Assembly: GCA_010093815.1 (NCBI GenBank)
Contig: ML996571.1
Length of the DNA: 64,000 bases
Strand: one strand, 5' to 3'
Source: Pseudovirgaria hyperparasitica
Lineage: Eukaryota
The notes under the pieces are model-generated. The model searched no databases, was not told the DNA's origin, and saw only the letters and a list, made by a program, of their open reading frames with translations. Of the stretch, positions 1 to 64,000 are shown piece by piece. Numbering within the stretch: the stretch's first letter is position 1; every line of letters begins with the position of its first letter. The position numbers were made by a program, and so were the translations under genes.

Positions 1-897
1 TTCCGTACAGCACTCGCGACGTGTTCAAATCCACCAGACACGCCTCCTTCCAGCGACAACATCGAACCCAAAAGCGACCAGCCCGACGAACCCTCCACAA
101 CAACCTCAGAACCACGCGCTCAGCCAACAGTCTCCACACCATTCCGCAACCCATACCAACCCTCCACACCATCCACCACAAAGTCACGCCCGCATCCTCC
201 CCCATTCCGAACTCCCCAGTCAATCGCCCGTCCGAACGCGCCACAGCAAAGTCTTCGCCCTCAACCACAAACATCCCACGTCTCAACACCCACGTCAACC
301 TCTCTCTCCCTACGCACCTCCCATCTCCGCACCCAGATCCACACTCTCAACCAAGCAATCCAACTGCTCTCCAACCCCGACTCGGACACCCACCTCCTCG
401 ACCTGACCTCGAAATGGCGCAGCGCATCCCGCCTCGCGGCCGAAGAGCTCTTCGCCTCCTCCCGCGAGCGCGTGCAGCGCATGGGTGGCGTAAGCGCCTG
501 GAAGGACAAAGAGCGCGAGGGACGCACACGCATGCTCACCTGGGAGGAAGAACGACTCGACGAAGAGAACGGGCTGGAATCTTCGGATTCCGAGGCATCT
601 GATGACGAGGACGGAGCGAACGACGACGACGGCGACGACGAGGGTGAGAATAAGAGATTGAGTCCAGAGGAGAGAGATATGCGCCGGGAGGCTAGACGTG
701 AAGCTCGCACCATCGCACGCGAGCGACTGAGTGCGATGAAAGCTCAGATCCGCGAGCGACGACGGGCGGAGGACTACGCAGCGAGTATGGAGGTGAACAG
801 CGATGAGAGCTTCACCCTGGACATGATGCTGAGGGCATTGAATGTGGATCTGGATGTGATCGGATACTCGAAGGCAGTGCAGGGGTGGGTAGGGTAG
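1..897 (+). CDS. SFR1: Swi5-dependent recombination repair protein Sfr1/Mei5 family (5' end outside the window)
   Basis: Frame 1 is open from base 1 to TAG at 895-897. The C-terminus reads LLDLTSKWRSASRLAAEELF..RERVQRMGG..W, then an acidic tract, then FTLDMMLRALNVDLDVIGY, matching my recollection of the fungal Mei5/Sfr1 C-terminal signature. Confidence 0.75.
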   Translation, partial: FRTALATCSNPPDTPPSSDNIEPKSDQPDEPSTTTSEPRAQPTVSTPFRNPYQPSTPSTTKSRPHPPPFRTPQSIARPNAPQQSLRPQPQTSHVSTPTSTSLSLRTSHLRTQIHTLNQAIQLLSNPDSDTHLLDLTSKWRSASRLAAEELFASSRERVQRMGGVSAWKDKEREGRTRMLTWEEERLDEENGLESSDSEASDDEDGANDDDGDDEGENKRLSPEERDMRREARREARTIARERLSAMKAQIRERRRAEDYAASMEVNSDESFTLDMMLRALNVDLDVIGYSKAVQGWVG

Positions 898-1717
898 GGT
901 AGGAGTGAAGACTCCACACGAACATTCAACGGAATCACCCTACAGGAAAACGTGCCATGTAGTACACATGGTTTATTGACGATATGACTTATGCGATATA
1001 TGATATGTCTGATGGGTATGGGATGTACGGCGTTATGGAAAGGACGGCGTAGTATTTGCTATAGATGACGGAGAAGGCAGTATTTGTGAGGTAGGATGAA
1101 TTGCGAGGTAGTTGATTGGAGAGTCAGAATTACACATGTATGATACCCTACATCTTAGTCCTTCTAAGCATGATATTCCCCAGAACAAGTCCTTCGCAAT
1201 GGACAGAATTTTGCCCGCATGGCGCTACAAACAGCGAAAAAATCAAACCCCTGATTTCAAAGTTACGCGCCATACATCTCATTCACGACTTCCCATGGAT
1301 GGGATTCTAGTTGTTTCCCTTTCTAGCTATGTGTTGGTGTTGATATCTTCTCATCTCCTGGAAACGTGCATCACATCACGTTACGCGAACTGCCATTGCA
1401 AACTCCTGATAGTAATGCAACTCGTAGCCCTAAATAAAAGTTCTCTATTTTCCCAGGATATCTCAAAAGTAGATTCTACCGCTCTAACAAGCACCTTTGT
1501 AGGTGTGTGTGTGTGTGTGTGTCTCATATATCCCCATCTCATCTGTACTGCTGCTATACACGCACGTACCAAAAATGCCGCTAGAACTCAAATCCTAAAC
1601 ACATATACCCTTTTCCGCGCGTGGAAAAAACAGATGCTGAAACTCCAAAAAGAAAAGGAAAATCGCTGTCCAGATATGCTGCAAGGTAAAATCGTGATTG
1701 AGAGGTTTGGGGAACGT

Positions 1718-3373
1718 TCACCCTCTCGCTTCCACCTCCTGAGGCTGGTGTGCTTGCTGTTGTGAGCCGCCATGGTCCTTTATGACTTCGCTCAGCAACG
1801 CCCCTTTACCGACGCCGTCTGAGTCGGAGCTGACTTCCTTGAGCACCTCCTCGCTGTCGTCTGTTGTCCTCAGCGCCACCCAGCCCTTTACGCCCCCCTT
1901 CGTGTCCAAGATCTTCCAATCGCCCCTTTGATCATCGTTGACTACGACTTGTGCGTCGTTATTGTGCTCTTCTTCTTCGCGATCAATCACGCTCGTCGGC
2001 GCTACGTCAAATCCGCTTTGGCGTAGCACTTGCAGTATGGCGCGCACGTTGAGCTTCAGCATACGTTCTGGGTCTTCGGCTTTGAACATCTTCTTTGTGA
2101 GCCAAGGGAAGAGGATGCTGAAATCGCTTTGGCTCAGGTGCGCGCTACCAACTGGGTAGAAGAGGTGCGGCGGCGCTTGTGCCGGGTTCTTCGGGGGCGC
2201 AGCCGGGTTCTCGGATACGGCTTGCATTGTCACGGCGAGGTGCTCGCTCCACTTGAAGAAGCCTTCGGAGAGGATGGCGAGCAGGTTTGCGCCGCCCGGC
2301 CCGCCAGGCGTGAAGCACGGCAGCGGTTTTGACCATAGCCAGGCTGTACTGGGAGATTGCATGGGTAGACACCAGGGGTCAAGGAGAGTGGCTGGCGTAT
2401 GTGGTGTGATCTGCCGCACCAGCGAAGACGACTCAAGGGGTGTGTAGAGCGGAGAGAATCCCTCTTTCTCAGGATCTGGGCGATAGAAGACGGATTTGAG
2501 GAATTGATAGACAGTGGCGCCGCCGAAAGAGTGACCCGCGAACGCGATGGAGCCAGGGTTGTGCACGGCGAGTGTGTCTTTAAACATGGACAGCACTTCG
2601 TTCACGTCGTTCCGGCGCCACGAGACGCTGTTCGGGTCCATGTTCTTCGGCGCGCTGCCGGTGTCGATCTTCACGATGGCGTCATGAACGAGACCCATTT
2701 CCCAAAGTCGCGTTCGTAGCTGTTCATCTCGCGCACGCCAGAGTTCCGGGGATGGGTTGTGAGACATGCGGATGTAAGGAATGGTCCGGGCTTTTGTCTT
2801 TTCAGTCGCTCGAATGTGCGCAGTTGGAGCACTACCGTCGCGATGATCGGTGGCTATGACGACCATGCCGTGAGAGGCAAGTGAGCCGCACAGGTGTGAA
2901 TATGCGTTGCGCGAGCCACCGAGGCCGTGGGAGAAGATCATGACAGGCCATCGAGTGTTACTTGTGTTGTGGAGGAGCGGTGCGTTACGGTGGACGGGTA
3001 TTGTTACATAGGAGAGGAGCTGAGGCAGTAATCTGCAGTAGTTATGAGTATATGTAGATACTGCCAATGATCATGTTATAGTCACATACGAGATGGCTTC
3101 CGCAATTGCTGAGCTTGCTCCGAGGAATTGAGAGTATGCGGCTACGTAGCGCTTTTGCGGGTTAGGTAACCATCGCACAGGCCGGTAAGTCGTAGATTTC
3201 TCGCATGGATAGAAGATTCGAAAGGCTACAGTGCCAATATCGTCACCGACAGGAGCCGGGCTGGGTGTATCAAGCTGATCAGCAGGTAATTCGACATCTA
3301 CCGAACCAACTGCGTATGGCCCGGTGTAGGCTGGGAAAGCCGGGGTTGGATTGAGGGACGAAAGCCACGACAT
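1718..3373 (-). CDS. Platelet-activating factor acetylhydrolase (PAF-AH II)-like alpha/beta hydrolase
   Basis: Two exons with intron ~3033-3089 (GTATGT...CTGCAG). Motifs: PAYTGPYAVG, FRIFYP, PVMIFSHGLGGSRNAYS, nucleophile GHSFGG, LDPW, AHLSQSDF. Confidence 0.9.
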
Positions 3374-4415
3374 CGCGTTTCTATGAGGTATGAGACGACG
3401 AGAAGAAAGACAGACGAAGACGAGCGTGTGAGTGAGGAGGAAGACGAGTGTGAGGCGCAGTCGTATTGGAACGAGGTCTCAAGCGGATGAGGCGTAGGTG
3501 TCGGACATGATAGGCAGGGATTACAGATGAATGGATGGTTCGTGTGCCCTTTTTACGGAAAAGGTGACGAAGGCACGCGACAATGGCTGACGGCGATTGG
3601 GAGACAAATTTTCCAATGCCTGCGCGGGCTTGTTGAGTAGGCTGTAGTAGTGTAGTGTATAATAGGGCGGAGACAACGGCAACGTTAATAGCATCGGGAA
3701 TTCAACCCAAAATTGAACAAATGACGTATCACCACCACCACCTGAGACCTCACACTATAACGTACCACTCCTGGCGTCTCTTCGCCGCCAACTATCTATA
3801 TATCTTTCGTTGGGATTCAGCATACATCGTCGATTTCCACTTTAGTCAGACCCAAATCAGCCCTGAAGCTTGATGTGGCGCTGACGTACCCGGATAGTCG
3901 TCGCGAATTTTACAGCCTGGCATCTAAGGCTACTGACAAGGCTTTTAGTCTAGGCCCTGCAAGCGGGGTTTTGGCGAACGCGAGCGAATTTATTGGAAGG
4001 TTTTCACCTTAGACTTGTCGGTTTAAATGAGAATGGTAGCTTGAATAATTCTGCTACGAGGTCGTATAGATAAACCAAGTCCATCTACTACATAGGTAAT
4101 AGGTCCCTTTTCCACTTCGATGTTGCGATGAATTGGTCGCGACACATGCTGTCCGGGCTCCGTGGGCACCAAGACGCCGCTGAACGACCCGAACGATCGC
4201 CGTCCCGCACCACGGTCATCTTCCAAACTCCTGAATTGTATGAGTTCAATGCTGCTTGGTACATACAAAGGCCGTGAATCACGTGTGAGATTGCAGAATC
4301 CGTTACTTGTAACGCCATTCCAATACCCCGACTCCTTCCAACAATTTTATAAAACAACGCTGTCATAAGATTGTGTCGTGCTCCAGGATAGTGATACAAG
4401 CATTCGGAGCGCCAT

Positions 4416-6311
4416 TCAGTAGGCGCTGATGATAGAAGCATTGAAGGCAGCGTCTACATCGTTAGGTCGGAAACCTGGCGAGCGTCCAAGGCACATGCAT
4501 CTGTTCACAAGCTCTGGAGAGCAATTAGCAGCTATCCTTTGTGTGTGCTAGACCTGGGCGACATACCTTCGCAGAGCTTCTGCACGTCAATCGTAACCGA
4601 CCGTTTGGGCTTGTTCGGCTTCATCGGGAAACTCATGTTATAGAATCCATCCATATTCATCGCACCCATCATGCCTGATCCAAAGCCAAATCCCGTTTCT
4701 GGTTGGCCGTCATTCGTTGAATTCGGCGTGTGTACCCCTGTGCTCTCACTGCGCGGATAGCTACCCGAATGACCACTCGTCAAGCTCGCACTCCTATTCC
4801 CATCCACACTGGTCAACAGACTCCCACTCCTGCTTCTTGGTGGTGCTAATGACATCGCAGTATTATTCATCATCCCCAAATCCATGGCCAGTGGCCCGCT
4901 GACATCCTCAAACGCGCGCGATAGCGGCGCGTCAAGCAGCGCATCCGCAAACGAGCTCTGCGGATCGATCCGACACCCCTTCTCCTCGAGATAGCCCTGG
5001 ACATCATGCGCATCGAACCAATCGCCCTGGAACTCGCGCAGATCCAATTCGATATCTCGCATATGCCCCTTGTCATCCATCAGGAGGCCCCGGTACGGAA
5101 TTGGTCCAATGCGCCGCACTGTCCAACCGTTCAAGATCGGAAGCACATTTCCATTCACGTCGCGCCGTGGGTAATGCGTGCCTGCGCCGCCTAGATGAAT
5201 GAACGGTGTTTCCCAGAATTCCAGACTTTCGTGTTGACCGCGTTTCAGGAGCGCTTGGAAGCGCCCAGCGATCTCTTCGTGTGGCGCAGTGAGGAGAGAG
5301 AGACGGAAAACCTTCTCATAACGACCGGGACGGTACGCTTTGCTACTAACTAGCTGGTATGCGCGCTCGATGGAGTAGCGCTGAAGACGGCGGGCGAAAG
5401 TCGTTTCCTGAAAGGAGTAGGTACAGGGTGTGGCGAGGATATTGTCGCCATATGGGGAGGGTACATGTTTTGGTGAAGGGGTGGAGACATTGTTTACGTG
5501 ATACGATGTATGCTGGTCATGGGAGATGAGGCCAAAGGGCAGCAGGTCTTGGTGATGATGTGACTGATGATGGCTTGGCGGCGGAGGAAGAGGATCAGTA
5601 GGGAGGCCGGAGAGGTACGATGATATGACATCTCGTTGGTGAAGATCATATTCGCGGCCTTGGAACATGCGGGCGTAACCAAAGCCCATATCGAGTTGAT
5701 CGTGCTCTGGTTGTGCAAAGTTTGGAGTAGGTGGCATGGCAATGTTGTTTTGTGGTGGTGCTTGTGGTTCAGATACAGTTGGCTCGGGCTGAACATCTTC
5801 AATACCTTCTTGATCATCATCCTGTGACGCGTTGGCAGCAGTGTCTTGAGCAAGCTGGCCGAACATCTCAGTCGCGGCTTGGAGTTCTTTCGCGAGCTGG
5901 GGGCGGAGAGCAAGAATACCAGAGTTGATAGCTGAGTCGTTGAATTGCAGAAGTGTCTTGTTCATTTGTTCCACTACACTTTCAAGGCCAGATACTTGCT
6001 TCTTGAGAGACGAGATAGTGGACTCCTTACGCTGGCGGTAGGCTCGTTGAGCAAGACGGATTTGTGTTCGTCGACGCTAAATCACCGTCAGTATGCGATG
6101 CATTCTGAAATGTGATCCAGCACGATAGATGAATAATTCTAGAAGTATGGGAACTCACATCTGCGGCAGTGGCATCTTGAGTATCCACACGTGGTCGGCC
6201 TCTCTTTTTGTGTGAGGAACCATTATCCTCTTCGGCACTAAGTGTTTTTCTTGATCGCTTCCGTGGATTAGTCTGCTCCTCGCTGTCAGAAGAATGGGAA
6301 TCTTTGCCCAT
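4416..6311 (-). CDS. bZIP-type transcription factor
   Basis: Introns 6077-6158 and 4514-4566. The spliced N-terminus gives KKRGRPR..TAADRRRTQIRLAQRAYRQRKESTISSLKKQVSGLESVVEQM (basic region plus zipper). The C-terminus is CMCLGRSPGFRPNDVDAAF. Confidence 0.85.
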
Positions 6312-7361
6312 GGTGACTTCGATGATGGCTCAAGATGGCACTTGGAGTCAATCAAGTCAATCAAGAATCGTGCGTAATCTAGCAGACACAAGACGTGGAA
6401 TCCCCGCTGAGTAGTATACCAGATCGGGTAGACCTGACCTTGACTGCAGCAGCTTCAGCAGTCTAAGTAAACACCGCTTGGCGTACGAGGACCACCCATC
6501 ACCATGCAAGCATACGTCTATGTGCGTGGTACAATGGCGTATTGAGGTGCTGCTTGATAATCAGAAGTGAGGACTAAGGCTGAGTAACCAGGTGCCAAGA
6601 TGACTTGATCCCAGAAACAACTTGGAAGGGTAAGTTGCTATGTGGTAAGACGTGATGCGGTTTCGACTTGTAAGTGTTTGAGAAGCTCTGGGTAGAGATT
6701 GTGGTCGGAAGATTGATGTCACCACGAGGTTATCGGTTAGGCAGATTTCTTCGAGATGACAGAGTTGACCTTGCAAAATGCTCATAAGTTGATCCGAAGC
6801 CGACTAGACGAGGTTCGACATGAGTACTATCATCGCCCTAGGAACGAATGCGAAGTTGTAGAGTTGAGGAGAGGATCCAGAGATTTACGGAGAGACGAGG
6901 AGATTACTGATCCATCCCATTCTCCGCCCCACGCCCGCTAGAAAGGAGAATTGCTTGGAGAAGCCTTTGACAGGGTGCTGCAAGGTTGTACCTAAAAGGT
7001 CGATTTTTGCGACGATCATGCCTCCAAAGCTTCCGGAGAGGCGCAAGAAGTGGGTCGGACCTGGGGGCATTCCTGGGGGACCTGAGCGGCCTGGACCAGC
7101 CCAGTGTCAGTATTACGGGCGTAACCATAAACCACACCACACACACCACTAGGTAGATGTGGATAGGGACGTAAATCTATATAGTACCCTTATACATTGT
7201 CATATAACCAGCTACACTTACAACCTCAATGGCCGCCATGACTACCAAAGATTGAAAGTACCCTACGCGGCACGGATTGCTGATGACTGCCAAGAACATC
7301 TTCGACTGGGCTGGGTGGGCTAGGTTTGCAGGTAATAACGACAATGGCAGGAATCATCTTT

Positions 7362-9331
7362 TCATGTTTGCTTCTGAGTCTCATTCTGCGCATGCCCATT
7401 TCGAGACATAGCTACATAGTTTCGCAGTGAGCCAAATGGCAGTACATCTGCTATTCTCTCGGCTCCTGAGAAGAGCATCACCAGTCGATCAATGCCGCAG
7501 CCCAATCCCCCTGTTGGTGGCATGCCCCATTCAAGTACCTCGAGATACGATTCATCCACGTCAAGTTCATGCGCTGCCGCATCACGTCCTGCTCGAAACT
7601 TGATTTGATCCTCAAACTTGCGCCGTTGCTCAAACGGTGAATTTTCCTCTTCATAGCAATTGACTATCTCCTTGCATTCGATATACAGCTCTGCGCTGTT
7701 GGCGCAGACACGCCCTGATTCCTCGTGGTAGCTTGATTTCGCAAGGGGGGAAACGCATTCCGGGGGATGCCTGATCCACGTAGGCTCTTTACAGAGAGGT
7801 ACCAAATATTTGTCCGCGAGAAGGTCCAAAAGTTGGGGTACTGATGCTTCGAGCGGAACAGCCATATCAAGTTCTGTCATGTACTGTGAAAGAGTAGCGA
7901 GACTATGTGGCGAGCCTACATCGGGAAGAGTCCGACCAGTCTCTCGTTCGAGTATGGGGACAAAATCAATGACAGAAAACCTGTGTTCAACCCCCTGGCC
8001 AAAATCGAAATGCTTCGGTCTCATTCGGTTTGAACGTTCCTCGAGTGATCTGGCGGCATTTTGGATTCTCTGAAGAAGTTCGACAGTTCTACTCATCAAA
8101 CGTTGAAGGTCTGCCCCGGTTTCGTAAAACTCACAGATGGTGAATTCGGGATTGTGCGTTGCATCGATTCCTAAAAACGTAAGCCCAAGTCGTCGGAATC
8201 TGACAACGTCCCACATTACCTTCATTGCGGAAGACTTTGCCGATTTCAAAAACCGCATCGTTGCCTGCAACTATGAGACGCTTCAAGGATAACTCAGGCG
8301 CTATCCTCAGCTTCAGATTCGTATCATAGATTCTTTGGGCATTCACACGTGTTTCGAATGCTCGCGCATTCGCACCACCTGGTCTTCCTTCTAGTATTGG
8401 CGTCTCGACTTCCATGAAATTCATGTTTTGCAGATAGGAACGTATCTCATGCTGTATTAGAGACCGTAAATATAAAACGTCATTTTGAAACGGATTCATC
8501 AAGGCTTTAACATGAGGATATCTTGCAAGTTTTTCAGGGTCTTTCAAGTCCTCTGGTATCTGATGCAAGGACGGCGCCAGGCACGTTGGTAGTGATGTCG
8601 CCATAAGCTCGACTTGCTCATTCTTTTCGAAAGCAGTGCCAGTGATACCTTATCTATTAGCATTTGAAAAGGTTTTCTGAGTTATTGCGGCACCCACAAT
8701 ACCAATCTCCTATTCGTACAACTTTTGCAAAAGACTTGAATTCATCTAGAGTAACCCCATTACTCTCGAGTCTGTTGAACTCAAACGTAGCCTGTATTGA
8801 CCGATGTTTGCGTTCTATAGTTACAAAGGCTAACTTGGACCCATGTCTTCGAACGCCAGTTACTCGTCCTGATGTCTATTAGTTTCCAAAATGAAAGTCG
8901 TTACTCTGTGGTTATTCACCCAAACACTGGTGAACTTCTTCGCGTTCCCCTTGGTTCTGTTCCACAGGATCGTTTGTAGAGTTCAGGTGACATTGGGCAC
9001 TTCTAATAGACGTCCCAGACGGTGTTTGACCATGTCTCTTGAATGAGTGGTATTCAGGAATGTCAGAAAGAAGTTTTGTTTGCCGCGGGTAGAATGTAGA
9101 GAGATCTCCGTGTTTCCGCAATTGATCAACGCGGCGATCTCTATCGTGGTTATGAACCTTAGAGGCTATCCAATTCTTGTTCCCAATTCCATGGTGTGCC
9201 GGGATATCGACTGGTGTGCTGCACGATTGATGTTTGGCACACCTGTAAACTCGCGAATAGTGTTTTGGTACAACGGGCCGGCAGGAGGCCTGTAGGAAGG
9301 GGTATAATAGTGGGAGATGATACCCACTCAT
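7362..9331 (-). CDS. MSK1: Lysyl-tRNA synthetase (class II), probably mitochondrial
   Basis: Multi-exon. Motifs: EVETPIL, GGANARAF, LRIAPELSLKRLIV, FEIGKVFRNEG|IDATHNPEFT, YEEENSPFEQRRKF, WGMPPTGGLGCGIDRL. The Arg/Ser-containing, acid-poor N-terminus suggests a presequence. Confidence 0.85.
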
Positions 9332-9824
9332 CCTAAGATCGCGTTAGCAGACTGCATATGAAGTCGTATGAATTTCATTCAGTGATGTGTTGCAAATATC
9401 AGTTTGGGTATAGTTGAGAAATCAATCATCCACAATGCGGATGTCATTCGCAGCGGTTCTAATGCTTTATACGTCTCATCATTTGGGAGAGGTGATTGTA
9501 TGAAATTTTACTTTTGACATACCTGGAGCGGAAGGTATCGCGGGGACTGGCATTGAGGTGCTTCGCTGTTGCGTGAGCGAAGCCATCAAGGAATATTCCG
9601 TGGGAAGAAATAGTTTTAAGACATGTCTACTCCATGCCAAGACTGGCCCAAGCTCCACGAGCCATCTTTTCCTACTACCAACTAGAAGGACCTACCTCAT
9701 TGCTCGCCATTGTCATCACCACTCACTTCAAGACTCCAACGCAGTCGTCACACAGGCCAAATTCTACGACTCAAGTCTACTCCATTGAACCTCTTCTGAA
9801 ACATACTTTTCATATTCTGTCGTC

Positions 9825-10171
9825 ATGTCTTGGTTAATGGGTGGCGGCCGAGCTCAGCCATCATCCGCGGAAAAGATTGCAGCAGCAGAGGCTGAGATTG
9901 AAATGGTTTCAGACATGTTCGCACGGTGTGTATACGCATATCTACGCCTACTGTAATACGCTGCTAATCACAATACAGTCTAACTCGGTCCTGCACAGCT
10001 AAATGTATCGCTGGTCAATACCGCGAGTCCGATCTCAACACGGCAGAGTCCGTGTGCCTCGATCGATGCGTGTCCAAATTTTTCGATGTCAATATGAAGG
10101 TGTCGGAAAAGATGCAACGTGAAGCTGCTGCCAAAGGAGGTATGGGCGGCATGATGGGTGGTGGTATGTGA
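9825..10171 (+). CDS. TIM10: Mitochondrial intermembrane small Tim chaperone Tim10
   Basis: Not in the ORF track. Exons 9825-9925 and 9979-10171 (intron GTGTGT...GCTAAT...ACAG) give MSWLMGGGRAQPSSAEKIAAAEAEIEMVSDMFARLTRSCTAKCIAGQYRESDLNTAESVCLDRCVSKFFDVNMKVSEKMQ..., with a twin CX3C motif. Confidence 0.95.
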
Positions 10172-10973
10172 TATGACGAAAAGGAAAGACCCCTTTAGCC
10201 TGCTCTGCAACCACGAGAGCAAAGACATACGAATCATGTATAGAGAAAGTGCTGGTTATATCAACGCCGAATAATAATGTATCATAGGAGAGAAGGCGTT
10301 GTGGTGCATTCGACCTGCTATGTATGGCATCCCAACTCCGTGGTCAGATTATCCTCATATTATATGTCATGGATTCGAATCAAGACAGAATCACAGATTG
10401 AAGACGTCTTCCATTGCTACCTATTCCCATCCCAGTACTGCCGTACTGCTTTCTAGACACCGGCCGCCCGGAATTTCTGATCTCCACCAGGATGAATTCC
10501 AAAGTTGCCAACAATTGACCACACAATATGACCCAAAGAACAAGCCTGCCAGGCTTTTGAAAATTTCCGATGTTTTCTTGAAGTGCTTGTACCAAATGGT
10601 TACCAATTGAACAGAAAAGAAAAAAAAACCAAAAAAGCGGAGAACGTAAAGAGCATGGTGCTTTTGCTTTCGGGTTGAAGCCCCCAAAGCCAATGCTCAT
10701 ATGCGATATGCAATACCATCAAGAGCAGGTGACGCAGAACGAAGCAATCTGGAACAGAATATCGATAGCAAGCCATAAGCTCTAGCACTCGGACTAGAGG
10801 TAAGCTTACATGTCGGAGGCGTACTTAGTAAATCGAAGCATGCGACCTCGAGCGAATGATGTCGACATGTAGAAACAAAAGTCATCTTGAGGGATAAAAA
10901 ACCAGGCATAGGTCCATGTCGTGCGTACAAAAGTCATCTTTCCACAATTGACTAGACCTGTAATGACCAACCA

Positions 10974-13900
10974 CTATCGACGTGAAGGCTTCGATTTCAT
11001 GTCCGAGCTGAAAAGATTGGCAAATCCTCCTGTATTTTGAATCAAGGTGGTAATGCGACGTGCAGCACATTCTGTCTTCTCGTAATTAGCTTTAGCCTCT
11101 TGTGCTGCCAAGTTAGCTTCCTCCAAGCACTTCGCAGCAGCTTTTGTGTTTTCGTACACTTCGGTCAACGCCTTCCATGATGTGTTAGTGCCTGGGTCTA
11201 CTAGAGAGAAAAACTAAGGACCCCATACCTTCGCCACGGCCAAAGCTTTAGTGTTCTCAAGACTCGGTGACTCTCTGGCTTGTTCAATGATTGAGTTTAC
11301 CGTAGAGTACAGGGTTCTGTTGGGCCCCAAAGCTGCCGCCACGATTCTGCTACTGATAGCGACCGGAAGACGGCTCATAGTCTGCCTTCTCGGACTTATT
11401 GACATCATCCCAGCGGCTGTGGTGTTGACACGTAGTCTTGGTGGTCCGAATGCTACGGGCATCGGGCTACCACTTGAACTGATAATGAGTTGGCGGTCAC
11501 CGGTTTGTGTCGAAGCCTGAGGAGGGGTCCCAGCATTTTTAGCTTGACTTTTGTTGTCCCGCTTGTGATGAAACAGATTGCGAAGGGTCGTCATCTTGGT
11601 ACGAATGCCTTTTGAAGGAGACCTTGACGCGGTGCGTTCACAAAGCCTTGTGCTTGATGCCATCCGAGGTATATCGTAGAAATGGGAAGCTCGATCGTTG
11701 TTGAAAGAGCCTTTGGAAAGAAGGCTTTGGTTGGCTGTCGAGCGAATCGGGTGTCGAACAAAGGCGTTCGTCTGTCCTTGATGGACAAGGGTCGATGAGT
11801 CCTGTCGTCGGTGTACAGTTGCATGGCTAGATGCACTCGATATAGTTCGAACAGATCTGTTACTAATGCAAGAATTGTCAATTGGAAATTGAGGCTGAGG
11901 GGCCTGAAGCAGATCGTAAGGGCCCTGGTTGGCGTTGAAAGAAGCGAAGGAAGTTGGGGCAGTCGATTGTGAGATCTTGGAGTGTTGCTCTTCGGGGACG
12001 ATGAGAGATAATTCAGATTCCAAGCCCTGTCCAGTCGCGGTTTCGAAATGCTTGTTTGGGACCGGGTTGTCCACAAACTGCCCAAGGAGAAGATTGGCAT
12101 GTGGAGACGTGGACCTGTACGAAGAAGAAGGGTAAGAGGAAGAGCTACTCTCCTCAGTTGGAGTAGAAGCCCTACCTTTACCTTCGAGCGTGAATAAGGC
12201 GTTAGCACGATCTTGTAAGCGAACTTGTTCTAACAGTGCGACGGGTCTAGGTGGCGAAAGGGCAAACACGCGAAGGTTGGAGTGAAACGAGTCTAAATCA
12301 ACAGATACGAATCTCTTACGGGTTTCGTGACCCCTAACAGGATCATTTTCGCAAACGCTGGCGCTCGCTTGGGCATTGCTCATGCACTGTTCTGGGTGGA
12401 CCATGCTGAAACGTAGCTGTGTCGAATTCGAGGAGCTGGTGCTAGACGCAGAGTCATCTCTGAAGGGGTTTTGGCTGTCTTCAGTGGACCGACGGTCTGG
12501 AAGGCATTCAGGCACTGTGGAGACCTCCGAAGGTTGCAAGGCAGGTGCCACCGATCCCAGTATGACGCTGTCAGCATCCTCTGAGATGGTCAAGGTTGCG
12601 CCGATGCCGTCGACGGTAGAGCTTGTTGATAAACGGGCCAGACGCTTGGCAGGAGGCCTCGATGATTCCACATTGGAGTGCGACCTATCGCTGGATATGA
12701 CCTTTTCAATATTAATATACGCATCGTGTACGTTTGTAGTGAACTCAACGGGTACTAGAGGTTGCTGGGAAACACTACCACGCCTATTGGCTGTTTGAGT
12801 AGAAGGCTCCAAGCATTCTTTTAGCTGATCCATGCGAGCCTTGTCTCGGAGATATCCATTGCTGCTGCTGATGCGCTTAGAAGGACTACCTGTAGAGTTC
12901 TGCGATCGGAATGATGCTGATGAGGCCTTGCGGAGACTCGGGATTGAGGATGTTCTCGCTCCGGTGCTGACAGTAGGCGTTCGATTCCGTACAGTCACTG
13001 GTATTCCTCTCTTCAACTGCGTACTAGGCATGGGTTTGCGGTAGAGAGGGCCACCAGACGGTAGTGCTGGAATTGTACTGCTTTGCATTGCCGAGCTGCT
13101 TTTTGGAAAGCTAAAGTTGGTTGTAGAGTTCTGTTTCGAGCCGACCTGAACGTTTGATGATTCTGGCGACGTAGACCTCGAGAAGTTGGCGCGGTGGTAG
13201 AGCCCACGTGGAGGGATTGGAGGAGCTGTCGTTCAATTAGCAATAAGAAAACCGTTCGAGGGCATGCATGTACGATAATCTTTTGGCATGCTCTCCCGGG
13301 AGTTGAAACTTCCATCTTTACGTGTGCTTCTGCTGCCAGCCTCGCTGATGCTACCCGAGTCGTGAAAGATATTGGCATTCTCAAAATTGTGGTTCGTAGA
13401 AGCAGCAGAAGCTACAGAAGCAGTAGAGCTACTGAAGGATGCCACCTGTGACTGCACCTTACCGCCTGCCATGTGAGCTAAGGAGGATTGAGAAGACTCC
13501 GGCTTAAGCGCAGGCCAGTCACATTCATCGGGTGTACCAGGCGAACGTCTTAGCGGTCTGTCGCTCGCGTCGAGCAGTGTTCGACTAGTTGGAGTTTTGC
13601 CGCGATGCACTACAGCAATTGGAACACTTGGGAGAGGTTTGTCGGGAGGGGGATAGGGAGGAGGATCAGTTGGCAAAGGTTTATTGTATGCAAAATTCGG
13701 TGTAGGGACAGTTCGGCCACAGAGCCGGTCCTAGAAGGCGCATCAGAAGAAGTCGCTTACAGATTGGCCTTATCACTTACTGTGCTAGCTACATGAGGTA
13801 TATCAACAGGCCGCGGCGGTCGCGGAAGCGAAGGAGGTGAACTTTCTTCAACCTTGTCTTTGCGGCCAAAAGATGGGCGCCGAATACCAACCTTCCTGGC

Positions 13901-14161
13901 AGCATTGGCCCAAGTTCTAGAAGGATGAGTAGAAGGAGCTGTCTTTGGAATTCGTCGTGGTAATTTTGAGACGGGTGCTTGTCCGCTACGCGAAGACTTC
14001 GTGCTGGCCATGAAGCTAGGTGACGAGCCCTGGGAAAAGTCATCCATCGGTGGTCTACTCTCACTAGAGCTCTTGCGTCCCTTGCGGAGCGACTCGTAGA
14101 GTGAAGGACCACGCGGGATGGAGCTAGAAGGCATCGGGCCAGTATCTGATTGAGGCGGCAT
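10974..14161 (-). CDS. Large Ser/Pro-rich, probably disordered hypothetical protein with a C-terminal helical/coiled segment
   Basis: Four ORF pieces join through canonical introns (GTAAGT..TTCTAG near 13.73-13.78 kb; GTACAT..GCTAAT..ACAG near 13.22-13.27 kb; GTATGG..CTAAC..GAAG near 11.17-11.23 kb). No recognised domain. Confidence 0.7.
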
Positions 14162-15157
14162 GCCTGGCTCATACAGACGAAAGCATGCAACTTGGGCGAG
14201 AAGGTGCAACGAAGATGGAGTGAAGCTGAAGAAGATCTTCGATATATAGGGTCCGCGGGATGAATTGCAAGTTTGAAAGTGGGGTAGAAACACGGGAGTG
14301 AACAAGAAACGTGAGATTTGTTTCTTCAAAGAGAAGTTGCGATTCCCACGCGTCAAGTGATTGTCCACCATATTCACCTCGTTCACGCCAATCGCGAAGT
14401 GTAGACGACGAGCAGAACCATGGGACGAGCGTCAAGGTAGCATATGAGCCAAAAAGAATGAAAATAACGTGGCTACGAGAGAAAAAAGTAGAACCTTGCA
14501 AATAAGTGCGTATGTACCGTAGGGAAACTATGCTCTTGGCTGTAGCGACGAGAGAACAATCGTAAATTGATTATTACCTGAGGTAACATAGCGCAGAGCG
14601 GAAACTTCGTCTTACGAGCCATACCTCGCGAACTACCCTCGCAGATTCTTCTTACTATGTCAGACATATGCAACTCTTGACCTCGCTGAAACGCAATATG
14701 GACATTGATTATAGAGCTCGATAGGTCCGACCTCACAGATGACGCACATCCCAATTCATACAAGAGCATATGCTTTCATCTCGGGTAAGACCAGGTTGGT
14801 CTAGGGGCTATTCCAAAAATTTCGCGTGAGGTAGCTGCTTAACGAGGGTGAGGTGGATATCAGCATGAAATGTACTATATATGTCGCGCGATTCTAGATG
14901 CCTCAGGCCACAAACAGCCCCTCGTCTTCGGTCCGATATCGCCGGAAACGCAGTCAATTTTGAGCTCGAATTATTGGTGCCTCCATTGAGGTAATAGTAG
15001 GTATCCATTGCGCTGACTCAGTACGATATACCTACGCAACAGATTCTCGTGGACTACCGTGAGCTCACTCAAGAAATAACGCCTGCAGTTCTGCAATACA
15101 GACGATCCAGCCGAAGGGCAGTATCTCACTTCCCAACGGAAGAACCGAGAAGTCGCG

Positions 15158-17009
15158 ATGTCGTCCAGCGACGCGCAGACATATACAAGCACCAGAGGCG
15201 GTTCGTCGGGAGTAAGCATCCAGACTCAAAGACTTTGAAGAGCACAGCTAATCGCAACGGGAGCTATCATTTGAAGACGTAGTACTCAAGGGTCTCGCTG
15301 AAGATGGCGGTCTCTTCGTCCCCCAATCGATACCTTTACTTCCTTCCAATTGGCGCGAGTGGGCAAGCTTAAGTTTTGAAGATCTAGCCTTTGAGATCAT
15401 GTCACTGTATATTGCGCGTTCTGAGATAGATTCAGAAAGCTTGAAAGAGATTGTCAGAAAGAGCTATGGGACATTCCGACACAAAGATGTTACTCCTCTG
15501 GTACCACTGGACAAAGCCAAGAATCTATACCTGCTTGAACTTTTTCACGGGCCGACATTTGCATTCGTGGGTTTCCCGTGTCCTGTGTCTGTTCATGGCA
15601 TGGTGATGAAATGCCACTGACATACACTAGAAAGATGTAGCGCTCCAGTTCCTAGGCAACCTGTTCGAGTATTTCCTTGTCAGGCGCAATGCCAATCTAC
15701 AGGAGGGCGAAAAGAGACACCATCTGACGATTGTTGGGGCCACCAGCGGAGGTACATGGCTCTTGCACATGCTTCACAACCAATACTGACAGGCTCAGAT
15801 ACTGGTTCTGCTGCGATATATGGCCTTCGGAATAAGAAGGACGTGTCAGTTTTCATTCTCTTTCCCACTGGGCGGGTGTCTGCCGTCCAGGAAGCGCAGA
15901 TGACGACAGTGCTAGACCCCAACGTGCATTGTCTCTCTGTTGCGGGCACATTCGATGATTGTCAGGATATGGTCAAAGCGCTGTTCGCGGATACTGAGAT
16001 TCGAAAATCGCAGCACCTCGCTGCTGTCAACTCGATAAACTGGGCCAGGATCCTGGCACAGATCACGTATTACTTTTCAGCATACTTTTCCCTGGTCCGA
16101 CAAGAAGGACTGGACCCCAACGGCGAACCCCCACACGTAACATTTACAGTGCCGACGGGCAACTTCGGCGACATCCTGGCCGGGTTCTTTGCCAAGCGCA
16201 TGGGTCTACCGATCGCGAAATTAGTTGTAGCCACAAACGAAAACGACATTTTATACCGCTTTTGGCAAGCCGGCAAGTACGAGAAGAAGTATGCTCCGCC
16301 GAATGACCCCAGCACCCACGGTGGAATAGCTGCAGACGGGGCGGCCGCGCATGAGGAGGGCGTGAAGGAGACACTCAGCCCTGCCATGGACATTCTTGTC
16401 AGTAGCAATTTCGAGCGTCTAGTCTGGATCCTCCTGTACGAGCAGCAGCTCGGCGCGCCCGCCACCACGACCGCGACCGCGACCGGAGAAGGCAACACAG
16501 CAGACGCCGCAAGAAGACAGGCTAGCAAGGATATCAACAGCCTCTTCGCAAGCCTCAAGGCCAGCGGCTCCTTCGAAGTCTCCCAGCCAGTCCTGCAGGC
16601 CGCCCTCGGAGACTTTGGCGCCGAGCGCGTCTCAGACGACGAAACCGTCGCGACCATCAAGGCCATCTACGCCGGAAACGACGCCTACATCCTCGACCCG
16701 CACTCCTCCATCGGCGTCACGGCCGCGCTGCGCTCCATCGCAAAGACGTTTGAAGACCCGCTCCCGCAGCACACGAGGCGCTATCTCGTCAGTCTCGCCA
16801 CCGCTCACCCGGCCAAGTTTGCAAACGCCGTCGATCTCGCGCTCTCGGGCGTGCAGGCTTATACCTTTGCCGATATTATCCCCGCTGAGTTCGCCGGCTT
16901 GGAGCAGAAGGAACGCAAGGTCAGGCTGATTGCTGCGCAGGACCGCAGTCTGGCTGGGATCCGCAGTGTCATTGTCGATGAGGTCAGGAAGGAGAGTGTT
17001 GCGTCATGA
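15158..17009 (+). CDS. THR4: Threonine synthase
   Basis: Four exons. Motifs: YTSTRGG, LSFEDVVLKGLAEDGGLF, LLELFHGPTFAF|KDVALQ (PLP lysine), GATSG|DTGSAA, NSINWARILAQ, VPTGNFGD, TLSPAMDI, ATAHPAKF. Confidence 0.97.
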
Positions 17010-17613
17010 ATGCTTGGGACGAACGCTGGACCTTGCCTGGGTATCAGGTACCCTCATTCTCCGTGACTCGGCTCCCTGGCATTCACAGGGGAAGCATTGG
17101 TTCGTAGACTGGATGAATAGATTACGATATTAAAAGTGCAAATACAAAAGCCTTGTTGAGTTCATGACAGCTTGTTGTTTCTCATTGTCATTATGTGCCC
17201 TTTGTCTGCCCAACATCTGTGTGCCTCCCTCCCCTCCCGGAGGAGGGGGGTGGGACTGAATCAGGGCTGTATCGGAGGAGTCCGCCAGTCTAAACTTGGA
17301 ACAGTCCTGTACCTTGGAAAAACATTAAATAAATATATATGTTTATATTCTTTCTTTTCTTCCCTTTTCTTCCCTTTTCTTCCGTAAGTGAATCGACTTT
17401 TTATAGCCCCATCTCCGGCCGGCTCCGGCCATGTCGTCAGGGTGAATCGAAAATCGAACGCCCTAATAATATCTGTCTTGGCTGTGTGTGTACGTGTGTA
17501 TGTGTGTGTGTGTGTGTGTGTCCATTCCTCAACTAGGTACCCTGCTGTAATCTCCCTGATTACCTTACCCCACAAAACTCATGAGTCTATGTACCGGCGG
17601 GGAAAAACTCAGG

Positions 17614-17615
<2 letters not shown>

Positions 17616-17647
<32 letters not shown>
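17616..17647. repeat. (AG)n microsatellite, with a (GT)n run nearby at ~17484-17521
   Basis: Read directly from the sequence. Confidence 0.95.
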
Positions 17648-17651
<4 letters not shown>

Positions 17652-18086
17652 AAAGGGGGCGTTGTTAATTTCCCCGTCGTACGAGTCGTGGGGATTGTTG
17701 GGGTTTGGGGTTTGGGCTTATGGGTTTGGGTTGTTGTGTGTGTTTATGTTTCATGTGCATTATTGAGCTCTGTGTTGTGTTTCATGGGTCGTGTGCCATA
17801 TGATGTATTGCAGTATTGATTTCTTGGTTGGTGTGTGCTGATTGGTTCTGGAGAATGGGCTTTTGTTTTTCTTTTGAGAGGAGCTTGTTGTTGTTGTTGT
17901 GATCATGTGGGAGGCTCTTGGTAGATGGGTGGATTGGATGGTGAATGGATGGGTAAAGGGAGGTAGGGCATACATTGCTCTCAAATCCAACCGCGAGTTC
18001 TACTATACATATATACACATGCAACATGCGAAACGCAACGCAGAGCAGAGCAGAGCAGAGCAGAGCAACGCATGTACATATACTCT

Positions 18087-18190
18087 AACCAAACACATAC
18101 TCCAACCAAACGCATACTCCAACCAAACGCATACTCCAACCAAACGCATACCCCGACCGAAGCATACCCCGACCAAACATACCTTCCAAA
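18087..18190. repeat. ~17-bp minisatellite (AACCAAACGCATACTCC), about 6 copies, decaying 3'
   Basis: Read directly from the sequence. Confidence 0.9.
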
Positions 18191-21100
18191 CAAAAGCCAT
18201 GCAAACCCGCAGTATATACAACCTCTACATTCCCAACTATGCAAACCCAAGACCAAAAGAATCAAAAATCGAATAAAAAAAAGGAGAGATACTTTAAAAC
18301 ACTTCAGCAGAGAGGTGTTCCATCATGGCGGTTAGTTATACTTAGGGTATGTTTACTTTCTCGTTTCACTCTTGCGTTGAGCATGCTGTGATGGCATGGC
18401 ATGGCTGGGTAGAGGCGAGGTAGAGGTGAGTAGATGAGAGATTGGGACAGCATAGCACATTACGTCGTGAGATGTGAGATGATTATGAGTAGGTAGGTAT
18501 GGCTGTGTAGCCTAGGACGTATATTCACTGTGGCTTGTTTCCCTTTGTTTCATTATACTCAACCTCATCTCGCGCCTCATCTCATCTCATCTCATCTCAC
18601 CTCACCTCACCTCCTCTCCTCTCCTCTCCTCCCCACAACCAAAAAAACCTGCTTTCCACCTCCATCCACCCACCCATCCACCCATCCATCCATTCCAACC
18701 TACATACCTACGACGTCCCTCCACTACCACTACCCAGGCCCAGCCAGCCAAGCAACAGCAAACGGGACCCGCTCCCTCAAACCAAAAACGGATGACGATA
18801 TCCCACGACCCGGGATACGAAAAGGGGGGACGGGCTTTGGTCCCCCCCAAAACAAAACACGCAAAGAAAACCAAAAAACCAAAAGGCCTGCGCCCACCTC
18901 ACCTGCAATCACCTCTCCTCGTTAAACATGTCCCAGAACAGTATAAACTCCGCTCTGTGTACATCTGGAGGTAGTTTAGGCGGCGGCGGGGGGTAGGGGG
19001 AGGGGGGTCTTGCAAGGAGGGAAAGAAAAAAGTGGATGCTGAGGATAAATGGAATGGATGGGTGGAGCAAGGAACCCGGCTTCTGGAAAACGTCTGCCGG
19101 TAGCTTCCGCTTCGGCGACGACGCCAGAGGGTGCGCCAGAGAGGGAGATGAAGGGGAGGGAGCTGTCAACATTGGAGAAAGGGAGAGAGAGAGAGAGAGA
19201 TCATCGATCGATTGATCGTCCCTCCGGGCGTCGGCGCTATTATCTTAGTATTGCTGCTATTATCATTAGCATTGTTTATTAGATCTCGCAAAGCAGCAAC
19301 AAAAAAAAGGCATCACGCGCCGCACTGTGCGATTGCGATTGCGATTGCGATTGCGTATATGAAAAACGGGCGACGCCCGCCTCGTCGAATAGCCGAAAAA
19401 TACATGTCTCGCTGCCACGCAAGACCAACTTTTTCCATATTGCAGTCTGCGCGAAAGCAAGGGGGGGGAGGGAGGGAGAGTTGATGAGTGAGACGCGGCG
19501 ATGCCGCCTCGACTTGGAAGCAATGTCCGTAGGTTGTGAAACGATGAAGAAGAAGGAGTAGTAGGAAGTAAGAAGGGCCAGAAAAAAAAAGAGTGGCGCT
19601 TTCTCCCCCCTCCCTCCCCTTTCTGGTGACGAGAGAGAGTCGACGACGAGACGGGGATGACCTCGTCTGTCAAGGCGCAGGGGCACAGCGAGGTCCAGGG
19701 GTGGGAGAGAGAGAGAGGGGTTCGCGAAACTGGAACTGGGTATGGTCGAGTACGTAGATCCCATCTGAAGAGCCGCGACCGACAGAGTGGGTCGAGGACT
19801 AGTTCTAGTGCTACGCCCATGCCGCGCCATGCAGGACGGGCAGAGGACGTATGGAAAAACAGCACAATTAGTTTGATTGCTTGAGGTTGAACGCTACTGA
19901 GAGTGAGAGAGAGAGTGAGAATTGCGGCTATTGGGGTCCGAGGTGGGGTCTCGTCAAGGCAGTTGGTATCATGCTCGGGCTGCCTCATGCACACACACCT
20001 ACCTACCTATGTCCGCAGCTCGGGTGGCGCACTCGAGACTCGAGGCAGGCCTGCGTCGATCATCTGCTTCTGCTGGCTGCTGCTTGGGGGACCAATGATG
20101 GACACAAAACCTCGTGTCACCGCACCGGGGCCCGGTAGGACGTCTATTTTGGAATACAAAGCTGTCATATATCGGTGAACGTCGTGTCGGGATCTGTTTG
20201 ATATTGACAGCAGTGGTGGTACGCCAAGGCCTGTGCGAGCTTGGCTCAGCCAGTGGAAGACGGCAAGAATTGTTCCAGAAAGGCCCTAGAAGATTGGCGG
20301 CAAGGCCTTTTGTGTGACATGGAGTGAATGGATTGGGCCCTGTGATGCCTGTGATGGATCCGTAAAGCCGACCTGGAAAGCATGCTGATGAGTTGGTAGT
20401 AGTTTTAGCGAGCGAAAGGTAATAGTTAGTCCAAGGAGGAAAGCGGCAGGACTCGACACGGCCGACGGCCAGATCAGAGATTAGAACTGCTTCTATCGAG
20501 CCATGAATGTCAAAACCTCATATCTGCCTTCAGCATGACATGACAGTGGAGCAAGCTCAACGCCTGTTGCGTGTTTGCCATTTTCACGGATGTTCGGAAT
20601 TGGGGAGATGTCAGGTCGTGCACAGAACAGAAGACTGGACACCGCCGGTTCTCGACAGGCACTTGACATGGTCGGCATTGCACCTGAGGCGGCGTGTAAG
20701 AATCATTGTTCGGGCCACATCTGTTGAGGTTCGGACCGGGATGATGTTGACGGCAGAGATTCGAGAAGCAGCAAAGGCATGACAAGAGTCATGATGGAAG
20801 TGAATCATGAGTCGAAAGAGTGAGAGGAATCTACGGCAGGCTTCCCGGTGAACAGCCAGCTAGAACTACCTGAGTTTAGTGGGGGATAAGTGAAGGTCAA
20901 GGCTGAAAAGGCTCCACCGCAGACCCCCCTCGGCAGAGGCTTGTTCGGACCCTGCACACGATTGTAGCAGCACAGATGGATCCCACCAACCGGCGAGGTG
21001 GCATATGGTTTCGGGAATTGGATTGAAGAATCAAAATGACGTTTGCATCGGCGCATTCACAGCATGCAGAATGTGACCCGTTACCTTCCATTCAGAGTCC

Positions 21101-23655
21101 CGAGGCAGTAGAGCATCTCAGATGGGTCCTTCAGAGTCCTGTGATTAACTTCTTACATCAGAATTGCTGGGCATTACGGGTCGGTATGGGCAAGATCAGG
21201 CAAAGTTGGAAGCGTCCCTGGCCTGTTCTGTTATTCAGTTAATTACCAGACGGATTTGTTCGTCCTCATCGGTACGTATGTCAAGGTCCACGGCGGCTGA
21301 AAGTGGACTAAAGTGGAGTTGGACCCTCAACTAAGCAGCATAATCTTCCGAACCGACCCGCATCGGCGACATCAAGAGCGGACAATTGCCAGCTGATGGA
21401 GGCTGCTAAGATCCCGTAGACGAGATAAGCATAAGGAAGGGGGGCCGTAGGGGAGCATTGCCATAGGTGATGATTGTCGGCAGCAGACATGGATAACATG
21501 GCCAAGGGGTAAAAGGCCTAAGCTGGTTGGCGAGGATGAAAGGGTTTAATGGCGATAAGGGATGATAATATAAAAAGAACACTCGTTCACAGGTGACGTT
21601 GGAGGAGCGGATGGCGATTGGGCAATGTGATATGTGAGCTGGTCAGCTGAATGGAGGGACGTGGTCATTTCTTTGATTGTTTGCATGTTTGCAGGCCACG
21701 TGCTGCTCGTGCCGTGGCGTCGTCACTTACACCAATAGCGCGGTGGTGGGTCCGATTGGGGGCAGACATATCACAGCCTTGGCCTCTGGATATACTTGCT
21801 TGCACAACACACACACACACATACACACACACAGTCAATATAATTGATGAAGAAATAAGTGTCAGCCTCCTTGAACCAGGTGTGGTGCTGCGGGTGAGTA
21901 CTTCGGCTGTGGCTAATGGGCAAAGGACTCGGGGATAGTACGTTCGGATAACGGACATGTCATACATAAGTGGACTGTAAACGTGCTGATACACGCTAGG
22001 TCCATGGACTGGAATAATCAAAAGCCACTGGCCAATCCATGCAATGTTTATCTATCCACGGTGGGACGTTAGTGGTCTTATTATGGCGGTGACGTCTCCA
22101 TGGCACGATTCCTGGCTCCAGCTTGCACACTTGCCCTGCCACACACAGTAAGGAGGACTCGGCCGAGCCAAGTGAGTGGCCAAGAAAGCAACGTGGAACA
22201 AGGCTTGGTGGGAAATCCTTCGTGCGCTGCTGCAGCACAGGAATTTGTGATGTACCGGTCTTTTGCAAAGCTGCAGTGGTACAGCTATTAGCAGGTTTGG
22301 TGTCAGGACCGTTGATCAGGCAGCCGAAAGGACGGGGAAAAAAAGACAAGGCGTCCGGCTGTGAAACGTGTCGATGGGACCGATAGGATCATTAGGCACG
22401 AGGCGCACGTTTTCCAACTGCCACCGGTTGGTTGCAAGTGTGTGTATTGTCCCGTAAGCAGCTCATTAGCTGGAGGGCTGGCGGTCTGTCAACATGGCTG
22501 ACGCTCTCGGGAGTGTACGCGGCTGGTGTGCCAGTGGAACATCCAGAAGGACGGCTTCGCTTAACCGCGGCAGCAGGAAAAGGAGGAACAGGGACAGAAG
22601 TTTGACTGGGTGTGTAGTGAGTGAGCTAAAGAGGGGAATTGGCTTTTGTTGTGCAAGTGTCAATGATAAAATTGTGTTGATGGGGTTAATTATGATGGAT
22701 GATGGATGATGGGATTGCATCGGTGATGGCTGATGGAGGGTGAAAGGGTGCGGACTAGAGGATTTAACTTTGCGTGTCCGAATGACTAGATGTGGGTATA
22801 GTACCGGACACGCGGGGGGGGGGGCAGAACTAGCAGTCACTACCATCATCATCATCGTCTACGGGACGCCTGTGTCCGCTGCCAGATTGAGCCCTGGGTC
22901 GTAATTGCCTAGATAGGGTTAGTCACTACTGCGGATTAGCAGCTAAACGTTACCCACCCAGGGGCCCGGGCTGGTCGCTACCTAGGCAAGGCGGTGGCTT
23001 AAGGCGCTAAGGCGCTAAGGCGGTAAGGCCTAGGGCGGTAGGGCAGCAGAAACTATGTGGGTTGGGTGGGTGTGTGGCATGGAAGTCATAATTACCCAGT
23101 TATTAGTTCCATCGTATTTCCCCCCTCTCATCCCTTTCCAAGTTTCCAAGGCCAAACTCACTTCATTCATTATTGATGATGCCTGACTAATTATCTGCAG
23201 TCTTCAGCCTACGTTTTGGTCCGTGAGCAGTGCTTTCAGGGCTCCGGTTGCATGTCTCGCAGCAGAACAATGTCTCGCCGGCGCTGGTTATGTTATGTAT
23301 CTCTTTACCCCGTCCGTCAGCGATTCCAGCGTGCTGCAGCAATGAGGGTGTTTTTTTTTCTGGTCTGCCAGTAGCAAACCGCGTGGTCCTCCGCACGGGG
23401 CAGTAGGTGATATATGGCACAATTTAGAATGCGAACGAACTCAGCCAGTCCACAGTCCATAGTCGATAGTCGATAGTCAATGCTTGATAGTCGATGCTTA
23501 TTGTCATTATCGATGCTTGATACTTGAACCGGACACGGTCGACGCGACGCTACTTGGGACTGTCGGAAAACCCACACGCGCACTACGCAATGTGTGTGTG
23601 TGTCTTGGCTGCTTGCTTGTCGACATTCCGGCGCTTTTGCGAGCATCTTCCTGGG

Positions 23656-23736
23656 GCGACAGCCTGGAAGCGTCGCGATCTGAAGCCTCTGTGCGACAGC
23701 CTGGAAGCGTCGTAATCTGAAGCCTCTTGTGCGACA
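23656..23736. repeat. 37/38-bp tandem duplication (GCGACAGCCTGGAAGCGTCG..ATCTGAAGCCTCTGT)
   Basis: Copies start at 23656 and 23693, with a partial third at 23731. Confidence 0.9.
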
Positions 23737-24975
23737 TGAAAGGACAAGGCCGGTGGTCTGGTAGCACGCTCGTCCGCTTTTCCACCTATCTGGCGCGTGA
23801 ACGAAGGATGGCAGCGATTGCTGAAACAAAAGCACCCCAAGGTAATTTTAGCCTCTGCCTCAAGGTCCCCGCAGCCAGCGCACGTGTGCCAAACTCCAAT
23901 TCCAGCCGCTTGCGATTGTGGGTTGTGCATTTCGCTTCAGGGATGCGGGCATGCCGGGATGATCGTAGAAGAGGTCCCTCATCGCGTCTGGGTGTGTCTT
24001 TGTGGAGCAGAAGGTCGTGTTTACCCAACCATCGGCGCCGACCGCTGGCCAACTGAGTGCGGACTTGAGGGAAACGAGCAAGATGAGCGAGATGAGAGCG
24101 GCTGTATGTGCGTGTCAACGTCAACATCGAGCGAACGTCTGTGCATCTGCGTCTCAAGGTTAATCTCTGTTCATACTGTAGTTGGCCAGCCGTCCGGTTT
24201 GGGTCACGGGTGTGTGTAGTGTTGTGTAGTGTGGCGGCGTATGGTGTGTGTGTAGTGTAGGTGTGTAGGGTGTAGAGTGTGGTGTGGCCGTAGTCAAAAC
24301 CCACCAACAACTCACTACCTTCTCACTACCCAACTAATAGCTACGAGACGCCTCGTCCCGTCCGGACGGTACGTTACTTTTCTCTCGCATATCCTCCCTC
24401 CACCTTCGCTCGCTCTCACTTTCCCACCCCTCTGTGAAGAGAGAGTCCCACACTGCTGAGAGGACTCCCCCCTCCTAGGGCTCCAATTTATTTCGTCTCT
24501 GGCTCGAGGGGCTTGGCCTTGTTGGCGAATGGCGCAAGACTTGTCGGGAGCCGCATGCAATCACATCTGGCGCCTCTGATCTACAAAAGGCGGTGCACCG
24601 ACTATCTGACCTGGCCGGCCTGCAACAGAAAGACCGCGGACCATCTTCCCTGTCCTGGAGAAGTGCTGGACCAGCAGACGTCTCTCTACTATCAAGTCCC
24701 TTGTACGACCTCTTCGGTACAAGCTCCGTGGTCCCAAGCTCCATAGTTACATTAGATCGGCCAGCTCTTATATCCCGAACACGATCCTGTCCGAAAAACA
24801 AAAGAAAAACACCCTTACTCCCGCGCCCTGGCCTGTCTCTCACTCTCTCACTCTCACTCTGCCGACTTGTCGATTGCTTTGCTTTCACCTAATGCGGCAG
24901 ATCAGAAGTCCAATCGTTCAGTGCTGGAACGTCTATCCTATGAGCAGCGCTCTTGCACACCCCAACATCAACATC

Positions 24976-26295
24976 ATGTCGTCAATCAACAAAACGCCCT
25001 CGCACGAGGGCTACTCGTCGGCCGACTCGGAGTCGAAGAAGCAAGCCGGACTACAGACTCCGCAAGGAAGAAAGCGACGACCTTCGCGCGCGGGGACCCG
25101 CAGCGTCACCACGTTGACGGCCGCGCAGCTGGAACGCAAACGCGCAAACGATCGCGAGGCCCAGCGAGCCATCCGGCAGAGAACAAAGGACCATATCGAG
25201 TCACTGGAGCGTCGCATCAGCGAGCTCACATCCACCGACGTCAATGCGCGGCTGATGTCGACACTGGAGCGCAACACGGCGCTGGAGTCGGAAAACGAAC
25301 AGTTGCGCAGCCGGCTACATCAAGCTCTGAATTCGTTGCATAGCATGGAGGGATCAGGTATGTCGCTTTTTTTTTTCCTTCTCCTTCCCTCCTCCCCCCC
25401 CCAATCTCTGTGACATGTTACATATCGTCCCCTCTGTCTGGCACAGTGTGATGTCGTTGTAGTGCTGCGCCCATCACTTTGCGAAAGACAAGTGACAAGA
25501 GACTGGCAAAATTCAATGACGGCAAAAGTGTATACATATATAGCATATGATGGCTAATGCTATCTCTTTTTGCATCCAGGCATTCAAGCATCTGACACAG
25601 GTCTGTTAGATACCCCCGGCAGCAGTCTCTCGACGTCAGATCGACTCGGCTTGATGCAAGCGCCACGGCCATCGTCGACTCCAACGGCTCGTAGCTTACC
25701 CTCACTACCTGTCTCTCAAGGCGAGTGGTCACAGCACAGCAGCTACACATCAGCACCGACGTCGTCACCGATGGAGAGTGGACCGCCGACGGGCCATCAC
25801 GGGCAAGCCGGTGGAGGACATTGGAGTCCTCACAGCAGCACATCAGTCACGCAGTCACTTCCATCAGTTCCAGAAGCGGCGTATCCGCAGCCGCAGATTG
25901 GCTATTACGAACCGGAGCACGCAGCACGATCGGTATCGTACAGTTCAGAAGGCACGCAGGGCCAACACAGTCTCCCATACGGGAATGGGCCGCCACAGCA
26001 ACAGAGCCACACAACAGCTCAGGGGCCAGCGTCACAGCCGACATACGGCTACACATCGCATCCGCATGGCGGCCAACAAAGCGTTCCGGAGTATAGCCAG
26101 CAACGCGCACTTTCAAGCCAAGCACCCTCATACCCTCACTATGGGCATCAACAAACATACATGGGCCAGACGGCGCCTCACGCGGCTCCCGGAGCGGTGC
26201 AGCACGGCGGCGAGGGGCTCCAAATGATGCACCAACAGGCGGCAGCACAACCACAGGGCGGGCACATGATGTACAACATGAAGGTGGAACAGTGA
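24976..26295 (+). CDS. bZIP transcription factor with Gln/His/Pro-rich C-terminal region
   Basis: Exon 1 has SVTTLTAAQLERKRANDREAQRAIRQRTKDHIESLERRISEL...LESENEQLRSRL. Intron 25358-25579 (GTATGT...GCTAAT...CCAG). In-frame upstream ATGs exist at 24892 and 24940; 24976 has the best context. Confidence 0.88.
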
Positions 26296-28229
26296 GAGGG
26301 CATGTCATGGCATGGCATGGCATGGCATGTGCGATGCTTGAAGAAACATTTTTTTCTGGAAATTGCAATTTTCATGGATTGGCTTCGCCGCAGTGGATTT
26401 ATGCGATAAGGGGCAAAAAGATGGCGGCGGGCGCGCGCACGCACGCGCGCATAAAAGGGGTGGAGACGGTCGTAAGAATCAGCCCATTTTCTGACCTACG
26501 GGAAGCGGCAGCAATGGATCCTCGACGCGCGTAGGAAAGGCAACGTCATGCGCAGGCAGGGCGACAGTGGGAGAGAGAGAGAGGGAGAGAGCGAGAGGAA
26601 CAAATTGATTTAACAAAAAAGGAGCCGGGGCGGGTTCGAGAAAGAGTGGGGAGGAATTAGGGAAATAAAACGGGGGGTGGAGTATTTGATAAGTCGGGGA
26701 GGTCAGTGCAGCAGGAATGGAAGGGCTCGCTCGACCTTCTATCGCACCGAATGGGGTGGTGGCAGCAGCCGGATCGGCCAAGAAAGGCAAGACGGACGGA
26801 CTCGACTTGACTGCTGGGCTAGTTACTCTGGCGCATGGCATGGCGTGGTGGAGGACTCGGATGGAGTACAAATTGGCAGTCGACACGTTTTTGCTTGTCG
26901 ACGGCCAGCACAAGACAGCACAGGACACATGATTCTGGTGGGAGTCAAGTCGGCGCCGAGCAACGAATGGGCGGAGAGAGAGAGGGAGGGAGGAGAATAA
27001 AAGGGGGCGGCGGCGGACATGGCGCAGCAGCTACAGATGCTAGAGTGCTTAGTAGCGGCGCCGGCCACGCGATGCCATGCGCAGCAGGCATCGAGTGGAG
27101 TGGAGAGAGGCGAAAGAGAAGTGTTGAAGAAGTGAATTTGACAAGAACGTTTGTTGGACATGCTGCGACGACGTCGGATGTCCAAGTCGGCAGCAGCAGC
27201 AAGCAGTCAAATGACGTCGATTGTTGTTGTTGTTGATGATTGTTGTGGACATTGGCCACGTTATGCCCTGCATATATGCTGGCCCTGCATGGAAGGGGAC
27301 AGGAGGAAGGGAAGGGTGGTGGTGGTGGTGGTGGTGGTTAGATGAACAGACAAGACAAGCTACAAGCTACTAAGCAACAAGCAAAAGAGGAGCAGCATTG
27401 AATAGCAGCATCGTCATCAACGTCATCAACGTCATCGCCATCAGCATCGCCAGTGCGCGCGCTCGCAAAAGGATATCCATGCAGGCGTAGTGTGTAGTGT
27501 GTAGTGTGTATTGTGTATGGATTGTGTGTGTGTATTGAGTGTGTGGCGTGTGTGTGTATGTGTCCCCTAACAGCCAACCCCGTCTCGCTCGCTCGCTGGC
27601 CAGCCGCGGCCCCCTCCAAAAGCGACACGGAGCGGGCGGTGAGTGAGTGAAGCGAGAAGCGAGAAACGAAAAGAGCTTACTTGCAAAGTATGTGGATGGA
27701 TGGATGGACTCCTTACCACGCACGCACCCACGCACACACATGGACGCACGCACGCACCCACGCACGCACGCACAACATGGACACATGGACACGCGAAAGG
27801 ATGCTGATGCTGATGCTAAAGGCATGCGCAGATGACATGCTGGGGAAATGCAGCGTCGAGACGGACGATGATGAGGAGGAGGAGGACGATGACAATCGAC
27901 AAGCGACAGGCCGACAATATCCATCGACGCACGCACGCACGCACGCACACAGACAAAACAGAACGACGACGCCGCTTTCATCGCGATCCATCCTGCTTGG
28001 ATGTAGTGTAGTGTACTGGAGTACGTCGGACTACTCGCCGATATGCAGGTGGTGGTGGTGGTGGTGGTGCAGGGCTTAAACTGGGCTGGCTTGCTTACTT
28101 ACTTGTGTGCTTGGGCTGATGACTACTTGCTGCTTGCTGCTTGCTGCTAATTAGTGGGCGTAGATGGGGGCGAGGGGGGGGGCTGCCACGGTGCCCACTA
28201 CGACGACGACGACTGGGGGCTGCTGATGT

Positions 28230-28264
<35 letters not shown>

Positions 28265-29378
28265 ATGGATTGGGGGAGAAGGGCAGGCAGAGTTGACGGG
28301 CAGAACAGCTACTGTAGAGACGGCCAACAGCCAGGACAGCTAATTACTCAGAGACGGCCAGCAACTCTCTCAGCCTGCCTACCTGCCTACTACCTACCTA
28401 CTACCTACCTACACCCACGCCTACATACACTACATTTCACACACACACTCAGCTCTCTCACTCACCCACAGCACCCTCCCTAATTACCTTATACTACACT
28501 GCACACTACACTGCACACTGCACCCACACACTGCATCCACCCACTCCCGCGCTCGGTCTCGCCCAGCGTCGGTGCCAGCCCAGCAGCCCCCGTCCACGAG
28601 GCGGGGGCGCGTCATCTTGCATCTCTCCCCTTTCGCTTCTACTTTTAGCCCTCCTACGTACGGTACAGTACTATACTATACCGTGCTGCAGCCGGCATTT
28701 CCACTTGTAGAATTAATTACCCTGTTGTTGTTCTTGTTCTTGTTCTTGTCGTTGTTGTCGCTTTTCCAATTTCATTGCCTGGCTTATGTGAGAGTATGTG
28801 AGAGTGACTGCGCCGCGCCAAACTGCCACCACCTACGCCGTAATGCTCATCCTTCTTCCTACAGGCACACTACCTAGCTTCACTATCTATCCTGCTACCT
28901 ACTACGCCGCCGCCGCCGCCGCCGCCGCCCGCCTCAGCACGAGCACACTCACACTCACACTCATGTACGCACTCACGCACCCTCACGCACGCACAGGTCA
29001 CCATCTCATCGTCGATGAAATGGCACAAGCGAGAGAGAGCGACAACAACAACAACAACAACAGCCGTGTTTCAGCCTTATATGCGCTCATCGCCCGCCCG
29101 CCACCCTCCCCCCACTAATAATCCATGGATACGTGCAATGCGCGCGCCCTATGGCATCATCCTGCTCCATATACCTACCTACCTACCTAGTAATTACTGC
29201 ACGAAAAAAGAGAGCACCGGCATCACCTGATTAGAACTAGTAAACTGCCCATTGTAATTATAACCCCGGCTTGCATTGCATTGCATTGTATCGCATTGTA
29301 TCGCATTCTATCATATTACACTCAACTTCGATCGGTTGATCGTCTTTTGTTCATCATCTTCATCATAATCATCAATTA

Positions 29379-31402
29379 TTACCGCGCTTTCGACTGTGCC
29401 GCCTCGTCGTCGTCGTCGGCGGCGTCTTGCGCACGGAGTTGCGCCAAGAGCTCGGGGTACTGTGTCCTTTCAATTAGCCCACGTCTTTCTTTCTGTCTGT
29501 CTCGTCTCGAGTTCGTTTTCGGGCGGCATTAGTGACGGTGATTGTGGCATGCATGCATCGGCTTCGGCATCGGGCTTCGGTATCGGTATCGGCGTTTGAC
29601 TATCGATGCCGTCCGTCCGTCGTCGGTCCCGTCATGGCCAGCAATCAATCAATCAATCAATGCAATCAATGCAACACACTCAACAGACACATACACACAC
29701 AAAACGAAACAAAACGCACTCACCCATCTCTCCCCCACATCCGGATGACTCCTAATCCGATTCATAAACGTCGCCTCACCCATACTCCCCCACCGCCCCT
29801 TCTTCCCAAACGCCCCCTCCTCCTTCACCACCTCCTTCCTCTCCCTCTCCCTCCTCCCCTTCCATCCCTTCTCCGCCTCCGCCCGCACACCCTCCGGCAC
29901 ATCCACACTCCCCCCCTCCTCCTCCCCCTCCCCATCAATCCGCGCATCCCAACTCACCCCCTGGAAAAACGGCACACTGTACCGCGGGCCCTCGCCAACC
30001 CCGGGACTCAACACCCGATGCATCGCCCCCGCGCACACACCCCCCGTCAACGCCTCCATGCCCCGCCCGATAACAACCACCAGCGTGCCCGGGATAGGCG
30101 GCACATCAACCCACTCCCCGCTCGCGTCCTGCGCTTGTAGGCCCGGCTGCGGCGACGCTTGCAGGAGATAGGAAGTTAGCATCGAGTCCTTGTGCGGACC
30201 TACGCCCTGTCGTAGCCTCGCTGCGTCTGCACTCTCGTCCTCTGCGTCCGTGGCTGAAGGCAGGGCAACCTCGGGATACTTGACAATCTTGAGCTTGTGC
30301 TGCTGGTCTGCGTCGAAGAAGCGGGCGAAGGTGTCGGCGGGCATGCCGAGTGCTTCGGCGATGAGGGCCGTGAATGTCGTGCTGAGCGCTGCCATGCGGG
30401 CGATGTAGTCTTCGAGGACGGGGCGGAAGGTTGGTAGGGCGGTTGGGGAGGGCCATTGGTTTGGCGCGCGGAGGTTGTGGTAGAGGGGTGCGGTGGGGGC
30501 TGGGAGAGGGTGGGGCGTGGAGAGGTCGAGTTGTTCGCGGTGGTCGGGGTGGTGGGCTGTTGTTTCGTTGTCTATCTGGGGGATGTTGTTAGTTTGTGTT
30601 TTTGTTGTTTTGCTAGGCTATATATCTGTGGTGTTCCGGTGTGAGGTAATGCGGTTGTGCATTTCCGGTGTTGTTTGGCCGGGGGTTCCGGTGTGGTGGC
30701 GTTCCGCGGGTTCGGCTGGATGGATGGATGGGGTCCGGGTGGCTTGCTCCGGCGTGTGTTTTGATAACTGACTGACTGACTGCATCGTACCTGCCCTGCC
30801 TTGCCCTGCCGAATAAACAAGGACACAGCATTGCATTGCATTGCAGAGCATGGCAAGCACATAACGCCGTACAGCTCAGCACAGTCCCGTCCACGTTGTC
30901 CTGCATCTCTGTCCTTGTGTCCGCGCTCACCTCCATCCGTCCATCCCACATCCATCCCCACGTGCTCTCTCTCACCCCTCAAATTCCCTCACACCTCAAG
31001 AAAAAACCCCACAACCCACCCACCCAAACCCCAAACCCCAACTTTCGCACGCACAGCTCCAAAAATAGAAAAACCCCAGTAACCCAAAAAACTCACGAAA
31101 ATCAACGAAATACGAAAAAAAGCGAAAAAACTCACCCGACTCCACCCCAGAAAACTGCCACACCGCTTCATCTCCACCGCCTCCTTGACCGCCGTGTCGG
31201 CATCGAAGAAGGCATGCGTTTCGCGGATTACATCGTTGATCAGTGTGTCCGGCACGAGCGCGGATGTTTCGGAGAGGTAGAAGACGCCGCCTGTCGTGAG
31301 GAGGGCGTGGCGGAGCTTGGCGAGGAAGGCTTGTTTGTGGGCGGGTGGGGAAGGGGGGAGGGCGTGGGAGAGGGGGAGGATGGGGATGGGCAGGGAGGGC
31401 AT
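29379..31402 (-). CDS. 2-oxoglutarate/Fe(II)-dependent dioxygenase (isopenicillin N synthase-like family)
   Basis: Exons 31402-31136, 30575-29724 and 29459-29379. Motifs: REQLDL, NQWP, KLKIVKYP, GVGPHKDS (HxD), GAMHRV (distal His), RYSV (RxS), RSHPDVGERW|YPELL. Confidence 0.9.
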
Positions 31403-31632
31403 CGTGTGGTGCTGTGATTGTGTTTGTGTGTTTGTGTTGTGGTGCTGTGTTTTGTGCTGTGGACGATGAGGGTGGATGGATGCGATGGATGTGCGACACC
31501 GAGCGTCTCAGACTGCACTCACTTGTTGATTGCAGTGGGAGAGGAGTGGAGTGGAGAGGAGGGTGATGATGGGAGTAGATCGGAGATGTGTCCGGGCCGG
31601 TGATGACGCAATGCGGGGAGAGCGATGGAAGG

Positions 31633-31692
31633 TGCGATGCGATGCGATGCGTTGCGATGCGATGCGTTGCGATGCGATGCGTTGCGATGCGA
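31633..31692. repeat. (GCGAT/GCGTT)n pentanucleotide repeat in the dioxygenase upstream region
   Basis: Read directly from the sequence. Confidence 0.9.
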
Positions 31693-32522
31693 TTGTTCTC
31701 GTTGTTGCTATTGTTGATTGTGAGTGTGTAATAGACGTACAAACGATCAAGAGTGTAGAAGTTGCGCGACTAGACGGCGGCCAGCTGGTCCGGGCGATGG
31801 ATGGAGTATTCGAGAAACTCGAGTAATTAGTTCCTGTCTGTCTGTCTGTCTGTATGACGACGATAACAGCACAAATGGCGACAGCGATAATTAGCTACTG
31901 CTACTACTACTACCTACTGCCACAGTAACACTGCCACTAACCCTAACCCCGACTGCAACTGCAACAGTTCCCGGAGCGCATAAAGATGGGAATTGGAACG
32001 CGATGAGTGGATGGCTGCTGGCAGTCTATGCGCGATAGCAAGGGGGCCCGTGCGTGAGGTCCCCGTCCACTGGCGCGACTGGTTACAACTTACTGGTATG
32101 GGATGGCGTCACTTGTGTCATGCGGCTGCCCTCGTGATCTGGTCCTGATACATACCAGACCATACCATGCCATACCATACCACGTGAGCGTCTTTGTGGG
32201 ATTGTGGGCTGTAGTGGGCTGGTGGGTTTGCACCTTTTTGTTTCGGCCCTATTGATCCTGTGCCCGGTCATGATAAGGCGGGCTGTCTGGGGATGTTTTG
32301 ACTAAGGCTTTGGCATAACGTGTAGATAGATGGCGAGCGAGATACTGGGTGATGATGAGGAGGAGGAGGAGGAGGAGGAGGCGGAGGAGATGGTGATGGT
32401 GATGGTGATGGAGATGGTGTTTGCATACAGGATGTCTATACTCTATTGCGCCATGTTATGATATGCTACATACTTTACCATATGCTAGATTATGTACTAC
32501 TATATACTATACTACACTTCAC

Positions 32523-32785
32523 ATGAACTACTATACATTAATCACACTATACATGGCCTACACGAAACATGAACTACAATATACATGACCTACACGAAAC
32601 ATGGCCACACTATACATGGCCACACTATACATGGCCACACTATACATGCCTACACTGTCCATGGCTACACTATACATGCCTACACTATCCATGGCTACAC
32701 TATACATGGCTACACTATCCATGGCTACACTATCCATGGCTACACTATCCATGGCTACACTATCCATGGCCTACACTATCCATGA
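32523..32785. repeat. 15-bp minisatellite (ATGGCTACACTATCC/ATGGCCACACTATAC), 12 good copies plus degenerate 5' copies
   Basis: Twelve units counted from 32601 to ~32781. The repeat is the source of the spurious (MATLS)n, (WLHYP)n and (HGYTI)n ORFs. Confidence 0.95.
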
Positions 32786-33873
32786 CCCGCCACGCCATCT
32801 TGTCATCGCCGCCCAGCATGCGTATCGCGTTGGCCTGCCCCGTCGTTTCAGCTTGCCGGCACCTGACAGCCAGCCAGCCTTACCACAACGTCCGTCCGCA
32901 CGTTTCAGCCCTCTTAAAACGTGGGATCGACAGCTTCAATTGCGGTTTCGTGGGGATCGATGTCACCGTGCGGCGTGCGTGCTTGAGGCTTGTTTTTCTC
33001 CTATCAACGTACCATCATCCAAGCCCGCTCTAGACCCAGCCTTCCCTCATACCCAACACACGTCTGGGAGATAAGCGCGTCCCATGGTGAGGGTGAAACC
33101 ATAGAGGTGCCATCTCCGCATTCCCTAAACCAGAAAAGCTTGTTCTCGACCCCCTGCACCCTCTATAGCCCTGGAGACCCCAGAGATAAATACTAGTGCT
33201 GTGGGTGATCAGATGCCAGATTGCCGCTTCGGGCCTAGGCCGCCGTTGTGGTGCTGCAATGGTGCGGCATTTCCGTCCAGTAAACGACGCCTGTGTCGTC
33301 TATAATAGTCAGTCCAGCATCGTTGGCAAGCTGCTTTCGGCCCTATTTTCGCACTCCCAGCATATACCTAATTATATCTTATCTCGACCTCTCCACCGGT
33401 GCAGTCATCTCGCCAGACGTCGATTGGCATGCCGGCCGCAAGGTCATCCCCGTCGCGACCAAAGCTTGGTCAAGATTCCGAAATTTGATTGCGCTTGGGG
33501 GGTACCCAGGCAGGGGGTTGGTTGCACGTCGTCGCGTGTGTGTGTCGATTCCCTCAAGAGATAAGGCTTGCCAAAAGTATACATACAATAGTGGGCGTCG
33601 TTCGCGATGCCGTCCATTCGTTTGGAATCACTTCGTTTCTTGGTTTTCCTGTGCTAGTACAGCTCTCTCGAATTGGCGCGTTTTGTGTCTTGTCCGATTC
33701 TATTCTTTTTCTGTTTTGCTTTGTTGCTGCTGCTGGCATACGACGACCGCGTAACGAACACATACCGCTTCCTCCCACGCAATTTCGCTATACCAGTAAT
33801 CCACGACATTCGACATTCGACATCCACACCTGCATCCGTCCATCTATCATCAATACCGACACTGACACTACCA

Positions 33874-34227
33874 ACATCTACATCAACGAATCTCACGTCT
33901 ACATCTATCTACATCTACATCTACATCTACATCTACATCTACATCTACATCTACATCTACATCTACATCCACATCTACATCTACATCTACATCTACATCC
34001 ACATCTACATCAACGAATCTACATCCACATCTACATCTACATCTACATCAACGAATCTACATCAACGAATCTACATCCACATCTACATCCACATCTACAT
34101 CAACGAATCTACATCCACATCTACATCCACATCTACATCTACATCTACATCTACATCCACATCTACATCTACATCCACATCTACATCCATATCCACATAT
34201 CCATCCACATCCACATCTACATCTACA
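33874..34227. repeat. (ACATCT/ACATCC)n hexanucleotide tract with recurrent CAACGAATCT interruptions
   Basis: Read directly from the sequence; about 350 bp, ending ~65 nt before the ATG at 34294. Confidence 0.95.
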
Positions 34228-34293
34228 ACAACATCACAATCAATACCGGAAACCTCCCTACATACCTCCTCCACGCCACACACCCAAATCACC

Positions 34294-34650
34294 ATGCGGC
34301 CAACAACCCTCATCGCCCTGCTCAGCGCCCTCTCCACCCCCACCCTCGCCGCAAGCGTCTTCGCCATCTTCCGCGACGAGCAAAAAAACATAGTCTCAAA
34401 AACCCACTTTGAAGTCTCCAACCCCGGCTGCTTCACCGTCCACGACGCCAAAAAGGTCGAATTCACCCAGGCCGGCGGCGGCCTATCTTTCTGTGGCCCG
34501 TACTGCCTGTACTCGTACGAGGACAGCGAGGACGCCAAGTGCGAAAAAGAACTTCATCACCAGGAGTTTAGCGGCTCGCAACGGCATGCGATCTATGATC
34601 TGACCGAGCATACGAGAAATTATCGCTGGGCGCTCGGGCGCTGTCAGTAG
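34294..34650 (+). CDS. Small secreted protein (118 aa, signal peptide, 5 Cys); effector candidate
   Basis: ACCATG context. [19 protein letters not shown] is a typical signal peptide. The mature part has non-repetitive, protein-like composition with C/G-ending codons and ends in GRCQ*. Intronless. Confidence 0.75.
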
Positions 34651-35596
34651 GGCTGGTCTGGTTCTGGTTCTGGTCTGGCGCTTGGGGGAGAGAGGCCCCG
34701 ATTGGAGGCCTAGAGGATGAATGAATATCTTTGGGGGGGGGGAGAAACAAAGCATGGCTCTTTCCCCTTTTGTTCATCTTTTTCTTGCATATCATGTCCG
34801 GTCTGGCTCCGGCTTGTCCTGGTTGATCATAATCCGTTCCCTGTACTTAGTTGACTTTTTTTTTTCTTTTTTTTTGAGCATGAATGCGTTGCATCGTTCT
34901 TGTGTTGTCGGGGCTACTAGCTGGCTATTTCCCACCGATGATCGGGGAAAGAACGCTGGAGTTTCCGTGTGGCTTTTGGCTTTGGCTTGGGAGGAATATA
35001 TATATGTGTATATATGTACATAGGTATATACTCTATTCGAGATAATCAGTACTATCTGTGGATATCCCTTGCAGTACACACGCATTATGCAGGCTACATT
35101 TCCAGTCCGCTTCACAGTCACACTCGTCGATATACTGAGAAAAAGGAGTCGCCGTTGAGTTCCCCAGGCAGCCGTTACCTGTCACCTGTCGTCTGCCATC
35201 TGTCACCTACCACCCACCTATCCGTAATCTCCATTCCCCGCGTGATGCTTGGCGAATAGCTACTTCCCACGCGCCATGCTCCGAAACGCATCCATCCTGC
35301 TGCCCTACATACCTATCCTTAGCCTCAGCCCCCCACCCCCTCCCAGGCACGCCTGAAACAACACTACCCCATGTGACCACACCACCAACTCCTCCTCCTC
35401 CTCCTCAAAAGCACAGCCCGGCTGGCAAAAACCCCATCCGAGCTGCTCTCCGATGCACGCACATTCACAACCACAGCCACAGCCACAGCCACGGGCCCTT
35501 CTTCCTTCGTTCCTTTCTTTCTTCCCCCGCACTACAAGTTTCAAATCAGCCAAGCCGACTAATCCAGCCAAGCCAAACAACTAGTTTACTAAACTA

Positions 35597-35726
35597 TCCA
35601 TCTATCCATCCATCTATCCATCCATCTATCCATCCATCTATCCATCCATCTATCCATCCATCTATCCATCCATCTATCCATCCATCTATCTATCCATCTA
35701 TCCATCCATCCATCCATCTATCTATC
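35597..35726. repeat. 12-bp (CCATCTATCCAT)n compound tetranucleotide repeat
   Basis: Read directly from the sequence. Confidence 0.95.
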
Positions 35727-36551
35727 CACAACCTCCACCTCCCCCGCTCCCTCCCCGCTCCTCCCCCGCACCCCCTTTGCCTTCCCCGGATCCGAGCGCG
35801 GGAGGGGTAGACTTGGCGGCTCTGTTTGTTGTGGATATATGTATAGATACATGGATATATATGAATGTGTGCGTGTGTGGATACGTGTGCTCGGCTCGGG
35901 GAGGCGGTAGACGTGACATGACATGGAATGGGATGGGATAGGATGGTATTATCGAAGATGCTACGTCACTGAGAGGAAGGGCTAGGCTTGGCTTGGCTTG
36001 GCTTGCTTGGCTTGGTCCAGACTTCGGGCACATAATTACAATCCGAATCCATGCAAGCTCAATCTGCTCTCCAGATATTTTAATCTAATTGGTTAGATTG
36101 CTTGTGTTAGATTGAATGAAGCCGGGTATATTCCTAGATATAGCCTAGAGCCTTATCTTGGCTATATTCAGGTATCAGGTATCATGGAAGCCTTAGGCAG
36201 GAATATTAAGGCTCTTAGACAGCTATATCATAGCCTTGGGTGTATCTATATATATATATACACCCACTTTATTCATTTCAACACAAGCAATCTCAATCCC
36301 TTGGCGCAGATTCCGAAGCTCAATCCGTACTTTGAGGGTGACTGATCATGCAATCCCCTAATTGTATCCGATTGTATGTGCCGAAGTCTGGGCTTGGTTG
36401 GGCTGGGCTTGGCTTGTATCATCTAGGGCTGACGGCTTGTGTCGTGTGTCATTCGGGGGATGGTGATAGGGTTGTGCTTGCCTTGGAGGAGGGTGTGGGG
36501 ATGGTGTGGGTGTTGATGAATCGGGTAGGTGGGTAGGCAGGTAAGTAAGTA

Positions 36552-36625
36552 GGATTGTGGATTGTGGATTGTGGAGTGTGGAGTGTGGATTGTGGAGTGT
36601 GGATTGTGGAGTGTGGATTGTGGAG
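36552..36625. repeat. 7-bp (GGATTGT/GGAGTGT)n repeat
   Basis: Read directly from the sequence. Confidence 0.9.
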
Positions 36626-37622
36626 CTCTTGGCAGGGTGTGTGTATGATGTGTGTGTGTGTGTGATGTGGGCCTGGAGGATTGCGGAGAGGTCGCGTGAT
36701 GGGCGGAATGTTGCCAGGCTAGATACTGATAGATACCTGCCGCCCCTTTCTTTCTTTCTTCCTAAAAGGTGGATCAGTATTGGCCTGTCACCTACCTGTA
36801 CGAGTCCTTGTATAAATATATCTGTGAGATTGCTCGTGCAGGCTGGGCGGACTGTGCTACTAGGTATGATAAGTAGATAGGGGGTTTGGGCGATGACTGT
36901 GTGCATGTGTGTATCTTGGCTTTGTTGTGAGCTGTTTCGTGTGTGTATCCTTGCGGATTGTTTGTTACAGTAGTCTCTCTAATTGGGATTGTTAGCTTGT
37001 GTGTGGCCATTGGCAAGACGTTTGATTTATTGTCAGGTGTCTTGATAGTCGGTGGTAGTGGAGTGAGGTTTGTGATACAGTCTACGTCTATCCCTTGGTT
37101 CCCTGAAACATGCGAAGATTGATGAGGTCAGGATATTGGGCGTGCAGCTCTAAGCCATGGTATGGGGTAGTTGATGTTCGTATGGAATCGACACGTTGGT
37201 AGTCCTGTTTTATAAGCCACTGGGTCAACCACTGGTGCTGGGGGGGGGGGGGGGGGGCATGTCAGTGCTAAACTCTGCCTGTGAGGGTCTAATAGAACAG
37301 TCAGGGATGCAGTAAATGCTACGAGGTGCTGGTCAGAGGCTTCGTAGCGAATAGAAAATCTGATGAGATACTCTCTCGCTTAGACTGCTGATGATGGAGG
37401 TCGTCATGATTCAAATGACAGGACCATGGGGTGTGGAATACATCAGCCGCCCTGCACAGGACAGCTCGCCAGCTGCACCCCGGAGACAGAATCGCTGCCC
37501 ATCATAGACACTCGGCTACGCCATGGAATCGATTGTAATGATACGGCTTGAGTCGCCGATGGAATTCTATTCGCATACTCAATTTGCTTGACTGTCGGTG
37601 TGGAACAAGCCGTCCTGGCTGA

Positions 37623-38147
37623 CTACGCCTCGTAGCTGGACATGCCAGGCTGATAGAACATAGCACCACTCGGACCATCAAGAAGAGGAAACTCGCCCAC
37701 GAAGAGTCTCGATCTTTGACTCTCGTCTGCTGTACAATATTGGTGAGTTGACAGTACTGTGGTTCGCATATACCAAGTATGATCTGCGAGGTCGGAGAAA
37801 CTTTTACTGGGCCATTGATATCCCATTCTGTCACACCTGTGCCCCATACCGAGGAACACTTCAAATACAACGCCCCGCCCCCGTAAACATCGTCGATCTC
37901 AGAGGCATTGGGTATCGCAGGCGTGCTAGGAGAAGAGCATCCAAGTTGTGGCAAGAATGTGGAAGCCCGCTCCCGGAGCTCGAATAGGGCAAGCAAGGTG
38001 TTTCAATACTCCCAGGATTGACTGATCGCCTCCGGAACTTGAATAGAGGACGGCTCGGGGGAGTCTTCCTAATCCATTTCCGAGGTCAAGTAGAGCGGTC
38101 ACTGGAACAGCACCCATCAATGAGCGAGGGTTTTTGAGTACGTTCAT
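37623..38147 (-). pseudogene. Possible degenerate gene fragment of unknown family
   Basis: ORFs 38147-37926 and 37859-37623 share one frame, separated by two in-frame stops (TAG, TGA). The read-through looks protein-like (GDQSILGVLKHLACPI..GFHILATTW...GRGVVFEVFLGMGHRCDRMGYQWPS). No family was recognised. Confidence 0.3.
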
Positions 38148-38689
38148 GATCGAAAAAGAAGGGGTAGACGCAGAGTGGACGAGCTAGGTTTGTACGAGAG
38201 AGTACTCGAGCCTTGCTCTGAATTGTTACACAAGATATAGTGTTGAGGTTCAACAAACGGGTGTAATTAGTTGCCTGTCATTTCTGCCTAAGGCTGACAA
38301 CACTCGAAGGCCTAGTACTCGCCCAACGGTATGCCAGCCGGTCCCTAGGTGAAGACCATGAATTTGAATCAATTGACAAGGAGTTTCGAGCAGACGAAGC
38401 TGACTTGCTTCTAGCTTACTTAGTCTCCAATCTTTGGGTCCGGGAAACTCAGAAGGGCACCACCGAAAGAGGGGTAGCACGCCTTACCCTCAGCTGTATA
38501 AAGCCAGGGACCAGTCCATCCATTCGAAGGATCGTTTTTCAAAACTCGACTTGACGAGCAGTAACTACATATAATGCGTTGAAATAGCACAAATCTGCCA
38601 GGTACATTGTGACTGCGTCGACGATACCACGCCACAACACCCACCAGAATCCGACAGAAGATTGCGAAAGCACCTACATTAAAGACAAC

Positions 38690-40279
38690 ATGTCAACCCG
38701 CAAACCAATAACCGCCTCCCAAATCACCGCCCTAAACGAACTCCTCGAAAAACTGCCCACTCCCCACAACCTTATCACCCCTTCCTCCCCAGACTACAGA
38801 AAAACTATCCAACGCTGGTCCTCCGCCGCCGAAAAGCCCGCCGGGGCCTCTCTGATCCCCGAATCTGTCGCCGCAATCTCAACTGCCGTCGCGTACGCCA
38901 CCTCCGAAGGCCTCGACCTCGCCGTGCGCGGCGGCGGTCACTCCACCGCAGGTGCAAGCAGCACAGATGGCGGGCTCCTGATCGACCTGGGCAGCTCGAA
39001 GAAGTTCACAGAGGTCGACGTGGACACGGCGACGCAGCGGCTGGCCGTCGGCGGAGGGGCGGTCTGGGGTCAAGTCGACCAGGCCGGCTTCAAGGCGGGG
39101 CTTGCGACCGTGGGCGGGACAGTTGCGGACACCGGGGTGGGCGGGCTGACCCTGGGAGGCGGGTATGGGTGGTTGTCGGGCAAACTGGGGCTGACGATTG
39201 ATCAGCTGGTATCTGTGACGCTTGTGTTGGCGTCCGGGGCGGTTGTGGTGGCGAGCAAGGAGGAGAATCCGGATTTGTTCTGGGGTCTCAGGGGCGCAGG
39301 GCAGAATTTTGGTGTCGCGGTCATGTTTGTGCTGCAGGGTCATCCGTTTGGGAGTGGGCCGGTTGAGAAGAGGATTGGTGGTGCGGACGGTGGGCAGGCG
39401 TATGTTGGGATGTTGATGTGGCCGCCGCAGAAGTTGGCAGAGGTGATTGCGGCCTGCAACAAGATATATCGCCGCGACAATAGTCTGGATGCTAACGGGG
39501 CAGGGAGTATAGCGTTCGCACGACCGCCTCCGGCCAGGGGCCAGCTGCTCGTCATAAAGCAGATCATCTGGCTAGGCGACAAAGCATCGGGCGATGAAGC
39601 GTATAAGGATCTTCTTGATCTCGACCCGGTCATGAACACAATGGCAATGGTGGATTATCCCACCATGAACAGCTTCATGGGCATCCCGTATGGCCTGAGA
39701 GTGAGCATGAAGGGGGCGGCTTTCAACTTGCCAATATCCGTCACCTTCGCCCAGCAAGTGCTTGACCAGTACGCCAAGTTCACAGAAGAAGTGAATGATG
39801 CGGCAGGCAGTATGCTGTTGTTTGAGCTTTATGATCCGAGTAAAGTTGTGGCGAGTGCCAGCAATACAGACATGGCTTTCGGAAACCGCGGATATCACTT
39901 CAATGCCATGGTCGGGCCCATGTGGACGCAAGCAGAGAATGATGACCGATGCCGACAATGGGCTCGTGACATGGCGGCCCTGTTCAAAGAGCAGCTAAAG
40001 AAGGACGGCGAGGTTGTGTCCAAGGGGAACGAATATCCAACCAAGAAGTCAGATGTTGGTGCGGTCATGATGTACGGGAACTATGATCGTAAGTCTTCGC
40101 CCCCGTGTCAGAAGAGATGTCCTGTAGTTTGCTAATATTCGGCTCTTGCAGAATACGACGAAAACTCCAACGATGTGTTCGGTGCCAATTACGATCGATT
40201 GCAGAGGCTGAAGGCACAGTATGACCCGACAAATACCTTCTACAAACTGTTTGGCATTAAGCCTTTGGCGCTACCATAG
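38690..40279 (+). CDS. FAD-linked oxidoreductase (VAO/berberine-bridge-enzyme family, 6-hydroxy-D-nicotine oxidase-like)
   Basis: Motifs: AVRGGGHS (covalent-FAD His), TGVGGLTLGGGYGWL, NPDLFWGLRGAGQNFGV. Intron 40089-40151 leads to the BBE tail FGANYDRLQRLKAQYDPTNTF. Confidence 0.93.
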
Positions 40280-41850
40280 TATATCTGATACTATCAGGGT
40301 AAGAGGACAGTGAGCATAATATCAGACTGTTTTAGCTGCATCGAAAGACCCTCGTCGTCACACTACCTGCTAGTCTAGCCCATTGTCGTTCGTCAACAAT
40401 GTTGCATTGCAAAGAAAGAGCCTCCAAAGTCTGGGCCAAAACCAATACGTTTTGGAGCTCATACGCTACTATTCGTCAGTCTCCGCTCATCACCGAAAAG
40501 ACCCGGCCCAAACCATACCCTTGCTCCAGATTTTACCCCAATCCACTTCATGCCAATAAGTCGTATTCGCTCCCTCTATGCAATCCAAATTCAGTAGCCA
40601 GGACCCACGAAGAAACGCCAAACGCTTTTTTACTAAACACTTTTACCAAATCCCTTTACCAAGCCTTCGAGAGAAGCTCCTCTCCCTCTGTGAGTACTGA
40701 TTGCAATATAGCCAGGTCATCTCGCTGCATGACCTAGGACTCGAAGAGGTGTTTCACTCCCATCCCTTTGCTGAGTCTCTCGCGCGCAACTCTGCCGCTG
40801 ACAATAGTAATCATTAATACACCGGTACATCTCGATTCACATTCAAAAACACGGACTCCCTCAAGTAGGTGGAAGCTTCAAGTGTTCTCATAAGTATATG
40901 ATAAGGGAAGTCCGGTTTAGAAATACCTCATGCCATTGCATCAATCACTGAGGGACATCCGAGACCGAGAAAGCACGAGAATACGCGCAAATTTCCACAT
41001 TACCGATTTAATGATACCAGCATTCGTAGGCAGAAGTCTAGCGTCCCAGCCCTCGAGGCTTGGGCGGCGATCCTGCGGCGCCCGGAGAAAGCGCGGAGTT
41101 GACGCCGCAGCGAGCGGGTGCTGGGACATGGGTTGCGTCTTGCCTCTTTGGGCAATTGGATAGTTGAGCTCGGTGCGTGCTTGAGGTAGGTGACTCCTTT
41201 TCTTTCTCATCCTGCCAATTGGCAGGTGGAGTGTCAGAGTAATCCTTTGTATGCGGGGGGCATTACTGACGATGTCGCACTGCTGCTTGCATCCATGGGA
41301 GCACAGCTGTATTTTGAAGTTGTGGTTGAGGTGCACTGCAGTGGCGCCGTGTAGGAAGCAAGTGTTTCAGTTGTTATGCTGGCAATTCATGGCTGGATGT
41401 TGTATGTTGGCAGAAGCAGATGTCAGTAAAGAACAGCAAGAAAGTAATACGTGGAAATGTGATCTTGTTAGTGACGCCAACGTGTATGACGGTATCTCAT
41501 CTATATGTTCGTGGGCAACTATTGCTCCTCGCAACGTTGCCTCGCGTATACATGATGGAGGAGGCTAGTGGACCAGCTCTGTTATAATAACCACCTTCCC
41601 TCGTGAAGACGTGTGGCTCGTCAACAGTCTTATATTCGCTTTTGGTACTTCCATTTCACTCGCTTCCTTCTTGCAGCGGCGTGAAAATATGCTATAACCA
41701 AGATCGTAATGATATGAGATTGCGTAGTTGATAGTGTCGTAAAGCGTGTAGTCGGAATGGTCGTCGCTGTGTGAACCCTCGACGAATCCCATCGCGAAAC
41801 GCACGAGATTGTATAGTGTGACAATTGTATCCTAGTAGTTCTCGGAATAG

Positions 41851-42555
41851 TCATCTGACCCCGTTACTGCGTCTCTCTCCGCCTTGTCTGCGCTTTCGTA
41901 TTCGAACGCTTTTGACGACCACGGTACCCTCTCGTCTCGCGTCGCCACTTCGGCGATAACGTAGAGGTGAGTTTGGTCGCGCAATGTTCGAATCGCTGCA
42001 CAGGCGAGAACGTACCTGCTCAGATTGGGAAGTGTTATCGGATTCGCTAGCCTCAGATGAGGCGTAAGAAGGTGTGGAAAATGTAGATATTGAAGCAGGT
42101 CGTAAACAATAGCACTGCTCGCCCTGTGAGACCATATCGTCAAGCAAGGCCGACAATTTGGATAAATGTGCAGGAGTGCATTGCAAGCGTGAGTCCCTTT
42201 GCCGTTGGAGCCTGCGGTCGTGGATACAGTGTGCAGTAGAACCACTACTCGTGTGTCTTGTTCCACAAAATTTCAAATCGGCGATGGAATTATCCATCTC
42301 CGGCTGTGAAGATCGAAGACAATCGAAATAAGAGGATGGCATTGCCTGGTCCGTGATATGACAACTGTGCAGACGCTCTTGTAAGTCGACCAAGGGATTT
42401 CTGACTGTCGCCCTGGTAGTGGCAAGTGGCATGTCGAAGTTCTGTGATGGTATTGATGTTGGGGATAGTGCTGGTGAAGTATCGTTAGCCTCAGATTCAA
42501 CGCCCACGTGAGATGGGTATTGCGAGGCTTGATCGAAGGAGAAGTTCTGGAACAT
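41851..42555 (-). CDS. Hypothetical protein (234 aa) with basic C-terminus
   Basis: Single ORF with ATG; MFQNFSFD start, RRLQRQRDSRLQC..HL..L..LL..M segment, VVKSVRIRKRR. Function unknown. Confidence 0.6.
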   Translation of the reverse strand: MFQNFSFDQASQYPSHVGVESEANDTSPALSPTSIPSQNFDMPLATTRATVRNPLVDLQERLHSCHITDQAMPSSYFDCLRSSQPEMDNSIADLKFCGTRHTSSGSTAHCIHDRRLQRQRDSRLQCTPAHLSKLSALLDDMVSQGEQCYCLRPASISTFSTPSYASSEASESDNTSQSEQVRSRLCSDSNIARPNSPLRYRRSGDARREGTVVVKSVRIRKRRQGGERRSNGVR

Positions 42556-44040
42556 AGCTGTAGTCGAGAGATCGATAGTCGTACAGATCCCTTTTAATCG
42601 AGAAGAACGGAAATTGCGATTCGTGCGAGAGGCTGTTTCATACTGAAGCCACCCAAGGGGGGAATTTTGATCTATGAAAACAAAGATTCACTGCGATCCG
42701 TGAGCGGAGCAATGAGCGGACTCTGGGCTATTTACAGCATCTCAGGCCCACAACAACGGGCGAGCAAGTGATGCGTGCAGCGACGATCACCCAAAGTCCA
42801 GGCCTACACCAGTGATCAGATCACACCAGTGGCGTTGCCCGAAGCGCTGGTCGATCAAGCAACTTCATAAGGCAAATGTTATGACAATCCTCAGTCTTCG
42901 CTTGACGCCATGCGAAGCATGCTATTCGTTCACTGATTAAAGACCCCCCGAAGTCTGGCATGAGAGAGTGCCTATTTGTGAGCCAGCAGAGTCCGATCAT
43001 TAAGCCTGAACGAGCTGAGAAATCTTCAGACCTTTCCAGCTAGACATTTAGTTCTAACTTCTAGCCAGCTTCGAGAAGCCACCCAGCGCAATTACTCATT
43101 GGTTTCAAGTACAGATCGATCCGGGCTGGGCTAATACCCGTGAGATCAACCAGTCCGTGAGGCTTTTGTGAGGACTTGTGTGCAGACGGCAGGCTGGGCA
43201 AGGGCACTGCGGCGCATGTCGACGCGAAAACCCATGACGGCGGACAGCACTGCCCTCGCTTAACAAGCGAGGCTGCTGTGATCATGGCCTTGGAAGGCGC
43301 ACTTGTTGGTGTGATGCTGTGACAGCTGTAGAAATATGTGACTGTGCCTCGAAGACTTGCATCCAGGTGACTTCAAGATTTTCATAGCACAGGACACCCA
43401 ACACTTTCGCTGGCACAGCTCTGCGAGAGCCTATCATTATTGCTTGTACCAATACGACGGGCGCGACATTGCTTAGGTTCAAGGGTAGCAATGGCAATCC
43501 GGCGCCTAGAGATCCAAACCGGGTCCTTGTTGTCGGAAAGGTTGGGCATACCTGTTGAACCATCTGCAAGGCTGTAGCTGCATCAAGTAAGCCTTGTGCC
43601 TTTGCACGTACTGTCTGTTGTATGAGGCGAATAAGTTGCGGAGTCTATAGCTGGAGAGAAGTGAAAGGACAGGTTTTTTGCAAAAAGATGGATGATGGAT
43701 GTGGCGCAGCTGTGGCGGTGTGATAGTCCTAGCCACAAGACCCCTCTTGGTGGGTTACAACACCCAATTAATTACGTCAGGCGCAACTGCCGCCCAGCAA
43801 CAAGCAACAGCAACATCGGACTCTTGACGTACCTACCTCAGTTTCGAATTAGGCGCGCTTGGCTTTTGATTTCTCTTCCAAGGCTCTAGGGACGCCGCTC
43901 TTAGACTCTCTCTTCTCACAACTCAAACTGTCTCTTAGTCCTTCATAGAACAACTCTTGTCTTCTCGCAGCGCCTTTCATCAAGTACGAATCCGTGTACC
44001 TCCTCAGACCCTTGGCCTACTCATACCCCACACACAGATC

Positions 44041-45678
44041 ATGGCCCATTACGAGCCCCGCCTCCTCTATTCGATCGAAGGAGTCAAGGCATACCATATT
44101 CAGAATGGAGAAGAACAAGAACTCACGCCCTCGGGGCCACAGACACTCTCCCTCCTGATGGTCCCAACAAACTCCCCATTCGCCGACCTCAGCAGCACTC
44201 TTCCTCAAAATGAAGCTGCTCCTGCCGATGATTTCTACCTCCACCTCAACCTTCCGCCAGAATTGGACATGCCACTGCCAGCTACGACACAAATATATCA
44301 CCAACCACCGCGAAGCTACTTAATTCCACGCTGGGAGCTTGGTCCTGACAATGGCGTCTTCTTGCGCATCGAATTCCCTGCTATAGGAACTGGCACTCAC
44401 AAGGTATCGCAAGAGGATATTGACACTTTCGAAACCATTTTGGCGCAGTGCACAGCTTTTCTTGAGCGTGCCCAGCCACCTTCTGGAAAGAGCACCCCCA
44501 GACCTTACAACCCAGCAGATTATAAGCCAGGGGAGGGCTATGTAACAGCAGGATCATCTTCAAAGCCTGCAAGCCATGGCCAGGTTGTGCTTGTGGACGA
44601 GGAGAATGGAAGCGTTGTTGGTGAATTGACGGAGGGTGATATGATAGTTGATGACTCCAAACTGAAGCCTGGCCGAAAAGGTAATCCAGGAAATATAGCT
44701 TCCCGGTGTACGATGCTAACTCCAAATGTAGATCCTGTCGAGATCCAGATCTCAGAAGATGGTAAGCGCATTGAGGTACGACCCGTGACAGAGGACTACC
44801 TGAACGACTCTCGTCATCCTGCCTATGCCAAGTCAACCTTGGTACAGAACGCGGCTGCTGCTTCGCGTTTAATTGTGACTGGATCCAATTACCTCTCGAG
44901 CGTGATGGTTAATCAAGCAAATACTTTTACGCAAAAGTCCAAGCCGAGCTCAAAGCCAATGTCATTTAAACCCTCAACACACACCAACGCTCGCAAAATC
45001 AACCAATTCACTACCAGTGCTGCTGGTATGTCGGCAAAGACAGTTGGATCAATCTCCAAGGTGATCCAAAACAAAGTCGCTGGCTTGGCTGGACACAAGG
45101 ACCGACCCCACAAAGGTTACGATAAGGATGGAAAACCAGTTGAGGACTACAAGCCTGGTCTTCTGAATAAGTCTATGATGGCGTTCTCTACTGTCGTGGA
45201 TGGCATCGAAGCTGGTGGTCGCAGCCTCCTTGCAAATACGAGTACGGCTGCCAACACCGTCGTCGGTCACAAGTATGGTCCAGAGGCTGGAGATCTCTCT
45301 AACGAGCTTACATCGGGAATAAAGAATGTTGGCCTCGTCTACATTGACGTCGCTGGTGTCTCACGTCGTGCTATAATTAAATCGGTCGCCAAAGGCATGG
45401 TTGTTGGCAAGGTAAGGGGCGGAGGAACGGTAATTGTGGGTGGTGGCAACGGTGGAGATCCCGCACCACTCATCCCCTCAGACTATAAACCACAAGGCGT
45501 CTCAAATAGTGCGAGTGCCGGTGCTACTGCTGGACAGCCAGAGCCAGGCATTATCGGATTTGGTAATGCGGCTCCGTCAGGAGTCAGCTCTGGGGTTGGT
45601 GAGCCTCTAGGATCTGGCGGACTACAAGGCCAGGCATATCCTCCTGGTACTTTCCCACCAGACAAGAAGTACGGATAG
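44041..45678 (+). CDS. Spartin/senescence-domain protein
   Basis: MAHYEPRLLYSIEGVKAYHIQNG..., then C-terminal AASRLIVTGSNY...AFSTVVDGIEAGGRSLL....VVGHKYGPEAG...GIKNVGLVYIDVAGVSRRAIIK, typical of the senescence domain. 51-nt intron at 44681-44731. Confidence 0.85.
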   Translation: MAHYEPRLLYSIEGVKAYHIQNGEEQELTPSGPQTLSLLMVPTNSPFADLSSTLPQNEAAPADDFYLHLNLPPELDMPLPATTQIYHQPPRSYLIPRWELGPDNGVFLRIEFPAIGTGTHKVSQEDIDTFETILAQCTAFLERAQPPSGKSTPRPYNPADYKPGEGYVTAGSSSKPASHGQVVLVDEENGSVVGELTEGDMIVDDSKLKPGRKGNPGNIASRCTMLTPNVDPVEIQISEDGKRIEVRPVTEDYLNDSRHPAYAKSTLVQNAAAASRLIVTGSNYLSSVMVNQANTFTQKSKPSSKPMSFKPSTHTNARKINQFTTSAAGMSAKTVGSISKVIQNKVAGLAGHKDRPHKGYDKDGKPVEDYKPGLLNKSMMAFSTVVDGIEAGGRSLLANTSTAANTVVGHKYGPEAGDLSNELTSGIKNVGLVYIDVAGVSRRAIIKSVAKGMVVGKVRGGGTVIVGGGNGGDPAPLIPSDYKPQGVSNSASAGATAGQPEPGIIGFGNAAPSGVSSGVGEPLGSGGLQGQAYPPGTFPPDKKYG

Positions 45679-46286
45679 GTCGAAAAATATGCATGGCGGG
45701 TACCAGACAAGTACATTGAGACAAGTTCAATTGGACTGAAGCCTGGTTTCTCACGAATAGCTCATTCAACATCAGATGAATGTAGGAGTAAACGAATGAC
45801 ACATCACGGCTCTAGGACCACAGCAGAATATGAAGTAATACGTTTTTGAAACAGTGGAGCATTTCCGTAATGTTATAGAACCCGTAACCCAAATTAATTG
45901 ACATGACATGTGCGAATCGCTTCATTTCATTAACTTCGTCCCGAACCAACAACAACAATAGTTGTGAGAATCATTTCAGTGGCCGTACCCAGAGGACCAT
46001 ACCTCCCTAATCCGCGGGGAAGACTCCAGCCCGACCTCAAAAGAAATGACGTTTGTGATGTCGTCCGTAGACCCATGCATGTGATGAGTATACCCAGTCA
46101 TACCGACAGCTAGTGTCGATAGTACTAGTTCTACAACACTTGTGCGTGCCTGTGTTGTTAGTAGTGTTAGTTGCAGCTGCATCCAGCGTGCGTTAGTTAG
46201 CTTGTCGTCCACCGTGTCTCCAAAGACGTCTTCGTTTTATCTCTCTTGTCGCCGAAACGCAAAATCCGTACTCAATGGAGAGCTTG

Positions 46287-48086
46287 TTACCGAATGGTCA
46301 TCTGCTTCACCATGCTGGCCTTTGAAGATGCACCAGCGTCCCGGGATGTGGTAGCGGCGCCAGGCTTCTTCTCAAAGATCTTCCAGAATTTGAGCGACTC
46401 ATCTGCGGCCGCAGTTGCAAGCATCTGACCGTCTGGGCTCAGGCATGAGTGGAGGACTCTGCTTTCGTGGGCGGGAATTTCGACGTTCTTGACGAGACTG
46501 GGCCAGCTCCAGATGCTAAGGCTGTTATCGGGAAAGCCACCGCTGCTGACAATTTCTTTGTATCCAGTGCTCCATCTTAGGCTGGTAACTTGCGAGCCAG
46601 TATCAATAGAGTTTGTGCGAGCACCAGTAGTCGTGTTCCAGAAGTGAATGTGTCGGTCGTGGGCACCGCCTCCTGTTGCCAGAAGGTTTGATTGCCAGGG
46701 GCACCATGCAAGAGCCTTGACAGCCGCGCGATGGTTGGTTTTGGTGAACTTGGGGGCAGAGAGCGATCGAGCGTCCCAAATGCTGACAAGGTTGTCGTTG
46801 GCACCAGTAGCCAGTTGGGAGCCGTCCGAGCGCCACTCGAGACCACAGACCTCTCCGGTGTGTGACACAAGTTCAGCAACCTTGTGCTGGGCGATGCGAA
46901 CATCGTGATTGTAGACGAGTCCTGAACGTGCACCAGTGGAAAGGATGTGTTTGTTCCATCCCATGACACCAACGCGTGTGTCATGGCCGTACATGCTTCT
47001 CAATTTAGTGCCTTCTTCGACATCCCAAATCTGAACTTCACCCGATCCGAGGCCGACACCAACGTAAGCACCGTCACCGCTCCATTTCACGGACGAGATG
47101 TATGTATCAGCGTTGCATTCTAGAAGAGGAACAACAGATCCAGAGTCAGCCGACCAGACGTACACATTGCGCTCCAGGCCAATGGCAACTTGGTTGCCCG
47201 AAGACCAGTCTAAAAGATTGAGGTAGTAGTCGTCAACAAGACCTGGTGCATCAAGTACACGCTCCGGTGCAGTTGCCACTCGGCGTCTAAATTGGGCTGA
47301 TACGCCAGCCGCAGGCTTGAGAGGTCTGTTATACTGTGATCGCAAGTCGATGGGCTTGGAAGACTCTGGAGGTGCTGGCTTGAAAGCCAGAATGCGAGTG
47401 TTGAGGCTCACACCACAGGCTGAGGCTATCGATGACTGGTATGCCACAGTATCTGGGCCGGGCTTGACATACGACTTCTCGTCCTCATCGTCTCCCAGGC
47501 TGAGGCCCTCGAGTGACAGTGTAGCAGCTTCTTCAGCACCACGTCCGACATCAAAAGCACTAGCAGCGCTGGCGAGGACTGAAGAACCCTCAGCGTTGGA
47601 ACTGGATTTTGGTCTCGATTGCTGGTCGGTCTCCAGCTTTCCGGTACCAACGTTGCAGATAGCCTCACTCGCCGTCCGGTTAGGGATGAATCTATCAGCA
47701 GCGTTGTATGCAATGCGGGTGGTTGTCTTTCCACTTCGAGCACGAGCAAGAACCTCTCTCTTCTTGGATGGTGTTTGCTTCGAGGTGGCAGCAGATGTGC
47801 CTGTTAATGTCCAATCGGAGACCCCTAATTCCAGCCGGCGCGGTGAGTTTGCCTGACGAGCAATGTTTGACTTGGGAGAGTCGCGCGTCTGCTTCGAAAC
47901 CGAGCGTTGGAATCGTGACATCAGGTTGTTGTTACCGTGAATTGAACCTTCTTGTGCATCTACATCGCGAACTTGGCGGCTTGGTGTGCGAGGTGACGGG
48001 GTGAGAGGCATCCGACCGCCAGCGGTACGGGTGGAAAAGATGCCATTTCGGTTCTTTATAGGAGTGAGCACGGCCGGACTAGCCAT
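46287..48086 (-). CDS. CDC20: APC/C activator Cdc20 (Slp1/Fizzy), WD40 repeats
   Basis: C-box DRFIPNR, RILAF, ERVLDAPGLVDDYYLNLLDWS, WD40 repeats, C-terminal IR tail (MTIR). Intronless. Confidence 0.97.
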   Translation of the reverse strand: MASPAVLTPIKNRNGIFSTRTAGGRMPLTPSPRTPSRQVRDVDAQEGSIHGNNNLMSRFQRSVSKQTRDSPKSNIARQANSPRRLELGVSDWTLTGTSAATSKQTPSKKREVLARARSGKTTTRIAYNAADRFIPNRTASEAICNVGTGKLETDQQSRPKSSSNAEGSSVLASAASAFDVGRGAEEAATLSLEGLSLGDDEDEKSYVKPGPDTVAYQSSIASACGVSLNTRILAFKPAPPESSKPIDLRSQYNRPLKPAAGVSAQFRRRVATAPERVLDAPGLVDDYYLNLLDWSSGNQVAIGLERNVYVWSADSGSVVPLLECNADTYISSVKWSGDGAYVGVGLGSGEVQIWDVEEGTKLRSMYGHDTRVGVMGWNKHILSTGARSGLVYNHDVRIAQHKVAELVSHTGEVCGLEWRSDGSQLATGANDNLVSIWDARSLSAPKFTKTNHRAAVKALAWCPWQSNLLATGGGAHDRHIHFWNTTTGARTNSIDTGSQVTSLRWSTGYKEIVSSGGFPDNSLSIWSWPSLVKNVEIPAHESRVLHSCLSPDGQMLATAAADESLKFWKIFEKKPGAATTSRDAGASSKASMVKQMTIR

Positions 48087-48656
48087 GTGTGCGGTGGAAT
48101 CTGTTGGAGTGATTAAAATCAGGCTCTCGAATATGTAGATGCTCGGATTTACAAGTATGATTTTCTTCTTTGCTCTATGTGTTATTGATTAGTATCTTTT
48201 CGCTTGTTAACCAATGTAGTTGTTAAACTTGTAAGGTTGTAGTGATTTGATGAGGTTATGAGCGGTAGAATGGATGATAAGAGGTATGGTTTGTGGGTTG
48301 GGAGTATGGTAAAGGAAAGAAGAAAAAAGTCGGCTTCGCAGCCTACTTTAAGGTGATGTTGATTCGTGCACGGTTGTTGTTGTTGCTACAGCGATATGAG
48401 AGTGGGTGCATCCGGAGCCCGACCTGGGCCTAGCTTTCCGGTAACGCATCAAATTCGGTCGTTTCTCGGCAGATATCAGCCCTACCCAGCTCTACACCAC
48501 CTCGTAACACTTCCTCGAACAGTGTGAAATCTGACTTCAAGTGAGCGAGCAACCGACATCCACGCGAAGAGTCTAATGTTATAAGCACTTTATCTTGTGC
48601 TCTACATGGCCCCCTCATCGTCCTCGCTCGATAGCGTATACCCTCAGTAGTTTTCA

Positions 48657-50979
48657 ATGGATCGTCCACCCACTTCCATCTCTCCATATCCCGCTTCCTC
48701 TGCCACTACGGCCCCCCACCCCCAAGCCCTTTTGGCCTCCCCATCGTCCGCATCGGCGCAGCCCAATACTTCAAATCTCATGTCTATCAGTCCTTCCAGA
48801 GCTCGCAAATCCAGCGATGACACATATCGACCGAAAATCATAACGACAGTTGGTGCTAAACCGGCGTGCCTGGTCAATGCATCCGTGACATACGTTGGTA
48901 ACGACCAGATCTATGCCTTCGGAGGGTTCGACCAGTACACAGACGAAGGTACGAATCTCCCATCACTTCATTTCTGGGACCCGCTCACATGAGGACAGTT
49001 TATAACCACGTCCTCCGCCTAAATCTCGTAACGCGACAATGGAATCTGGTCGATAATTATGGAGATATACCTGGGGTGAGAATGGGTATGGCCACTTATG
49101 AAGATGTATGATCATAAATCTAATTTTCGTAACAGGTCATACAACCACATTATGGAAAGGCGACAAACTGCTTGTGTTCGGCGGCGAGAATGAGCATCGG
49201 TCGTACTTGTTCGATGTCATCATTTTCAACTTGAAGACCGCAACATGGCAGCAACCCGAGTTGAATGGGCCTGCTCCGAAAGGACGAGCTCGCCACTCTG
49301 CTGTCATATATGATGACAAGCTTTTCATAACTGGAGGAATGGCTGGTGAGGAGACTTCGCACGTACTTGATGATATCTGCTATCTTGACCTGAAGACATG
49401 GACTTGGTCAAAGTCCTACAGGTTCGTATCGCGCTATGATCACAGTTCGTGGATCTATAACGGTCGTATCTGGGTGTACGGCGGTATAGGTGAAGATATG
49501 GAACGCACTAGTGAGATCTGGTGGCTAGATCTCGAAGGTACTCCGGCTTACGAAGGTCCACTGAGCTACGGCACGGGTAATAGGTGGATGCTTAGTCCGA
49601 GAGCTCAACGGCATCGGTTCAGCCAAGGCTTGCTTCAGTCTGCTAGTAGCACCACTGGTTACGCAGCAAACTCAAGTAGTGTACAGACTTCAGCTGCTCA
49701 GGTACCCTCGAGGAACTCGACCGTGGCGCCAGGAACCATTTCTTCCCTTCGATTTGTCTCAAGTCCGCATCTCCCAGCGCAGAATGTAGGCACTCATTTC
49801 CATGTTTTTTCGTCCGGCTCTCTCCTGGACTTCGCCACCCCGGCCAGCTTCGTGTCTTCGTATGAGACCAGTCTATCCTCCTTGGACCTTGATACGATGC
49901 GTTGGCAAAAGCTAGCCGATGGCAAAGACCTCTTCAGTCCCAATTATCGCTGGCAATATTGCACCATGAACGAGGATGGCACCCAGGCGTGGTTACTTGG
50001 TTGCCCCACTGACGCCAACACCACTGTTGAAGGTGCAGGAGAGTATCTGAGTGATGTACTTTCTGTTGATCTACGCAAGCTTGGCCTACTCGGAAACAAC
50101 CTGACCATGGAGTCTCGCCTAGATAATCCTAGGATGTCCATTTCTTCGGACTCCAACATTAGATCACATCTGTCGGGCATTGGCGCTGACTTCGCGCGTG
50201 CTTTTGACCAACCGCCCGAGAATGGGTCCTCTGGGGCAGACTTCGTCGTAACTGCAGAACGAGACGACGACTTTGCTGACGATATAACTATGGATGGAGA
50301 TGCGCACAATATCGTGGTTGCTAATCCGTCTAAGCCCATTCATGTCCATCGTTTGATTCTGACTACTCGCTGGCCACATTTCGCGAGACTGTATGCATCC
50401 GGAATGCTCGAATACCAGAACAAAAAGCTACATCTTCCAGAGCCTTATTCCGCTGTTCGCTCCTTCCTCTACTATCTATACACGGATAGTATTGCCACCC
50501 CGCCACCGACACCAGCGAATCCTCAACCTTCGCCTACGCTTGCGGATGTAGCCGGCATGTTAGTCATGTCAAATATCTACGATATGCCAAGACTCAGGCT
50601 GCTTTGCGTAAATCGCTTGGGGAAAGAGTTGGACGTTGAGCACGCGGCGATTATCTGGGAACGTGCTGGAACGGCAAATGAAGAGTGGCTCAGACAACGT
50701 GCTGCGACCTTCTGCATGCTGCACTGGGGAAGGGTAGTACGTACCGAAGGCTTCCGGACCCTAGGTCGCAAAAGCCTGATGGAGCTCTGCGAGGAAACTG
50801 CTGATGCTGAAGGGCGAGTCGTCGGCGGTGATGAGCTGGAAGCTGTTGGGGGATTCGGTGCCAGATTCGGAAGTGAGGGTGGCCATTCACGAAAGCGAAG
50901 CAGCGTTGCCGGCGCCCTAACTGGGGATGAAGCAGATGGTGAGGAAGATGGTGAGGACGAAGGTATGGATGTTAATTGA
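48657..50979 (+). CDS. Kelch-repeat plus BTB domain protein (LZTR1-like architecture)
   Basis: Introns 48949-48998 and 49086-49135. Kelch motifs IYAFGG, GHT..LLVFGG, RARHSA..LFITGG, IWVYGG; BTB ADF...IHVHRLILTTRWPHF...FLYYLYTD...IYDMPRLRLLC. Confidence 0.9.
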
Positions 50980-51425
50980 ACTGGCCAACCTGGTCAATCG
51001 GTGGATTTTTGTATTCATCACCTTACCCCTTTTCACGACTTATTTTATGAGATCATAGATGGTCAATAGCGCGGCGCCTTGGTGGGTTTATGGACAGTTT
51101 GCTTGTCTTGATTGTAAACGGTCAGAATGGGATTTGGGCTGGACCTGGAGGGTGATCGACTAAAATCGAAGCACAAACATGTATACCCAAGAACTGAAAA
51201 CTTAAACGAATTATGAACAATCGTGGCTTGTCATTGACACCTACGTCCACAGCTCAGTTGAACACTTCAAGGGCTGTACCAACCGCCAAGACATGTCGTC
51301 ATTAGTAGCGACAGGAAGCTTTGACATTCAGGTGCTGAGCGAAAGAGCTTCAACCTCGCCCAAATTATTCTTGTCTCCATAACCGCATCACAACGCTTCC
51401 ATTGTCATTCTCTATTCTTTTCACA

Positions 51426-52586
51426 ATGCTCGCAAGACAGATGTTCCGCCCTATACGGACACTACAGAGTGTAAGTTTAGCGATAAGTGCGCGCACCTCC
51501 ACAGGATAGCTGATGCCTCATATCAGCACGTCCGCCGATACGCGACAGAGCCACCAGCCAGAGGTGGGCCGAGCCCTCTTATGTATGCCGGTATAGCTGC
51601 TGTGGGCGGTGCTGGTGCTTGGTACTACCTTACTGGTAATGCGAAAGAGCAGGTCGCGTCAAAGGTCGACGCTGCGAAAAGTCTTGCGGGCGCCGAATCC
51701 AAGAAAACATTTACAGGTGGCGATCAGGGCTTTATCTCTCTGAAGCTCGAATCAGTCGAAAATGTCAACCACAATACCAAGAAATTTCGGTTTCATCTAC
51801 CAGAAGATGATGCCGTCTCAGGCCTCCATGTCGCTTGTCAGTAACTTTAAACCCTATTACTTGGTCGCACTTGACTGATGATCTTCCAGCTGCGCTCCTC
51901 ACCAAGTACAAAGGTCCAGATATGGAAAAGCCGGTTCTTCGACCTTACACCCCGGTGAGCGATGAAGGTCAGTTCTTGTTCAGTCGCAAACCCCAGCATC
52001 TAACATTGGATCAGACCAGAAGGGATACCTCGATCTTCTCGTCAAGAAATACCCAAACGGTCCTATGTCCGAACATATGCACGATATGGAGCCAGGTCAG
52101 CGACTAGACTTCAAGGGACCTCTGCCAAAGTACCCATGGTCGGTTAACAAACACGAGCATATCGTCCTTATCGCGGGAGGGACCGGCATCACGCCAATGT
52201 ACCAGCTCGTAAGAGCCATTTTTAATAATCCTGAAGATAAGACTAGGGTCTCGTTGATATTTGGCAACATTTCTGAGGAGGACATTCTTCTGAAGAAAGA
52301 ATTCGAGCAGCTTGAAAATCAATACCCACGTCGGTTCCGTGGATTTTATGTCCTTGACAAGCCTTCAGAGAATTGGCAGGGCGGCAAGGGCTTCATCACT
52401 AAAGAACTTGTCAAGACTGTCGCACCTGAACCGAAAGAGGGCGACAAGGTCAAGGTCTTCGTTTGCGGTCCGCCAGGTCTTTACAAAGCGCTTAGTGGTA
52501 CTAAGAAGAGCCCATCAGACCAGGGAGAGCTTGACGGAGTCCTCAAGGAACTTGGGTACAGCAAAGATCAGGTATACAAGTTTTAG
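51426..52586 (+). CDS. MCR1: Mitochondrial NADH-cytochrome b5 reductase
   Basis: Four exons. Presequence [21 protein letters not shown], hydrophobic anchor, [32 protein letters not shown]. Confidence 0.95.
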
Positions 52587-53109
52587 AATAAATTGAATGT
52601 ACAAGCTTAAGATGCCAAAGCTGTCTGCCTACGTTATGGCATAATGCATCGACACGTGGACTTCGAATTTGCAAGAGGCTCGAATCATTGGTATACCATT
52701 AGTCATAGTTGTATTGAGGGGTATCTAGAGACTTCCGTGAGACTAGGACAGCGAATGAGAGCTTTCAAGGGTAGAATTAAGCTCGTTAAGAGGAACATGA
52801 AAGGCGCAAGTCTATTGACTCTGTAATGTTCCATGGATACACAGCATGATATGCTGTTACAGCAAGCGGGTCATTAGGAAGAGTCTGAGAGGGAAGTTCT
52901 TCCACTGTGATAGGCTAGTGATAAGATCCTTTGCCTCTTACCTGCATGTAAGTAATAAAGACTTGATCGTCTGACCCAGCCTGACGAATCTGCAGGTCAA
53001 GCTGACTGGTCAAGGCTTTATATATACCGTTATCAGCCGTCTCGATGGGCTGTGCAAAGGAGTTTCTGACACCAGTGACAGGACACTTCGCACTACTCAT
53101 CCATTACAG

Positions 53110-53427
53110 ATGGCACAAGTTTACCTGAAAGCTGTACGAAGGTACATCGATGGGGCAAGGTTGAAAGCTCTCCTGGACGAGAGATTTCCGAAGAAAGACT
53201 ATTCCATCAAGGTACGTAAGCTGAACCGCCGGGCCGGTGTACCGTCCTTTGAACAAGAACTATCTGACTAATATTGTAGATGCGGAACGGCAAGGTCATA
53301 ATCAACACTCCGGAGGAAGTCACAGATGTAGGCACTCTCATGAAGGTCTAGTCACCACCGAGCTAAACGATCATGCCAGGAAGAAATCGATCGGTTTGCA
53401 CGAACGGATCCAACTACGTCCAACTGA
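53110..53427 (+). CDS. Small three-exon protein A (65 aa), unknown family, paralog of 53707-54014
   Basis: Exons 53110-53211, 53280-53327 and 53380-53427, with two phase-0 GT-AG introns of 68 and 52 nt. Product: MAQVYLKAVRRYIDGARLKALLDERFPKKDYSIK|MRNGKVIINTPEEVTD|EEIDRFARTDPTTSN. Confidence 0.8.
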
Positions 53428-53706
53428 CAAAGAAGAAGAGAGAGGGATCACTGCGCCTCCATGTGTCCTTGCTTGATGGGCAAGAATTTGGCGCAAGCGC
53501 CACTGAAAGCTGTTGTATTGATCAAGGGGCCCCCACCCCTGTCCTGGCTGCATGATGCAGCTACTTGGCGCAGTGCCACGATGCGACAGTGTCCTCTTCC
53601 GCTCGGCCACAATCTTACACCAATTTGCTTGTTATAATCTACTTCTTCCCCAGTTGAGAAACGAACATTCTCGCCCCCATACTCCAAAATTTCAGCGTTG
53701 CCCGCC

Positions 53707-54014
53707 ATGTCTATTCAGCATCAACAGCACCAACAAACGATAGAGGCTCGTTATGTCGATCCACGGAAATTAATCACCTGTCTTGAAAGAAGGTACGAGA
53801 AGGACTTTCAAGTGAAGGTGTGCGATCTGGACCTTCCCACCTGAAAATCATTGTATTGACTTCACTAGCTGCGCATGAATCACTACAGGATATACGCTTC
53901 TCCAGACAAAGGGGTCCTCACCAATGTAGGTCAGTCTCTGGCGAGCCTACATGCCGGCAGCTCACAGAAAGGGTACAGGATGAGATCAGAGCGTGTTCAG
54001 CCTTGTACAGATAG
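53707..54014 (+). CDS. Small three-exon protein B (67 aa), unknown family, paralog of 53110-53427
   Basis: GCCATG context. Exons 53707-53817, 53869-53925 and 53979-54014, with phase-0 introns of 51 and 53 nt. Product: MSIQHQQHQQTIEARYVDPRKLITCLERRYEKDFQVK|LRMNHYRIYASPDKGVLTN|DEIRACSALYR. Confidence 0.8.
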
Positions 54015-54095
54015 TTCCCAGGGAGTAGCAGAGGATTATTACTGCGCTAGAAATTACTTCGCGTCAATGCATATAGAGAAGGCGCGGTGAACACC

Positions 54096-54196
54096 CTTTT
54101 CAAGGTATAGTAACGGACATTAGTCTGGGAGCACTTCACATGAAATTTACCTGAAATGTTCCCAGACTAATGTCCTAGTACTATACTTTGTAAAAG
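54096..54196 (+). repeat. Long imperfect inverted repeat (hairpin)
   Basis: Perfect 16-bp arms GGACATTAGTCTGGGA (54115-54130) and TCCCAGACTAATGTCC (54160-54175). Pairing extends 8 bp inward and 12+ bp outward (54101-54112 with 54179-54190); 13-nt loop. Confidence 0.9.
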
Positions 54197-54615
54197 ACCC
54201 TTCTACTATACAGACTTCCATGGCATCAAAGTTCCAGACACAAGTTTCTGATGGGATCAAAGTTCAAGACACGAGTTTCATGAGTCCACTAACTGTCAGT
54301 ATCAGCTTTGCCAGATACTCAAATTTCCTTATATGTGTATTACTGTCCCGTACAACCTCAGTATCGATATGCCACGGAATCAGCCGGACGTACCTTTTCA
54401 TGGGCCCAATGTCGCTTCAAGGCTCACAGCTCTGTGACGTGTTGCTGTGCTGTTCGCTTATGCAGCTACTTTGGCTTGCATCTAATTGTAATTGGTGCAC
54501 ATCATGCCCCGCTCCAGATATCAGAGCACGGAATGGGAGGGAATGAAGTGTATGTCAAAACCTCAAGGAAAGGAGCATCCCACAGATACTACAACGGCTT
54601 CTGCACGTTCAAACA

Positions 54616-56600
54616 ATGGAAACGCTCACTGGGTTCAGAAATGCTACGTTCCGTGAAACAATTGAAACGATGGCTGGTCGCATCTTTAATAGATCGAATG
54701 ATATGCAAGAGCTGACATACGTGGGGTTTGGAGGACACCTCGAATCAGGGCAAACAGTGTCCCCAAACTTGGAGAATATCCATGATATAAGCCAACTGGA
54801 GGACTTGAATAAGGTGAGTATGAGTCGATGTGGGCATACGCAGACAGAGAATGACCTCTACCTAGGATTGTCCTCGCACACGCCTATTCACCATTGGCCA
54901 GCACCGATCGTGGTCGAACTTGAACATCAGTCGAACGATGTTTGAAGCCTTCATACAATCACATGACGTGTTCAACCACATCTGGAGACTTATGATGGTC
55001 CTCGGAATCACGACTGAAAACAATGAACAGAGTTTTCCCGGATTCAAGTGGCAGCAGATGACTCAAGGATCATATGGTAAGTGGGACGTAGGCGAGGACG
55101 TCTGGTTAAGTCTAGCCACGCCCTGGTGTAGATTGACCACTAGAATCATCGCTAGACCGTATTCTGTAATCATTTTTCGCATTAGATGACTGATCGAGGG
55201 CAGAAATTGCATACATTGTTCGACGTGTAGAGTTCACGAATCGTCTTCAAGAACGTTCACCCTGGTCGATCAGACAGAGCGGGGTCTATCAGAACTTTCA
55301 GAATTGTAACTCTAGACTGATGAGTGGTATGACCGATGTACCAGTCTTAGGCCCCACTTTCGAATCGTTGTCCCTGGTCATTGCGCCCTCGAGTGCGACA
55401 AAGTTGATTCTTGCGAATATTGAAAACATGGTCTCTTTTATGGAGGAGATTGATTCGAATCCATGGAACTTACACATCGCTCTTGTCGAAGAAGGTCTCA
55501 GCAACTGGCCTGATTATATGGCCTGGATTGAAACAGAGCTACGTCAACTGGTATGTCACTCACATGGCCATGTCTGTCGATTGACTGGCATGAATCACTT
55601 CTAATCTAAAATATAGAATCTATGCTAATCCAATAAGCTTAACAAAGCAGTCCTGACGGATACTGGCTCTGTGTCTGACACTATGGTCGGAGAGAGTGCG
55701 TCGATAGCTCCCGGCATTGACATAAAAATCAGCTTCAATGATCGTCAAAAGCTACAGGATCTCGAGGACTACATCACGGACCTAAATGCAATGTTCTCTC
55801 TGTCTAGGAGGAACGTAATGGGACTTATGAAGGTCTGTGCAATATCTTGCAAAGCACACCAGCACATATCGATCGGCCTCTGTCAATGCGATGATAAGAT
55901 TGCAGCGATGGGCGAGCAAATCAGCCAGATTGATGCTCTATTGGAATGTACAGTGAACCTGCGCGAGCGAGCGAGGTCCGTCCGAAAGATGGTATGTAGC
56001 TCTCTACTCGAAAAATGACGAACGTTGTTGACTGTAAAAGCTCTCTGATTTGTTGAACTATGAGGATAACAAAGCTTTGGTGTTGCTGGCGGAGCAGTCT
56101 CATCTTGAGAGCCAGGCAATGCATGAACTAACAGTGAGTATCGAATGAGCCCTTACGTACCGGTGTAACCTCACAATGACGTAGAAAAAAAGTACAACAG
56201 ATGCAGCAGCCATGAAGGCTCTGACCGTCATAAGTCTCATATATCTGCCAACGACAATCGTAGCTGTAAGTCCACGAAAGATACCTTTCACTTCGGCACT
56301 AACAGTGATTCGAAGAATTTCTTTTCCACTGAATTTATCAAAACGAACGACAATGGTGGTATAGAAATATCAAGAAGCACTTGGCTTCTCGCTGCCATCT
56401 CTGTTCCTCTTACACTCTTCACTATCGCTCTGTGGATCTTGTGGCAGTATTGTACAAAGACCCCGGACCAATACCAACTTCCTTTGTACCATGGACCAGA
56501 TCGTGGCAGTGGAGATGGTAAGGTTGAACTACGCCGCAGGACCACAGAGCCGATCTTGAGCAAGGTGAGGAATTGGACGATGTCTCCCGAACCGACCTAA
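54616..56600 (+). CDS. Fungal CorA-like domain protein with two C-terminal TM helices, lacking the GMN motif
   Basis: Seven exons (54616-54813, 54866-55076, 55204-55550, 55638-55991, 56041-56133, 56185-56265, ~56317-56600). Motifs: SWSNLNISRTMF, EIAYIVRRVE..R...SPWSIRQSGVYQ, coiled stalk, STTDAAAMKALTVISLIYLPTTIVA|NFFSTEF, second TM WLLAAISVPLTLFTIALWILW. Confidence 0.8.
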
Positions 56601-57253
56601 CAACACCTTGAAAAGACGGAATGATGCCTGCTGGAGACAATGACAGACTTAGGTGCATGACAAGCTATACGATCTCGGCTAGACTGGTTTGCATGGATGT
56701 CCAGGACCTAGATATGAGTGGTTGAACCACCCCCTACTGCATCAATGCAAGCCCAGCACATCAGCAGCCCCCCATAGCCTTTCCCTCGTCTATAACCCCA
56801 CCTACTATTCATTACGAATGAGGGGCCGCACCTGACCCCCTCTCAATACAGGCTTGGACTGTCGGGCTCTATGCAGTTTGCCTGATACCCTTCTGAGGGA
56901 TCAAATCGAGTCATCAGTTCCAATCTCCACGTCTGCCTTGTCTTGACCGGTCGCGAGCTTGAATTTGGATTGGCTCCACTCCATGTTCCCTGCCACATCT
57001 ACCAATATAAGACAGAGAAAAAGCTGTTGCCTATCTCACGCACCACTGACTAGTCCTTCACTCCTTTACTCCCAGTTTATCTACAAGAGCCGCACCGTAC
57101 CGCGTATCGGTCACCAAACTCCTGTCTTTGAGTTGCACTGTCATATTCTTAGAGCTAGAATTGCTGTTGTCAACCTTAGACGATATAATTCGTCTCATAT
57201 TTCTATTCTCTTCCAACCATTGTGAATAAATAAGCCACTTGCCCTTACCGACA

Positions 57254-59072
57254 ATGGTCGAATCAGACAGTGAATCAAGCGATGTCGATATTGCAGAGAA
57301 ACTACGAGAGCTTATTGGAGAAGCAGAACAATCATCAGATAATGAGGGTTGGGGCTACTATGTTCCGATTTCAGAACAGAGATCAATAATTACCGCAGAA
57401 CGAGTGTTTCTGCACGTGCGCAGCTTGAAGAAAAGGGGAACCACTGATTTAGTCACGAGATATACAGAGCAGATCTGTACCACAGCAATATCGTTGTTCG
57501 CGACTCTTCTCCGTGGCAAAAAGGACAGTGAAATTTGCAATCTTCTGGACGATGGGCTGTCGGACAGAGACTTGCCACTGGTAAGGACTCCAGTGAGTAA
57601 TAGGATCGGCGAGAAGAAATTTTGTCTAGCCCGGAATGATGAAGCAAAAACGACCGTGGAAGCAATGAGAAGATGGGCACAGTCAGATCTGAAAGACTTC
57701 GGACAATATCAATTCAGGATGCTTGCACCAGTTTTTGATAGGTATAAGCCAAAAGGACAGCTATCAAATGACACGATCTTGCCATATGTGTGGGATGATC
57801 AAGATCACAGACCTGTTGAGAACGATAGAGGCGGCTACAGTGAGGTGGTGAAGCGCCGACTACATCCCTCTCATCACAATTTTTGGGAGGAGGAATCGCA
57901 GGAGGTGAGCGTTTAGCTCAAGGCGCAGCTGCTGCAAATAAGGCTAACATACCTGTAGCCGCGTCGAAGGTACGTGGCTGTCAAAAGATTGAACTCTGGA
58001 GACCTTCAAGAATTCGAAAAGGAAGTGAGCATCTTGCGAAAATTGGGAGTCCGCAAAAATGCCCACTTGGTACAGCTTCTGGACACCTTCACTTTCAGGG
58101 GCCAACCACATCTCATGTTCCACTGGGCTGATGCAAATCTTCGCCAATATTGGGAAACAAAAGAGCACCCCAAATTCGACCAAAGCACAGTCTTGTGGTC
58201 TTTGCAGCAAATGAAAGGTATCGCGCAAGCCTTATCACTAATACATAACTATACTACTCATCCTACCCTTCCCCTATCTGATAGGCTCGATCACCAGAAC
58301 GAGAGGCTAGGAGTAATTGACCATGAAAAGCACTTTGGACGCCACGGCGATATCAAACCAGAGAACTTCTTGTGGTTTTCAGATCTAGATGGAGGGGTCT
58401 TGCAGATTGCAGATTTCGGTGAGTGCTTCCTTTCACGCTGATCCTTGTTCGGTGCTCTAGCTAAGCATCTCAGGCATGGGAAGATTCCACGGTCGCGATT
58501 CCCGCTCAAAAGTCCGCCCGACGACCGCCCAAGCTACCCCAACTTATGAGCCTCCAGAATGTGCGCTGCGAATAGCAGTGTCCCGAAAGTATGATACTTG
58601 GAGTCTCGGATGTGTTTTTATGGAGTATATTACCTGGCTCATACTCGGTAATCAGGCCACGGAGGACTTTGCCGAAGCCCGTAGCAAGATGAATTCCCTT
58701 AAAATCGACGATGACAAGTTTTATGAGATAGTCCATCGTAATGGGGACACGAAGGCCATTGTGACCATCGGTGTCGAGAAATGGGCATCGAAACTCCGCA
58801 AGAACAAACGCTGCTCACAAGCTATCCATGATCTGATCGATATAATTATGGAGAGCATGCTAGTCATCGATCAAACCAAGAGGCTAACATCCCGACAGCT
58901 CTTTCTAGAGCTCAAAGAAATCGTTGCAAGATCCACGGAGGACCAGGGGTACCTATTGGATGCTCCACGTTTGAACCTACCAAACAGGCAAATACTTGGC
59001 GCATCAGATGGGCCCGAATATAGGTTGAATGGTACTAGACAGACGAATACTTGGCCAATCAATGGATCCTGA
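57254..59072 (+). CDS. Ser/Thr protein kinase of a fungal-expanded type with an N-terminal helical domain
   Basis: Introns 57905-57958 and 58419-58473. Motifs: RGGYSEV, VAVK, EFEKEV, RHGDIKPENFL, IADFG|MG, TPTYEPPE, DTWSLG. All catalytic residues are present. Confidence 0.9.
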
Positions 59073-61252
59073 ATATAGGCCACTCAGGGTCATGGTATCC
59101 TGTTATTGGAACCGGCGTTACAGACAGATGTATCAAAAGTCTAGAGGCGCTGTGATGAGTTAGCATTTCGTTCGTGTACGACTTGGGTCCTGTATGTTGT
59201 GAGCACTTGTTACATTTATTTCATCTCTGGACTTGGATATCACCGCTACTGCTGTCTGCAAGCGAGGACAAAGATGCTGCCGGAGAACATATGCAACAGG
59301 GACTATACTATGGAGAGCCACAGAGAATAATCTGATTGTACATTAGTGATATGTACAACCATCAAGAGCAACCGGTAGTGAAACAGAAAGGATCGTTGTG
59401 TCGAATACATACCTAGATAAGCAATACTCAAATGTTATGTAGGAAGTTGATTGAGAAGATACAGACACGTAGGTTAGGCGTTGACCCTGTATAACTAGCG
59501 TGTATTTATGCTTAAGTCCCAAGGACTCTACGGATCGCTGACCTTTGCACTTCGCATGTATGAAGAAAGAAGGGTGATGAGCTAGACATTTGCGGTAGTC
59601 TCGAATTCCTCGGCATTTAGTTGAGCAGCGCGCCATCAATGGTTCGACGCTATCTGCTGGACATGTATCGGCATCCAGTGCGCCGGCATACACAGGCCGA
59701 AAGCTGATGTATGCCAATGAAGAAGAAGAGAATACTTTTCGAAATATTGGTGAGCTAGAAATAATAAGGACTTAACTTACGTTACGATGTGGTTCGTTCT
59801 ATCGACGATCTGGTGGTATTCTTGCGTCAAACATGGGAACTACTAGTACGAATTATAGAGCTCCATAGCGTCAATACACTGGGAAGGCGATAGTCATGTA
59901 GGGTTTAAAAACCTAGACCAAAGTGTAATTAGTTTGGCCAGAGCATAAGTACTCTCTAGAAGGGAGTGGACAGGCATGGCATAATACGCGTCTAGCAAAG
60001 AGAACGTTGACAATTCATTTAGAATGGAGGCAAAAATTGATAAAAACACATCTCCCAACCCTGAATCGAACAGGGGACATTCTGATAACAATTGCTATTA
60101 CAGTCAGACGCCATGAACCAACTAGACCATTGGGAGGTTAGGGCATGTTTGGCTCATGTTTCAAAGAATATTTTCCCGGAAAGAGGGGCACATTCTGTGA
60201 AATTCTTCGAATTTCCGTGCGCCTTCGGCTGTCAGGCTATCGAGCCCCACTTTGCTAGGTCTAATGTCTATAGATTATCTAAGCCTTCTTACAATGAATC
60301 GAGCCAATCACGTCCAACGACAACAAATATGATATAGAACAGTCTTTGCTAAGACCCACTTTTGTTGGGTTGACTTCTTCACTTTCATCTGCCCCCTTAA
60401 GCACATGACTCCTTATATTAACAACGTGGTATGACTGCGTCTGGAAACGTTCGTGTGTTACGGTCATCAGAAAGAACATTCGCAATCCAGTCTCAGCCCC
60501 CGATCTTTCCAACCAGCAATGCGTGATGAAAGTTTCTTTGCAGTCTGTTTCCTCATGCATGCTGGGCCTGTCAGTCGCCTTAGTGCATTCCAGTATTTCC
60601 AGCTCATCACTTCCTGTCAGCGGATCACGGATGTGGTATGCGACAGTGCGCTGCTTGCGGTTCTAATCTGCCGACCATTTGTCACAGAACACGTACTTGA
60701 AGGCGAAGAAATTTGAGGATGGATTGCCTAAATCGAGTATATAGCTTCGAAGTAGATATATTAGACTTATTTATATAGAACTACTAGAAGTTAGGTACGT
60801 AAATATCAAAATAGATGCTTTAAGTCGTGCTTGAATCACATGGTTAGATAATCGACCACATAACTTTGTATACTCATCTTTAGAACTATTAAGGGAAGCG
60901 CTGCTAAGTGAATGTTATTCTATCACTATTCTATTACGTCAGGGGTAAACGGTATAGCTCCGTTTAGCTATCTATATTAGAATAGTAAATTGCGAAATGC
61001 TGCCACGGACTTTTCGTATTCGAGCACTCCATTCAAGCTATGGCAAGTTTATGTCTACATTGCTCCATTATAGACATAAATGCAAGAGACGCGCCGGCAT
61101 ACGAACATGTGTTTTTTATTCATCTATCTCTTGAGCATGTTGCGTGAAGCTCATATGTCAGCGCGATTATTGATCATGCTCGATATCGCGCAACCAAATG
61201 GCGTGCGAATGCAGAGTCAAGCTTGCGCAATAACGCCCAAAGCTCCTTCTAA

Positions 61253-63044
<1,792 letters not shown>

Positions 63045-64000
63045 CGTGCGTTGTTGAAGCCAGATCGAAAGTAAAGACGAAGTCACAGAAGAAGCCATAG
63101 GGACATTGCGGGCACTCGGTTCTTGAACCACTCGATTCATCTGTTCGCACCCTGCCTGGCACACACTCTCGTTCTACACGGCCCATTCTGCCGGTTCTCC
63201 GGATCGCTTCTAGCCTTGCACGCCTCGCTTCTGGGGTAATCAAGGATACCCCAGTCCTATCCCGTGGTCTACGTGTCTCAACGAGCCAGTAATGGCTTCA
63301 GAACGCCCAAGGCAGCTGCCAATGGTTCGCCATCATCGCTTGAAGGTCTTAGTTCGCTGCTACTCGGTTGCAACTTTCGGGTGAGTCATGTCGCATACTG
63401 TATGTACAGTATGGACGGTCAGGGGTTTGCGAACAGTCGCCGGATAAACTGCCCGTCGTTCCGGGAGAGTGTACAAGAATAGCCGGATAGCCATGTGTTG
63501 ATAGCGTGGGGTCGGTCGGCCTTGGCGGGGCTCCTATGGCGCATATCTCAGCATATCGTCGCAGAAGCAGTACTGCAAAAGCCGCGGTTTGGGCGGTAAT
63601 CTAACTCCATGTAGTAGTGCATCCGACGCCAGACGACACGTCTCGATGCTCCGTTGTGCATGCGCGTCTCTTGCAACGTTGATTTGCAGGTTATAAGATT
63701 CGGCATGGAACCACTATCAGGCACAGAATATTGAAATTGATACCGGTCTCAGCACAGAAAGATCGAACTTGGATACATCAACCATGAATCGTCTTCTCCG
63801 CCCATGTCTTGTCTCACTCCGTTTAGTATATTGTCCTTCAAGAACGTTTCACAGCACTACTGCAACACAAGCTGCAACACATAAACGCGCCGGCGACATC
63901 TCAGACGCATTTTCAAGTCTCTCAGGACAGGAGTTTGCGCCACTTGAGCCGGAGTATGCGAGCATCAAAGCCCAGCTCATCGCGGGGAATGAGGATAAGG

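Follow-up and report, generated by a model that had tools for sequence, protein, structure and literature searches.

A conserved four-gene cassette of two microproteins, a CorA-like membrane protein and a protein kinase in ascomycete fungi

Two microprotein genes (A and B), a gene for a CorA-like membrane protein (C) and a protein kinase gene (D) form one conserved, co-inherited cassette in many ascomycete fungi. We estimate a probability of about 0.5 that this cassette encodes a CorA-superfamily membrane channel together with its own regulators, as a regulated complex. The window analysed here is a stretch of 64,000 nucleotides from Pseudovirgaria hyperparasitica, in which the module A-B-C-D covers positions 53110-59072 of the plus strand. 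The genes of the module and its flanks are:

51383-52586, plus strand, MCR1-like NADH-cytochrome b5 reductase gene, upstream flank outside the module, three introns confirmed
53110-53211, 53280-53327 and 53380-53427, plus strand, exons of microprotein gene A (type 1), 65 aa, model built from the sequence
53707-53817, 53869-53925 and 53979-54014, plus strand, exons of microprotein gene B (type 2), 67 aa
54616-56600, plus strand, gene C, CorA-like membrane protein, 522 aa, seven exons (54616-54813, 54866-55076, 55204-55550, 55638-55991, 56041-56133, 56185-56265 and 56316-56600)
57254-57904, 57959-58418 and 58474-59072, plus strand, exons of gene D, Ser/Thr-type protein kinase, 569 aa
61506-62889, minus strand, GH1 glycosidase gene, downstream flank outside the module, Pfam Glyco_hydro_1 in two ORF pieces

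All four genes are real, transcribed and spliced. Contigs of two public runs, X1 and X2, skip 12 of the 12 module introns at GT..AG, as well as all introns (3/3) of the upstream MCR1-like gene. Both A introns are skipped in X1 and in X2, and for B intron 1 a skipping contig is present in X1 only. Because introns of the genome are missing from these contigs, both runs were taken to be RNA. The earlier note had described four co-oriented genes with gaps of about 280, 600 and 650 nt, and the spliced contigs confirm this layout, with coding gaps of 279 nt (A/B), 601 nt (B/C) and 653 nt (C/D). The flanking genes had been named correctly too, as MCR1 and GH1: Pfam NAD_binding_1 and FAD_binding_6 (reductase-type domains at 51966-52583) were found upstream, and Glyco_hydro_1 downstream. 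Protein C is letter-for-letter the public protein P0001 (EJ05DRAFT_500092) and B is identical to P0165 (EJ05DRAFT_500091). For A, no identical or similar protein was found in the searched public collection, and the gene is unannotated in this genome.

When searching for related loci, the same gene kinds were found side by side in other fungi. The sample consisted of 79 fungal metagenome loci in 43 distinct groups, which were found with the CorA-like protein and counted per contig. A/B-family genes lie 0.7-3.4 kb upstream of the C-like gene in 17 of the 21 groups with enough flank, where an A/B gene had to be within 4.5 kb on every contig whose upstream flank reaches 2.5 kb or more; the type profiles used for this count were built from the same loci, which makes it partly circular. 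With a first profile, for which only the window's own A and B and the N-terminus of the C relative P0052 were used, the count was 14/21. Downstream, 11 of 16 groups have a D-like kinase (E≤1.1e-27, within 6 kb) at 1-3.5 kb from the C-like gene; its strand is the same in 10 groups, and the N-terminal domain of D was matched in 8. Eight groups carry a small gene, a C-like gene and a D-like kinase together on a single contig. The earlier note had suggested checking whether homologues of the module genes co-localise in other fungi, and for the small genes and the kinase they do.

The small-gene matches are also specific in position. All rows of matches to the small-gene profile at E≤0.01 (31/31) fall 950-3300 nt upstream of the C-like match, and 55 of the 56 matches to the type profiles fall within an upstream interval that makes up 27% of the sequence. 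Type-1 (A-like) relatives are found upstream of C-like genes in other loci, and both small-gene types occur in the window's order and strand in loci L008, L023, L031 and L043. In L019 and L022 the pair is inverted relative to C, yet its internal order is kept. No fifth conserved ORF recurs across the related loci, and the window's flanking genes, including the MCR1-like and GH1 genes, have no homologue in the 79 loci. The parts of the cassette are separable, because some loci contain C and D but no small gene within 10 kb (L024/L025 and L035) and others contain C without a strong D (L029, L061, L074 and L078).

In named genomes, the locus tags of B-type and C-type genes directly follow one another, as seen in Oculimacula yallundae (6237/6238), Rasamsonia byssochlamydoides (4354/4355) and the genome studied here (500091/500092). 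In addition, a C-like part is followed by a D-like part within one gene model in 5 of the 150 listed C-family representatives (E 7e-14 to 3e-82), those of Aspergillus unguis, A. nanangensis, Hymenoscyphus albidus, Lambiella insularis and Cudoniella acicularis; if these are annotation errors, they indicate adjacency only.

Between classes of filamentous ascomycetes, little gene order is preserved. The gene sets known to stay together belong to metabolic clusters, mating loci or cell-death pairs, and the cassette contains none of their known components. That four genes are kept together in changing neighbourhoods points to strong selection for co-inheritance. No paper describing this cassette was found in a search of openly available articles. 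The cassette provides a testable partner set for the very large, uncharacterised fungal 'CorA-like transporter domain' family and contributes a new family of microproteins. It may turn out to represent either a new mode of channel regulation or a new cell-death executioner.

Protein C belongs to a family of 1447 cluster representatives (50% identity clusters, E≤1e-3), and among the matches listed it shows no more than 41% identity to another representative. P0001 carries the precomputed label PF26616 and the UniRef name 'CorA-like transporter domain-containing'. PF26616 was not among the matches of our local Pfam scan, in which the whole protein gave nothing at E≤0.1, and Pfam CorA (PF01544) scored 15.4 bits on the exon-6 piece only (cut-off 27). 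Two relatives, P0052 and P0128, pass this cut-off with 29.9 and 40.8 bits. The profile of family alignment A1 (32 sequences) matched the PDB at E 0.002, and the best seven matches are all CorA chains. The relevant features of C are:

55260-55277, plus strand, P-W-S-I-R-Q motif, residues 156-161, in the cytoplasmic domain (sequence reading)
56221-56336, plus strand, first membrane helix and loop entry, split by the intron at 56266-56315
56325-56333, plus strand, S-T-E in the place of CorA's G-M-N (A1 profile alignment)
56382-56450, plus strand, second hydrophobic helix, residues 451-473 (sequence reading)

Two C-terminal membrane helices were predicted by eye from hydrophobic stretches at residues 413-431 and 451-473, both of which are conserved in A1, including W451, P459, L460 and T461 of the second helix. 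The best conserved N-terminal stretch of the family is P-W-S-I-R-Q, in which W157, S158, R160 and Q161 are conserved to at least 90% in A1. These profile comparisons relate the C family to CorA over the stretch of the first membrane helix. After this helix the G-M-N motif is absent from C: the family's F-F-S-T-x-F stands opposite I-Y-G-M-N-F of Thermotoga CorA. The serine, S432, is conserved to 90% or more in A1, and P0052 retains G-M-D. Hence, the earlier description of C as a CorA-like protein lacking G-M-N agrees with both the profile match and the alignment. Since S-T-E is found where CorA has its Mg2+-selectivity motif, C is probably not a classical Mg2+ channel. Compared to the CorA/ZntB/Mrs2/Alr1 channels (PF01544), C shares the C-terminal hydrophobic helix pair, the large cytoplasmic N-terminal part and sequence similarity before and through the first helix. 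It differs in having S-T-E (S-T-Q in relatives) instead of G-M-N, and its N-terminal part has motifs of its own and no detectable sequence similarity to CorA. C is also accompanied by a kinase gene and a pair of small genes, a linkage that is not known for such channels.

Sequence comparison identifies A and B as paralogues, with a pairwise E of 4e-6, 35% identity across 46 aa and matching positions of both introns, and they represent two conserved types of one new small-protein family. Its members are 55-80 aa long, often overlooked by annotation, and without a Pfam match. In the B alignment A4 (26 sequences) 11 columns are invariant, one of them a Cys, and the metal-binding Cys pair is absent from B. 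An AlphaFold2 model of B predicts a beta-alpha-beta-beta-alpha arrangement (mean pLDDT 78). The comparison of this model with known folds covered the ferredoxin-like small domains HMA, RRM, ACT and the secretin ring-building type; the best Foldseek E was 0.39 and the best VIA Z 5.9, under the tool's stated background of 7-8. P0052, a C-family member from a Sarea resinae MAG, has an A/B-like domain at its own N-terminus (E 9.5e-5 among the 150 listed C-family sequences; runner-up 0.33), which most simply suggests a physical association of A/B with C.

The features of the kinase D are:

57254-57904, plus strand, N-terminal domain, 217 aa, exon 1, confined to this kinase family
57563-57577, plus strand, conserved D-x-D-L-P motif of the N-terminal domain
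57710-57736, plus strand, conserved Q..P-V-F motif of the N-terminal domain
57830-57847, plus strand, glycine-rich loop G-G-Y-S-E-V
57983-57985, plus strand, catalytic Lys of V-A-V-K (sequence reading)
58343-58366, plus strand, H-G-D...N loop (sequence reading)
58412-58418 and 58474-58475, plus strand, D-F-G, straddling an intron (sequence reading)

Pfam Pkinase (PF00069; cut-off 31.7) scored above its cut-off on the exon-3 piece of D (34.4 bits) and below it on the exon-2 piece (25.8 bits). As read at residue level, D is catalytically intact, with the Lys, H-x-D, Asn and D-F-G all in place. These residues are kept in the kinase parts of the relatives P0042, P0032, P0086 and P0050, with the exception of D-L-G in P0042 and P0032. 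The N-terminal domain matches no Pfam family and no PDB family, and its single-sequence fold was unusable (pLDDT 34). Invariant columns of this domain in alignment A5 (9 sequences) are D104, L107, P108, Q153, P159, F161, G193, G194 and V198.

From these features we infer how a regulated channel complex would work. C would form an oligomeric two-helix channel, as CorA does, and A and B, as small soluble alpha/beta proteins, would attach to C at its cytoplasmic domain and serve as accessory or gating subunits. The kinase D may switch the channel complex via phosphorylation. The output would be physiological and non-lethal, for instance ion flux or stress signalling. Against this reading, protein C itself stays below the Pfam CorA cut-off, and the parts of the cassette are separable. 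In addition, a four-gene order kept across fungal classes while the neighbourhood changes is unusual for an ordinary transport function, and such co-retention fits modules with parts that are harmful if inherited singly.

Several known systems combine a membrane effector with linked regulators. Some type III CRISPR systems use a CorA-family protein as membrane effector, with dedicated partner genes. Those effectors are prokaryotic and driven by a nucleotide signal, whereas the module belongs to a eukaryote and combines its membrane protein with a kinase and microproteins, for which no homology to the CRISPR partners was found. According to PMC12881547, RIPK3-MLKL necroptosis and fungal HeLo/HeLo-like systems combine a kinase with a membrane-acting executioner, in fungi as two- or three-gene clusters, and fungal gasdermin-protease pairs are tightly linked sets of effector and regulator in ascomycetes. 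The module resembles the former in having a kinase beside a membrane protein. However, it has no HeLo, four-helix-bundle, amyloid-motif or NLR component, and C appears to be an integral two-helix CorA-like protein. Gasdermin-protease pairs differ in their unrelated families and proteolytic activation. A CorA-domain protein of a filamentous ascomycete, mimpvic32 of Morchella importuna (765-773 aa), is one of two vegetative-incompatibility candidates in PMC8940278, where its tie to non-self recognition comes from bulk-segregant mapping only.

Other explanations for the cassette were weighed against the channel complex. Since the same gene kinds adjoin again in independent loci, the linkage is not due to chance. 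That the genes are functionally unlinked neighbours out of large families is hardly credible: these fungi do have large families of both CorA-like proteins and kinases, but the adjacency is repeated across independent loci and named genomes, which contradicts such an explanation. Co-regulation without a complex, with shared promoters or read-through transcripts serving one pathway whose proteins do not touch, seems unlikely. Unbroken RNA-type contigs do extend to the far side of D, starting at B or as far upstream as the MCR1-like gene, although such gene-spanning contigs do not demonstrate single transcripts. The merged C+D models of five genomes fit read-through transcription, and the order kept within inverted small-gene pairs is consistent with co-regulation; the A/B-like domain of P0052, on the other hand, argues for physical contact. 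A selfish poison-antidote or mobile unit, whose partial loss would be harmful and which would change its genomic site, is very improbable. The flanks are indeed unconserved, and some related contigs are alike in the module only: L078/L079 have 2.3 kb in common (small gene and C-like gene, 93%) with unrelated sequence on either side, and in L074/L077, L032/L041 and L035/L039 all similarity ends just upstream of the module, although the compared contigs are possibly from different species or paralogous copies. Moreover, no transposase, recombinase or repeat was found among the conserved ORFs of the related loci, and the module is old and lies among housekeeping genes here.

The earlier note had suggested that the module may be an undescribed signalling or non-self/cell-death system. 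Synteny, locus tags and merged models uphold one conserved unit, whereas the non-self or cell-death role gained no direct support. In such a cell-death or defence cassette, C would be a CorA-derived permeabilising executioner, which A and B inhibit and D triggers on a danger or non-self signal; we regard this as possible but tentative. Doubtful is an ancient immune or death cassette, mobile as a unit, with a CorA-derived pore executioner that two ferredoxin-like proteins shut and a dedicated kinase opens. If the cell-death reading is true, the module would be a eukaryotic counterpart of prokaryotic CorA-type defence effectors, and C would join HeLo, gasdermin and patatin as a fourth kind of executioner of fungal cell death. 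It is favoured by the tight four-gene linkage in changing genomic contexts, by the size and fast divergence of the C family, by the CRISPR effectors and by the mapped Morchella candidate. C-type identities are also out of step with taxonomy (Rasamsonia vs Lepidopterella 46%, two Helotiales 39%), and the small gene is present or missing between the near relatives L039 and L035. However, no HET, NACHT/NB-ARC, HeLo, gasdermin or patatin domain was found in the four proteins or the window ORFs, nor a protease domain in or beside the module. A CorA-type effector is missing from a review on regulated cell death in fungi published in 2025, in the main text of which 'cora' as a word start is found only in 'corals'. 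All four genes are present in RNA-type contigs of a culture, and the B-type is strongly conserved, as seen from its invariant columns. Classical allorecognition loci would show a drop in identity between related contigs, whereas the related metagenome contigs are 94-100% identical over the module, with no dip there. Rapid allelic turnover is also at odds with the C-type proteins, whose identity between sister species exceeds 90%, both among three species of Botrytis and among four of Aspergillus.

Four co-oriented, closely set genes had been claimed between a cytochrome-b5-reductase type gene and a GH1 gene. The genes were borne out by intron-exon models made from window positions 52900-59300 and the flanks by Pfam domains, and the gaps between the coding regions (279, 601 and 653 nt) agree with those in the earlier note. 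The upstream flank is MCR1-like (51383-52586, + strand) and the GH1 gene lies downstream (61506-62889, - strand).

Gene models of the module
53110-53427, + strand: A, microprotein gene, 65 aa, 3 exons
53707-54014, + strand: B, microprotein gene, 67 aa, 3 exons
54616-56600, + strand: C, CorA-like membrane protein gene, 522 aa, 7 exons
57254-59072, + strand: D, Ser/Thr protein kinase gene, 569 aa, 3 exons

All 12 introns of A to D are skipped at GT..AG by contigs from two public sequencing runs, X1 and X2, as are three introns of the upstream reductase gene; skipping of the first intron of B was seen in X1 only. The kind of run is absent from the run record, but since the genome has introns and the contigs are without them, we infer that both runs are RNA. 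One spliced X1 contig (10,323 nt) covers the MCR1-like gene and all four module genes without a break (window 51000-59939), and an X2 contig extends from the last exon of B through D. Because the contigs are unbroken across genes, all intergenic stretches are transcribed; overlapping UTRs and read-through transcripts look alike in such contigs. Depth of the X2 contig was 2177, 19550 and 3104 in bins over 53106-54158 (A and B) against about 400-640 over C and D, values that are unfit for ranking genes. Beyond the stop codon of D (59073-60030), RNA-type contigs extend for another 870-960 nt or so, intronless, after which the depth falls; a long 3' UTR would explain this stretch, as would an unannotated transcript. 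A 142-codon open frame on its - strand (59343-59771) gave no Pfam match.

C and B are identical to the public P. hyperparasitica proteins EJ05DRAFT_500092 and EJ05DRAFT_500091, respectively. When the first exon of A, read through into the intron, was used as query, no counterpart was found in the searched protein collection, and A is therefore an unannotated gene. Its first exon also had no usable match in the Atlas. A and B are paralogues, with 35% identity over 46 aa and matching intron positions.

A scan of 1.84 billion cluster representatives with C returned 1447 relatives at E<=1e-3, of which 44 reached E<=1e-30, with identities of at most 41% among the matches listed. The 30 relatives with a species name all belong to the Pezizomycotina. 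We take their classes to be Leotiomycetes, Eurotiomycetes, Dothideomycetes, Lecanoromycetes and Geoglossomycetes, plus Sarea, with Sordariomycetes at 0/30. In an alignment of 32 family members, P-W-S-I-R-Q stands out as a conserved motif of the N-terminal part, and a second conserved block extends into the first helix of a hydrophobic C-terminal pair. In a comparison of the alignment profile with the PDB, the seven best matches, at E 0.002, were all to Thermotoga CorA or variants of it. Similarity is confined to the block entering the first helix, where S-T-(E/Q) stands opposite G-M-N. The Pfam cut-off for CorA is passed by two relatives, with C itself below it. Because of the profile match and these two relatives, the description of C as CorA-like without GMN appears right at the level of the superfamily. 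Among the relatives, P0128 (1044 aa) has its CorA-like part joined to DUF1688, and P0120 (1118 aa), besides the part matching C, shows similarity to CorA close to the C-terminus. The Rutstroemia relative P0020 (508 aa) is named 'cmgc cdk kinase protein' in its source, a name perhaps carried over from a neighbouring gene.

D matches Pkinase, and the catalytic Lys, the H-G-D...N loop and D-F-G are all present. Its relatives keep the same residues, except for D-L-G in two of them (P0042 and P0032). The kinase is preceded by an N-terminal domain of 217 residues, in which D-x-D-L-P and Q...P-V-F are invariant across nine sequences. The profile of this domain found no relative in the PDB (best E 0.079) and none in Pfam, and a fold predicted from the single sequence was unusable (pLDDT 34).

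To describe the small genes, spliced forms were enumerated by a script, which reproduced the RNA-verified A and B exactly. The resulting proteins form one family of three types. Type 1 (A-like) always has a middle exon of 48 nt, type 2 (B-like) is the most conserved, and type 3 is a single gene upstream of more distant C-like genes. All begin with R-Y-(I/V/L)-D, followed by a Leu-rich helix that closes with Phe/Tyr, a hairpin containing an aromatic residue, P-x-x-L-(T/S) and a short acidic helix, usually with a Cys after it. Searching the protein collection with an alignment of first-exon pieces only, we obtained 110 small proteins (97 at E<=1e-3), comprising 100 of type 2, eight of type 3 and two of type 1. 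About 30 of the 110 are properly spliced annotations whose second and third exon parts match our reconstructions. As those parts were absent from the query, the agreement is independent support for the reconstructions. Many of the remaining proteins are unspliced ORF calls from metagenomes. Pfam domains were found in 0 of the 110, and in a scan of 26 B-type proteins no match was better than E 0.04. A model of B, built with 26 relatives, has a beta-alpha-beta-beta-alpha order (mean pLDDT 78); fold searches with it gave nothing above background, the matches being generic ferredoxin-like domains.

We also considered whether A and B are like the segment with which C-family proteins in general begin. 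This was rejected, as the profile of that segment matches neither, and among C relatives the small domain occurs in P0052 only. A metallochaperone role like that of the HMA domain was dropped, there being one conserved Cys only and no significant fold match. For the conserved Thr/Ser before the last helix of A and B (25 of 26 aligned B-type sequences) we make no claim of a phosphosite, since this position is expected for a helix cap.

The claim of a module was checked by co-localisation in other fungi, as the earlier note had proposed, and is supported, with C-like genes found beside small genes and a D-like kinase in independent loci. Using an alignment of eight C relatives, the 32-sequence alignment being too diverse, we recovered 79 loci with fungal-type introns from metagenome contigs (numbered with L below). 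Clustering at >=90% identity gives 43 groups, each of which may mix paralogues or different species. A tblastn search of these loci with D found D-like kinases downstream, 1-3.5 kb from the C-like gene. In per-contig counts, 11 of the 16 groups whose downstream flank reaches 2.5 kb or more had such a kinase at E<=1.1e-27; ten have both genes on one strand, and in L038 the kinase is inverted. The N-terminal domain was matched in eight of these 11. Three more groups had a weak match to the kinase domain only, on the opposite strand, and two had kinase matches upstream only.

For the small genes, a first profile, to which only the window's A and B and the N-terminus of P0052 contributed, was run over 24,534 six-frame pieces. 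All rows at E<=0.01 (31/31) sit 950-3300 nt upstream of the C-like match, a positional result that is free of circularity, and small genes were detected in 14 of the 21 groups whose upstream flank is long enough. Type-specific profiles, partly circular as they were built from the same loci, raised this to 17/21, and 55 of their 56 matches lie inside an upstream interval that makes up 27% of the sequence. A small gene, a C-like and a D-like gene share one contig in eight groups (L008, L019, L023, L031, L042-46, L050, L052 and L058). In four of them (L008, L023, L031 and L043) both small-gene types are found, in the order and on the strand seen in the window. The small-gene pair is inverted as a block in L019 and L022. 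L024/L025 and L035 have C and D with no small gene within 10 kb, and L061 is without both a small gene and a strong D. L038 is a further variant: about 2-2.8 kb upstream it has another C-like copy, its D is inverted, and a type-2 gene separates C from D. Across the 79 loci no other ORF recurs, and the window's four flanking genes occur in none of them.

In named genomes, B-type and C-type genes carry consecutive locus tags, on contigs of equal length, in Oculimacula yallundae, Rasamsonia byssochlamydoides and the window genome, and in Amylocarpus encephaloides the two proteins are encoded on contigs of the same size. Among the 150 listed C relatives there are five long gene models with a D-like part behind the C-like part; the N-terminal domain of D is included in four and partial in the fifth. 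These models may be true fusions or merged neighbours, and under either reading C comes before D. The distant C relative P0052, from a Sarea resinae MAG, starts with a type-3-like domain at its N-terminus, a hint that the small proteins may act on the cytoplasmic side of C.

The reading of the four genes as one module is supported. As its most likely mechanism (probability about 0.5) we propose that C would be a CorA-derived channel, with two small proteins as accessory partners and a kinase of its own. The earlier note had suggested that the module may be a signalling or non-self/cell-death system; the cell-death reading we regard as improbable. An allorecognition-type locus is disfavoured by sister species with C proteins more than 90% identical, by identity over the module that is not lost between related contigs, and by a search of the module and the window for known death and recognition domains, in which none was found. 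Other features speak for a role beyond ordinary transport. The cassette persists in changing contexts, similarity of related contigs often ends at the module edge (L078 and L079 share only 2.3 kb), identities of C depart from taxonomy, and the presence of small genes varies. In Morchella, mapping has made a CorA-domain protein, which may be unrelated to the C family, a candidate for vegetative incompatibility (PMC8940278). No description of the cassette or its motifs was found in openly accessible article texts, passages of a 2025 review included.

In several pairs of loci a small gene and a C-like gene are 90-99% identical and one or both flanks are unlike (L078:8792-11089/L079:8542-10834, L074/L077, L032/L041 and L035/L039). 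The unit may be present at different sites, as paralogues or by movement. L035 has no small gene upstream, and its near relative L039 has two. The flanks of the module in the window are housekeeping genes, with CDC20 and Kelch-BTB genes upstream beyond the reductase gene. Positions 1-51000 have an ordinary housekeeping look, with genes for a PAF acetylhydrolase, a class II aminoacyl-tRNA synthetase, threonine synthase, a bZIP protein, a 2OG-Fe(II) oxygenase, an FAD-binding oxidase and a senescence-domain protein in addition to CDC20 and the Kelch-BTB protein.
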